NCBI RefSeq assembly: GCF_001194135.2 | Contig: NC_068988.1 | Location: 73,220,008 to 73,284,007, forward strand | Length of the DNA: 64,000 nt | Direction of reading: 5' to 3' | Source of the DNA: Octopus bimaculoides | Lineage: Eukaryota | Shown: positions 1 to 64,000 of the stretch, piece after piece | How positions within the stretch are numbered: position 1 is the first letter of the stretch | How the letters are laid out: each line of letters opens with the position of its first letter | Program-made: the position numbers and the translations under genes | Notes under the pieces: generated by a model | Told to the model about the DNA's origin: nothing | The model's input: the letters and a program-made list of their open reading frames with translations, nothing else | The model's database searches: none

Positions 1-51
<51 letters not shown>

Positions 52-53
<2 letters not shown>

Positions 54-283
54 AGGTGCATTCCACAAATTTTGAGACTTTTGAGAAGTGATATTTGTTA
101 ATTTCAAAGAAGTACAAAATTCTAATCTCCTCCTTCAAAGTAGGTTCCTCTGAGTTCATCCTGGAGCAAAAATGTTGGCAGGTTAGCTTATTAGATATAT
201 AGTAATGATATACTAAAATTACAATAATCTAGGTTAGATATGACTGCGTCTAAAAAAAGTCAAAACTTCTGGAATGCACCTCA
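52..283. mobile_element. Tc1/mariner-type MITE
   Basis: Imperfect ~30-bp TIRs (caaggtgcattccacaaattttgagactttt vs reverse complement of aaaaaagtcaaaacttctggaatgcacctca). TA at the right end; the left TA is absorbed into the (AC)n tract. Confidence 0.7.
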
Positions 284-559
284 TACACATGCGCGTGCAC
301 ACACACATGTGGTTATGATTTTAAACTGTACCTGCTAGTGGGGCCTTGGTATGAAAGTTCCATGTATTGAGGAGTGTGAAACCATCGCTCAGCTATTATC
401 GTTCTCAAGTTTACTCTGATCCAGAGTAGTAGCAGCTGTTATGATTTCAGTTGTGGATTAATTAGCATGTGAATCACTGAGAGTGAAGGACTCCTGGTTC
501 TTGTTAGAACTTCCTTCCAGGAGAAGGTAAACTTCCTGAAGTACAGTTCGTGCATAGGA

Positions 560-1260
560 ACTTCTTAGAGTCTTGGAATATGTAAGCTATAGACATAAGA
601 AATGTAGTGGAATCTCAGGAAGGTTAACAGAGTAAGTAGTCTTAGTGTGTGGTAGTTGATATGTAGGTACAGTAAACACTAAGAACACAAAGGAAATATA
701 TTTCTTCTGATGCCTAGGAGTTCATTAGAGGTAATAAATAGATTCCATTATCTAGGTGAACAAATTAGCAGTGGAGAAAGTTGGTCTGAAGTTGCTAGAA
801 TTAGTTATAACCTTTGTTGATAATAAAGGGTCTCTTCCACAGAGTGAAAGGCATATTGTATGATGCTTGTGTATGAACAGTTATGCTGTAGCATAACTGT
901 TCATACTGTATATGGTAAGTGAAACATGGGCCATGAATAGAGAGGACATGCAAAGGCTCAAAAAAGAAGGAAGCTAGCATGTTTAGCTGGATGTTCAATG
1001 CCCGTGTGCTTGAACCACAATGTGTAAATGTTTTAAGACAAAAATTGGGTATAAGAAGCATCAGATGTAGTGTGCAAGAGAGGTGCTGATCTCTAAGTCT
1101 GAAGGTAATCTGTAGAAGAGGAAGGTCTAGGAAGACATGGGGTGAAGTGGTGAAAAATGATCTTGAGCTGACAGATGAGATGACAAGGAACTGAGATAAT
1201 TGGTGATTTTGTGCTTGAGAAGACCCATTCAGCTAAGTCAAATTGAAGCCTTAAAGGCAT
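560..1260 (+). mobile_element. Degraded RTE-clade LINE, 3' part of ORF
   Basis: Frameshifted motifs KKCSGISGRLTE (Cys/His-rich segment), SLEVINRFHYLG, ETWAMNREDMQRL and EASM..WM. Homologous to the copies at 10822 and 57890. Confidence 0.75.
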
Positions 1261-1282
1261 GTCGTTTATGTTCAAGACCCCA

Positions 1283-2170
1283 CATATGCACTGAGGCTTC
1301 TCCAGCTGGTTCTTATTCTAGTGACTTCACTTTCAGATTCTCCTCCACTACTAATTATGTCACCTAGTTTAACAGAAACTACCTAACACCTGTAAGGACC
1401 CTCCTGGGCATTTGAGAAATTCAATTTACTGTGTATTCTTAGTGTTTATTGTTCCTGCATACCTGCCACACACAAAGGCTGCATTCTCTGTTAACCATCC
1501 TGTGATTTCACTGCATCTCTTACGTGTCCATAGATTGCATTGGGTACACTGTATGGAATTTCTACCAACGCTTTTTCTATATATTGAGCAGGGCCATTTC
1601 TCTGAAGGGATGATAAGTGGTTTGTCTGCTTTCCTGATTACTAGGATTTTGGTCTTTGCTAAGTTAACTTTAAGGCCCTTTGAATCTAGGCTTTGCTTCC
1701 ATACTTGGATTTTCTTTTCTTATTCTACTTCTTATTCTTATTCAGTTATAAGACCAAGGTCATAAAGGAGCTCCCTTGGGTAACCAGTCTTAAGCTCCTC
1801 TTTTATAGACTGGAGGACTGATAAATAAAAAAGAACTGAAAACTACATTAAATTCATTACTATATTCATTGCTAACTCTCACCTTATTGACAGCACCCCT
1901 ATACATGACTTGGATGGCTCTCACCAGTCATTCATCTACCCATAGCTTCTGCAGTGACTAGCAGATGAGGGAGTAAGGGACCCTGTCAAAAGCTTTCTCC
2001 ATATTGACAAGTGCCAAGTACAGCTGTTTATTTTTTGTCAAGTGCTTCTCCTGCTGTTGTTTTACTAGGAAGAGAGCATTAGCAGTGCTTCTCCATGGCA
2101 CAAAAGCAAACTGCATCACATCTAAGTTAACTCTCTTCCTAATTAGTTGAACAGCCTTTTCTGTAATTTT
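1283..2170 (-). mobile_element. Degraded RTE-clade LINE with internal deletion (RT fragment)
   Basis: Minus-strand QFAFVPWRSTANALFLVKQQQEK..LALVNMEKAFDRVP (RT), then NSIQCTQCNLW..KRCS and SLQVLGSFC.LGDIISSGG. Confidence 0.8.
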
Positions 2171-3843
2171 CATGACCTGGTTCAGCCATAAATTGTTTGC
2201 CATCAACTCCTCATTAACCACTGTCATCATTACCATTAACTCTACCAACGTTTTTGCTACAACAAACTATTACATTTCTCAGCATATGTGTGTATGCATG
2301 ATCATGTTATGGTTATACATCTGTATTGATTTATCAGCGTTTCTTTTTTTACCCTTTTTCTCCTATCTTTCACTGTTACCACCTCAACTAACACTTGTTA
2401 CAACTTCTCTCTCTGCCTCTATCTTGCATGACATTCACTGTTCTCTCCACCATCACAATAACAAGAATTCTCACTTTTCACTAAGGATTTTGCTAGTAGA
2501 AGTTCAATATATTGGTGATGGTGAGTTTCATAATCTAGTATGTCATAACTACACTAAAGACTATTTTCATGTTGCATGTCTAGAACAAGTTAACTTGTTA
2601 GAGCCCATTTCTCTGTTAACTATATCACAAGAGTTGAACACAGCTCTAAATTAATGAAACTACTTATAGTAGTGAGCTGTTATGCTGTAATATATAATTA
2701 CAGCTGGGAGAAGAGGGTAGTTTGAGAGTTAAGTATTTTCAACCAATGTGAACTGTAAACATATCAGCTGTACTCTATCAACACAAGCATCATTCTTGAT
2801 TGATACAACCTTCAAGTTTCAAAATATATTGATCTACACTCAGAAGTAGAATCACTGTCAGTATAAAAGCAACTGAAACCATCATAACTGGAGATCATTT
2901 GAATAATTTACTGAATTGTGAAAAGAAAAAGAAATTTAGTATCAAAGATAAATGCAAAAATGAATCAAAAGATGAAAATTTAACAAGAGTGAGGAACACT
3001 ATGGGAACTGCTGCTCTAGTTACAAGTGGCTTCTTCTTGTTGCTGCAACTATATTAGTTACTACTGCTTTTCAATCCAGTTGTAGTTGTAACAGGCATAG
3101 AAAAAACTAATTTTTGTGAGATTTACATCAATGAAGGATGGAAATGAGTGTGTGAAGTCTCATATGTGGGATCCTCCTCAGTTTGATATGTTAGCATGAA
3201 TTGTACAGATGAATGAGACAGCACCTACTATATATCTGGGTTCTCTTATTTCACCTGTTAGGCTGAGGGAATTTTTGAGCCTGAATCTAAATATTTTTTC
3301 CTTGTTTTCATTTGTAATGGAACATCCATATCATACAACATCAAGGCAAGGAAGCATTACATCTGTATACATATGTACATACATATATATTTAGAAAGTT
3401 GTTTGTTAAGGCCAGTTAGAGAGTGACCATTGGTTTCACATCTATAAAACACTTAGCTATATAAGTGACTCACCAAACGTAAATGGCTGGAGGCATATAA
3501 CTTCTCTATAGCTGGATGGAGGAAAATGTCATGGTTAGTTAACTGTGTAAAGAAAAAAACTCCAGAACAAAACTCTTGCAGTTATGCTGAAGATGGCTGA
3601 TGATAGCAGCATTTCCCTAGTTGGTAAATGAGGAATTCAATGTTTTCAACATGAATTTCCTCTGATGAGGGCAGTGGCTAAACATCTCATTTTGGAATTT
3701 AAAAAGGTCCCTGGGTCAAGTGAGTTTTTCAGGATTCTTGCTCTTTTGACTAAACAAAACTTACGTCTTTTGCTCCCACTGAGGTATGGTCCTAGTTCTT
3801 GTAGCCTTCATTTAATTATGTGTGGCATACCCTCCTCTTTTAA

Positions 3844-4062
3844 CCCTTTCGTTACCACCCTGGCTGAAACTGGCTCTGGCTCTGAGTACAAATGTCTTTT
3901 TACATAAGTTTTCAATTAAAATCTTCCACCAAACCTTAGTCACAATTTATGTTCCTACCACTAGCCGAATGATAACTAAGTTATTTTACTAAATTCTTTG
4001 TTATATTCAAAGTAATTGAAAGAAACACAGAGCATCTCAAAATAAATACAGTAACAAAAGGG
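3844..4062. mobile_element. piggyBac-type MITE
   Basis: TTAA|CCCTTTCGTTAC ... GTAACAAAAGGG|TTAA; TTAA TSD at 3840-3843 and 4063-4066. Second copy at 56103-56305. Confidence 0.85.
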
Positions 4063-4179
4063 TTAAAGCTGGCTAGGGATGTGATGTTGCACCTCTCTGG
4101 AATCCTAAAGGAGAACCTGTGATTGCTAAGATGCTGTTCAAATGGGCTGTCTGTAGATCTAACATTTCCATGTCTGTGC

Positions 4180-4520
4180 CCTTGTGGTGTGTTACAGCTG
4201 CTGATGTTGCCATCATTATCGCTGCTGATACTATTGTCACTTTCAGACCCATTGCTACTGCTGCTGCTACTGCTGGTATCACTACCATTGTTGCTGTTAT
4301 TGCTGGACACCGTTCTGGTGCTGCAGTTGCTGGCAACAAGGCTGCTAGATGCATTGCTGTTATTACTGCCATAGCTGCTGCTGCTGCTGGTGTAACTACC
4401 ACCAACATCATTGCAATTGCTGTCACTGTTGTTGTTATCAGCAGGTGTGTTGTTGGTGTTGTTGCTGTTGCTGCTAACACTGCCACTGCCGTCATCAGTG
4501 CTGGTCACCTCCTCAATCTC
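4180..4520. repeat. Degenerate trinucleotide low-complexity tract (GCT/GTT/ACT)
   Basis: Cryptic triplet simplicity; explains the Ala/Thr/Ser/Asn ORFs seen in several frames. Confidence 0.8.
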
Positions 4521-4624
4521 ATACACTACACCTTCAGAATTGCATTGACACCCTCCCTACTGGACACACATTGTCAACCCTGCATAGGCATCCAGCCTCT
4601 GTGTATGGTTTAGGCATGCTCACT

Positions 4625-5110
4625 AATATTTTTTAATGCTGGGTTCACAACTGAAAAAGACAGAAAATTTCTTTACTGGAGAATAGGCTCAAAATCTTAC
4701 TGACACCCTTCACTATGTTCTTGAACTCGTGAGGTGGGTGACAGGAGGGTGTATTAATGCATGACAGCCTTTTGTTTGTTTTGCAGTAGGGCTTGTATGA
4801 AGAGGTACTCAAGTCCAATGTAATATCTAGAAAGTTAATAATAGTAAGGTTGGTCTCAGTTGTAATACCAAGTCCAAGGGAGCTAAGGGTGCAAATTAGG
4901 TCCTTCCTAAGCCTATCTAGAGTATACCTGCTAGTACCTCTAGAGATAACTAAAGTGTCATCTCTGTATAGACCAAAAAGAACTGACAGGAACCTCTCCA
5001 TTAAGATGTCCAGTATATACAGCCTATGTGGTTGTGGACATCTAAGCTGTTGAAAGCTTCCATCACCACATTGAAAAAGCTTACTGGGTCAGTTTGTTTG
5101 ACCTAAGATG
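4625..5110 (-). mobile_element. Penelope-like element (PLE), reverse transcriptase fragment
   Basis: ORF 4645-5001: GLYRDD, NFLDITLDL, YKPY.K.N, S.HPP; upstream NVVMES..LYIL matches the PLE RT core. Confidence 0.85.
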
Positions 5111-5229
5111 AACCTTTATTGAACGGCAGTATTTTCCTAGCTATATATATATATATATATATTATACATACATACACACATATATAAATATATATGTGTG
5201 TGTATGTAATATATATATAATATATAGAA

Positions 5230-5400
5230 GGTAGTGAGCTAGCAGAATCGTTAGCACACTGGGCGAAATGCTTAGCGGTATTTTGTCTGTCTTTACATTC
5301 TGAGTTCAAATTTTGCCAAGGTCAACTTTGCCTTTCATTCTTTTGGGGTCGATAAATTAAGTATCAATTTCAGGCCTTGTGCCTAGAGTAGAGAAGAATA
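5230..5400 (+). mobile_element. SINE family A, internally deleted copy
   Basis: gagctagcagaatcgttagc head, gagttcaaatt B-box-like motif and ctttgcctttcattcttttggggtcgataaa core, shared with copies at 10056, 25303 and 61213. Confidence 0.8.
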
Positions 5401-5410
5401 TATAGTATAT

Positions 5411-5805
5411 AGGTGCAGGCGTGGCTGTGTTGTAAGAAGCCTGCTTCCCAACCACGGTTCTGGGTTCAGTCCCACTGCGCGGCACCTTAGGCAAGTGTCT
5501 TCTGCTATAGCCTCAGGGCAACCAAAGCCTTGTGAGTGGATTTGGTATATGGAAACTGAAAGAAGCCTGTCATATATATATATATATATATATAGGTATG
5601 TGTGTCTGTTTGTCGCCCCACCATCACCTGACAACTGATGTTGGTGTGTTTACGTACCCGTAACTTAGCGGTTCAACAAAAGAAACTGAGAAAATAAGTA
5701 CTAGGCTTACAAAGAATAAGTTCTAGGGTTGATTTGTTCAACTAAAGGCAGTGCTCCAGTATAGCCACAATCAGATAACTGAAACAAGTAAAAGAATAAA
5801 GGAAT
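5411..5805 (+). mobile_element. SINE family B (tRNA-derived), full length
   Basis: ggtgcaggcgtggctgtgttgtaagaag head, ggttcagtccc B-box-like motif, internal (AT)n, 3' aaaagaataa tail; multiple homologues in the window. Confidence 0.85.
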
Positions 5806-5820
5806 ATAATTTATACATAT

Positions 5821-5985
5821 AGGCACAGGCATGTCTGTGTGGTAAGAAACTCGCTTCCCAACCACATGCTTCCAGGTTCAGTTCCATTGCGTAGCACTTT
5901 GAGCAAGTGTCTTCTACTATAGCCTCAGGCCGACCAAAGCCTTGCGAATGGATTTGGTAAATAGAAACTGAAAGAAGCCTGTCCT
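5821..5985 (+). mobile_element. SINE family B, 5' half
   Basis: Direct homology to 5411-5575. Confidence 0.8.
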
Positions 5986-6019
5986 ATGTATATATATAAA
6001 AATGAGAATGTATGTCTGT

Positions 6020-8511
6020 GTGTCTGTGTGCTTCCCTAAAGCTCAAGAACTACACAACCAATTTCATTCAAATTTTACACATGCCTTACTTAGGGTCCCG
6101 GTTGTGTTTTAGTCAAAAAAATTTGTAACATCTTGCATAGTTCAAGACCACAGCAACATCATATCTCCTCCACTATTTAAGTATTACGTGTCAAAAGTGA
6201 AACAAAAACACTCACTTTAAAAATGAAACTATTCCACTAACTGAAACAATCACATTTCGATACTGTAATGACAGATACTTTCACTTTAATGGTTTCATTT
6301 TCATACTGAATCTACTACAGTGAAACTATACTCTCACATATATACAGGCATACATACATATATACATACATGAATATATATATATCTACACAAATGTATA
6401 CATATNNNNNNNNNNNNNNNNNNNNNNNNNNNNNNNNNNNNNNNNNNNNNNNNNNNNNNNNNNNNNNNNNNNNNNNNNNNNNNNNNNNNNNNNNNNNNNN
6501 NNNNNNNNNNNNNNNNNNNNNNNNNNNNNNNNNNNNNNNNNNNNNNNNNNNNNNNNNNNNNNNNNNNNNNNNNNNNNNNNNNNNNNNNNNNNNNNNNNNN
6601 NNNNNNNNNNNNNNNNNNNNNNNNNNNNNNNNNNNNNNNNNNNNNNNNNNNNNNNNNNNNNNNNNNNNNNNNNNNNNNNNNNNNNNNNNNNNNNNNNNNN
6701 NNNNNNNNNNNNNNNNNNNNNNNNNNNNNNNNNNNNNNNNNNNNNNNNNNNNNNNNNNNNNNNNNNNNNNNNNNNNNNNNNNNNNNNNNNNNNNNNNNNN
6801 NNNNNNNNNNNNNNNNNNNNNNNNNNNNNNNNNNNNNNNNNNNNNNNNNNNNNNNNNNNNNNNNNNNNNNNNNNNNNNNNNNNNNNNNNNNNNNNNNNNN
6901 NNNNNNNNNNNNNNNNNNNNNNNNNNNNNNNNNNNNNNNNNNNNNNNNNNNNNNNNNNNNNNNNNNNNNNNNNNNNNNNNNNNNNNNNNNNNNNNNNNNN
7001 NNNNNNNNNNNNNNNNNNNNNNNNNNNNNNNNNNNNNNNNNNNNNNNNNNNNNNNNNNNNNNNNNNNNNNNNNNNNNNNNNNNNNNNNNNNNNNNNNNNN
7101 NNNNNNNNNNNNNNNNNNNNNNNNNNNNNNNNNNNNNNNNNNNNNNNNNNNNNNNNNNNNNNNNNNNNNNNNNNNNNNNNNNNNNNNNNNNNNNNNNNNN
7201 NNNNNNNNNNNNNNNNNNNNNNNNNNNNNNNNNNNNNNNNNNNNNNNNNNNNNNNNNNNNNNNNNNNNNNNNNNNNNNNNNNNNNNNNNNNNNNTTCATT
7301 TCCCTTTACTCCAAACGTCACACGTTGTTATTTCAATTGGGTCATGCCCTTCCAATTGCTATTGATCTGTAATGCATCTTACAGATGTGCCTGTCAGCTG
7401 TATGGTGAGGAATCCTACATTGGGGAGTAGTAATGACTAGGCTAGGGTAGCTGACTGATTATCGTGATCATTTGTCTTTTGGTTTCCTGTAGCTTTACTC
7501 TCTTTTACAAACCCAGTGAACATACATATATTTCCTATTTCGAAGAAATTCAAACAATACATATTACACCCAAGTTAAAAACATTCCCAACAATTCAACT
7601 TCTCTGGTTGACATTAACACACCCAACCCCAATAGGGGCCTTAACTCCCACATTTTTCAGCTCCATGAGCTCCAGTTTTCAGGAGCAAAATCCTTTTTAC
7701 AGAGTCCATAACACTGGAATTTTGGAATGTGTGCATAAATATCAGATGTATAACGATGATAATGTGCGTCTGTGTGAATTCCTAAAACTCGAGAACTACA
7801 CAACCAATTTCATTCCAAATTAACACGTGCCTTACTTAGGGTCCATGTAGTGTCTTAAGCCAAAAAATTTCTTAACTTCTTGCATAGTTCAAGCCCACAG
7901 CAATATCATATCTCCTCCACTATTTCAGTATTACATGTCAAAAATGAAACAATAACATCACTCTACTTTAATGTCAGATACTTTCACTTTAACATTGAAA
8001 CTATTCCACTATTTCAGTATTACCTGTCAAAAGTGAAACAATAACATGTCGCTATTGTAATTTCAAATACTTTCACTTTAATACTTTCGATTTCATACTG
8101 AAACTATTAAAGTGAGACTATACTCTCACATATATACAGGCATACTATAAGACCCAAGTTAAAAACATTCCCAACAATTCAACTTCTCTGGTTGACATTA
8201 ACACACCCACCCCCAATAGGGGCCTTCATTCCCACATTTTAGAGCTCCATGAGCTCCATTTTTCAGGAGCAAAATCCTTTTTACAGGTTCCAGAAGACTG
8301 AAATTTTGGAATATGCACATAAAGATCAATAGTATGGGATACATGTCTCATGATTAGAATTTTTTAGGGTGTATAAAGAGAGAAAGAATCTTCATGTGCA
8401 ATTTTGATGAAATTTGAATCATATGTATTCCAGTTCCTTACAGAAAATATAACAGAAAAATCTCATTCTTCAATTGCATGTAACACGGGCAACGCCGGGT
8501 ATCTCTGCTAG
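6020..8511 (+). mobile_element. Non-autonomous Helitron with internally repeated blocks (spans an N-gap)
   Basis: 3' end cgggcaacgccgggtatctctgCTAG|t at 8508-8511 (GC-rich mini-hairpin plus CTAG). Block A at 6036 and 7781; block B at 7567 and 8152. Confidence 0.65.
6406..7294. other. Assembly gap (N run)
   Basis: N bases. Other large gaps are at 15368-16109, 39905-40082 and 56731-57270, plus several small ones, usually beside microsatellites. Confidence 1.
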
Positions 8512-8544
8512 TATATAATAAATATATATGTATGTACATTTATG

Positions 8545-8775
8545 TGTGTGTGTCTTTGTGTCTGTGTTTGTTCCCCCACCATAACTTGACAGCTGATGTT
8601 GGTGTGTTTACATCCCATAACTTAGTAGTTTGGCGAAAGAGACTGATAGAATAAGTACTAGATTTAGAAAGAATAAGTCCTGGGGTCAATTTCTTCGACT
8701 AAAATCTTTTAAGATAGTGCTCCAGCATGACTGCAGTACAATGACTGAAATATGTAAATGAATAAATGAATAAAC
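8545..8775 (+). mobile_element. SINE family B, 3' half
   Basis: Homologous to 5595-5805. Confidence 0.8.
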
Positions 8776-8969
8776 AAAGATACATATATAATCTTTAATA
8801 TATGTATGTATAATATATATATGAATTTATAAGATATAATATATATATAGGAGAAGAAAATGGATATAATAACATTGGGAAGCTCATGGTTTTCGCTGGT
8901 ATGTCTTTAATTAATTAGATAACAAAGAAGGAAGAAGCAGAGATGAAGGTAGCATTTATGATCGTTTAT

Positions 8970-9080
8970 ATATATATAAATACACACATATATATAAATA
9001 CCCACATATATATAAATACCCACATATNNNNNNNNNNACATATATATAAATACCCACATATATATAAATACCCACATATA
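8970..9080. repeat. 18-bp minisatellite (tatatataaatacccaca)n
   Basis: At least 5 units, interrupted by a short N run. Confidence 0.85.
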
Positions 9081-10055
9081 AAAATAATGATGATGATGAT
9101 GAGCCAGCATGGAACAAGGACATTAAATGATGCTGATGGTGATGATGATATATATATATATATCTTTATTTGTATAAAAATTTATTTATGAGGGTAGAAA
9201 TTGATATTAATCAATTTGAACCAGTGGTCTAGCATATTAAAACAATCCGAAGATCTAGCATATTTGTATGTAATATCTTTATTTGTATATATATATATAT
9301 GCTGCTTAGCACACTGGGCTCTAAGTTTACTTGACTAGTTCAGTCGATTGCTACTCTGTTCAATGTAATGTTGGCTATCTTTAGGTCATCTTGAAATGAC
9401 CAGTGCCAAGTGATCTTTGGCCTGCCCCTTTTACGCCTGCTGTCTGGTGGTATTCTAATCATGGGTGTTTTCAAGTACTGTTGTTTACACACACACACAC
9501 ACACACACATACACACACGCAACGTATTTTTAAATGTATGTTTGTGTACGTATTTGTATATTTGAATATATATACCTGCATATAATGTTTGAGTTTATAC
9601 TTTCTTTTGTGTTTCATTTTCTTTTTCTCTCACTTCATAAAAAACTGTTATAGATAAGAATGAAGCACAACACAATCTTAGACACATACTCATACAAACT
9701 TATACACACCCACACACACCACAATATGTCACACAGCCAATCACATATTTGGTGTTAAAATTCAAGTGTATCAAGAATGTCTCCCTCCCTCTCTCTATAT
9801 ATTAAGTTTGTGACAAGTATTCATTTCTGTAATGTAAAACTCAGTTTTTATTTTTTTTTCCCACTTATTCACAATAGGTCACTGGGGAGCACTTTATTGC
9901 ATTCTGTTACAGAGATGTAATATCTATTTATTTTACTGTTTTGCTGTTGTTCTTATGATGATTATTGTTTGATGCATTAATTTTGATCTTTTAATCTTCA
10001 TTTTTTTAATAATTATATATTTTTATAAAATATAATTTATTATAATAATTATAAT

Positions 10056-10266
10056 AATTCTTTCTACTATAGGCACAAGGCCTCAAATTTTGTGGGATGG
10101 GGACTAGTTAATTACTTCAACCCCAGTGTTCAATTGATATTCATTTTTTTCAACCCCAAAAGGATGAAAGACAAAGTAGACCTCAGCAGAATTTGAACTC
10201 AGAATGTAAAGATGGGCTAAATGGTGCTAAGCATTTTGTCCAGTATGCTGACGATTCTGCCAGCTA
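10056..10266 (-). mobile_element. SINE family A
   Basis: Reverse-complement homology to 25303-25520. Confidence 0.8.
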
Positions 10267-10442
10267 ATGGTTTCAAATTATGGCACAAAGCTTATATGTA
10301 TGTATGTATATATATNNNNNNNNNNNNNNNNNNNNNNNNNNNNNNNNNNNNNNNNNNNNNNNNNNNNNNNNNNNNNNNNNNNNNNNNNNNNNNNNNNNNN
10401 NNNNNNNNNNNNNNNNNNNNNNNNNNNNNNNNNNNNNNNTAT

Positions 10443-10626
10443 CTTTTATTCTTTTACTTGTTTCAGTACCGCTGGAGCACCGCCTTAAAGCATTTTACTT
10501 GAAAAAAATCAACTCCAGGACTTATTCTTTGTAAGCCTAGTACTTATTCTATCAGTCACTTTGGCTGGACCACTAAGTTACAGGGACATAAACACACCTA
10601 CATCAGTTGTCAAGCAATGGCAGGGA

Positions 10627-10665
<39 letters not shown>

Positions 10666-10812
10666 CTATACATATATGACAGGCTTTTTTCAGTTTCTGT
10701 CTACCAAATTCACTCACAAGGCTTTGGTTAGCCTGAAGCTATAGTAGAAAACATTTGCCCAAGGTGCCACACAGTGGGACTGAACCCGGAACATGTAGTT
10801 GGGAAGCCATGC
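10443..10812 (-). mobile_element. SINE family B, slightly 5'-truncated
   Basis: Reverse-complement homology to 5411-5805 with an internal (AC)n. Confidence 0.85.
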
Positions 10813-10821
10813 ATATATGTA

Positions 10822-11730
10822 GATAGTGAAAGGTAGATTGTTTGATGCTTGTATGTGAACAGCCATGCTACATGGTGGTGAAACATCGGCTCTGGCTGCT
10901 GAGGACATGCGTAGGTTTGAAAGAAATGAAGCTAGTATGCTTCGCTGGATGTGTAATGTCAGTGTGCCTGCCTGACAGAGTGTACGCATCTTAAGAAAAA
11001 AGTTGGGCATAAGAGTCATCAGATGTGGTGTACCATACTGTACTGGTATGGTCATGTGATGCATATGGATGAGAACAGCTGTGTGAAGAAGTGCTGAACT
11101 CTAATGGTGGAGGGAACCTATGAAAGAGGTAGACCCAGGAAGGCATGGGACAAAGTGGCGAAGCATGATTTTCAAACATTGGGCTTCATGGAGGCAATGA
11201 CAAGTGACCGAGACCTCTGGCGATATGCTGTGCTTGATAAGTCCCATCAAGCCAAGTGAAATCATAGTTGTGGCCAATGCCAGTGTCATGTAACGTACAT
11301 AAAAAGCACCCTTGAATGTTGGGTGATATGCTGTGCTTAAGAAGCCCCATCAAGTTAAGTAAAATCGTAGTCATGGCTGATGTCAATGTCATGTAACTGG
11401 CACCCATACTGGTGGTGTGTAAAAAGCACTGTTTGAACATTGGGCTTCATGTAGGCAGTGACAAGTGACCAAGACCTTTAGTGGTATACCGTGCTTGAAA
11501 AAACCTTTCAAGCCAAGTGAGATCATTGTCGTGGCCAATGCTGGTGTTGCGAAACTGGCATGTAAAAAGTACCCACAACATTATTGGAGTGGTTGGTGTT
11601 AGGAAGGGCATCCAGCTATATAAACTATGCCAATGAGATTTGAACCTGGTACAGCTCCCCAGCTTACCAGTTTTCAGTCAAATCATCTAACCCATGCCAG
11701 CATGGAAAATGGACGTTAAATGATGATGAT
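10822..11730 (+). mobile_element. RTE-clade LINE 3' end with (GAT)n tail
   Basis: VKGRLFDACM.TAMLHGGET..AEDMRRFERNEASMLRWMCNVSV, an iterated 3' segment, ttaggaagggcatccagc and a tgatgatgat tail. Confidence 0.85.
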
Positions 11731-13436
11731 ATATATANNNNNNNNNNNNNNNNNNNNNNNNNNNNNNNNNNNNNNNNNNNNNNNNNNNNNNNNNNNNNNN
11801 NNNNNNNNNNNNNNNNNNNNNNNNNNNNNNNNNNNNNNNNACAATATAAATAATATATATATATATGCATATATACTTACATACATGTACATACCTACAT
11901 ATATATGTATATACACATGCATATATGGGTGCAGGACGTCAAAAAAAACGTGAATAACATGAAAAATGAGAACATGAAAAGACAAAAACATGGAAAATGA
12001 ACATATTTTCGAACAACGAAAAAAACAAATAGAGAAACGAGACAGGCAACATAAAGAACAATCCCTTCATCAGTTGTCTCCTGTTTTATCTACTCCACAT
12101 TTCGAATGTTTAGGACAAGATGCGTTTTGTCAAAACAGTCATTCCGTGTGTGTGTGTGTATGTATGTATTATAAGAGAGTATGCACATACATAAATACAT
12201 ACATATATACACATACACATGTGCACACACAGCACACACACATACATATAGTTTGTATGTTCTGTGTTTATACCAGTTGCTACTAAGTTCAGCATCACAA
12301 GTATTTCCATATTTAAAATATCATTATTCATTTTTGTTGTTCTAATACAAGCCACTGGCCACTTTAAGCTATTCCTCTTAACTCATTATCCTTTTAGTAA
12401 AAAAATATGTGTGAATGAGTGTGTGTCTGTGTGTGTGTGTGTGTGTGCGCATTATATAATTATGTGATAGAGTTATATACTAATGTATTTATTTTCAATG
12501 AAATTAAACTCTGTTTGTGTCTTTTTGGCAGCTTGAGCAATAATTTTATATCTTGGGGGTTGATAACCTTCCAGCCACAAGTTTTCTTTACATTTTAATA
12601 AATAGCCCATTATTATTTTGAAAAGAAGTGAGTAAATACTTGTGAACTGTGAAATAACAATAACCCTTGTTGCTTTGATTCTAATCACAAGCTGCTGAAA
12701 TGTGGCTCATGGGCCTAGCTTCATGGCAAAACTAAATATATGTGTGGATATGACTCTATATCTATTTAATCATAACTCCTGGAACTTTGACATTCTGGTT
12801 AAGATACACCAGTTAGCCAAGAGCTGCTGCCACAGACTTATCTTGCCATTGTTGCAACTTGTTGAATTCCTACTGATACTTTCTCCTCAACTCTATTACT
12901 GATCATGAATTTCTTGTTTACTATTTGCTACAATTATTTGGACCATCCCCCTTTACATGCATACCGAATGACAAATGGCAATACCATAGCCACGCAGATT
13001 GACCTACATTTACCACCCCACTTCACTGGCCTAAATCTAAGGCTTAGCCATATTGAATACACCCACACATATAAATACAGCTATTCATAGTCTACGTTTT
13101 GTGTCAACTTGAAACTTTTATGTATACCAACTGAAGTTTTACTTAACCAATGCATATCTGCAAAAGAAAACTAGAAAACATAGGAACACAGTATAAAATA
13201 TATAGTTACTAACTTAGGGTATGTTCATGGTTATAATGTCTTATATCATCTATATTCAAAGCTTAGTCTATTTATCATTATACACACACACACATGCATG
13301 CGTATATATGCATATACATGTATATAGATGAATATATGTGTATATTTATGTAGTCATGTATTTTGTATTTTATATATCTTTGTAGTGTGTACGTGTGTGT
13401 GTATTTTATTCATGTATACATATACATTCTATATAT

Positions 13437-13600
13437 ATATATCTATCTTTTACCTTCTTTTATGGTTAATGTGTGTGTGTGTGTGTGTGTGTGTATATTT
13501 AATATATGAATATATATATATATATCTATCTTTTACCTTCTTTTATGGTTAATGTGTGTGTGTGTGTGTGTGTGTATATTTAATATATGAATATATATAT
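13437..13600. repeat. Tandem duplication of an ~84-bp unit containing (GT)n and (AT)n
   Basis: tatctatcttttaccttcttttatggttaatgtgtg...gtatatttaatatatgaatata occurs twice back to back. Confidence 0.8.
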
Positions 13601-13943
13601 AATATATATGTATATATATATATATATATCTATCTATGTTCATATATATATATATATATATATACACACTCACTCACACACACATAGTATATATAATATA
13701 TATATATATTATCATCATCATTGTTTAACATCCGCCTTCCATGCTGACATGGGTAGGACAAGAATATATATAATAATAATATAATATAATATATTACACA
13801 CACACACACACATATATATATATTGTATTATATATATGTGTGTATAAATATATATATATATATGTATATGTAAATTTAATTTATATATATATAATATAAT
13901 ATAATATAATAAAATATAATATAATATAATATAATATAATATA

Positions 13944-13988
<45 letters not shown>

Positions 13989-14439
13989 TTCAGCACATCT
14001 AGCATCCATGGGTCAGATATCCAACAACTGGTTCAGGAGCATCCAATGGTGCAGATGTGTCTCTTTGGATGATAAACTTAAAATAACAGTTCTGCTATGT
14101 ATCTTCTCAGTTTTTGTGAAGAAAAGTAGCAAATTAAAGGATATAGCTTCATTATATAGAAGATCAATAATAAAATAACAGATGCAAAAAAGATACAATA
14201 CAGCGCAAAAAGATTTTAATATAACCATTAATGGATATGGATGTATAAATGCCCTCGTGTAGCTTGTATGATGCAATGCATGTACACTCACTCATTCAAA
14301 CAGCCATGTGGTTTGGTGCACATATGTGCACATAGCAAGTTGAATAGCTACTTGGTGTTTACAAGAATGAGGAGGTTAAAGCCAAATTTAATTCATTCAT
14401 ACCTTAAGGTAAATTATGTTAACAGTTACTCAAAGTCAT

Positions 14440-14720
14440 TCCCACTGCATTGTGTAAAAGTGCATTTATATACATGTAATCATCTTGAGAGTCTTTTAGA
14501 AATCCTATTAATGATCTTCTCATTGGTCTACAGAATAGACAAGGATTCCTCAGAGCAGAGTTGGCATCTCTTGAAAAAGATATATGGCTTTGTGTGCCTA
14601 ACTATGGACCAAGTTATGTCATATTTGAAATAATTGTAGTGATTAATAAAAACTCTCATATCTTCCATCTTTGGTCTCTCATTGACCATGTATATTATAG
14701 ATATTGATAGGAAGGACAAC
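14440..14720 (-). mobile_element. PLE GIY-YIG endonuclease C-terminal fragment
   Basis: KYDITWSIVRHTKPY..KRCQLCSEE matches the PLE I.WSI...A..Y...C.LC..EK pattern also seen at 44600 and 58300. Confidence 0.65.
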
Positions 14721-14792
14721 AAAAGAAAGAAAGAAACCTCAATATTATGTAAATAGAGGAATTTATCTGTAAATAATATGTGACAATTATTC

Positions 14793-14853
14793 GATAAAAC
14801 TCTGAGTTTCGGATGCCTGGGTGGAAACCCACGCCGCCATCTCTTCAGTTATC
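14793..14853 (-). ncRNA. Type I hammerhead ribozyme motif (PLE-associated)
   Basis: Minus strand: GATAA-CTGAAGA-GATG[GCGGCG TGGGT TTCC ACCCA GG]CATC-C-GAAA-CTC A GAG-T-T-TTATC. Stem I GATAA/TTATC, palindromic stem III, GUU cleavage triplet, one extra C before GAAA. Confidence 0.65.
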
Positions 14854-15156
14854 TGGCCATTGAAAATTGCTATGTAAATGACTGTTAAACAAAGGGAAAT
14901 TACTGTATGGTTGACCGTTATTAAGACAAAAGAACTATTAGAATGACCGCTAAGTGAGGGGAGGGAGTTTTTTTTTCTGTTATATAAACATTTTTAAAAA
15001 ACCATAAATCTTTCTTCAAATACTGTCCACACTTTGTATACACACCTACATATACACGCATACACACACACATACATGCATATATGTGTGTGTATGTATA
15101 TATGTCTATATTTGTAAAGGTGGGTATGTGTATCTATGTGTATGTATATGTATATA

Positions 15157-15197
<41 letters not shown>

Positions 15198-16364
15198 ACT
15201 GGTTATGTGAGCAACTGTTATCAGATGGATATGGAGGTGTAGGAAATCAAAAGTAGAAAGAGATACAAAGAGATATGAGACACAAGCAATGTTTATTTAA
15301 TGCCTGATATGTGTGTGGATATACATATGTGTGTCTATGTGCATATATATATATATATATATATATANNNNNNNNNNNNNNNNNNNNNNNNNNNNNNNNN
15401 NNNNNNNNNNNNNNNNNNNNNNNNNNNNNNNNNNNNNNNNNNNNNNNNNNNNNNNNNNNNNNNNNNNNNNNNNNNNNNNNNNNNNNNNNNNNNNNNNNNN
15501 NNNNNNNNNNNNNNNNNNNNNNNNNNNNNNNNNNNNNNNNNNNNNNNNNNNNNNNNNNNNNNNNNNNNNNNNNNNNNNNNNNNNNNNNNNNNNNNNNNNN
15601 NNNNNNNNNNNNNNNNNNNNNNNNNNNNNNNNNNNNNNNNNNNNNNNNNNNNNNNNNNNNNNNNNNNNNNNNNNNNNNNNNNNNNNNNNNNNNNNNNNNN
15701 NNNNNNNNNNNNNNNNNNNNNNNNNNNNNNNNNNNNNNNNNNNNNNNNNNNNNNNNNNNNNNNNNNNNNNNNNNNNNNNNNNNNNNNNNNNNNNNNNNNN
15801 NNNNNNNNNNNNNNNNNNNNNNNNNNNNNNNNNNNNNNNNNNNNNNNNNNNNNNNNNNNNNNNNNNNNNNNNNNNNNNNNNNNNNNNNNNNNNNNNNNNN
15901 NNNNNNNNNNNNNNNNNNNNNNNNNNNNNNNNNNNNNNNNNNNNNNNNNNNNNNNNNNNNNNNNNNNNNNNNNNNNNNNNNNNNNNNNNNNNNNNNNNNN
16001 NNNNNNNNNNNNNNNNNNNNNNNNNNNNNNNNNNNNNNNNNNNNNNNNNNNNNNNNNNNNNNNNNNNNNNNNNNNNNNNNNNNNNNNNNNNNNNNNNNNN
16101 NNNNNNNNNATAAAATATTATAAAATATTATAAAATATAGGATACTCCATCTCCTCAGGGTCCCATTATTATTGCTATCATCACCATCATTATTATTAGC
16201 AATACACATCCAAAAAAAACAGAAACCATTCAAATCTAATTTTCATAGTTGACCCATGAAAATATACAAAACAGGATGAAAAAGTAATAGATGGCACACA
16301 ACTTTCCATCCCAAATGTGCAATGAACGAGCAAACGGTAAATTTCCTCAAAACTAAACCTAAAA

Positions 16365-16490
16365 ATTTTATATTCTTAGTGTATTCTTAGTGTTTATTGT
16401 TCCTGCACATCTGCCAAACACAGAGGCTACTTTCTCTGTTAACCTTCCTGTAATTCCACTGCATCTCTTGTGTTGTATGTGTTCACAGCT
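16365..16490 (-). mobile_element. RTE LINE fragment (Cys/His-rich segment)
   Basis: HKRCSGITGRLTEK..VFGRCAGTINTKNT; homologous to 1426-1530. Confidence 0.75.
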
Positions 16491-17739
16491 TGCACTGAAT
16501 ATACTGTATGAAATTATGTGTGTGTGTATGTGTGTACATACACACACACGTGCACACACACGTGCACACACACACACGCATGTATGTATTCACATACTTT
16601 GTATGCACACACACACACACACACACACATTTGTGGTTTCTTCACTAATATTTGGGTTTCATTATCACAACCCTACAATTGGGATGGATCATTGCCTTGA
16701 AATCTTATATTTAAGTCATATATTCTTATATATCTTATATTCAAGCCTTTTACTTTTTCAGAGTCAATGAAATCCATATTAAATGAATATTCAATTGAAT
16801 GCATAGAGTATAAGCCATCTCCCTTTAAAAAGTAAAAAAAAGTAGTTTTGCATTATATATGTATATCATACTTATCCTCTCATAATCATCATTATACATG
16901 TTGATCTGATCAATCATTTATGTTAATACAGGCTGGCTATCTAAATATAAAAAGCAACTATTTAAAGCAGACTGTGAACTGTTGTAGTTACAATTTATAT
17001 AAACAGTAAATGAATTTGATAGCATTGGTTGGAATGCACTAAGAGGAATTTGGTTATTATATTCACAGATAACAGCTTGATGGTTATATAGGCTGAAAAT
17101 AAAGTGTACAAAATTATTTAACAGGTTGTGAATAACCATAGTACTTCTTGGTTCTATTTCACAAGATGAGCTCTTTTAGTCACATTACAAATAATCTCTA
17201 CTGGTAGCTTGGATTGTCATTACTGCTTGTGTTTATATATCAAAACATGCTGTTGTATTGTAATTAATTTCACTGGTTCACTGACACTTGTTTAAAATTC
17301 ATCCATCACTGAACACCTATTAAAGATAACAAGCTGTAATATACATTTACACATAACTTAATGAAAAAAAAGTCAAAGGTATCTAATGTTCTGGAATTCA
17401 GTTGTAATTATAGAAGTGTGTGTGTGTGTGTTAGTGTCAGACAGAAAGCAATGTCCAAACATCCTTACTTTGTTACTTAGTTGACCTCAATCTTCACTTA
17501 AGTCATTCCTCACATTGTTGGTGTCATGAAAAACGGAAACAAGGATGGGTTTCTTCTTTAGAATGTTGAGTCATATTTTTAACCTTCTATTCAATGGTTT
17601 TCTCTGTAATTATTATTAGTATAAGTTTTCTGCATTGCTTGTTATATTTCAACAGCAATATTGCTACATATTTCAGCATTGAGCCAATAAGAAGACAGCT
17701 ACATGGTTGCTTGACCAGCTGTCTTTATGAAATGTTGAG

Positions 17740-17905
17740 CCAACGGGAAGAACTTCTATGTAGCTACTCATCCTGCTAGAAATAGCAATCAAATTCCATT
17801 AAATTGCACTCTATTGTTTTAAAGCAGAAAGGACATATTAAATTATGCAGTTATAGATATACAAAAGAAGAGAGTGGAGACTGGAATGTTTATGATTATA
17901 GATCT
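17740..17905 (+). mobile_element. Dispersed SINE-like repeat, family F
   Basis: ctgctagaaatagcaatcaaattccattaaattgcact is homologous to the minus-strand copy at 49895-50070. Confidence 0.45.
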
Positions 17906-20896
17906 TGCTCAATTAGAAATAATGTGGGGATTCCTGATACACAATACTTGTAAAAAAAATGAGATTGGATGACCATGGCTGGAATGTTTTTGACCTGAGG
18001 CAACTACTTTGATTATGAAGTGAGGACACAGATAGCAAAGTCTCTTTTGTTGTAGATGAAAGATTGGTAATTTATGTCTAGTCACCTGTATGATATGGTA
18101 TCTTTGGCTAAAAACAGTTAACTTGGTAGTCCAATCCACTTGGCTATAATTTGGCACTATATGAGGTGATATAATACACTACCTTAAGCAGTGGTACTAC
18201 TATGAAATTGATGAAAGATTTATTGCAATAAACCAGTGCACTATCTAGAAGATGGTTTTATTTCACAACTGCTGAATGCTATGAAAACTAGAGATAAGCT
18301 CTGATGCTTTGAATTTTTGTGACTTAGATAATTATTAGGTAGCTAACTACATTTAGCTAACTGCTCTTAATGTTACTGATACAACATGGTACTAATATAC
18401 TCTGTGTAAACTAGCTGCTTATTTTAGTTATTATTATATATAGCAGTTCCACTGATAGTGAATTAAATTAATTTTTATTTCTCAACAAAATGCTGTCTTA
18501 CTGATGGTCCTCTCAAGTCTGCTGTTGTTACTTGTCAACTAGATCTATTAAGGATGGTATCACATAGATAGTTGAAGACAATCTACACTTTGTTTCAGGA
18601 AAAATGTTCACTATTCCTTATCACTATTTAATACTATGCCATTGACATTTTATTTACACTTAACAATTAAAAAGTAAACTAGATCAGAGAGGATTTGAAC
18701 TTGGAACTGTAAGCTACTAACTTATCCATCAAATATTTACTCTACACCTCTAGACAATTACTGCTCAGGTACATGAGGTCCAAGTAAATGAAGTCCAAGT
18801 AAATGAGGTACATATTGGCAGACTACCTTCATAGCTCTATGTAAAACCATGCTACTATTTTTATGTTTTGCCTGCAAAGTCTCCTAAATTTCTTTGCCAC
18901 AATCTACCAGGCTAACAACAGATTCCACTTCTTCTTTACAGTTGAGTGTTTAGAAAGTTGAAAGAGCATGTGTTTGTGAAAATATGTGCTTCAATATTAT
19001 GCATATGCAAGATTTTCAAAGTAATTTTGAATTATGGTAGCATGGAAAACGAATAGAAGACAATATGAAAACAAAGTTTGTGGTAAATTAACACAAAAGC
19101 TGATATTTAAGGCCTTTGTACATTTTCCTTTCACTTAAATTCCTGTTGATTAATTAAGAGATAACCAAGAAATTTAATGTCATTACCAAAATGGATTAGA
19201 ATTGTTGTTTTGGAGTCTGGGGGTTCAGAGTAATGTTAATTACATAGACATTCTGTAGACTTTATCTGTTTCTATCTTCCACTTATTTTCATTTTGTCTA
19301 TTGCACACACACAAACACACACACATGCACACATGCACACACACAGCACAAACCTAAGCTCACTCTTTCTATCTCACTTTTCTCTCTTTTTCTCACCCCC
19401 TTACTCTTTTTCTCACTATCTCACTCCCTTCCCCGTCTCCCCACTATTCTCCATGTTTCCTTCTCAGTAGTTATCTTGCTGCATAAATTTAATCACTCCG
19501 TCATTAATAATATAAATAAGTATGCATAAATACATATATCAACTAATTATATATGTACACAGACCTAAGCTGCAAACATGGCAAGTTCTTCAGAAAAGTT
19601 ATAAATTCTTATTTGTGCATGTATGTTTCTTAGTTTATGTAAATTATGTACTAATTAGCACAATTACTTGTACTGTCTTTAGTTACTTATATAGCCTACT
19701 TTCACTAGAATTGTTAAAACACTTGCTGTTTGTTAACAAGATAACATTTCTTGGCCTCCCAACAATGGGACCTTTCTCTTCAGATATTTTATAATGGAAA
19801 CATCTCAGTTTTCATTTGATAATGTCAACAATTATTCTTTTAGTGAAGTCTTAAAATTCTTTTTCAACATTTTTCTATATTGCTAAATATTTTTTATATT
19901 TGATATAATTTTGTTTACACCTTGGAGAACAGGAAACTGTACAAAGAGTATGATAGAAAATATTACAGTATTTTGTTTTCATAAAGCACAATGACTTTAC
20001 ATTTAAGAAGGGGTATAAATGGAAAGTATGAAATTCATGTTTTTTTTAAAAGCAATAACTATGTAAGTGGTGATGATTTGACATTATGTTTCTTTTTTAA
20101 TGATTAGAATGAATGGGGGAGATAAAATAGATATTAATAATGTTTTAAAATCAGTTTGATTAACTATATCTTGCTCCTATGAAAAGTTTACAAAAATATC
20201 TAAGCAAAAAGAAAACTACCATTACAATAATTGGACACTCTGGTGTAATTATTGAGATATCACAAGACATCTGATAAGTATTGGTTTTCACCTTAACACA
20301 TTTATCTATGTTTAATATATCACATACTGTGTGCATATTTAAATGTTTTGATTTTGTTTATCAGTATTATTATAAATACAATTAAAAAAATATTTTCTTC
20401 ATTAAAAACAAATATATTCATGAATAAATACCTAATACAAACTTACTATATAAATGTGAGAACTGATATTTGTCAGACGGTTGATTATAGGTTTTTGTTA
20501 ATAATCAGTATGCATTTACCATATTAAATGTTTTAGTTTGACTGTTGAAACTATTGATCTTCTGACATTAATTTATTTCTCCTTGATGAGATGGAATAGC
20601 ATTTAATGTTCATTGACATATTATTGTTTTGTTGAACAGAATTATTGTTTAGTGACAAACTATTTGGAGTTTCCTTCATGAGATCCCCCTCTTGTTTTGT
20701 TCAGAAAACCAGCTGTTTTGTGTCAAGTGTTCACATGATTGTTGTGAAAAAATATTGTATTCTGATTTCACAAGTTTGCATGAATTTTCTATTTCAGAGC
20801 TATAAATTACTTCAATTACAAACTATTATAAATACAAGCACATTGTAGACTACTCTTCGTATGTCTGAGAGAGTGCACCTATCATACATATGCATT

Positions 20897-21823
20897 ATCA
20901 TCTTCATCAGCATCATTTAATGTCTGTTTTCCATGTTGGCATGGGGTGGACAGTTTGACAGGAGCTAGCAGGCTGGAGAGCTACACCAGGCTCCATTTAT
21001 CTCTTCTGGCATGGTTTCTACAGTTTGACGCTCTTCCTAATGCCAACCACTTTGCAGAATGTATTAGATGCTTTTTATGTGGCACTAGCAAAGGTGTTTT
21101 AATGTGACATCAGCACAAGTACTTTTTATGTGGCACCACAGGTGTTTTGTACATGGTGCCAGTGGGATTGTCAAGTAGTTTGCAAGACAAAGACCTCTCA
21201 ACTGAGAGAGGTAGTGGAACTGAGGGAGGTGGCTGTGAGCCAGGTGAGAAGATAGAGTATACTAGAGGGATAGAGATAGTACTTGACTATTCCTGCAGGA
21301 CAGGGAAGATGGGAGAGAGAGTTAGAGAGAAAGATAGAGAGACAGTCTGAGTGACAGAGAGAGAAATAGATGGTGTTGGTAATGTATTGAGGCCTATCTA
21401 CAGAGAACAGTGGACAGAATATAAGTAATACACTGGGGATAGAGGGAGATTTTCTATGAGAGTGTGAAGGAAGATATTTAAAAACAAGGAAGACATAGTT
21501 GTAACAAGTGATGGTGAGAGAACATGTAGTGGCTGAGAGTGGTGGTATGGTAGATATTTTAGAGCATGGAGAGTGCATAGATAGGCATGTGAGGGAGAGT
21601 GGAGGGGTGCTCATGGGTAATGAGATGGAGGGATGTGAAGATGGGTTGTAGGGGTGTTTTGACAGAGGATGGATTGTGTGTGTGTGTGTGAGTGAATAGG
21701 GCGGGGGCATGGTCATAAAGGACATGCCTGTATGTATGGATGATCACAGTTTTACTTAGCATGATGTGTCTTCTCAAGTACAGCAAATTGCCAGAAATCT
21801 TGGTCCCTTGTCACTTCGTCTGT
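20897..21823 (-). mobile_element. RTE LINE 3' end with long 3' UTR and (GAT)n tail
   Basis: Minus-strand C-terminus TDEVTRDQDFWQFAVLEKTHHAK*, a pyrimidine-rich UTR and a tail homologous to 33198 and 49237. Confidence 0.7.
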
Positions 21824-21940
21824 CAATTTGCTGTACTTGAGAAAGCACATCATGCCAAGTAAAACTGTGGCCATCCATACACACAGGAATGTCCTTTATG
21901 ACCATGCCCCCACCCCACTCACTCACATACACATTCCATC
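21668..21940. repeat. Long inverted repeat (hairpin): ~103-bp core stem, 33-nt loop
   Basis: 21688-21790 vs reverse complement of 21824-21926: about 10 mismatches in 103 by manual alignment. Confidence 0.9.
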
Positions 21941-22679
21941 TTGAATGTTGCAACGTCCCAGACCACAAAACCAAAAGCATGCTACCTGACTGTTTTGCAG
22001 AAACCCTCTAAAACTCTGCAATCTCTGACTCATAGATGTACTACCTCCTAACTTTGCCTATTCTATCACTATTATAATGGTTTCTGTTCCTAGAACTAGC
22101 TAGTTGCATACCATCAGGAGCTAATATCAGCTGACATACCTGTGTCTCGTCACTCATACTGCCTCTCACCCCTCCCCAGACCTTACAGTTATCACTTTAC
22201 CCAATTCTTACTTTCCAAACTGTGAAAAGTTTGAAATTCCCTTCCAATGTAAACTATTTTATAGCTGGAAACAATCTTTTCCTGCCACATTTTTTTCCTG
22301 TTGGCATTGTCTAACATATGTTCAGATTGAACGCCAACTGCATCCGTCTCACCAATGTTGAAGGGTCCATAAAGGTCATGAACACTTTCCCTTTCTACTG
22401 GCTAAAGCATTAAAAAATATGGTTTTTCTGTTCTTTGATTATGTTAGATGTCATATATTCTTTCTATATATACCTATTATAGCCCAATAATATATATATG
22501 ACTAGACATATGATATCTGGAGACAATCTGGGAATATGTAAAGAAAAAAAATCATTGCATTGCAAAAAATAGTTTTTAATCAAGTCAACGCTATTCACAT
22601 TTATTTTTGGGATTAAGGAATAATACTTGATGTTTTGAAATGCATTAACAGCCATAAGCTAACGTTACATTGATTTTCA

Positions 22680-23620
22680 AAGCCATCACCATCATATATG
22701 AAAATCTCAAAAGCTTTGTGCAAAGCAGACAGTCCAACTAAAGAGTTTCCAACAACAGCTGGAATTCTTCTGGGAGACTCCTTAGTTCCTTTTCTCTTTT
22801 TAATTGTAATGGACAAAACCTTAACCCCATCCAAGACAAAGGTCTTGCTATCCAGCAGAAGTAATCAAGATGTCAGCAGAACCTGTATCTCTCTGACTTT
22901 GATTATGTTGATGGTCTTACTTTCACAGCTCATTAACCATGTGATGCACATGGCTTGTCAACATCTCTTGAGAAAGCTACATTGAAACTCAGTCTGTTCA
23001 TCAATGCAAAGAAGACTGAATACATGGCCATCACTGAAGATGAAAGCCACCTGCCAATTTGTTCTAATAATGTCACACAATTCAAGGAGGTCAATGACTT
23101 CAAGTACCATGGATCCTATGGCAGGCAAAGAATGGAGTATCTGTAACAAACTTCAACATATCAGGCAACCAATTATTTCAAATTCAACAACACTGGCCCT
23201 CTTCAGGACATGTCTAGAGAGCATTCTTTTCTGTGGAGTTCAAACCTGGACTATAATGAAAAAGCTTCATGATTGCCTTGATGGTACAAGCATAAGATTT
23301 TTCACAAAGGCCCAAACATCGCATGACTTGAGTACAAGACCAAAGAGGATATTTACGAACATACTTCACCTATCTTTGCTGTTGTTACTTATAGCAGGGT
23401 AGGCTTTGCTAGCCATTATTATCATGCTGAACAACTGGTCATATTAGATGTTATAGTTTGGAGACTTTTGCATTTTAATAGAAGATAAAGATGACTCAGC
23501 TACATTGATATTATTGACAGAGACACACAACTCTGAAATTGAGAACTTACCAAAGCTAATGGGAAACAAAGATTCCTGGGGCAGCACTGTGAAATTTGTC
23601 TTAGTTGCAACCACTTGAAG
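22680..23620 (+). mobile_element. Degraded RTE-like LINE (second family), RT to 3' end
   Basis: GILLGDSLVPFLFLIVMD, LSDFDYVDG, INAKKTEYM, EVNDFKYHGS, LFRTCLESILFCGVQTW. Confidence 0.75.
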
Positions 23621-24170
23621 AAGTGTGAATGTTTTCGTTATTTCATTAAAATTACAGATATGTACAAATATTGGTCATGTACAACTAAGATTTTCTTGCA
23701 GAAGGTATATTTTGTAGGTATGTCAATACATTTTATATTAGAACTGATTTTTTTTAGTAAATGTCATCATTTATTTAAGTGCTAGTTACAATATTAGCAA
23801 GAAAGTAGGTACAAGTTTAAAGATGATCCTCCCATTGTGGGAAATCTTCCAGCTAAATTAGCATTAACAGTAGTCCCTACCTAAATCGAGCCTTTCTATA
23901 TTGTATTATTTAACCCATAAGTAAACAAATAAGTATGACTCAATAAAACGATCTGGACACATCATACATTAAAGTAATGACCTTTCTCTTTTAAAAAGAT
24001 ACAATTTTAAATTTTCACTGCAATTTATGTTAAGAACTGTTTTGAGGGTACCGTAACTGAGAATTACCAAAGCCCATTTTGCTTCTGTGGTGGGAATTTG
24101 CTGAGTTTGGTGAAGCTAATCTCTGGTATGAAGGTAGACAACTAAACATTTTAGAATAACATACAGGTCC

Positions 24171-24571
24171 TGTTGTTGTTATTGTTGTTGTTGTTGTTGG
24201 CACTCCGTCGCTTACGATTTCGAGGGTTCCAGTTGATCCAATCAACGGAACAGCCTGCTCGTGAAATTAACGTGCAAGTGGCTGAGCACTCCACAGATAC
24301 GTGTACCCTTAGCGTAGTTCTCGGGGATATTCAGCGTGACACAGTGTGACAAGGCTGACCCTTTGAATTACAGGCACAACAGAAACAGAAAGTAAGAGTG
24401 AGAGAAAGTTGTAGTGAAAGAGTACAGCAGGATTCACCATCATCCCCTACCGGAGCCTCATGGAACTTTAGGTGTTTTCGATCAATAAACACTCACAACG
24501 CCCGGTCTGGGAATCTAAACCACGATCCTATGACCGCGAGTCCGCTGCCCTAACCACTGGGCCATTGCGCC
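24171..24571 (-). mobile_element. SINE family D (tRNA-derived), full length, CpG-rich, (AAC)n tail
   Basis: Head GGCGCAATGGCCCAGTGGTTAGGGCAGCGGACTCGCGG..GGTTTAGATTCC with A- and B-box-like motifs; tail at 24171-24199. Confidence 0.85.
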
Positions 24572-24884
24572 TTCACCATACCGGTCATACATACAGGATA
24601 TACCACATTTCAGTCTAGTTAAGGTATATGTTATACAACCAGTTTTTCGTTTCAGCCTGTCTTTATATCTACAAAAGAAAGAGTGAGACAGATCCAATTA
24701 ATATAGAAAAGGTAGAATGTTTTATGATTTATTATTGAAAGCAATCCATCCTTATATTTGAGCCTTGAGAAACATTGTTTTATACTTGTTGCGACTAGGC
24801 AACTCATATACTACTCATATAACTAAAAATGTGTGATTTTATTGCTTCTATTTCAATTTTGTTATTTAGGTAAGTTGAAAATGA

Positions 24885-24936
24885 TATATACTAGCTTAAA
24901 AACTGCCTGATAGGGTGGCATTTAAGCTAGTATATA
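24885..24936. repeat. 52-bp hairpin with perfect 16-bp arms
   Basis: tatatactagcttaaa (24885-24900) and tttaagctagtatata (24921-24936) are exact reverse complements. Confidence 0.9.
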
Positions 24937-25109
24937 ACTTTTAAGCAACTGACCCTGAATGGGAAGAGCTGCAAACAGATCTCTGACTGGTTTTGGAGAA
25001 CTTTTTGTAATTGCTTCCTCCAGAGTCATATCCCAATGATGATCATATTCATCGCAAAAGATCATGTAAAAATAATTGCCATAAACAATCGCAGTAATGA
25101 AAACATAGG

Positions 25110-25278
25110 AATCTAAATTTTCAGTATTGTGGGTCCAGATTCAGCCTGGAATGATTTTAATTTACTCACAGAGTCAACCTGATTCCAAAATGGTATGATA
25201 TGCTGGGCTACGGTCTCTAGGAGTAAAGTTGAAAAAGTGCGACAAACTGACACACTGACATTCACATTTATTATATTA
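25110..25278 (-). mobile_element. Helitron-like 5' terminal fragment
   Basis: Minus strand begins ..taatataataaatgtgaatgtcagtgtgtcag, resembling TC/TA-TATAATAAA Helitron starts; related termini at 25522-25570 and 26025-26081. Confidence 0.4.
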
Positions 25279-25302
25279 TATTATATTATTATATTATATT
25301 AA

Positions 25303-25520
25303 GGCAGCAAGCTGGCAGAATCATTAGCATGCTGGGCGAAATGCTTAGTGGTATTTTGTCTGCTGTTAGGTTTTGAGTTTGAATTCCGCTGAGGTCGACT
25401 TTGCCTTTCAGCCTTTCAGCGTTGATAAAATTAGTACCAGTTATGTACTGGGGTCGATGTAATCGACTTAATCCCTTTCCCCCAAATTTGAGGCCTAGTG
25501 TTTCCAGCAGAAAGGATTTA
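25303..25520 (+). mobile_element. SINE family A, near full length
   Basis: ggcagcaagctggcagaatcattagc...gaggtcgactttgcctttc...ctggggtcgatgtaatcgact. Confidence 0.85.
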
Positions 25521-25612
25521 TTAAAGTTGAAAAGTGTGATACACTGACATTCACATTTATTATATTAGATATGTTTAATTTTAGGGAAACTTTATTTCAA
25601 TTAAAGTATTTT

Positions 25613-25647
<35 letters not shown>

Positions 25648-26775
25648 GTGTGTATTAAAGAAAGCAAAATATTAAAACAAAAATGATAGTGTTTAGTATG
25701 TTGGCAACGGATTTTTATCAAAGAGACATGGTTAAACAAAGTTGTGCATCATTTCCCTCGCTCTCTCACATACCTACTATTTCTCTCACTTTTATTATTA
25801 CTCCCACTGTCACCATCAACACTACTACTTTTAATAAACCATCATCAACTCACCCTAAATTTCTTTGTCTCTCTTTCTCTCCCTCTTTCTTTCTTTCCTT
25901 CTTTCTTTCTTTCTTTCTCTCTTTCTTTCTGTCTTCACCACTGCTCTCACTGTCTCTATGCCTACTATTACTCTCACCCCATCATGAGGAATAGTAGGAG
26001 TGTCATTGAATAATGAGAGAGGGGGACTAAATGTGACACACTGACACACAGAAATTAGTTTTCGCATTTATTATATTAGATTTACAATAACTCAAAGTAT
26101 AAAACTGGCCTGAAGCCTATAAAGTAAAAGTTAAACTGTTGGGAGGTCTATTGATATAAATTTTATTACTTTCATTATGATAATAAATGAAGAGTAGTAT
26201 TACTTAAGAAGTTTGAATTGCTTTAGTGGTTTGCAGGTAAAAGGAAAGGATATGAAATGGAGACACAGTTTTCAAACAAGCTCATCGTAATCTTTTTTGA
26301 AGTGTTTGATGAATGATGTTGATGTAGAATCTCACTGATGTCTTTTTAAGACAGAAGATTATATTTATTTGCTCAATTTCATATCTTACTGCACTTATTT
26401 TATCAACTCCTGAAAGATGAGATTTTTAATTTTGATGGTTGATCAAGAAGAATATTGACAAAAGTAAGTTATGAAGTGTAAAGGACAAAAACAGTCTCTA
26501 ACTTTGATTTGGCAAATGACTCCAACTGCTGACTAGAACTTGCCACTGACAAGTAGATAGAATACTTGATTACCCCATACTCACACATTTGTTCTTGCTC
26601 TTTTACCTAATGTCATTTTCCTTGTCACTTCAGGTGTATCACCCTCAATGCCACATATTGTGAAGAGTGGACAGTTATCATGATCCAACCCTTTCTAATA
26701 TCTACCATTTTACAGAGTATTGAATGCATTTAAATGTGGCACCAATGCTAGAGAGGTTATCATGTCATTAGCTGG

Positions 26776-26817
<42 letters not shown>

Positions 26818-27582
26818 GCGCACACCCACATGCACATGAAAGTGTGGCTGTGTGGTTAAAAAGCTCTCTTTGCAACTACATAGTTCTGGGTTGAATTCTA
26901 ATGTGTGATACATTAGGCACACATTCTACTATAGCTTTAAGAGTGGAATCTATGAGGCATGATCTGTGCAGAAGCTTGTCTACACCAAATAACCACTAAC
27001 AATGGAAAATTCATCAGAAATATATAACTCACCCAATAATATAATGATGAATCATAATGGGAAAGTAATTTTTCATTTCCCTTTTATGAAATATTGTGAT
27101 AGTTGTGAAGATGCAGTACTCACCCCACATCATTTTGTATCCTGATATGGCATTGGCTAGATGGTGGGATAACAGGGGAGTGACAAAAATAAGGTTCAAA
27201 AGGTAAGTGGTATCCCATCAGCATATGCATCCTGTGTTCATGTGCTCATGAAGTCCAACTATTATTGAATTTGTTGAACACTCATAAGCTGGATTTACTT
27301 CATATAATTCTGTTCTTTCACTATCATAATACAATCTGTAATTGGTTATCAAATCTCACAATATACATTTGGAAATAAAGATTGTTTGCTTTTTTTTTAG
27401 TAATATTTTTGCCAGTGGAAGTACAGTGACCACCTTGTTACAGTAACCCTAATACACTACAGTCCATTATGTATATGTGTGTGTATCTGTATGCATGCAT
27501 GTACGCATGTACAAGGTTGGCCAAAAGTCATCTGACAGTCAATCACAACCACATTTAATTCCAAGATTAAAACAAAAAATTA

Positions 27583-28164
27583 TGGATCTTTTTTAAAACG
27601 GGGGCCACATTTTTCATTAACGAAACACTTTGAAACTTGGAACACTGGTAGAAGGTGTCATATAAAACATTTTTTTCTCTTAGTCTTCTTAAAAAAAAAA
27701 GAAATCCATAAGTTATTCCATGTTAAAGTTGTCGTATTTCTGTAATTTCAACCAATCACTGACGTCCATTCAGCCGATATACATTAAGTGCCGACTACAT
27801 AAACAAACGATTCTGAAACAATTAACCCTAACCCTAACCCTAACCCTAGAGTTAGGGTTAGGGTTAGGGTTAAAGCAAATTTAAAATGAAAAAAGCAAAT
27901 AAAACGAAGGTATGGAGATTAAATACGCTTTACATCGCTTAATCAGCCAAAGGAGTAAATATAAACAACTGAATACTTGTCAGTGATTGGTTGAAATTAT
28001 CGAAATAAGACAATTTTTTACATGAAGTAAATTCGAATACAAAAATATTTTTCTGTTCTATAACACAAAATAGATAAGTATACGAAGTTTGAAAGTCTTT
28101 CCGTACCAAAAACACTACGTAAAACATTAATGAAAAATGTGGCCCCCGTTTTAAAATAGATCCA
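27583..28164. mobile_element. Fold-back element with ~40-bp TIRs, an internal IR and a central telomeric palindrome
   Basis: tggatc..aaaacgggggccacatttttcattaa / ttaatgaaaaatgtggcccccgttttaaaatagatcca; internal IR taatttcaaccaatcactgac / gtcagtgattggttgaaatta. Confidence 0.8.
27822..27873. repeat. Head-to-head (CCCTAA)n/(TTAGGG)n telomeric-repeat palindrome
   Basis: tt(aaccct)4-agagtt(agggtt)3aa: a 52-bp palindrome centred on CTAG with one mismatch. Confidence 0.95.
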
Positions 28165-28344
28165 AAATTATTTTATATGAAACTTTGTTAATAAATAGAC
28201 AAATGTTGAAAAAGAAAACAGTGATTTTAACTCACAGCATTCAATTATTAAATATTCATTATTTGAATGAATAAATAAAATGGAATATTAAATATTTATG
28301 GAATTTTGATTTACTGTTGGGTGACTTTTGGCCTATACTGTATG

Positions 28345-28440
28345 TATTCTTTTTATTCTTTTATTCTTTTATTTGTTTTAGTCATTTGACTGTGGCCATG
28401 CTGCCTTAAAGGGTTTTTTAGTCAAAGAAATCAACCCCAG
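28345..28440 (-). mobile_element. SINE family B, 3' end
   Basis: tattcttttattctttt..gtcatttgactgtggccatgctg..tcaacccca, the reverse complement of the family tail. Confidence 0.75.
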
Positions 28441-30154
28441 TATAGCTTTAGTTAAGCTATACACAAAAAAAAAAAATTAACAGAGACCCAGAATGTGTTA
28501 GTGAAAAATTTATTTAGTTAAACACACGAGGGCAACAGCTGCCAGTCAACTCCTACTTCGTAGAAAACCCACTTAACCGGAAGTCAACTTTGCTGTAGAA
28601 CAGCTCCCTAGCTAGCCCACAGCAAAGTTCCTGTCTACAGTTCATCTGTCATAAATCCTTGAGCAGTGCCCTACATATAGCTTCCCACCAGAACTGTTGA
28701 CTGTCATTGGAACCAGGAAGGTGTTTTAACTGCCTTGCCCTTGTGTGTGTGGTTACTTGGCTCTTTGGTGACTGTTCCTTGCTAAGAGTTGGTGTGATCT
28801 GCCTGGGGCGGCCCCTGTTTGGTGGTTGAGCTACTTGGATGGGCCAGTTTCAACCTATTGATGGAAACTGTGTCTTGTTATCCGCCAATTAGGAGTTGGA
28901 ATGATTTGTCTCCCACACATATCACTTCATATGTGCCATCATAAGGTGAATGAAGGGGTTTTCATTGTGTGTCATGTGAAACAAACACGAACTTGGCTGT
29001 GCGGAGTAGGGATGAATCAGGTGTACCATGTGTTGACATGGAAATAGGGCGCAACTGGCCCACACTGTCTATCAGTTGCACCAGATATCTTTTGACATCT
29101 GGGTTTGACTTTGTGTTCAGAAGGAAGTCTCTTGGAACTGTAAGAAGGGCATTATACACCATTTCTGCAGAAGAAGTGTTGAGATTTTTCTGATCATTGA
29201 TGCATTGTTCCAAAATGACCCCAATGGCTGTGTTGAAGGCATCAACTGTGTGTGCAGTCCAAGCTGACATATGAGGATGGGGCAGCATGGTTGATTAGCC
29301 AGGGCTTGTTTTGTGGATTTGAAGGCTGAGGTCATTGCACCATCCCACTCCATCTGTCTTTTTGAACCATTTTTTGACAGTGTCTTGTATAGGGGTCTCA
29401 TCACTCTTGCCACAAGGAATGAAGCGATAGTAAAAGTTGACCCTGCCCAGAAATTGGTGTAGAGTCTTGCTTGTGGTGAGGTGTGGAAAGGATAAGATAG
29501 GTTTCACTTTTCCTGGCTAGGGTGTAGCACCAGCACCTGTGATTTGATGTCCCAAGGAGTCAATTTCTGTAACACCAAAAACACTGTTCCAGTCTATGAA
29601 AAAGAGTCACTAGGTGCTTCTTGTGTAGCTCCACATTTTGACTTGCCATAAGGATATCATCTAAGTATGCAAAGACAAAATCAGTGTCCATCAAGCATTG
29701 GAAGGTTTGTGCTGCAATTTTCATAGAGCCCAAAAAGAGTGATCACAGTGGCTTTAGGTACATCAATGTCTTGTATTGATATTTGGTGGTAACCTCGGAT
29801 GAGGTCAACCTTTGAGAAAATCGAGCACTCAGCTAGCTGGGCTGGGAAGTCCTGTATGTGTGGAATGGGGTAACAGTTGGGTGTCATGTCTGCATTGAGA
29901 TGGCGGTAATCTCTGCAAGGTCGCCAACCTCCATTGGGTTTCGGTGCCACATGCAGAGGTTACGACCAGAGACTGTTTGATCGGCAAACAATGCCCAATG
30001 CCTCCATATTGTCAAACTCAGCCTTTGCAATAACAAGTTTGTCTGGTGATAGGTGATGTGTGTGGCTGTGCACTGGGGAGGGGGAATGGCGGAAATGTGG
30101 TGTGTCATTCTGTGGCGGGCTGTAAGTTTGGAGAATGCTAGGGTAGTGAGATTG
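28441..30154 (-). mobile_element. Gypsy/Ty3 LTR retrotransposon relic (RT, deleted RNaseH/integrase core, integrase C-terminus, putative 3' LTR)
   Basis: PLHVAPKPNGGWRPCRDYRHLN, FSKVDLIRGYHQI, FAYLDDIL; DAFNTAIGVILEQ fused to SSAEMVY..LTVP..LRP..FVFV. PPT-like tctggtgggaagcta followed by TGTAGGG at 28675, with AATAAA downstream. Confidence 0.85.
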
Positions 30155-30262
30155 ATCAGCCCAAGTTTATAGTAGAAGGCACTTGCCCAAGATGCCATAC
30201 TGTGGGACAACCCAGAACCATGTGGTTGGGAAGCAAGCTTCTTACCACACAGCCATGCCTGT
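30155..30262 (-). mobile_element. SINE family B, 5' part
   Basis: Minus-strand caggcatggctgtgtggtaagaagcttgcttcccaaccacatgg..cttctactata. Confidence 0.8.
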
Positions 30263-30479
30263 ATGTTCATTATTTTTCATTTTTAATCATTTAAATTCTT
30301 CCTGTAAGGAAGAAACTGGTTCCTAAGATACAAAACTCCATCATTGGAATGTAGATTAGAAAAGAAAATTCATATTTTAAACTTGAGTAAAGTTTTGCAT
30401 ATATTTATTATTTTGCTTACAAATCATATTTGTAATGTGCATGTTAACTGGTTGATTTACTCACAAAACCAAATATACC

Positions 30480-31020
30480 AATTATTATCAGTATAAATGT
30501 GAATTTATAATCTGCTTATAGAGATTTGAAGTAGTTGTCTGTAGTTATCCTCTTTCTCTTTGATTTTTTCAAAGACATATTCACTTCAGTAGGGCAACTG
30601 TTCCCTATGATAGTACATACTTTTTCTTGTAACAACTATATCTAGCCTGTTATGTTTGTGTTTGGTAAAAGTTTTGATGGGAATATTCCACCAATATTCC
30701 TTGTGTTGCTGAGTACTTCAACAATGGGATTCTCTACTTTTATCCCAGGACAAACTTTTTTCTTATGGCATTCTATATTGTTTTAGCAACACCAAGTCAC
30801 ATTGAGAGGTAGTACCTTAATGACATTTTTGGGCAGCAACTGATCACATGTAATGTCTTCTAAGAAAAGCAACATAATTGACATTTTTGGTTACATCTTG
30901 TGGCTTCACTGATCTCTTTGTTTATTAGGTATTTTATAGTAATCTCTTGCCCTTGGATTGCAAGCACAGTCTTTGAAGTGTGATGTAATGTAGTGGCCAT
31001 GAGCCTAAAGAGAGTTGCAT
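30480..31020 (-). mobile_element. R4/Dong-like non-LTR retrotransposon C-terminus (CCHC knuckle plus restriction-like endonuclease)
   Basis: Frameshifted TSHF...AIQGQEI.IKYL, KCQLC...EDI.HVISCCPKMS.RYY, EYWWNIPIKT..KHNRLDIVV, SCP.EVN..K.KEKEDNY. Confidence 0.7.
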
Positions 31021-31807
31021 TTCATGTTAATTTTAATGTGTGTGGTTGTGTGTATACTCACATGGCTGCTTGTTTGTGAGAGTGTGTGCGTGTGTGCGTG
31101 TGTGTGTGTGCGTGCGTGTGTGTGTGTGTGCATTAACCATCTGTGACCTCTAAGAGTTTGGCCTTCTGTTTCAGGTCAGTTTGGTCTCTCATCTGCTGTA
31201 GGGTTTGTTTTGTTATCCCATAAAGATTTTGGGTGTAGATCCTTATATGGGGATGTGGGGATTTTAGGTGTAGTTCTTTATGTGGGCAGGTGTGAGGGTG
31301 TGTGTGTGCGTGTGTGTGTGCGCCTGCATGTGTGTATGGTATGGTGGATTTTCTAAATAAGTAAGCATCTAAGTATGTTGTGTGTGCACTTGTGTATGTA
31401 TGTATTCATGTGTGCATGTGTGTGTGTGGAGTGCATATGTCTGTGTGTTTGTTGTGTGGGTGTGTGGTTGTGCATTCTTGCATTCTTGTGTATGTATATT
31501 TATGCATGCATGTGGATGTTATGGTTGTGCATTCAGATGGTGCATAATTACATGTATTTATTGTGGAGGTGTGTGTCTTTGTGGTTTGGCTTTGGACTCA
31601 TGATCATAAGATTGTGGTTTTGAGTCCTGAACTGGGTAACGTATGTCTGTGTGTTTGTGTGTGTGAGTCAGTCAGTGTTCGGTTTTATTTCAAGATTTCT
31701 TGCTAGTAGAGAAAGAGCTGGTTTTTAACCTAGATCCAAGGCACCTTTACTGGAATTTCAACATCAACAACAGGGTATGTAAGTATGTATGTATGTATGT
31801 ATGTATT

Positions 31808-32030
31808 ATGGGGCACGTAGCTTAGTGGTTTGGGTGTTGCACTCATGATTGCTAAACCGTGATTTCAATTCCTAGACTGGGTGGTGTGTTGTGTTCTTGA
31901 GCAAAACACTTCATCTCACATTGCTCTGTGATTACTTTAACACCTGATGTGTGGTACACAGTGCATGTAATCAAACAACATCAATTTGATGGAGAGTGTG
32001 AGCTAATCTGCAGCATGAATATTTGATCAT
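31808..32030 (+). mobile_element. SINE family C (tRNA-derived)
   Basis: gggcacgtagcttagtggtt A-box-like motif, gatttcaattcc B-box-like motif and gtgttcttgagcaaaacact; related heads at 31580 and 63920. Confidence 0.7.
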
Positions 32031-32138
32031 TCTGAATGCTCATTCTTCATCTTTGATAGGCGAGTCCATCATATGTTTGTCTGTCTGTCTGTCTGTATGT
32101 ATGTATGGATGGATGGATGGATGCATGTATATATGTAT

Positions 32139-32714
32139 TTCCAACTGTTCTTTCAGTTCATGACACACATTCAGTCGTAACTGCTTTTGATCTTCTGTGA
32201 GCGAGTGAGGCACAAATTTTCTGCAACTCTTTCATTCACAATTCCTCACTCAAAATTCACTGGCAGGAGTTCCAGGACACACCAGTCATATCAACAAGTT
32301 TGCCAATTGTTCAGTGATGGTTCTCCATGATCAATTCATGAATTTTCTTGATGTTTACATTCGTTTGGGAGGTTGACAGATGCCTTGAACAAGGTTGCTC
32401 TTCAAGTGACAAGTGACCATTCCTAAAGTATGAAAACCACCTGTAAACTTGTGTTTTACTCATAGCAGTATCCTTGTAAGCTGTTTGAAGTATGACAACA
32501 GTTTCAGCTGTGATTTTCCCCAGCAGAAAACAGAATTTCATGGAAGCACTGCAAAACAAAAACACATCATGTGGCAGTATGACTCCAGTTGATAACACTG
32601 GTTGGCAGACTGATGCCTGAGGATCGCATCAAGTGGCTTCTAGCCGTGGAAGCCTGAATTAGAATGGTCTCGTCCCACAGAGAATGTTTCTGGTTACTTT
32701 TGCGTACCCTCTTG
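32139..32714 (-). mobile_element. Mariner relic (5' TIR plus transposase N-terminal HTH), truncated
   Basis: MKFCFLLGKITAETVVILQTAYKDTAMSKTQVYRWFSYFRNG..LEEQPCS; end TA|caagagggtacgcaaaagtaaccagaa; homologous to 63250-63866. Confidence 0.85.
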
Positions 32715-33197
32715 TATAGTGATAGGTATGGCTATGCAGACACAGAATTTGTTTAACAACCACTTAGCTTTGGATTCTATCCCAGTGAGTGATATTTTTT
32801 CTTCTACTATAGTCTGAAGCCAATCAATACATCGTGAGCAGAGATGGTGGTCAGAAACTATGTGTAAGCATGCTGTGTGTATATGTATGTGTATATGCGT
32901 GCATGAGTGTGTGCCACTGCACATGTTGTGTGTGAACTTCATGTTGTTGTATCATACCATTGAAGCAAAATAGTGATGTTGTCTGTACAGAGCAATAGAA
33001 TGTATTGTCTGCAGGGAATACCCTGCAGACAACACATTCTGTTGCTCTGTACTTTCAAAGACCATTGAAATCAAAAATCCCTCATTTGGAAAACAGGTAA
33101 GGGTTGGTGAAAAGAAAGGCATCCGGCCATAAAATATTCCTCAAATATATCCCTGTCCATGCTAGCAAGGAAAATGGTTCTAAAATGCATGAACAAA

Positions 33198-33445
33198 TCA
33201 TCATCATCATCATCATCATCGTTTAACGTCCGCTTTCCATGCTAGCATGGGTTGGACGATTTGACTGAGGACTGGTGAAACCAGATGGCTACACCAGGCT
33301 CCAATCTGATTTGGCAGAGTTTCTACAGCTGGATGCCCTTCCTAACGCCAACCACTCAGGCGGTACTGGCAACGGCCATGCTCAAAATGGTGTATTTTAT
33401 GTGCCACCCGCACAAGAACCAGTCCAGGAGCACTGGCAACGATCT
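33198..33445 (-). mobile_element. RTE-family 3' tail, (GAT)n
   Basis: (tca)n gtttaacgtccgctttccatgctagcatgggttggac..ggatgcccttcctaacgccaaccac; shares the adjoining segment with 57271-57350. Confidence 0.85.
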
Positions 33446-33654
33446 AGTCTTAGATATTTTTCACCAAAGTGCTCTACAGATGTTTGTATAAATTTTGAAT
33501 GATTTGAGGCTGTGACATACAGTGAAAGAATAAATGGAATGAGTTAACTTCTGATTCATGAGGTAAAGGATACAGTAGCAAGTCTTACATTAGAGAACAC
33601 TACAGGAAGTGCCTAACATTTGTACAAGCATAAACACACACATGAACGCATGCA

Positions 33655-33694
<40 letters not shown>

Positions 33695-33704
33695 NNNNNN
33701 NNNN

Positions 33705-33748
<44 letters not shown>

Positions 33749-34139
33749 CATGAGCATGCACATACACATACATATGCACATGAATACATGCACACACACA
33801 GTGGTACTGTTAGCATCCTTCTAATGTTGATGTATATACATGTCTCTCTATGATGTAGTGATGAAGTGCTCTTGCAGAGAAGTTAATCACTCTCTTTCAA
33901 CATTTCTGTTGCAATGTTATCCAGTCCTGAAAACTTCTTGTTTTTTTTAAAAAGTTTGATGGTTATTATAGCAGAACTGCAAAGTGTGGAACTTAGGGAT
34001 CCCCTTTCATTTTCCATGCAGTTGTCAGGGTGCTTTTGAAGCTTTCAGTTTGATAGCTAGTGTATAAATAAAGTCCTTAAAAATATTGAGACTATTGTGT
34101 TTGCCACATTTGAGCCTTCTGCACCTGTGTATTTCTGTA

Positions 34140-35042
34140 TACGTATATAACCATGCTAGAAGGAAAGTGTCAAATTTGTCTACAATGTCAAGGTCAACCA
34201 AAAGAATGTCTCTGTCCAGAGAAAGAGAGATAGCTACAGAAAGGGAAGTGCACTACAAAAGCCAGAGCATCTCAAAGTGATGAACGGAGGTATGTATGGC
34301 TGACAAGGAATAGGGTCTCCACTGAAGAATGAAGAGCGGTTGCAACAGCTCAGAGAAGCAATTTCTCTGAAGCACCTTTCAATTATGATCCAGCAGTTCA
34401 TTATGCAGATGACATGAGAGTTACCATTGGTGCAATGACAACTGAGTGCATACATTGTAAAGCAAGGAAGAGGCCTGTAGAGACACATGCTTTGTGCTGC
34501 AGTGGTGGAAAGGTTAAACTCCCTGCAATCCCCCAACCTCTAGAGCCATTGAAGAAACTGTTGTCATCAACTGACCAAGATTCCGAGCACTTCCAAAACA
34601 AAATTAGACAATACAACGCTGTACTACAGATGACATCATTTGGAGCCACAAGAGATTTAACTGAGCCAGGATTGATGCAAACTTTCAAGATCCAAGGTCA
34701 GATTTATCATTGGATTGTCTCTCTACTACCTCTGTCTGTCAAATGAATCACCAAAATCGGCCTTTCATTGTTTATAATTTGTACCTGTTTTTTTGTTACG
34801 AAATAAGCTACACAAAATGTGTTTTTGAATTATGTGTATATACTTTATATACATATATGAATTGAAAACTTTCTTTTAACATTTCAATTAATGTCTATGT
34901 TCCATGCTGGCATGGGTTGGAGAGTTATTAATGTAGAAATTTGGTATCTCAGCTACTAGCAGTTGAGACCTGTGTAATCGAGATGGCGTTCTTAAATTTC
35001 ATTATTCTCTTTAACGCAGGCAACGCTGGGTATTTCTGCTAG
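34140..35042 (+). mobile_element. Internally deleted Helitron with RepHel N-terminal coding fragment
   Basis: ORF 34414-34746: IGAM..EC.HCKA.K..E...CC.GGKV.LP..P.PLEPL..IRQYN..QMTSFGA..TFKIQGQIYH.I.SLLP. 3' gcaggcaacgctgggtatttctgCTAG|t at 35039-35042. The 5' boundary is approximate. Confidence 0.9.
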
Positions 35043-36686
35043 TACTTGTATAAAATGAAACAGACTAAACATTTGTGGTTGTTATAATATTGGTGAACTT
35101 GACAGAATCCATACCTGAACTTTGATTTTTGGTTGTAATCACTTTATTTCTATAGCTAATAGTTTGAATAACAATGTATAACGAATGTTTCATTGGCTGA
35201 GAGTGATGAGTGTGATGAACCTAGAATAGACAAGAAACACCCCAGTATATTCCCCACAAAACTTTTAATTTGAGTTTTAATCCAAACTCATTTTTACCAA
35301 GTTTATATATATATATATATATATATTTACAATAGACTACATCATATGCTGTCTGGTACCAGATATAATGAACCTCAATAACATAGATAATATTAAAGGA
35401 GTACTTTACCCAGGTAGACTATAACAGGTATGATTGTTTGCTTTCTTATTAAATGTTTGATTAACTCTGGTTTTAATCCCAAACAATCTTCTCAACATGA
35501 CTGTGTTGACATAAAATAGATTAACTTGTGTCAGAAAAAAGTCACTCATGAGGATCCACAAAGCATGGTCTCTATAATATTAAGTGAATGAGATTTAAAT
35601 CTTTGCCTCTATAGAATGCTGGTCTATAGCAGGATCTGTTTTGCCAGAGCAATTGAATTCAGAGTTGTTGGCCAACAAAATATTTATCAATTAGAATAGG
35701 TGCTGTTACTACTTACATCGTTATATTATATCATCTGCAGTTTCTATGGATAGCTAGGTGGATTCAGTTGTTAAGATCTAAGACCAACATATATTTTATA
35801 CACATGATATAATACATTGTATGTTAATTGTGAAATACATATGTAACTTTTTCCCAAGAGATGCTGAAACCAGCAGAACTGTCTGGAGTTTAATTTCCCT
35901 ATGACACCTTCAGGGATTTAAAACAGTTAAGAAGGAAGAGTCTAATTAAGAAAACTATTTGTTTAAATCTCTTTTAGCATCCTTTGTTTCCTGAGGCCCA
36001 CTGAACATTATTAATATAATGTTATCATGTACACACACCTTCGACTTCCATTGACTTCTGTCAACATATAAAACACTTTTCAACTTACTGAGAAACATCT
36101 GTTACTCTACCAACTATTAGAAATGGCTTCAAACACTCCTTTCCTTCACTCCTTTTATTTCTCTTCTTTCTGTCTATATCTGAAACCTCAATGGAACACA
36201 ATGCTTCCTTCAAACCATGCTCTTAAAAAAAGAAATAAATACTTCAGCATTTAACTAATTACATTTCCCAGTTGTTTTCTTTTTCCTGTTTTTTTTAATA
36301 TTCTTTGCTGGTATTCTTTCTAAATATTTCCACTATAGTTTCCTGAAAGTTCCTGTAGTTCACTTTACAGGATGTTAAGCCATTGACAGATATTTTTCAT
36401 CTAGGATAGATTGTCAGTGTACTGCAAATTGAGTGATTTGGCCAGGATGGACAGAGCCAATCCTTTGACTTTATGGTTACAGAAGACTTAAACCCATGAT
36501 CAGCTGGTGCCTTATCCACTTAGTTACTTTGCTTGTATAATAAATAAAACTAGAACAGTTGTGAAATATGTAGTAAATAAAATTTTTATACACATCACTG
36601 TCTTTTACTGATTTTTGATGATATCCTGGTTGATCAACTTCATTAGATATTGGACAACCAGTTAAGAGTTTCATATCAAGTGCTGC

Positions 36687-36838
36687 CACTAACATAGTTA
36701 GAGGAGGGTGGATGGGGCAGTCCTCCCCAGGCAGCACCACTTTTGGGTCTGCTGTATGCAACATGTATTTTTTGTGGTGCCCAGGCACAGCAAACTGAAG
36801 AGCCACCCCAGGTGGCACACACTCTAGCTACACTAGTG
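36687..36838. mobile_element. hAT-type MITE
   Basis: TIRs cactaacatagttagag / ctctagctacactagtg; 8-bp TSD agtgctgc (36679-36686) and agtgctac (36839-36846). Confidence 0.8.
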
Positions 36839-37566
36839 AGTGCTACTATTGGAATATGACTGTTTGTCCAAGGAATTGGACCAATAATCATATTCCACAA
36901 ATAGTGCTGCTATGATACTTGACTCTTAACTGGTCATGATGACCTAGCTATAAGTAGATATCAAGCAACAGAAGCAACTTACTATATGTAGCAGTAACAG
37001 CAACATTAGCAAGTTTTTCTTAAACTTTCAACACTAACTTAAACTTTAGTAGTCTTACTCATTTTATTTTAACTTTTCAGTCTCAACTAAAGCCCTACAA
37101 TTATTTCAATTGGCATTTGCATTGAATCTTAGCCCTGGTTCTATTTACTGACTGTGTAGTTGTTAGTGTGAAACAATCTATTCTGTTTGCATGAAACTCA
37201 TAATAAACAAGCATTAACTATGAAACATTAACTATAATAAGTCTGTAAATTAACACCACTACTTTCTTAGTATGATTTTTAAACATTTTATATAAACAAC
37301 TGTAGAATTTAATTTTCAGTAGTTATAAAAACAACATGAAAGACTAAGTTCTTCTTATGGTTGCACTCCATTAATTACTACATTTTAATTGGCTTCATAC
37401 AGATGTCCACTTCAATATCACTGATGCTGATGACCCATTACATTTTCTATGATTAATTCATTATTAATATTTCCATATCAAATCATATTTATATTCTACT
37501 TAAGCTTCAACATCAATTGTATAGTCTAGGAACCATACACACATAAACATGCATGCATGCACGCAC

Positions 37567-37612
<46 letters not shown>

Positions 37613-38031
37613 TCACAAAACCTTCTTTAGGGGATTTTGCATCAACAGTACCTTCTTTCTCTCTGACCTTTATCTTCCTTTGGCATCCATTCTGCTTAAC
37701 CTGAATAACAACCACTACCACTTACACTTCAAAATTTTTCCTATTTTGTCATTTTCATTGTTATCTTTTCATCTTTACTCTTAGTTTTATTTTTATTTAT
37801 CACTTTCCCACTTCCTACAAACTAATATCATCAATTAGTAACTGTTAGTGAAACTGAAAGCTTTGGCAAAACTGAAATCTGCTGGGTAATGCGAAAGCAT
37901 TGTGTCATTTTCATTAAATCATACATTATACTGTGTAAAATAAAAGTGTTGGATTAATATGGCTTCTGAAAGATTAGCATTTTCAACTTTTCCATGTAGA
38001 ACATATCACAATTTTAAATCTAGATAAAGTA

Positions 38032-38820
38032 CAGGTGGAATCTCTTTAGTCCAGCATTTCATGGGCTGGAAACCCCCATAGTCTGACATGTTTTGAATCT
38101 GCTGCTATTAGTTTGCAGATCTGCCACCAAGATGGCATTGTTAGGAACCTGGCTTGTTTATATTTGATCTCATTCACATAGTTGTCAACTTTCTCACCCA
38201 TCCATTTTACTCTCACAAGAGAAGTTACATGAAATACGGGCATTCCTTCGAGTGTAGGGGCAAGATAAGCTCCACTTCCTTGTTCCACTTCATTTGAAGC
38301 TCCAGAACAACCGAGAAGACTTTTCTAATATCAATGGAGCATCTTTAACAAAACGCTTCCTTACTCACCTTGAGCTCATAATTGCTAGCTGTATCTCTTT
38401 GAGAAACTGCACATACACCACCAGCCTGCATCATCCACCAATAGAAAATATAAGCTTTCTTGTTGCCACCAGAAGTAAGCTCTGTTAATGAACTTCAAGC
38501 TTCTAACTGCTGATAAATGAATATACCATCCTAAATTTTGTTGGCCCATACACAAGGAAGGGCAAGATATACAACTGCTACTGCTCAGAGAGACCATAGT
38601 CTATGCATGTTGATCATGCAATCTGATTTGTAACTTGACATCATAAAATTGGTTACCTCCCCACTTGCAGCTGTTGTCACTAAGACATACACATCGATGA
38701 CTAATTGAATGATTGATACTAACATCTTGTGGTATTCAGTGTAATGAAATAATGTCTCTGAATATACCATCCTGCAGAATGCAGATAAAGTGATGCCAAC
38801 ATCCTGTCTGCAACACATGG
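38032..38820 (-). mobile_element. Heavily decayed pogo/Tigger-like transposon
   Basis: LPCVWANK and YFLLVDDA resemble DDE_1 motifs (LPV.Y.ANK.AW, LL.DNA); terminus TA|caggtggaatctc resembles a Tigger-type TIR. Confidence 0.4.
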
Positions 38821-38889
38821 ACTTAAAAATAATATAACTTATGTTGCTTTGATAGCATTAACAGCTACATAGCCTGAACTAATATATGT

Positions 38890-38912
38890 ATGTATGTATG
38901 TAAGTATGTATG

Positions 38913-38946
<34 letters not shown>

Positions 38947-38975
38947 TGTATGTATGTATGTATGTATGTATGAAT
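38890..38975. repeat. (ATGT)n microsatellite
   Basis: Direct observation; source of the MYVC ORF. Confidence 0.95.
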
Positions 38976-39167
38976 GTATGTACTTATGTACGTATATATT
39001 CTTTAACTATCTGATAATGGTGGAACTGGCTGAAACTTCGAAGTCACTGTTAATACTATTCTTGTTAAAGAATAGATTTGTACTCTACCATATGTATGTA
39101 TGTATTGAGTAATGCTTCAATTTAATGTAAAATTGTTTTTATCATAGCATAAAAAGCAAACATTAAT

Positions 39168-39231
<64 letters not shown>

Positions 39232-39429
39232 ACACTTCAATATGTGCAACTGTTAACACAGACATATTTTTCCTTTCCCTTTCTTTCCTCTCTCCGTCTA
39301 TTTTCTCTCCTCATTCCTTTCTCTAGAAGAGCGTAGGCTCAAAATGTCATAGACTTCTTCCATTTTTCCTGAGTGTTAAACTAATACACCCTGTTTGTTG
39401 TTCCCTCACCTGTCTCTATCTTTTGAACC

Positions 39430-39461
<32 letters not shown>

Positions 39462-39564
39462 GTGAGTCATCTAAGAGATCATAAGTCAGGGAAAAGATGC
39501 ACTCATATATCTATCAGTAGAGTGCGTATATTATCCAAAATGTATACAATTAAATATTCATCAT

Positions 39565-39656
39565 GGTTGATCTTACCAGTTGGTTTCGCATAACGAATAC
39601 CATGGAGTGCTAGGTAACAATCCAATTATATAACTTTACACTCATCAGAGTTAGCC
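39565..39656 (-). ncRNA. Type I hammerhead ribozyme motif, intact core (left arm)
   Basis: GGCTAACT-CTGATGA-GTGTAAAG...CGTTATGC-GAAA-CCA AC TGG-T-A-AGATCAACC. Core at 39642-39648, GAAA at 39584-39587, GUA triplet at 39574-39576. Confidence 0.75.
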
Positions 39657-39730
39657 GATGTGGAAGGGAATATGGCGACTGCTCTCTATTGTTGGACAAT
39701 AAAGAGCAGTTGCCATATTTCTTTCCATAT

Positions 39731-39839
39731 CAGCTAACTCTGATTATATAACTTTACGATGAGCATAAAGTTATATAACCAGATTGTTACCTAACAATCC
39801 ATTGTATTCTTTACGTGAAACTGAGTGGTAAGATCAGCC
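39731..39839 (+). ncRNA. Type I hammerhead motif with disrupted core (right arm)
   Basis: CTGAT|16-nt insert 39745-39760|GA-GCATAAAG...CTTTACGT-GAAA(39817-39820)-CTGAGTGG-TA-AGATCAGCC. Confidence 0.65.
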
Positions 39840-40176
39840 ATGATGAATATTTAATACTATACATTTCGGATAATATATTTATATATATATATATATATAT
39901 ATATNNNNNNNNNNNNNNNNNNNNNNNNNNNNNNNNNNNNNNNNNNNNNNNNNNNNNNNNNNNNNNNNNNNNNNNNNNNNNNNNNNNNNNNNNNNNNNNN
40001 NNNNNNNNNNNNNNNNNNNNNNNNNNNNNNNNNNNNNNNNNNNNNNNNNNNNNNNNNNNNNNNNNNNNNNNNNNNNNNNNNNAACAAACTGCCCCACTAC
40101 TCAGTATCATTAGATGGTAACCGACATAAAGAAATAAGAGCTTTATTTGCATACCCTTAACGTTTTAAAAGATATA

Positions 40177-40212
<36 letters not shown>

Positions 40213-40213
<1 letters not shown>

Positions 40214-41355
40214 TTCATCTCATCTCATCTTCTTTGCCTACTATTCTTGAGAGGGTCATAGGGGTGGAGTTCGCAAGAATGCCTTCCATCAGGTTCTGTT
40301 AGAAGCAACCATCTCCAGTTGATTCTGTTGGATCCCCAAGTGAGACTAACTGAGCTCATGGCTGTTATCTAACCATCTTTGCTCACGACTTATGCCTGGG
40401 TCCCCTGCTGGTTGGTTTTGCCTGTAAAATCTCTCCAGTGATTCTTTTCGGAGGCATGACTGTAGTATCAGAGTTGTGATCTGTTATTCCAGAGAAGTAG
40501 TGACTCTACCTGGAGTGTTTCTCTGATCTTCAAGCCATACATTCTATTAAGTAACATTACTCCAAAGTGGCCATCTCGGTCATTCTTTTGGTCATTCCAC
40601 AAGAGTCATGACCATATGTAAGAGTGGGCACAAACACTGAATTAAAGACAGCAAGTTTGGCTTTCACGCCTACCTGCTTCTTCTGATGACCAAATATTGA
40701 AGCTGGCACATTACTGCACCAGCTCCTCTAAGTCAACCTCCTGCTTGCCATCATTCATGTAAACAACCTCAAGGGACTTGAACTTCACCTGCTCCAGTGG
40801 AACACCAATTTCATATAGAGTGCATTGCACGTGCTTTCTTGAGAGGATGCACGTCTCAGTCTTGATGGCACTGATTTTCATTCTTGCCAAGCAGCATTTG
40901 GCAGCAAACATATCATGTGCATGTCGGAGATATCTTGTTGGGTAGTACTATATTGTTTGCAAATTCCAGTCAATGGATCTTATATCTATGAGGTTCAATA
41001 TTACTTCCAACCTGATTGCAAATGTCAATCCTGTCCATAAAGATTATGAATGGGAGAGGTGACAGTACATACCTTTGGTAGAGTCTGATACCTTCTTTGA
41101 ATGGTTTTGATTTAACCCCATTTACCCAAACACAAACATTAAGGCATTTATAAAGAATAAGACAATAAGAAACTGTCCAATGATCCCATACTCCTACAGA
41201 AACTTCCATAACAAGTCTTATGGAATGTGGTCATATACCTTTTTGAGGTTTATGAAACAAGCATGCATTTCTTGATAAGAGGTTGTTGGACTACCATGGT
41301 TTCTTACCAAATTGGTGACTGGTGTGAATGAGATCACCAAAACCTGCAATATCGT
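40213..41355 (-). mobile_element. RTE (BovB-like) LINE, RT to 3' end with (GATGA)n tail
   Basis: CFINLKKVYDHIP, VNGVKSKPF..GIRL.QRYVLSPLPFIIFMDRI, MPPKRI..AKP..R..LGI; tail tcatctcatctcatc. Confidence 0.85.
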
Positions 41356-41359
41356 TAGA

Positions 41360-42720
41360 GGTAATAAAGCCATTCATACTGCATCATCCTTCATGTGGGG
41401 TAATAAGGATATATTCAGGCCTTAGGTAGAGAGGCCTTTCTAAAAAGTATGTTGTAGTCTCCATCCAATGCTGTGAAAACTGGTCATGAACTTGCGACTT
41501 GTCATGAGAAGCATGCGATGGATACACAAAATTTATGGACCTTGAGATCCCCAAGAAAGGTTAAGAAGGAAGCAGACTCTGACAGTTGATAACTGGAATG
41601 TCATAACCCTTACAAGTAAGAAGCAGGAACTAGTGAAAGAGATGCTATTGGCTAGATATAGTTGGGATTTCCTCAACTCTAGAATTGGATGGAAGATGGA
41701 AACTCTGCTATTTAGGTGTGGTGCCATGAATGATTGCAGAGGCATGAGTGGGTATACTCACAAGTCTCCAGTTGTCGGAATGCGTTATGAAGTGGATCAT
41801 GTTGGGAAAGAGGATTTACCTCTTGAAGCTTAGGTTGAAAGATAGGCCTCTGTGGGTGGTGCAAGTTAATGCACTAAACAGAGAATCCTGATACAAATCC
41901 TTTTTTGATGAAGCTACTGCAGCATTAGATGTAATTATGACCAAGTCATTTATCATAATGGGAGACTTCAATGGCACCAACCACCTGACATAGAAAGGAG
42001 TGATTAGTAGGAATGGTGATCCTAATCTAAATACAAATGGAGAGGCCTTATTAAATTTTTGTTCTAGTAATGGGCTCTCTATTATGAACACCTTCCAGCA
42101 CAAAGACATCCATAAATATACATGATACTGAGGAGACCAGGGACAGAGATCAGTAATTGATCACTTTGATTCCATGCTGGATGTTCATGTCAAGAGAGGG
42201 GCTGCGCTGTCAACTGATCACCATCCAGTTGTCTGCAACATGAGATTACCTAAAACCAAGAAAACCCCCAAAACTGGCAGGTACCAGCTCAACCTAGAGG
42301 ATAAAGTGGGAAGTGCTAGTTGATGAGGAATTCAGGACCAGATATGCAAATATGACTGCATCTAAATTCAGAGAACTCCCTGAACAAACAAAGGATATTG
42401 AAATGAAGTGGTGATGTCCAGCTGAGCAGTTTCTGCTTCAGCTACTAAATGTTGTGGGTGAAAGTGGCTCATTGTGGTGCTGGGTGGCAGGAAGACTCTC
42501 CTTGGTTCAATCAAGAGGTTAAAGATGCCATCTGAACAAAGAATGGAGCTTACAAAGCTTGCCTTAGGAATAAGTCCTTCTTGTTGCACTTGTGGTACAA
42601 GCAGGCATGAAGAGTCACAGTAAAAGTGTCCAAGGTTGGGACATGGGAAGACTTAGGAGTTAAGCTGGAATCTAACTTTAGATCAGCAAATAAAGTATTC
42701 TGGCAGACAATCTGCTGACT
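41360..42720 (+). mobile_element. RTE LINE 5' part (UTR, APE endonuclease, linker), inverted relative to 40213-41355
   Basis: NWNVITLTSK.QELV, IIMGDFNG, NGDPNLNTNGEALLNFCSSNGLSIMNT.FQHKDIHKYT, STDHHPVVC, WEDLG.KLESNF.SANKVFWQTI. Confidence 0.8.
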
Positions 42721-42749
42721 ATGTAATAAGTTTATGTAAATAATAGAAA

Positions 42750-42950
42750 GACTAAATCAAGGAATGTTGTTTGGTGTAATCCGCTATTCACATCTTACAA
42801 ACTAAATTCCTTGGAAATTCTTTGCAACACTGGATAAATATTTCCTACCTTAAAGTAAGTATGGAGAATTACTTGCCATAGAGTAAAATTTTCTTATTCA
42901 ACCACCAGAAATTTGGCTGAAATTATAACAACACATAACAAAAAAGTAAA
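42750..42950 (+). mobile_element. PLE fragment (region upstream of the endonuclease)
   Basis: RNVVWCNPLF (cf. IIWFNPPF), LDKYFP, NLAEIITTHNKK. Confidence 0.5.
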
Positions 42951-43104
42951 ATGTATTACATAATTACTTCAAAATTAAGATTATTAAATTGTAGAACCAG
43001 TCTTATGATGAAATGTTTCCATAAATAAAGAAAAACATTTAAGTATTTCAGTAGTAAATAACACCTTAATTAGAATTGCCTTTCCTATGATCTAATAAGC
43101 ATAA

Positions 43105-43400
43105 TTTTTCAAAATTTTTTAGCATACATAAATAGCTAGATAACTAAATGTTGTGATGTAGAATTTCTATGTTTATTTGTTATTCTTTCATTATCTACCA
43201 ACATTATTATAAGTTTAACTTTTTTTGTATGCACTTCATATATTATGAATAATAGCTAGATAACTAAAGGTTGTGATGTAGAATTTCTGTGTTTATTTTT
43301 TCGTTATCAACTGACGTTCATATAAGTTTAAATATTAAACTGGTTTTTCTTAGAATGTTATAATTCTTCTTAACATTCTTTTTGTATGCACTTATGTATT
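43105..43400. repeat. Imperfect tandem duplication of an ~120-bp unit
   Basis: aatagctagataactaaa.gttgtgatgtagaatttct.tgtttattt occurs at ~43130 and ~43252. Confidence 0.75.
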
Positions 43401-43535
43401 ATAGATACTATTTCAGTTCATTTTGAATTTGACCTGTTTTGTTATTGTGGTAATATTGTGTTAGCTTATACAAATTATTGTTGGTAACATATGGTGTAAT
43501 CATCAATTAAATATGTGATATTCTCCATTCTTGTT

Positions 43536-43615
<80 letters not shown>

Positions 43616-44089
43616 ATATATATGTTGATGCCTCCTCATATCTGTATTAGAAATATTGTTCTTCAGGAACTTTTGTAGTGAATGTGAATATGTACATTTA
43701 TAGCTTTTGCACAGAATATGTCAAATAAGTTGTAAATGTGCAGCTTTTGCATAATCTAAACCTGATGTCCCTTGAAAACCTTTAGAAAATGTATATAGCC
43801 TGTTTGTAAGTTCATACACATATTTATATGCATATATTTTGGTAATTTTGAATACATATACATGTATAACACTTGTGAAATTAGATAGAGCATTTATTGT
43901 AGAAAATTACATAATGTAGAATAATGACTATAACATATTGTGCATATTAAAACTAATCAAATCTGTATAATATTTGGGGAATGTTGAATATAATTTTCTT
44001 ATTTTCCTATTATTTTAGCATTATTATTTATTTCTTCACACTCCCATTAGCGACTATATTCTTCAGCAATACCTCCTATTGGAAAAATT

Positions 44090-44360
44090 GAATATTCATA
44101 AACGCAAAGCAAAATGTAGTAATTCCCACATAGTTCTAACAGCTACTGTTATGCTGCTATACGAGTCATTGGAGATGACCCCTTCCTGAATAACTTGATT
44201 AACTATATAGATGAATAGACCATATCTTACACCATCAGATATTTTAAGCATCTCACCAGTAATTCTTGATGGACCATGAACTTTCCCTGTCTCATCCTTA
44301 ATTGCATTATCTAGGATTGCGGGTCCCTCTGTTGCATTCACATTGGGAAGACTCCCTTTC
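44090..44360 (-). mobile_element. RTE LINE fragment (RT N-terminal region)
   Basis: AIKDETGKVHGPSRITGEMLKIS..IVNQVIQEG matches the RTE KA.GP.GI.AEMLK motif. Confidence 0.7.
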
Positions 44361-44599
44361 TCCTATTCATTCTCCATATTCATTAACCATTCACTTCCAT
44401 GGCTCTTTCTTCTAAGTGCAAGCATACCATTATCCATCTGTACACACTTCTCATCCACAACATCTCAATTCTCTCTGATACACTGTTTAAGCAATCAGGA
44501 ACACCTGAGATCAAATAGAGAGTGTATATCTATTATGCATGCTATACACATTATATTTTCACATTATATCTTAAAATTTATCCTGGCTGGATAGGTGGT

Positions 44600-45110
44600 A
44601 ATGTTGATGCGAAGGAGAATTGCACTTGAAATTTTGCAGTTTAACTTGTTGTTTGTGTAAGGGGAGAATGTTTCTTTCCTAATGTTCAAAATGTTCACTG
44701 TTGAAGTTATGATGTTTAATTTCTCTGTAATACAGAGATTGTAACTACTACCATGTGCCTTATATTTACTGGCCTTAGTACTGATGCTCCAGTTTATTGG
44801 GGTTGTCCACATCTCTGTTTTTAAGGCTCCATACCATATTAGACAAAGTGGATGCATGTCTATTTTTATTTAGTTACTACTGGTTGTTGGTACTTTAATT
44901 ATGATATCCAAGTTGTGAATCTTTTATTGAGTTCAGTACTCCTTTCTAAGGTTGGGTATGTCAACCAAATGGTGTCATGAAAAATCAACTGTGTGGAACA
45001 TCTTTCTTCCTAAACTGGGTGATTAAATGAGTGTAGTGTGTAAAAAGGGCTTACAAGCCGGTTTTTTGGGTCTGAAGAGACATATGGCAGTTCACTGGAA
45101 TCATATCTCA
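44600..45110 (-). mobile_element. PLE GIY-YIG C-terminal fragment
   Basis: INWSISTKASKY..GSSYNLCITEKL.I..NILNIRKE. Confidence 0.65.
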
Positions 45111-45197
45111 TAAAATAATCTATTCAGTTCAGTGGAAGTTACAACTTTTGTCTGTCACCTTTGCCTCAAATCATGCATATCTGCAGCATGACTGAAT

Positions 45198-46771
45198 ACC
45201 ATAAAACCCCATGTAATTTACGCACTTTTTTCACAAAAACAAAAATAAACTTTAGTGGGTGCGTAAATTACATGAGTAGATCATTTCCAAAACTTATTTT
45301 AGAAATTTTTTTGTTGAAAAATGATGTACAAATGTAAACATTTGTATTGGAAGTTGACACATTTAATGTCAGAATAAGTTTTTATGGAAAAAATATAATG
45401 AAGTTGACTTTTATTTATGCTGGACGGTATAATGCTTGCTTTTTCTCTATAAATTTACTAAAACACTTAAATGGTTAACTACTTTTTGAAGTTTGACATT
45501 CATGCTGGTAATCATGGTCTGGGCTATATTTTACATTACTTGGAGTTTCTACCTATTTCAATGGAGTGAAGCAATTTCCTTTAATAGATCAGTTTTTCTC
45601 TGCTTAAGAAGTCTAGCTTGCATTTGCCTCTAGGAAGCTATTGCTCGCTTTCTCTGTGTTAGAACAATGAAATTCATCACCGCCGACATCATCGCCACCA
45701 GCTCTTACTGCAACTAACGTTGACAACATCATCATAATTCATCCTTGTGCCTGTAAACTCACTAAGTGAATATAACTTAGTGTTCCTACAGAAACTTTCA
45801 TTTACCTTATATGATGTTTAATGTCGTTTCACATTCATGTTGAATTATGCAGCAATCGTATGTTCTCTTCATAGAACACTTGTAATGTACATATTACCAG
45901 TTCTTTTGGTATAGTAGATTTTTGATATTCTTATTTATATCTCCTCACAAACGTATATTCTAACAAGTCACTTTTTAAATTTTGCATTCCTCTTGTTCAA
46001 TAAACGCTGAGTTAAACTTGCAAAGCTGTTTATTTTCTTTTGATTTTTAATGTTTATTGTAGCAGGTTACCAAACTATCAGTTTAGTCTCCTGGCTAAAA
46101 CGGTAATGACAAATTTTTAAGTTTGCTTGACATTTTATAAGTGTGAAAGGGATTAAAATTTTGATTCTCTGTATCAAAGGTTCCAACAAGAATAGGCAGA
46201 AAATCAGAGCTTGAGATAAGATGACACTTTCGACCAATCAGAATTTTGTTTAGATAATCAGTTTGATCGGTCACCTTCCTCTGTTGGTTGAGTAAAGTGT
46301 CATCGAAGCTGATGTTTATTGGTAATTAAACTTCTTTTGCAACACTTGTGCATATTTATCAGCTTTGGTTTTTGTTGATAAGAATTATCAACAACTTTTC
46401 TTGTGATCCTGATTTGAGAAGACATACGGCAGTATGCTAAAGATTAGACATAATCTCTTGTTGGCAAGAAATGTAAAATAAAGTTTATCATAAACAACAC
46501 AAACACTTCGTAAATTAGTAGCTTTTAATGTGATACTTGTTAAACAGAAATTATTTTTATTTAATGAAAATTTAATAAAATCTAATGATAAGTAAGTGAA
46601 ATTATGCTAAATACAACTAAATTGAAAACCTTTTTCCCTGGTCATATTGGCAATTCTGAAAACTTTTGGGTGCAAATTTTACATGAGTAGAAGCTTTTTT
46701 TTAACAAATTTTATCCTGAAAATCACCTGCGTAAATTACACCAGTGCGCAAATTACACGGGTTTTTATGGT
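45198..46771. mobile_element. ~1.57-kb non-autonomous TIR element (pogo/Tc1-like) with repeated subterminal motifs
   Basis: 28-bp TIRs accataaaaccccatgtaatttacgcac / gtgcgcaaattacacgggtttttatggt (3 mismatches); gggtgc..aa.tttacatgagtag repeated at ~45257 and ~46668; no ORF. Confidence 0.7.
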
Positions 46772-47189
46772 GGTTAACTGAGAGGTCATGGAAAGAATGT
46801 CAGAAATGCTATTGACAATGAGGAAGCTCAGAGAGACAGTATTCACCTGTAAAGATGGAGCAATCCTCATGTGTGTATGTTTGTGTGTATGTGTGTGTGC
46901 ATGAATGTGTTTGCATGTACATATGCATATGTGTATGCATGCCTGCATACAAATGTATGTGTGCAATCTTGGATATAATTGCATCTGTGAACTGTATGTT
47001 TAGCTTACATATATGTTCATACATATAGTCTACATAACTGAATGTGCATGCATTAAATTACAATTCTGGAGTGTTTTACATATTTCCATAGCTAAATTAA
47101 TGACTTGTAGCTAATTTTTTACTTAAATGAAGCCCATCTTCTCAAAATGGGGGTTGAGGCAGTCAGTTAAACAAAGACACAATCCTTCT

Positions 47190-47500
47190 TTGTGCATCAT
47201 TCTCACTAGCATCAATGTCAACAAAGCTCTTTAGTCTCTTCCCTAGTATCAGTTCATGCTAAATATACACAACACCTCCTTAAGAATCAATACAAAATAA
47301 CTGGCTATTAAACTACCTGTCAAGCCATCAAGCCTCTATTACCAACTCTTCTGGAATCTGTAATTTCCCAACTGGTGTACCACAAGAATCTTTTCCCTAA
47401 GTACTGTTTTCAACCTGCATGATATTTCTACACCTCCATAAAACATACTATCTCATGTACAGGTAACATCATACACACACCTTCCTAACATTTTTCATAC
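47190..47500 (+). mobile_element. Decayed LINE RT fragment
   Basis: NVNKAL, WLLNYLS and GVPQES resemble D..KAF / WL.NYL / GVPQGS. Confidence 0.5.
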
Positions 47501-49236
47501 ACTGCTGCACAGCTACTCTCACCCTACTTAAATCCCCTTGAAATCCAGCTCCATAACAATAGATTTTAGGACAGGAGTAAACTGGAGTAAATTTTGTCTA
47601 CCACGGGTGTGAATTTGCTGATTATGGTTTTCCACCTATATTTTTTTCTGTCATTATTTAAAAACATTTTTAAGCTGAAAAAAATTTGAAACACCTATTT
47701 TGAGAAAAAAATATTTTTACTTTTCTTACTATTTTGTATACTTCTTAATTACTGTGTGCTAATGGAGCGGTCTAATTTTCAGTTCTTTTACTCAGAATTT
47801 TTTTATAATATTGATAAAAAGAATTGTTCCATTTAAGTGATCTATTTTATAGTTTTTAGATGATGTAATTTCAGTAATTTAATTTTTTCTTCTTTGTAGG
47901 TTTACATTTGTCAAATTAATATTTTATTGACAGTACAATGCTCCTGTGACAAGTCCTGGTATCAAATACACATTTGTGTCACTTTCATAGTGTTGTATTC
48001 ATTTAATCTTAAAGCAACATTGGACTTCAAACTAAACTGGAAGTGTTAGATGAATTTTCAGTGAAGACATTTTTACACATGTGCATTTTGACTGTGTGAA
48101 AGTTAAAGGACAATTAGAGCAGTTGGAGTGACTGGAAAAAATTGATAAGGAGACTGGTTTCTCTTTTTGGCTGGAGAAGGGTTTTCTATCTTTGAAGAAT
48201 TCTTTAAAGGATAAGTTTTACTGTTGGTAGTACATGTTAGTGAAATTGATCACTCTCTTATAGCTGATGAGGTTAACTTTGCATAAACTGATATTTTGCT
48301 CTGTCAATTATTTATGCCATACTTACAAATAATGTTCTTTTTCTGATTTCTGTATCGTTTTATTAATTTAACTAAATGGGTTGATATGCTATCATTAACT
48401 TTTGTTTACTAATCAAATGGCTAGATCAGGAACAGAATCTAATCCTTGGTTATAGTTAGAGGAAATCTTTTTAATTACAGAACAATATTTTATTCAGTAA
48501 ATTTTTCATTGTCAAAATTTATGTAAGTAGTTATTATTTAATAAGAATATTAACATATATACCTTTCCTCTGTCATAGCCTTGACCAAAGCCTTATGAGG
48601 GAATGATCAGCAGAAATTATATAGTAGCCTATTTGAAGGGTCTTTTCTTTTCTTAGGTGGCAGACTTAATCTGTTGCTCAGTTTTGCACCATCATCTGGC
48701 TCTTGGGAACCTTTAGTGAAGCCCACTCTGTTGTTAGCATTTAAATCAGACCTTGCATTTCAGCATAACTTCCTCTCTCACCAGTCTCACAGGTTCTAAA
48801 ACATGTCACAAGCACTGCCCTTCTGCTATGTCATAAACAAAAAATGAACAATATATAAAATAATTTTCAAATAATTATGTTTTAATATTTGTGTCAATCT
48901 TTATGTTTCAGGATTTTAAACTGATCTACTTGAAACCAATCCTTATATTATATATGGATTCTTTGTTTTCTATTTATATTTGACACCCTAAACAACAAGG
49001 AGCGTCTGTTATTTTTTTTCTATCAAATGACTGAAATTTCACTTGCTAATCTCTCTCTAGAAACATGTTTTTAACAGTGTGTTGCTATCAGATTGTTGTA
49101 TTGAAATTATAAATTGCTGGTATTCTTTTTTTTTATATAATTTATCAGTAGTTTGTTTTATATTTGGATATGCAATATATTTGTACATACTGAAGTTCAT
49201 GTATGTATTTTATTGCTTGGGTCTCATTGGGGCAAA

Positions 49237-49583
49237 GTGGCTGATGCTGGTAGCATATGAAAAGCTCCTTTTGAATGTTGGGCTTCACGAAGGTAATGAC
49301 CGAGACCATTGGCATTTTCTTGCTTCAGAAGAAGACCTATCAAGCCCAGTAAAATTGCAGTTGTGGCAGATACTGGTGTCATGCAATTGGCACCCATGCT
49401 GGTAGCATGTAAAAGCACCCATTACATTCTCAGAGTGATTGGCGTTAGGAAGGGCATCCAACCGTAGAAACCATGCCAAATCAGACTGGAGTCTGGTGCA
49501 GCCTTCCAGCTTGACAGCCCTGGTCAAACTGTCCAATCCACACTAGCATGGACAACAGCCGTTAAATGATGATGATGATGATG
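49237..49583 (+). mobile_element. RTE-family 3' end with (GAT)n tail
   Basis: Homologous to 11430-11730; ttaggaagggcatccaacc and gttaaatgatgatgatg. Confidence 0.85.
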
Positions 49584-49894
49584 GTAAATGTTGGCCTTAA
49601 AGTACTAATTTCCCCAAACTGATGCTAGGAAATGTTTTTAAACAATACATTGTAATTAAAATTGAGAGGTGGATTGAATGTTTCATCAACTTATGCAATC
49701 TATATACATATCTACACATAACAAACTTTATTTAAGGAATATGCACATAAATGCAACTAGAATATTTATCAATTTAATAGATATATAAGCAGTTATTCAG
49801 CCTTGCAGATTTACACTAATCAACAACTTTTACATACATTTTATAAATGATTATCTATATTTTTTTTTTGTTACTTTCTTCTGCAATTATTGTT

Positions 49895-50070
49895 TAGCCT
49901 CATGGTTAACTCTGAGCAAACTTATGATGTCCAGCTATGAGCAGTCTGTCATATTTTCCATATAGTATAGTCAGGACCACATTATCCAATGAATCTTTTT
50001 TTTTCATGATGTGTTAGTGTGATTTGAGGGAAATTTGGCTGCAATTTGTAGCAGATTGACTGACCAGGTA
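49895..50070 (-). mobile_element. Dispersed SINE-like repeat, family F
   Basis: Reverse-complement homology to 17740-17905. Confidence 0.45.
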
Positions 50071-50403
50071 GAAGCTTTCTCACTTGTATTATAATCAAAT
50101 TTTGTATTATAGATGGTCACAGTTATATTTAATTGGATCTATGCTCCGACATCAGCTTTCATGCACACACACACACTCAACTACTACTGTCAACACCACC
50201 ACCACCACTATCAACAACCACAAAGTATTGCAAATATTGCATAGAAAATAATTTCTTTAGTAAAATTAATCCTCCACATTAATTAATTAACTTTCTATTT
50301 CAAATAAATTCCCTGTTTCCTGCAAATTTTGAGATATTTAAAACAAAGTTTAGTTATTGTTATTTGATGTTAATGTTTTATTCAATGTTCTTTATATTTA
50401 CAG

Positions 50404-50965
50404 AACTGTTTGGAAATGGAGCGATATTTAAAAAACGAACCAAAATTAACTGCTTTTAAAAATCTTAAATCTGATCAAAATTCTTTTGATGATTTTAATG
50501 ATGAAGATGAAGAAGATGAGAATGCTGATAGCAATGGTGATGGTTTTGAAGAGATGGAAGACCTCAATTTGGAAGATCAGACAATGGATTCTGTTAGTGT
50601 GCACAGTTTTGAATCTTCTTCAAGTGGTGTGTCATGGGATAGCAATTTGAGTGACACACCAGTTTCCCCTCATAAATCTCCAAAAGATTCTATAATTGGA
50701 AGCTGCCTCTTAAAATGTCGGGTTGGACATAAATTAAACAATACTGAAAGAAGTGAAATAAAAAAAGTTGCCATGTACTCATCACCAGGAAAACAATCAC
50801 GTTCATACTCTCTTCAACCAGGACACATTGCTCAAGTAATTCACCAATTTGAAAATGGATCAAGTTCAGACATTAGAAGAAGAATACACAAATGTTTCTA
50901 TGAGGGCTGTAAAAAAGTCTACACAAAAAGCTCTCATTTAAAAGCTCATCTTCGAACGCATACAG
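50404..50965 (+). CDS. KLF6/7: Internal coding exon of a Kruppel-like factor, KLF6/7 (luna) subfamily: N-terminal motif, acidic/Ser-rich domain and zinc finger 1
   Basis: Acceptor ..tttatatttacAG|AAC (phase 0) and donor ACAG|GTAAT (phase 1); 562-nt open frame. [13 protein letters not shown] corresponds to KLF6/7 [44 protein letters not shown] is a KLF ZF1. Boundaries match the vertebrate KLF6 exon 2 as I recall it. Confidence 0.93.
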
Positions 50966-51789
50966 GTAATCTATTCATATTCTCTTTGATGTGATGAGCA
51001 CTATAAAATAGAAATAAACACTGGAAAATGGGGTCCACTATCTGGTTTTGGGTTAGTTGATGTTTTTTCAGTCTTCTTATGTTGCTAATGTCTTTGGAAA
51101 GGCATAGGTAACCCCCATCTCCCTGAACAGTTTTATTTTTCTCCATCATCCAGTGTGCAATCTAGTAAATTTGGTTTAATTCTTCCATTACTACTTTAAG
51201 AAGTTTATTGCTTCGCTGATGAGGTCAAAGTATATAAATCAATATAGAAATAATGTGTTATAGATTTGTATAATTTTGCTGTAATTATTTTGTGTTGTAA
51301 TTTCTGTAAAATCATAAAAAAAAATATTTTCCATGTTGCTTGACTCCACTAATTTATGATGAAAAAACATCATCATCCCCCCCCCCCTTCATTTATATTG
51401 TCTCCAACAGTGCTTGTTGCAGTCCCTTGTCTTCTGCTTTGTGAGGTTCAACATCCTTCTCCACTCCTCATGTCTTCCTTGGTATTCAACTTCCACAGAT
51501 TCTTTCTATTTGGATTGCTTGATACTTATTTACCCAACTGTCGTCCTTTGTATGCATCATGTCTATACCAGTGCAGTCTACACTTGCACACTACTGCTGA
51601 TTCCTCTCATACCAATTTTTCTCTGCATTTTCTATTATTTTGTTACTGCATACTAAAATCTTGCATCCAGTGGAATATGCTTGTCTCATTTCTTTCCAGC
51701 CTCCATGCATAATCCACATTTAATGATCATGATTTACTCCCAAGCAATATCATATTGTGCACTAACACCATACAATCTGCCCTTCACTC

Positions 51790-51790
<1 letters not shown>

Positions 51791-51840
<50 letters not shown>
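51791..51840. repeat. (AG)n microsatellite
   Basis: Direct observation. Confidence 0.95.
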
Positions 51841-51841
<1 letters not shown>

Positions 51842-51989
51842 TCTGTTTGTTGTAAGCAGAGTTGAAAAGTCTCCGAACTTTTCTCTCCCATTCTTACTTC
51901 AACGGCTGTGCTTTCAGAACATATAACTTAAATATTAGTTTGGTCATCCAGATAAAAGAAGTTGTCAACTAATTTGAGAAAGCTTTCTT

Positions 51990-53200
51990 GGCATTTGAAA
52001 CACTTTACTTATTGCTAGCTGCTGCTGTGCTACATAAAAAGTATTTCTTGGTCAACCTACCTGTGATCCCACTGCACTTCTTGTGCAACCATGGTTTACA
52101 TCTGGTACACAACATAAAATTCCTGCCCATGCCTTCTTTGAATATCAAACTTGGCCACTTTCCAGGTGGCATGGTTTACTCTCAGTTAAAAGTTTCTCCT
52201 GTAGGTGTCTCAAAAAAGAAAAACAAAAAAAAAAGAGAGAGCATTGATGGTACCCCAACTTGGTATCTGAACTAATTCTCTTCCTAATTAGCAGCACCAT
52301 AAATCTTCCTGTTACTTTTGTTATTTTGGCCCATCAGTTTGTAGTTACTCTTTTCTCTGTACCAGTAGGTGAAGATATTGCTATGCTAGTCATTTATGAT
52401 AACATTTCCCCCGTGTTACTTGATTTACTATGTGAGCATTTAGTATGTATCTTACTTCAACAAATATTTTTAGTATCTCAACAACTTCCCTGATTATCCT
52501 GCTCCTTTCCAACCCTCATATTCTTAATTACACTTTTAACCTACCATGTGGCTGACAAATTTAATAGCCATTGCCTCTAATGCATCTACTTAGAGTAGTT
52601 CCTCTCTTTCCCCACACATTTTCTTTATTAAACAACTTCTCATAATAGTAATTTCAGGCTTTTTTTCTTGTTGGCATCAGTGAGGGCACATGTGCTACTA
52701 CCATTCCATACACACTTTCCATCAATGACATCCAGATTACACTGACACACCCCTTTGTAATCTGAAACACCTCCTGCCTCTTATTCTTATAGCATATGAC
52801 ATTGGAAAACCTCTTAATTCTGGCTTCTCTACTAAAAATATGATATAGTTACTTGCTTCTCTCCTTTCTTCTATTCTTTGCAGGTCTTTCACTTTACTTT
52901 TATACTTTAATTTATTATACCACTCTGTCATGTCACTATTCACTTGACAATTACCTTGCTTCATCTGTAGACCTCTTTTGTGGTTTGCAGCAGTTTGTCT
53001 TTTAGAAATTCCCACTTGTCTTCTTTATTATAGGTTTCTATCATTTCCTTGCCATAGGCATTGCTTAGCACTTCTTTGAACTTACATAAGGCCAGAAGCT
53101 TGTGTATCTTCCTTGTCCAGATAATCATGGGTCTCTTCTAGCTCTTACCCTGATATCACTAATCGCTATTCCTTGTTGACTGGTACATTCTTCACCAATG
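51990..53200 (-). mobile_element. Decayed RTE LINE (linker/RT/Cys-rich fragments)
   Basis: 52020-52130 is homologous to 1450-1570 and 16400-16490; RT-like remnants KVTGRF..LIRKR lie upstream. Confidence 0.6.
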
Positions 53201-53639
53201 AAAGAATTAGTATTCACAAGTTCTATATTCCATTTCCAGGTGAGTATGAAGTCTGCCTGAATGATAGGTGACTAATTGGTTGGCCAATTTGCTGAAGCTT
53301 GTGTTGCAAATTGTTTGATCATTTGCATAATAGAACTCCAAAAGCTTTTATTCCTCTTCATCCATTGTATCATATCCATAACCCATGTAGATTGAATTAA
53401 CTGGTGTCGTCCAATGTGTCCATTAAAGTTTTTGCAGTATTCAAGTGTTGAGGAAGTTGTAATGACAAGGAAATATCTTCAACAATGTTTTAATAACACT
53501 AAGTAGTAATATTCATAATTTATAGCGTGATGTGCAGTTTTGTAAGATGTGTGTGAAATAAAGATTAGTTAAATAGTAAGAGAGAGTTGAGAACTGAGGG
53601 ACATTTTTTCCAGCAGTAATTAGAGAAATATCTAACAAG

Positions 53640-53697
53640 AACCTAGAACCATGTGGTTGAGAAGCAAACTTCTTACCATACAACCACTCCTGCACCT
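53640..53697 (-). mobile_element. SINE family B, 5' fragment
   Basis: Reverse complement of the family head. Confidence 0.7.
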
Positions 53698-53949
53698 ATT
53701 GTTCAAATTTTGAAAATGTTTTGAAATTAGTCAGTAAGGATTGAAGAACAAATGAGATGCATGTATGTATAAATATATGCTGTAATCTTAGGTTGCAAGT
53801 CAATTTGTTAACAGTGTGTGTGTAAAATGCATGTGTGACAGCAATAGTGATGTAGCTGTTAAAAGTATTTTATGTGTGAAGACAGTCAGTATATAATGGA
53901 TCAAAATTGAGATGCATAAGTCAGTCATGGTCAAAAGGAAAACCATACA

Positions 53950-55450
53950 GAAAAAGAGTTGAACAGTGGTTACATTCTTGCTGTGTGAGTAGCAAAGATG
54001 ACAATAATGATGACAGTGGTGGATAGTCTGACAGGAAAGCTGAGATGAATTGCAATCTTGAACTTCTACTTTAATCATAGCCAGAGTTGCAAACAAAATT
54101 GCTCGCATGATGTTAATTTCAGATAGCTGTGTTCTATATAATTTGGCAATTTAAGAAGAACAATGAAGAAAGACTGTTCACTATGGTTCATCATGAAAGT
54201 GAAGATAACCTATCTGTCAGAGATGACAGTATGGAGACTTGTGTTTGTCTAATGGTTTCTTGCCTGTCAATGATGAAAACAATATGGTGGCTTGTGTCTG
54301 TCAACAATGCATTTCAAGTCTTTCAGTGATATTGTGTAAAAAAGAAAGACTTCAGGTTGTGTTTTGTGGTATTTCTTGCTGATGTTCCAAATTTATAAAG
54401 AAATATAATTTACATTTGGATTAATGCAGCTAAACATGTTTCTCATAGCAAGACTAGCTGAAGGAAAAGTTCTGTTTGAAGTGCATATTCAGTTGTTGTA
54501 AAGTGACAAAGAAAGATAAGTAACTTCAGGGTGTGACATGTATTTTAACAGTAATGATTATCTGTTCATATGATCATTGTTCATGCAATTTGTCAAGGTA
54601 GCTTAGTCTGTGCAATGGAAACAAAAGATGTGAGGGCAAAAACTTATACGAAGCTATGGTTAGTTGTTCTTTTCAGAAAGTTTGTAATGTGAAAGAAGCT
54701 TAACAGTAACAAAATCATGGCCTGTAGTGTTAGAAGCAGTGAACCATGTACTGGTAGAAGTTTGCAATAATCCAAAAAGCAATACATATATATACAGATA
54801 ATTTAGACAGATATATACTAGGTGAAGAGGCATCTAAAAAACTTGCTGTACTGATATAGCTGACCTGCTGTTCTGCTGTTATATCATGTGATGCTGTGTC
54901 TCAAGATCTGTATTGTTTTTAGTCAAGGTTTACCAATTTTGACCTGAAGGTATATTGGTTTTGTATCTGCAGACATGGGGCACTGGTAATTTTTTTATTA
55001 TAAGGTCAGGAATGAGTATGCCCACATCAGACCATCATATTTTGCCAGTTCAGTTCTTAGTTGGTGGTATGATGTCTATTAATAAGCTGCATGGCTGTGC
55101 CTCACTAGAAATTTTATTTGCTGCAAAATGTGCCTAAATTAGGCCAAATATATTTCGCAACAGTACAGTCAAAAATGAAATTGTTTCTTGAGTGGCTGGA
55201 ACATCACTACTTGTTGGAACATCGCTGGATTCAAAATATTGAGGGATGTCATCACAAGTAACATAAAAAACTGCAGTAGATTAGTGAAGAGAAGAAATGA
55301 AGTAATTGGAATATGCAGCAAAAATATCAATACAAACAGGTAATGAAAAATAAGTTTGTCTTGGCCATAAGAATAGAAGAAGTTTTCAATAAGTGTGACA
55401 GTTTGTAAGAAATAGCAATCAAAAATCATAAATCTCTCTTTCAATAATTT
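53950..55450 (+). mobile_element. Probable decayed KDZ (Zisupton-type) DNA transposon
   Basis: NFDLK...ICRHGALV.F..SG, then frameshifted NEYA and WYDV, resembling KDZ G.FG..CRHG...GE.Y.Y...YDI.C; Cys-rich segments upstream. Boundaries approximate. Confidence 0.5.
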
Positions 55451-56102
55451 ATAATATTTGTCTCTCTCTCTCAGTATTAATGTATTGTGTAGGCTGCCTA
55501 ATTTTCATCATTCTTCATTCACCAATTTTTTGGGTTTAAGTGCTGATGAAGAAGATGTAACGGACAAGTTGATACCGGATATGGTAATGTTAACCAAAAG
55601 CAGATTTAACGTTGAACATAGGTGTTGTAAGTTTAAATCCAAGGACACTATCCACTTTGTAAAGTCACCTACCATGATAATAGTCTTTGTTATCTATTAT
55701 CAATGTAATGTGTGTAAAAACTTTATAAAAACAGTTCTTTTGCTCATTTGTCTGCCCCATAGTATTGCCTATGACTTATTTTAGTCTGAATTTCTTTACT
55801 GTCATTATCATTAATACACCCTGATTTATTCTGCAATGTCTTGGTTGTTGCAACTTATGGTCTTTTGCAGTTGCCTGTTGTATTCGGTAATGTTTTTGGA
55901 ATTTCAAATGGAATCCTTTTATTCACACAATGGGGTAAATTGTTTTTGTTCCATTGACCATAGCATGGATATTCTCATAGTAGTCTCATACTGGTGATGC
56001 CACTTGTTTATACTACTGAAACCAGTGCATATACAGATTAGATCAAATGACCCATGGATTGAACCTATGCCCAACAGATAAACTGAAATACTTGACACTT
56101 AA

Positions 56103-56305
56103 CCCTTTCGTTACTGTATTTATTTTGAGATGCTCTGTTTTTCTTTCAATTACTTTAAATATAACAAAGAATTTAGTAAAATAACTTAGTTATCATTCAG
56201 CTAGTTTAGGAACATAAATTGTGACTAAGGTTTGGTGGAAGAATTTAATTCAAAACTTTGTACTCAGAGCCAGAGCCAGTTTCAGTTGGGTTGGTAATGA
56301 AAGGG
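56103..56305. mobile_element. piggyBac-type MITE, second copy, opposite orientation
   Basis: TTAA|CCCTTTCGTTAC...GTAATGAAAGGG|TTAG; homologous to 3844-4062 with a 16-bp internal deletion. Confidence 0.85.
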
Positions 56306-56622
56306 TTAGTTAGTATTTATATTCATTATGCTATTGTCTTGTAGGACAGTTAGGGGATGGACATTATAAGTTTCAAACCTATATTTTATGGTCTTAGGCA
56401 ATGTTCTGAAAAGACAACCACATAGACTGCACATATGATTTGGACCACCAAGAGCTGCAGATAAGTTCTGATCTTTGTGGATCTTAAAATGATCTGTCAC
56501 AAACTGTGCACACAAAAAGGTCATTGTCATTCACTTTCTCGATCGATTGTAACATTCTTCACTAGTTCTCTTTTCTGTCTTACACGCGTTAAACTGGCCT
56601 CTTCAAATGCTTTTGCTCGCCA

Positions 56623-56712
<90 letters not shown>
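56623..56712. repeat. (TCTG)n microsatellite
   Basis: Direct observation; source of the LSVC ORFs. Confidence 0.95.
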
Positions 56713-56719
<7 letters not shown>

Positions 56720-57270
56720 TTATATATATANNNNNNNNNNNNNNNNNNNNNNNNNNNNNNNNNNNNNNNNNNNNNNNNNNNNNNNNNNNNNNNNNNNNNN
56801 NNNNNNNNNNNNNNNNNNNNNNNNNNNNNNNNNNNNNNNNNNNNNNNNNNNNNNNNNNNNNNNNNNNNNNNNNNNNNNNNNNNNNNNNNNNNNNNNNNNN
56901 NNNNNNNNNNNNNNNNNNNNNNNNNNNNNNNNNNNNNNNNNNNNNNNNNNNNNNNNNNNNNNNNNNNNNNNNNNNNNNNNNNNNNNNNNNNNNNNNNNNN
57001 NNNNNNNNNNNNNNNNNNNNNNNNNNNNNNNNNNNNNNNNNNNNNNNNNNNNNNNNNNNNNNNNNNNNNNNNNNNNNNNNNNNNNNNNNNNNNNNNNNNN
57101 NNNNNNNNNNNNNNNNNNNNNNNNNNNNNNNNNNNNNNNNNNNNNNNNNNNNNNNNNNNNNNNNNNNNNNNNNNNNNNNNNNNNNNNNNNNNNNNNNNNN
57201 NNNNNNNNNNNNNNNNNNNNNNNNNNNNNNNNNNNNNNNNNNNNNNNNNNNNNNNNNNNNNNNNNNNNNG

Positions 57271-58270
57271 CAACGGCCACGCTCAAAATGGTGTTTTTTA
57301 CATGCCACCTGCACAGGAGCCAGTCCAGCGGCACTGGCAACGACCTCGCTCGAATGATTTTCTAACATGCCACCAGCACAAGTGCTAGAAGGCGACGCTG
57401 GTAATGATCACACTCAAATGGTGCTATTTACGGGCCACTAGTACGGAAGCTAGACAGCTGCTCTGGCAATGAACACAGTCGGACAGTGCTGTTAGTGCTC
57501 CACTGGTGCAGGTGCCAGTCATCGAGTATGGTTCAATTACGATTTCGATTTCACTTGCCCCAACAGATCTTCGCAAGCAGAGTTTAGTGTCGAATGAAGG
57601 AAAGGTTGGCATGGGTGCCAGTCTTTGGATTCAGTTCGATTTCGATTTTAGATTTCAAATTTCAAATTCCAAATTCACTTCCCTCAACAGATCTTCGCAA
57701 GCAGAGTATTTAGTGTCCAATGAAGTAAAGATACGAATAAGTGAGCTGGCTACACTTCTGGCAGAGGTCACAGATTATGCTCTCACTTGCCTTGCCGGAT
57801 CTTCTCACGTACTGCATATTTCTAAAGGTCCCGGTCACTGGTCATTGCCTCAGTGAGGCCTAAAGTTCGAAGGTCGTACTTCACCACCTCATCTCAGGTT
57901 TTCCTGGGTCTACCTCTTCCACAGGTTCCCTCAACTGCTAGGGTGTGGCACTTTTTCACACAGCTATCCTCATCCATTCTTGCAACATGCGCAATTGTCT
58001 CTCTTGCACACCACAACTGATGCTTGTTAGGTCTAACTTTTCTCTCAAGGTACTTACACTCTGTCGAGTATGCACACTGACATTACACATCCATCGGAGC
58101 ATACTGGCTTCATTTCTTGCGAACCTACGCATGTCCTCAGCAGTCACGGCCCATGTTTCACTGCCATGTAGCATGGCTGTTCGTACACATGTGTCATACA
58201 GTCTGCCTTTTACTCTGAGTGAGAGGCTCTTTGTCACCAGCAGAGGTAAGCTCTCTCTAAACTTCTCCAG
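57271..58270 (-). mobile_element. Relatively young RTE LINE 3' fragment (ORF C-terminus plus 3' UTR)
   Basis: SLSLRVKGRLYDTCVRTAMLHGSETWAVTAEDMRRFARNEASMLRWMCNVSV; the UTR contains a duplicated caacagatcttcgcaagcagag unit at ~57560 and ~57685. Confidence 0.9.
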
Positions 58271-58299
58271 TTAACGCATACCACTAAATATTCAATAAG

Positions 58300-58830
58300 A
58301 ATACAGTCAAGGTTAGTTATAATTGCCTCAGTAATATAGTGTCATAGATATTAAACCACAATAAGAGAACTATACATACTAACAATTTGAATCCAACTGA
58401 ACAAGACTGAAATTTTAGAAACTGGTTGCCATGTCCACTAGATGGTTGGTGCCTCACAAAAGAGATCTTCCACAAGGTAAAAGTTCTATGCAATGGAGAT
58501 ACTGCAAAATCATATTTAGGGCTCACAAAAAACATCTTTGAGGCCCATTTCATGCAACACCTTTACATGTTCTGTAACAGTAGTGGGAGGAATTCTTTAT
58601 CTCTATCCAAGTATATCTGGCATCTAAAGGACAATGGTATAAATATTTCTACCATCAAGTGGAGCATTTTAGCAAAAGCAAGTGCCCATAACAGAAGGGG
58701 CACAAAATATAATCTGTGCATAACTATAAAACTGAGCATCCTACCTGCAACTAACATGCTAAATTCAAGAGAGAAGACATTTGCCCCCTGCCAACATGCA
58801 AAAAAGTTCAGTCTGCAAATATTTAAACAT
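58300..58830 (+). mobile_element. PLE GIY-YIG endonuclease region
   Basis: VSYNCL.N..HNK, CPLDGWCL, KSYLGLT..F, SLSKYIWHLKD..IKWSILAKA, YNLC, LNSR.K..PCQHAKKF. Confidence 0.85.
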
Positions 58831-59279
58831 ACTCCTTCCCCAGGACAGGATAGCAGCAACCATGAATGCAAATTTCTAATCATAGGGTCCTCACTTCATC
58901 CTTATCATAATAATGATTGTTACTGCCCACCCCATCATTATCCCAACTATTACTGTCATTGTTACTACCTACCCCTTTTGCCAGTGATTTCATTACTATC
59001 CTTATTATCACTAGTTGAACTGCTGTAAACATTGTTTTGTAACAATGTATTCAAAGTGATTATTTATCAAGTGTGACTAGTTTTTTTAAATGATTTTTTT
59101 TTCTTCATTTATTCATTGCTGTTCTGTAATTGTATATGAACATTTATAAATTGGAAATAATTTTAAATTAAGTAGATTCATTCCTGCAAATGTTATTATA
59201 TGGTCACTAAACAGAATTTTGGGAATTTTCTTTTCATTAATGTGTTGTCTGTGCAATAATCTGGGTTGTTCAATGTAGT

Positions 59280-60300
59280 TTTCCTGACATCCATGACATG
59301 CTGTTACACAGATTAAATCCTTAGAGTTGCAAGTAAGTTTGAAGGTTTATCTATCCGGAAACTTGAACTCTGAGTCTTTAGTTAAATTTATGTATGTAGC
59401 ACAATTTTATCTTCCACATGTTATCGGGAAGAGGATGTTGGAAACTCGTTCATGAATTTTCAAGCTAATTATTAAATTTTTCAATGTCTTGGGTTGTCTT
59501 CTGCTATTGATGATTTATTGATTTTCTAGAACTTTTTAGAATTTTTTGATATTTATATAAAATAAGCAAGTTTTTATAAATGTACTCAAATATTTTAGTA
59601 CTTCAAGAGTACATTGTAGATACATATGGCACTACTTTTTTATCTTTCTTAAATCTTGAAAATATATACATTTTGCTCTTTCTATTCCATTTGTAATTAG
59701 ACTGGATAGAAATGCTCTTTGAATAAATATGTTCTTTAATTCATCCAGTCTTTGATTATGTTTTGAAGGATTTGATACTATTGTGCCAATTCTTTTTTCA
59801 AAATTGAAAGGAATGTTTTTCATGTATGTTTAGGGTGACATGATATGAAGAGGAGGCTTTTAGTGGATTTGCTTCTATCTTCTCACTTGTTTTCATAATC
59901 AAAAATACTAAAAAATGGCACTTCCTTCTAGTTGAAATCCATCATAAATTCAATATTATGGTTGATGCTGTTAATGAGATTTTTTAAATTCCATAAGTTT
60001 ATCAAGATTATCCTGCCATAAATGGAACAGTCACCTAGATAGATATCTTTACCATTTGTCCTTTAAATATGTGTAAAATGTGTTTTCAAATATCTAGCAA
60101 TTTATCATACATTTTTTTCATGTTAACCCATGGGGAGTAACTTTAGTACCCATCTCTCTTCCTGATATTTGTCAGTACATTGAGTCATTCATTTTGAAAT
60201 AATTGTTTTGCAATATGAATCTCAGTCCATCAACAATGAAGTTTTTTCAGTGTAATCTGGTAACTGAAATTGAAAGTGTTACTTTAATATATTCAGTTTT
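59280..60300 (-). mobile_element. PLE (second subfamily) RT core/thumb fragment
   Basis: GLRFILQNNYF..QISG..MGTKV.P and KNIPFN..KRI.TIVS...RLDELK..LI.NGI..AK.I..DLR. Confidence 0.7.
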
Positions 60301-61212
60301 AGAGTTTTTACAAGTGTTACAGATTTATTTTGTTTATTTTGGATAGGCCATAGAAATTTCTGGTTTTGTATCTGAAGTTGCTAATATAATCAAATGTTAC
60401 ATTCTGGTTCTTCAGATGTCATTGCTCTCTCTTCTAATCCACTCTTTTGCTCACCCGAGCAATGGTACATGTCCTAGATTATTGAGTATTTTTTACACTT
60501 ACACAATTACTACCCTCACCCACTTATGGACTTGCTGCAGTCATTACTCTCTCTGCCTATTTTCCCTCCTTGGTCAACATATCCTAGTCCACTAAATATA
60601 CTCTACATTGACCAGTGTATGAAGCACCACCAATCCTGTACTGATGCCAAAACAGAAAGCTCATAAATCCCACTCACTTAAGTGTGATTTGAAGCAAAGT
60701 AATTACATTCTACTGTCTGTTCAAGAGAAAATTCCAATTTTCCCATAATATTCCCCAAACTTCCTTACTGCACAAATTGCATGCAGTGCAGCTACCTTGA
60801 TAAGGTCTTCCAGCTCTAATAATAGACCAGGTAATCTAATAGGAAATATTCCTAGCCCTGATGTGATGGTTATAATTTGATGATGCAGTGGATGATTTGT
60901 TTTTAATATTAGAAAATGAGCTAACATGAGCTCAATATCACCTCTTGAAATCAGTGAAAGACCCAGTGCATATTTTAGTCAAATTCTGGTGCTTAGCATA
61001 AACAGTCATTTATAAACTAAGTTATATTGTAAGTAATGACACTTAGAGAGCAATTATTGAGTACTCTACAATTACAATTATTTGTATCACATGTTAAATT
61101 ACCATCAGTATTGGTGTTTTATTATTAGTATTGTGATTCATCACACTATTATCAGTAATATCAATACTATTAACATAATTATTGTTGTTGTTAATATTAT
61201 TATTTAGTCATT

Positions 61213-61420
61213 GAGCTGGCAGAATCATTGGCATGCAGACACAATGTTTAAAGATGTTTCACCCATCTTTATGTTCTGAGTTCAAATTCTGCCATGGTCA
61301 GCTTTGCTTTTCATCCTTTCAAGGCCATTAAACTAGTTACCAGTTGAGCACTGGGGTCGATGTTATCAACTAGCCCACTTCCTTAACATTTCAGGCCTTG
61401 TGCTTATAGAAGAAAGAATT
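61213..61420 (+). mobile_element. SINE family A
   Basis: Homologous to 25303-25520. Confidence 0.8.
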
Positions 61421-62172
61421 AATATTATTATTGATATTATGAGTTTTTCCTTCTTTATATTTGGTTTCCATTTCTTCCAATTATTCCAATATTACTTTTA
61501 AATGAATGTTTAAAATCTCTTTATTATTAGGACAAGTAGTAGTAGTGGTAGTAGTAGTAGTGTTGATGCTGAGTAATTCCAAGGTAAAATTTTATTTATA
61601 TTTTACTTTTGGCTTCAGTCATATGATATTAGAAGAGCTATTATAGTTAGAGATGCTGTTATTGTCATCAGAACAGTTAATATTAGCATTAGCTACAATG
61701 ACATCAATGTTATTATTATAGCTACAATTATTATAATTATAATCATCTAGGTTGTTTATGGATAAAGCCTAATTTTCATCTATAAGAAGCTACAATTATA
61801 GAATCAACATTAGACTTATATTATTCATTTTTTAATTCAGTTTCAATTTGCTTTTAATGTCTGTTTTTCTGTTATAATCAATCATTTTTCATCCCAGAGA
61901 TTCCTGTCATTTTGAAAAGTAAAAATGTTCTGTCAAATCAGCTTTAAATGTTTATTTGATGAGTTGCTAATAAATTATTACTGCACCATTTATATAAACA
62001 TTTATAGATGTTAATATATGTATATACAAATATATATGTGTGTGTGTGTATGGGTATATATGTATATATGTGTGTCTGTCTGTCTGTCTGTCTGACTGTC
62101 TGTCTGACTGTCTGTCTATCTATCTATATAAAATGGAAGAACACCCTGTGTGTGTGTGTGTTTATATATATA

Positions 62173-62910
62173 TAAAGAGTGTGATGGGTAAATTGTCACC
62201 ATTTTATATTTTTAATTTTGCACATGTGTATTGTTTATTTTTGATTTTTTGACTACACATTATAGTAGGATCAGTTGGGCACTGTATGTGAGAAAAACAG
62301 CACCAATTCACTCTGCCACAAATTTGGAAATGGCATGCTGTACTGCTTGGCATTCATGCCAGAAGCTCCAATAAAAACATTTCAGAGTGTTTGGCTGTCA
62401 ATTTGAGGACAATGCAGAGGATTCAGAAACAGTTAGATGTGTCTAATAGTAATTATGAAGGTACTGCAGCTTGGAAAACTCTCTCTCTGATCATTCTGAT
62501 AAAAAAAGAACTCCTGAAATTGTTGGTGAGATCTAGGCCATGATTGACAATGATCCCTCCAAGTCAATCAGGTCCATCGCCTGGGACATGGGAGTGTTTG
62601 ACTTTCTTATCAGGCAGGTAAAGCGAAAGACCAACAAAACTCCTTGTAACATCAAAGATGAACTGAAGGCAAGGATTATGGCAGCATTCACCAACTTAAA
62701 CAAGGAGACTGTCCAGAGGGTTGTAGGAGATTCCGAAGTCATCTGGAGGCTATGGTTGAAGCCAATGGTGATTTTATTGGATAATTTACTCTTTAGTATT
62801 TCAAGATATATTTATGTAATTTTGGTAAATATATCTGTTAAAATGATATGCCAGTATTATTTTCATTTTTGTGTAATTTAGACAACAATTTATTGACTGC
62901 AGCTTGCATA
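62173..62910 (+). mobile_element. Tc1/mariner (maT-like) non-autonomous derivative
   Basis: In-frame fusion of the N-terminal IDNDPSKSIRSIA.DMGV..LIRQV to the C-terminal NKTPCN.KDELKARIMAAFTNLNKETVQ; catalytic core absent; degenerate termini. Confidence 0.7.
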
Positions 62911-62966
62911 TAAACACACACACACATGCACACATTTATAAAATGGAAGAACACTTTGTATATATA

Positions 62967-63866
62967 CGAGGGGGTACTGATAAGAAACCAGAATTTGGCA
63001 ATATTATTTTATTCACTTAGTTTTACATGTTTACACTTTTATCGCCTTCAAAGCATTCTCCATTTGAAGCAATGCATTGATTCAAATGCATTTTCCACTG
63101 TTTGAAGCAATCCTGTAACTTTAGTGAAGTGGTGCCTTTTAATGCCCCTGTCATTCTATTTTTCTTCTCTTCCACATCTACAAAACGTCTTCCTTTAAGG
63201 AATTTTTTTCTTTTGGGGTAAAAATAAAAGACACAGGAAGTAAGATCAACTTCCAACTGTTCTTTCAGCTCACAACACTCATTCAGTCATGACGGCTTTT
63301 GATCTTCTATGAGCAAATGAAGCACAAATTTTGCTGCAACTCTTTTCATTTGGAATTCCTCACTCAAAATTCGTTGGTAGGAACTCCAGAACACACCAAT
63401 CATATCAACAAGTTCATAAACTGTTCAATGATTGTCCTCCAAGATCATTTCGGGAATTTTCGTGATGTTTTCATTTGTTCGGGAGTTGACGGTCGTCCTG
63501 AATGAGGTTGGTCTTCAAGTGACAAATGACCATTCCTAAAGCATGAAAATCACTCGTAAACTTGTGTTTTACTCATAGCAGTGAACTTGTAAGTGATTTG
63601 GAGCATGACAACTGTTTCAGCTGTGGTTTTCCCCAGCAGAAAACAGAATTTCATGGAAGCATACTGTTCCTTCATTTCAGTCATTGCAAAAATCAACAAC
63701 CAAGGGGGGAGCACTGCAAAACAAAGACTCTCCATGTGGCAGTAGAACACTGGTCAGCAGACTGATACCCAAGAGTTGCATCAAGTGACGTCTAGTGGTG
63801 GAAGCCTGAACTACAATGGGCTTGTCCCATAGAGAGCGTTTGTGGTTACTTTTGGGTACCTCCTCG
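62967..63866 (-). mobile_element. Internally deleted mariner with both TIRs
   Basis: TA|cgagggggtactgataagaaaccagaa ... gttacttttgggtacctcctcg|TA. N-terminal MKFCFLLGK..AETV.MLQ joined to C-terminal LKGRRF.DVEE..CF.QWK...CIASNGECFEGD. Confidence 0.9.
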
Positions 63867-63919
63867 TATAAATATAGATAAATGGAAGAACACCCTGTAT
63901 GTGTGTGTGTGTGTGTGTG

Positions 63920-64000
63920 AAGGCTTGTGGCTTAGTGGTCAGGGTAATCGACTCACGATCATAAGGTTGTGAGTTCGATTCCCAGCAGTATGTTGTGTCC
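63920..64000 (+). mobile_element. SINE family C head, running off the window end
   Basis: ggcttgtggcttagtgg A-box-like motif and gagttcgattccc B-box. Confidence 0.75.

Follow-up and report, generated by a model that had tools for sequence, protein, structure and literature searches.

The hammerhead-like motif in the first intron of an octopus gene raises the question of whether the repeat that carries it is the remnant of a ribozyme-bearing retroelement, or a repeat of another origin that came to resemble one. The repeat, a 351-bp fold-back element at 39527-39877, lies in a stretch of 64,000 nucleotides of the Octopus bimaculoides genome, which we call the window and whose coordinates are used throughout. 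The KLF-like reading frame 50410-50994 matches Krueppel-like factor 6 (KLF6) of this species with 99% identity, and the KLF6 gene record of 110.9 kb (L001; GCA_001194135.2, CM046608.1) contains the window at its positions 25677-89676, identical base for base and including the eight N gaps. KLF6 is a plus-strand gene with exon 1 at positions 10001-10135 of that record and exon 2 at 50395-50967 of the window, which places the palindrome inside the 66-kb intron 1. The intronic placement, which a first-pass annotation of the letters had stated only conditionally, is thus borne out by the exon mapping.

The element is almost wholly palindromic. A repeat search finds it as two pairs, 39527-39646/39758-39877 (120 nt, 85%) and 39644-39692/39696-39744 (49 nt, 88%, 3 nt apart). 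Together with the arm alignments (global and MAFFT), these delimit a left arm of 166 nt (39527-39692), a central spacer TGG of 3 nt (39693-39695) and a right arm of 182 nt (39696-39877), that is, 166 nt and 16 extra bases. The global alignment gives 142 matches, 24 mismatches and one 16-nt gap, or 85.5% identity, and so confirms the earlier description of a fold-back with a 3-nt loop and arms about 86% identical. Both ends of the palindrome read TATA, and the unit of about 170 nt is non-coding with a GC content of 33%. Further inverted-repeat elements of the window are found at 21681-21933 and 27574-28173; the window holds only two long palindromes that are not microsatellites, and the hammerhead-like motif sits in one of them.

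A (TA)n microsatellite (39878-39904) touches the right end of the palindrome and is followed by an assembly gap of 178 N (39905-40082), beyond which (TA)n is found again (40172-40213). The N gap beside the element had been noticed before, and an assembly artefact had been named as a possible refutation. A spurious fold-back where a contig ends could appeal to the right arm stopping 27 bp short of the gap, and the chromosome-level record, which has the window's own contigs and gaps, offers no independent check of the assembly. A false fold-back would have identical arms, however, and the present arms are separated by 24 substitutions, of which 11 are CpG-type, and by a 16-nt indel; moreover, one gap-free stretch (33705-39904) contains left arm, loop and right arm together. 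We therefore reject the artefact, to which we give almost no credence.

The motif in question is located on the minus strand of the left arm (39565-39656), where its core is intact: CTGATGA at 39648->39642, GAAA at 39587->39584 and a GTA that ends at 39574, with the predicted cut between 39574 and 39573. This strand satisfies the type I core C3-U4-G5-A6-N7-G8-A9 / G12-A13-A14 / A15.1-U16.1 followed by H17, and G10.1 comes directly after A9 and is paired with C11.1. Helix II (GTGTAAAG/CGTTATGC) has 6 contiguous pairs, 2 of which are G-U, and 1 more pair, and it closes a 38-nt insert containing a 7/8-bp hairpin. Helix III is ACCAACTGGT, a sequence self-complementary at 8/10 that can form ACC-AACT-GGT with 3 bp and a 4-nt loop, and helix I consists of 2 contiguous proximal bp and a distal GGCT/AACC (3/4). 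The motif order, the intact core with its GUA site and the cut position that the first-pass annotation had given for the minus strand were all recovered from the sequence. Including the second copy on the opposite strand, which is discussed below, the sense strands of both motifs point outward from the centre of the palindrome.

The motif is rare in its surroundings. Our own descriptor, which demanded the core, helix II >= 4, helix III >= 3 including A15.1-U16.1, H17 and helix I >= 2, and which was tuned after the hit had been seen, matches only the left-arm motif in the window and in the 110.9-kb gene record on both strands (221 kb of strand). In 1000 Markov-1 simulations, 0.046 matches are expected per window on both strands with the lenient setting, 0.017 with helix II >= 5 and 0.005 with helix II >= 6, the value observed here; a smaller simulation run gave 0.023. 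Scaled by length, a chance motif of such quality would occur within the 351-bp palindrome with a probability of about 3e-5, before post-hoc choices are considered, and pure chance at exactly this spot is unlikely. Extrapolated by our own arithmetic to the 2.7-Gb genome, about 200 chance motifs of similar quality would be expected. The KLF6 protein 90% cluster takes in O. vulgaris and O. sinensis, and in the KLF6 loci of the three species a relaxed minimal-hammerhead descriptor detected nothing beyond a weak variant with U3-A8, which stands at orthologous sites in the latter two species and fits the 0.25 expected per 108 kb.

The mirror motif lies on the KLF6-sense strand of the right arm (39732-39839, plus strand). 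It has a helix II (GCATAAAG/CTTTACGT), GAAA at 39817-39820 and a GTA with A17 at 39830, and its core reads CTGAT/16 nt/GA; the descriptor scan left this copy unmatched. The 16-nt segment that splits the core (TATATAACTTTACGAT, 39745-39760, plus strand) was located by the repeat search and has GAT...GAT flanks. It is the reverse complement of the neighbouring 39766-39777, with which it forms an 18-nt local hairpin (94%), and it matches left-arm 39625-39639 at 15/15 positions. That the sense core is split by an inverse copy of adjacent sequence is therefore confirmed, whereas the origin of the difference may be read in two ways, as two copies alone do not polarise it. A template switch may have inserted the segment into the right arm, as had been proposed, or equally GAT/GAT microhomology at the flanks may have led to the loss of one side of the hairpin from the left arm. 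If the left arm suffered the deletion, CTGATGA would have been created by it and the ancestor would have been without CTGATGA.

The differences between the arms can be used to look back at their ancestor. We rebuilt ancestral states by the CpG rule alone, ignoring structure, and this rule accounts for 11/24 arm substitutions as CpG decay. The restored helix II is GCGTAAAG with CTTTACGC or CGTTACGC, the second strand being C(T|G)TTACGC. The perfect 8-bp stem II that had been described for the ancestor is obtained (8/8) if the right-arm state is taken at one non-CpG site, and is otherwise reduced to 7/8. Two further stems become perfect only by joining halves of different arms: the inner hairpin is 7/8 in each extant arm, and the stem I GGCT/AGCC is 3/4 in each. 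The restored helix III, ACCGA(C/G)TGGT (3 bp and a 4-nt loop, 8/10 self-complementary only if G-U pairs are counted), is less palindromic than the ACCA-AC-TGGT given earlier. By hand count, 16 substitutions fall in the 92 nt within the motif and 8 in the 73 nt outside; substitutions are thus no rarer in the motif than outside, as neutral decay predicts, and there is no sign of constraint. The arms have diverged by a JC distance of 0.16, or 0.09 without CpG sites, and the 14.5% arm divergence together with the neutral-looking decay indicates that this is neither a young nor an active copy.

Whether the motif is or was a ribozyme was addressed with covariance models and folding. The Rfam hammerhead models gave no match at gathering score in the whole window and none at E<=10 on sequences of 455 nt, 64 kb or 124 nt (for the 124-nt sequence down to 7 bits). 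Three contigs with PLE sequences (L004, L006 and L007, see below) were also unmatched by these models, so that PLE-type motifs had no positive control here. The other Rfam matches were rejected: microRNA-precursor matches at the palindrome centre reached <=39 bits against cut-offs of >=64 and are generic hairpins, and a box C/D snoRNA, considered for its UGAUGA boxes, had SNORD11 at 16.7 bits (E=2.9). When the extant left copy is constrained to the hammerhead, its fold has -9.6 kcal/mol versus -21.6 kcal/mol for the best fold, 12 kcal/mol worse. The gap is 2.4 kcal/mol for the CpG-restored sequence with right-arm states (-27.3 versus -29.7), and with left-arm states the values are -12.6 and -18.6. 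The helix differences between the two arms, the only two copies to compare, are all single-sided and CpG-type, without a double compensatory change. A ribozyme is thus confirmed by none of the independent lines (covariance model, covariation, thermodynamics, copy family, RNA evidence), and the ribozyme identity claimed in the first-pass annotation does not find backing in these data; nothing in them shows that the element functions, or was inherited, as a ribozyme and is more than a decayed repeat.

An RNA that spans the whole palindrome is predicted to form a hairpin of -202 to -204 kcal/mol, so that both motifs would be sequestered in any full-length RNA, including the KLF6 pre-mRNA. This bears on the proposal from which the analysis started, namely an active, bidirectionally self-cleaving fold-back retroelement whose dimer is mobile and whose sense copy was lost to selection against cutting of the KLF6 pre-mRNA. 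The intact minus-strand core and GUA site speak for it, as does a preprint of 2026 that reports a depletion of retrozymes from vertebrate introns (10.64898/2026.07.22.740005). Against this proposal, the arms are 14.5% diverged with decay that looks neutral, the fold-back hairpin of about -202 kcal/mol would sequester both motifs, and neither family evidence nor Rfam support stands behind it. Self-cleavage on both strands is not supported, as the core is intact on one strand at most. Nor does the indel support a disabling of the sense copy under selection: it is unpolarised and has GAT...GAT flanks, and a single locus cannot demonstrate selection. We consider the active element highly improbable. 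With the sense core split and RNA across both arms folding into a long hairpin, the element probably has no ribozyme activity today.

Relatives of the element were sought at several levels. Neither blastn nor an nhmmer profile of both arms found a second copy in the window, in the KLF6 gene record or in the KLF6 loci of the two sister species; together these sequences of three Octopus species amount to 325 kb. A comparable search, by contrast, readily finds relatives of the palindrome at 21681-21933, with conservation at the orthologous site and further copies. Any family to which the element belongs can therefore not be dense, although this result would be consistent with a few thousand copies in 2.7 Gb. 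IUPAC patterns from conserved arm stretches had 0 matches in metagenome (2 scans), viral and prokaryotic contigs; as these collections hold no octopus DNA, this says nothing on copy number. A chimeric protein query assembled from all stop-free arm stretches gave nothing at E<=10. The claim that the palindromic dimer is the mobile unit is hence left unsupported, there being no second copy in the 325 kb and no usable empty site.

The same searches bear on a fold-back MITE, an element with long terminal inverted repeats that a Tc1/mariner-type transposase would have moved into a TA site, the motif being a coincidence in hairpin-rich, AT-rich sequence. In the repeat annotation of O. vulgaris, Tc1/mariner is the largest class of terminal-inverted-repeat transposons, and MITEs are annotated too (PMC13282606). 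The palindrome is nearly full over its 351 bp, the hammerhead is without Rfam support, the window has other inverted-repeat elements, and TATA at both ends makes a TA or TATA target duplication possible. TATA is itself palindromic, however, which renders a target duplication indistinguishable from the arm ends. The termini (TATTATCC...) are unlike the usual Tc1/mariner ends, which counts against a MITE, as do the missing second copy in 325 kb and the a priori probability of about 3e-5 for a chance motif inside the element. We regard a MITE as unlikely, but as the strongest competitor of the reading that we prefer.

Another possible origin has to do with the setting of the palindrome in the intron. 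Across the three species, the KLF6 intron aligns at 88-93% on either side of 38899-42800, and synteny blocks and junction alignments delimit this interval as a 3.9-kb block that encloses the palindrome and has no counterpart in the KLF6 intron of O. vulgaris or O. sinensis; in both, the same flanks enclose about 70 bp of (TACA)n. Besides the palindrome with its (TA)n and the N gap, the block has (TGTA)n, two (CA)n runs and a LINE that is inverted internally: its reverse transcriptase 3' half lies on the minus strand and ends with (GATGA)3(TA)n near 40216, and its endonuclease part lies on the plus strand (41816-42760). With about ten in-frame stops in 290 codons, the LINE looks old. A tRNA scan of 38800-42900 was empty, and a tRNA-SINE origin was rejected on that basis. 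The block edges show a possible 7-bp duplication (ATTCTTT/ATTCCTT), which is weak, and the block may be either a gain of O. bimaculoides or a loss on the branch of the other two species. As the orthologous site is without the whole 3.9-kb block, it does not offer a clean empty site for the palindrome. The flanks of O. bimaculoides and O. vulgaris diverge by a JC distance of 0.09, against 0.16 for the arms (0.09 without CpG sites). Provided that both arms started out identical, the palindrome dates from around the time when the species separated; these distances do not polarise the block.

In such an unstable, microsatellite- and LINE-rich block, the palindrome could have arisen a single time, as an inverted duplication on the spot during fold-back or template-switch repair, and belong to no mobile family, or it could have been carried in with the neighbouring LINE; CTGATGA would then be a chance product, perhaps of a 16-nt deletion from the left arm. 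The arms are symmetric around a 3-nt loop, the 325 kb hold no other copy, the block with its microsatellites and inverted LINE is missing from the sister species, and the right arm shows a template-switch or hairpin mutation (the 18-nt hairpin), the indel of which has GAT...GAT flanks; these points speak for a local event. Such a duplication leaves unexplained why a complete core with three helices, oriented from the centre outward, stands beside (TA)n, and a source of the duplicated 166 bp in direct orientation is not found nearby. We place this origin behind the MITE and likewise consider it unlikely.

Traces of PLEs are present in the window, at a distance from the palindrome. A PLE fragment at 4400-5001(-) runs from the reverse transcriptase C-terminus into the start of a GIY-YIG endonuclease, and further fragments are found at 44564-44857(-) and 58426-59028(+). 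None of the three has sequence in common with the arm, and no reverse-transcriptase or GIY-YIG frame adjoins the palindrome. Pfam gave one weak RVT_1 match only on ten transposon-like reading frames. The homologue search returned only 2 matches for the GIY-YIG-like frame 58426-59028 and, run exhaustively, 2300 relatives for the reverse-transcriptase fragment 4648-5001(-). Five loci of relatives were examined (L004-L008), non-octopus records from ocean metagenome, ENA and Logan sources; L004-L007 had no DNA in common with the octopus loci or the palindrome arm. The O. vulgaris repeat annotation includes PLE families (PMC13282606).

Weighing these observations, we tentatively favour a dead PLE- or retrozyme-type retroelement relic, arranged head to head in KLF6 intron 1, over the MITE with a chance motif and then over the local inverted duplication, and we do so while holding the relic itself at less than even probability. 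It is favoured by the match to PLE remnants (head-to-head orientation, an outer (TA)n and a motif pair on opposite strands), and also by the CpG-restored helix II with 7-8/8 pairs and the presence of PLEs in the genome. The missing Rfam match, the 38-nt insert of helix II and the roughly 200 chance motifs expected genome-wide weigh against it, as do the 12 kcal/mol by which the extant hammerhead fold falls short, the arm changes without compensation, the possible deletion origin of CTGATGA, the lack of an adjoining PLE frame and the failure to find an arm relative in the 325 kb. On this relic reading, two 5'-truncated units of about 170 bp would have been joined head to head with their 3' ends outward, and both copies would probably stem from one event in which the reverse transcriptase turned back onto the cDNA it had just made. 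Such a snap-back would explain why the arms meet at a 3-nt loop; the right-hand 3' end sits on the (TA)n microsatellite. In each unit there would once have been a type I hammerhead-like motif whose helix II was unusually long, whose helix I was short and whose helix III was small, perhaps catalytic at that time, and the arms would then have decayed neutrally, with 24 substitutions, 11 of them CpG-type, and one hairpin-forming indel of 16 nt.

A more far-reaching version would be an octopus family of fold-back non-autonomous retroelements, in which the palindromic dimer is mobile, each strand has a type I hammerhead with a rod-like helix II and the pairing of the arms gates cleavage, the present copy being decayed and its KLF6-sense ribozyme broken; we think this improbable, though somewhat less so than an element that is still active. 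If the motif is a true hammerhead relic, it would extend PLE/retrozyme-type ribozymes to cephalopods. As a case of a lengthened helix II within two symmetric, inverted units, it would also be informative about the way in which the inverted structures of PLEs are built. It would then be a modest addition to the known picture and not a new kind of system, and if the motif is a product of chance, the element is an ordinary decayed repeat. Whatever its origin, the palindrome introduces a near-perfect intramolecular duplex of 166 bp into the KLF6 pre-mRNA. A long intramolecular duplex is a potential substrate of ADAR or Dicer, and the octopus group is noted for heavy RNA editing.

Compared with known systems, the element resembles fold-back MITEs in its near-complete 351-bp palindrome, its TA-type ends and its non-coding, intronic nature, but it differs in that a target duplication cannot be demonstrated, that copies were not found and that the termini carry no motif of a known superfamily. 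Its general fit to PLE biology, which the first-pass annotation had pointed out, is supported by the literature. PLEs insert as 5'-truncated copies, often accompanied by a second copy that is inverted and likewise 5'-truncated, which gives inverted repeats, and an insertion bias for (TA)n has been reported for PLEs of the Naiad clade and hypothesised for Neptune (Craig et al. 2021, PMC8557442). The octopus element shares with such inverted insertions the head-to-head arrangement, the 3' ends pointing outward and the outer end on (TA)n. It differs in consisting of two symmetric 166-nt stubs without a full-length copy, both truncated at the same base, and the (TA)n-preferring Naiads are reported to be without canonical hammerheads (PMC8557442).

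The closest likeness in the motif itself can be sought among the minimal or variant type I hammerheads of PLEs (Cervera & de la Pena 2014, PMC4209133). These combine a helix II of 6-8 bp and a helix I of 2-5 bp with G10.1-C11.1 and a helix III that is small and palindromic, and in Schistosoma they occur as opposite-strand pairs 100-700 bp apart; single motifs have low in vitro activity, and palindromic positions 15.2-16.2 together with loop 3 permit a dimer (PMC4209133). The octopus motif shares the full CUGAUGA...GAAA...UA core with G10.1-C11.1, a helix II in the range of 6-8 bp and a small helix III that approaches a palindrome (8/10 self-complementary in the left arm). Its helix I with 2 contiguous bp is like that of the Drosophila virilis variant, and the opposite-strand pair at a distance of about 100-250 bp and the AT-rich non-coding context are shared as well. 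It differs in that the unpaired base typical of PLE hammerheads between 9 and 10.1 is missing, that helix II closes a 38-nt extra hairpin absent from the descriptions in that paper and unlike animal hammerheads described so far, and that helix III is a 3-bp hairpin instead of a bare palindrome. In addition, PLE hammerheads are situated in the flanking repeat (pseudo-LTR) or in the 3' part of their element, whereas the octopus element adjoins no PLE reading frame or pseudo-LTR, and no copy family was seen for it in the 325 kb, hence no covariation.

Animal non-LTR retrozymes, finally, consist of head-to-tail tandem repeats of 150-450 bp with a type I hammerhead in each (Cervera & de la Pena 2020, PMC7229834). 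Their tandem units yield circular RNAs, whereas the octopus units are inverted and without direct copies, and the octopus motif, seen here in DNA alone, is not matched by the Rfam hammerhead models. The two nevertheless have in common a unit of about 170 nt, within the retrozyme range of 170-400 nt, a low GC content (33% in the octopus element), the type I order of the motif and an occurrence in molluscs, where about 5000 motifs are known from the mussel (PMC7229834).

The palindrome in intron 1 of KLF6 (39527-39877) lies within a 3.9-kb block of the window, 38899-42800, which is found in O. bimaculoides; in O. vulgaris and O. sinensis, the orthologous KLF6 intron lacks it. Besides the palindrome, the block contains microsatellites, an N gap and a LINE. 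In the two other species, the matching flanks are separated by about 70 bp of (TACA)n (63540-63611 in L002, the O. vulgaris locus, and 64810-64873 in L003, that of O. sinensis), and the left junction of the block in O. bimaculoides carries (TGTA)n, the complementary motif.

The LINE (40216-42775) is decayed, with numerous in-frame stops, and is internally inverted as in twin priming: the 3' half of its reverse transcriptase lies on the minus strand, with its tail (GATGA)3(TA)n near 40216, and the AP-endonuclease part lies on the plus strand at 41816-42760. No further copies related to this LINE were found in the 325 kb comprising the KLF6 loci of the three Octopus species. As the palindrome is situated a short way past the 3' tail of the LINE, it is conceivable that it was carried in from another locus by LINE 3' transduction.

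Within the right arm of the palindrome, a near-perfect local hairpin of 18 bp is found at 39739-39783, which the 16-nt segment, the extra bases at 39745-39760, either gave rise to or preserved. This segment still reads ACG where its template copy has by now decayed to ATG, which makes the indel an old event.

The KLF6 intron is crowded with decayed transposons. A Penelope-like element fragment on the minus strand (4400-5001) contains the C-terminal reverse transcriptase motifs YRDD...FLD...YKPY...HP, followed by the beginning of a GIY-YIG endonuclease (VVYEI), beyond which the fragment is interrupted by an S/N-rich low-complexity stretch (3981-4526). An exhaustive search returned 2300 relatives, among them proteins of 700-900 aa. 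Two GIY-YIG endonuclease-like reading frames with the motif YLGLT...W.I...C.LC..EK...LN.R.E, 44564-44857 (minus) and 58426-59028 (plus), gave no Pfam match, and a homologue search with the latter found only two relatives. The stretch around the former is also conserved in O. vulgaris, which makes this insertion an old one. Further short reading frames resemble pieces of mariner-type transposases (32311-32598, minus; 62540-62881, plus), part of a Helitron N-terminus (34414-34746, plus; no Pfam match) and a LINE reverse transcriptase (1958-2248, minus; a weak match to Pfam RVT_1).

Other inverted-repeat elements also occur in the window. A second palindrome (21681-21933), with arms of 115 nt that are 90% complementary and a spacer of 23 nt, is conserved in O. 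vulgaris and O. sinensis, whose orthologous sites lack about 57 of the central bases. Related copies at further sites (14937-15029 and 26845-26957 in L001, the O. bimaculoides locus, and near 14 kb in L002 and L003) place it in a repeat family. A 600-bp element (27574-28173) possesses 47-nt terminal inverted repeats (94%) and a further inverted repeat inside; L002 and L003 contain sequences with about 72% similarity to it, at sites that are not orthologous. It probably represents a small DNA transposon.
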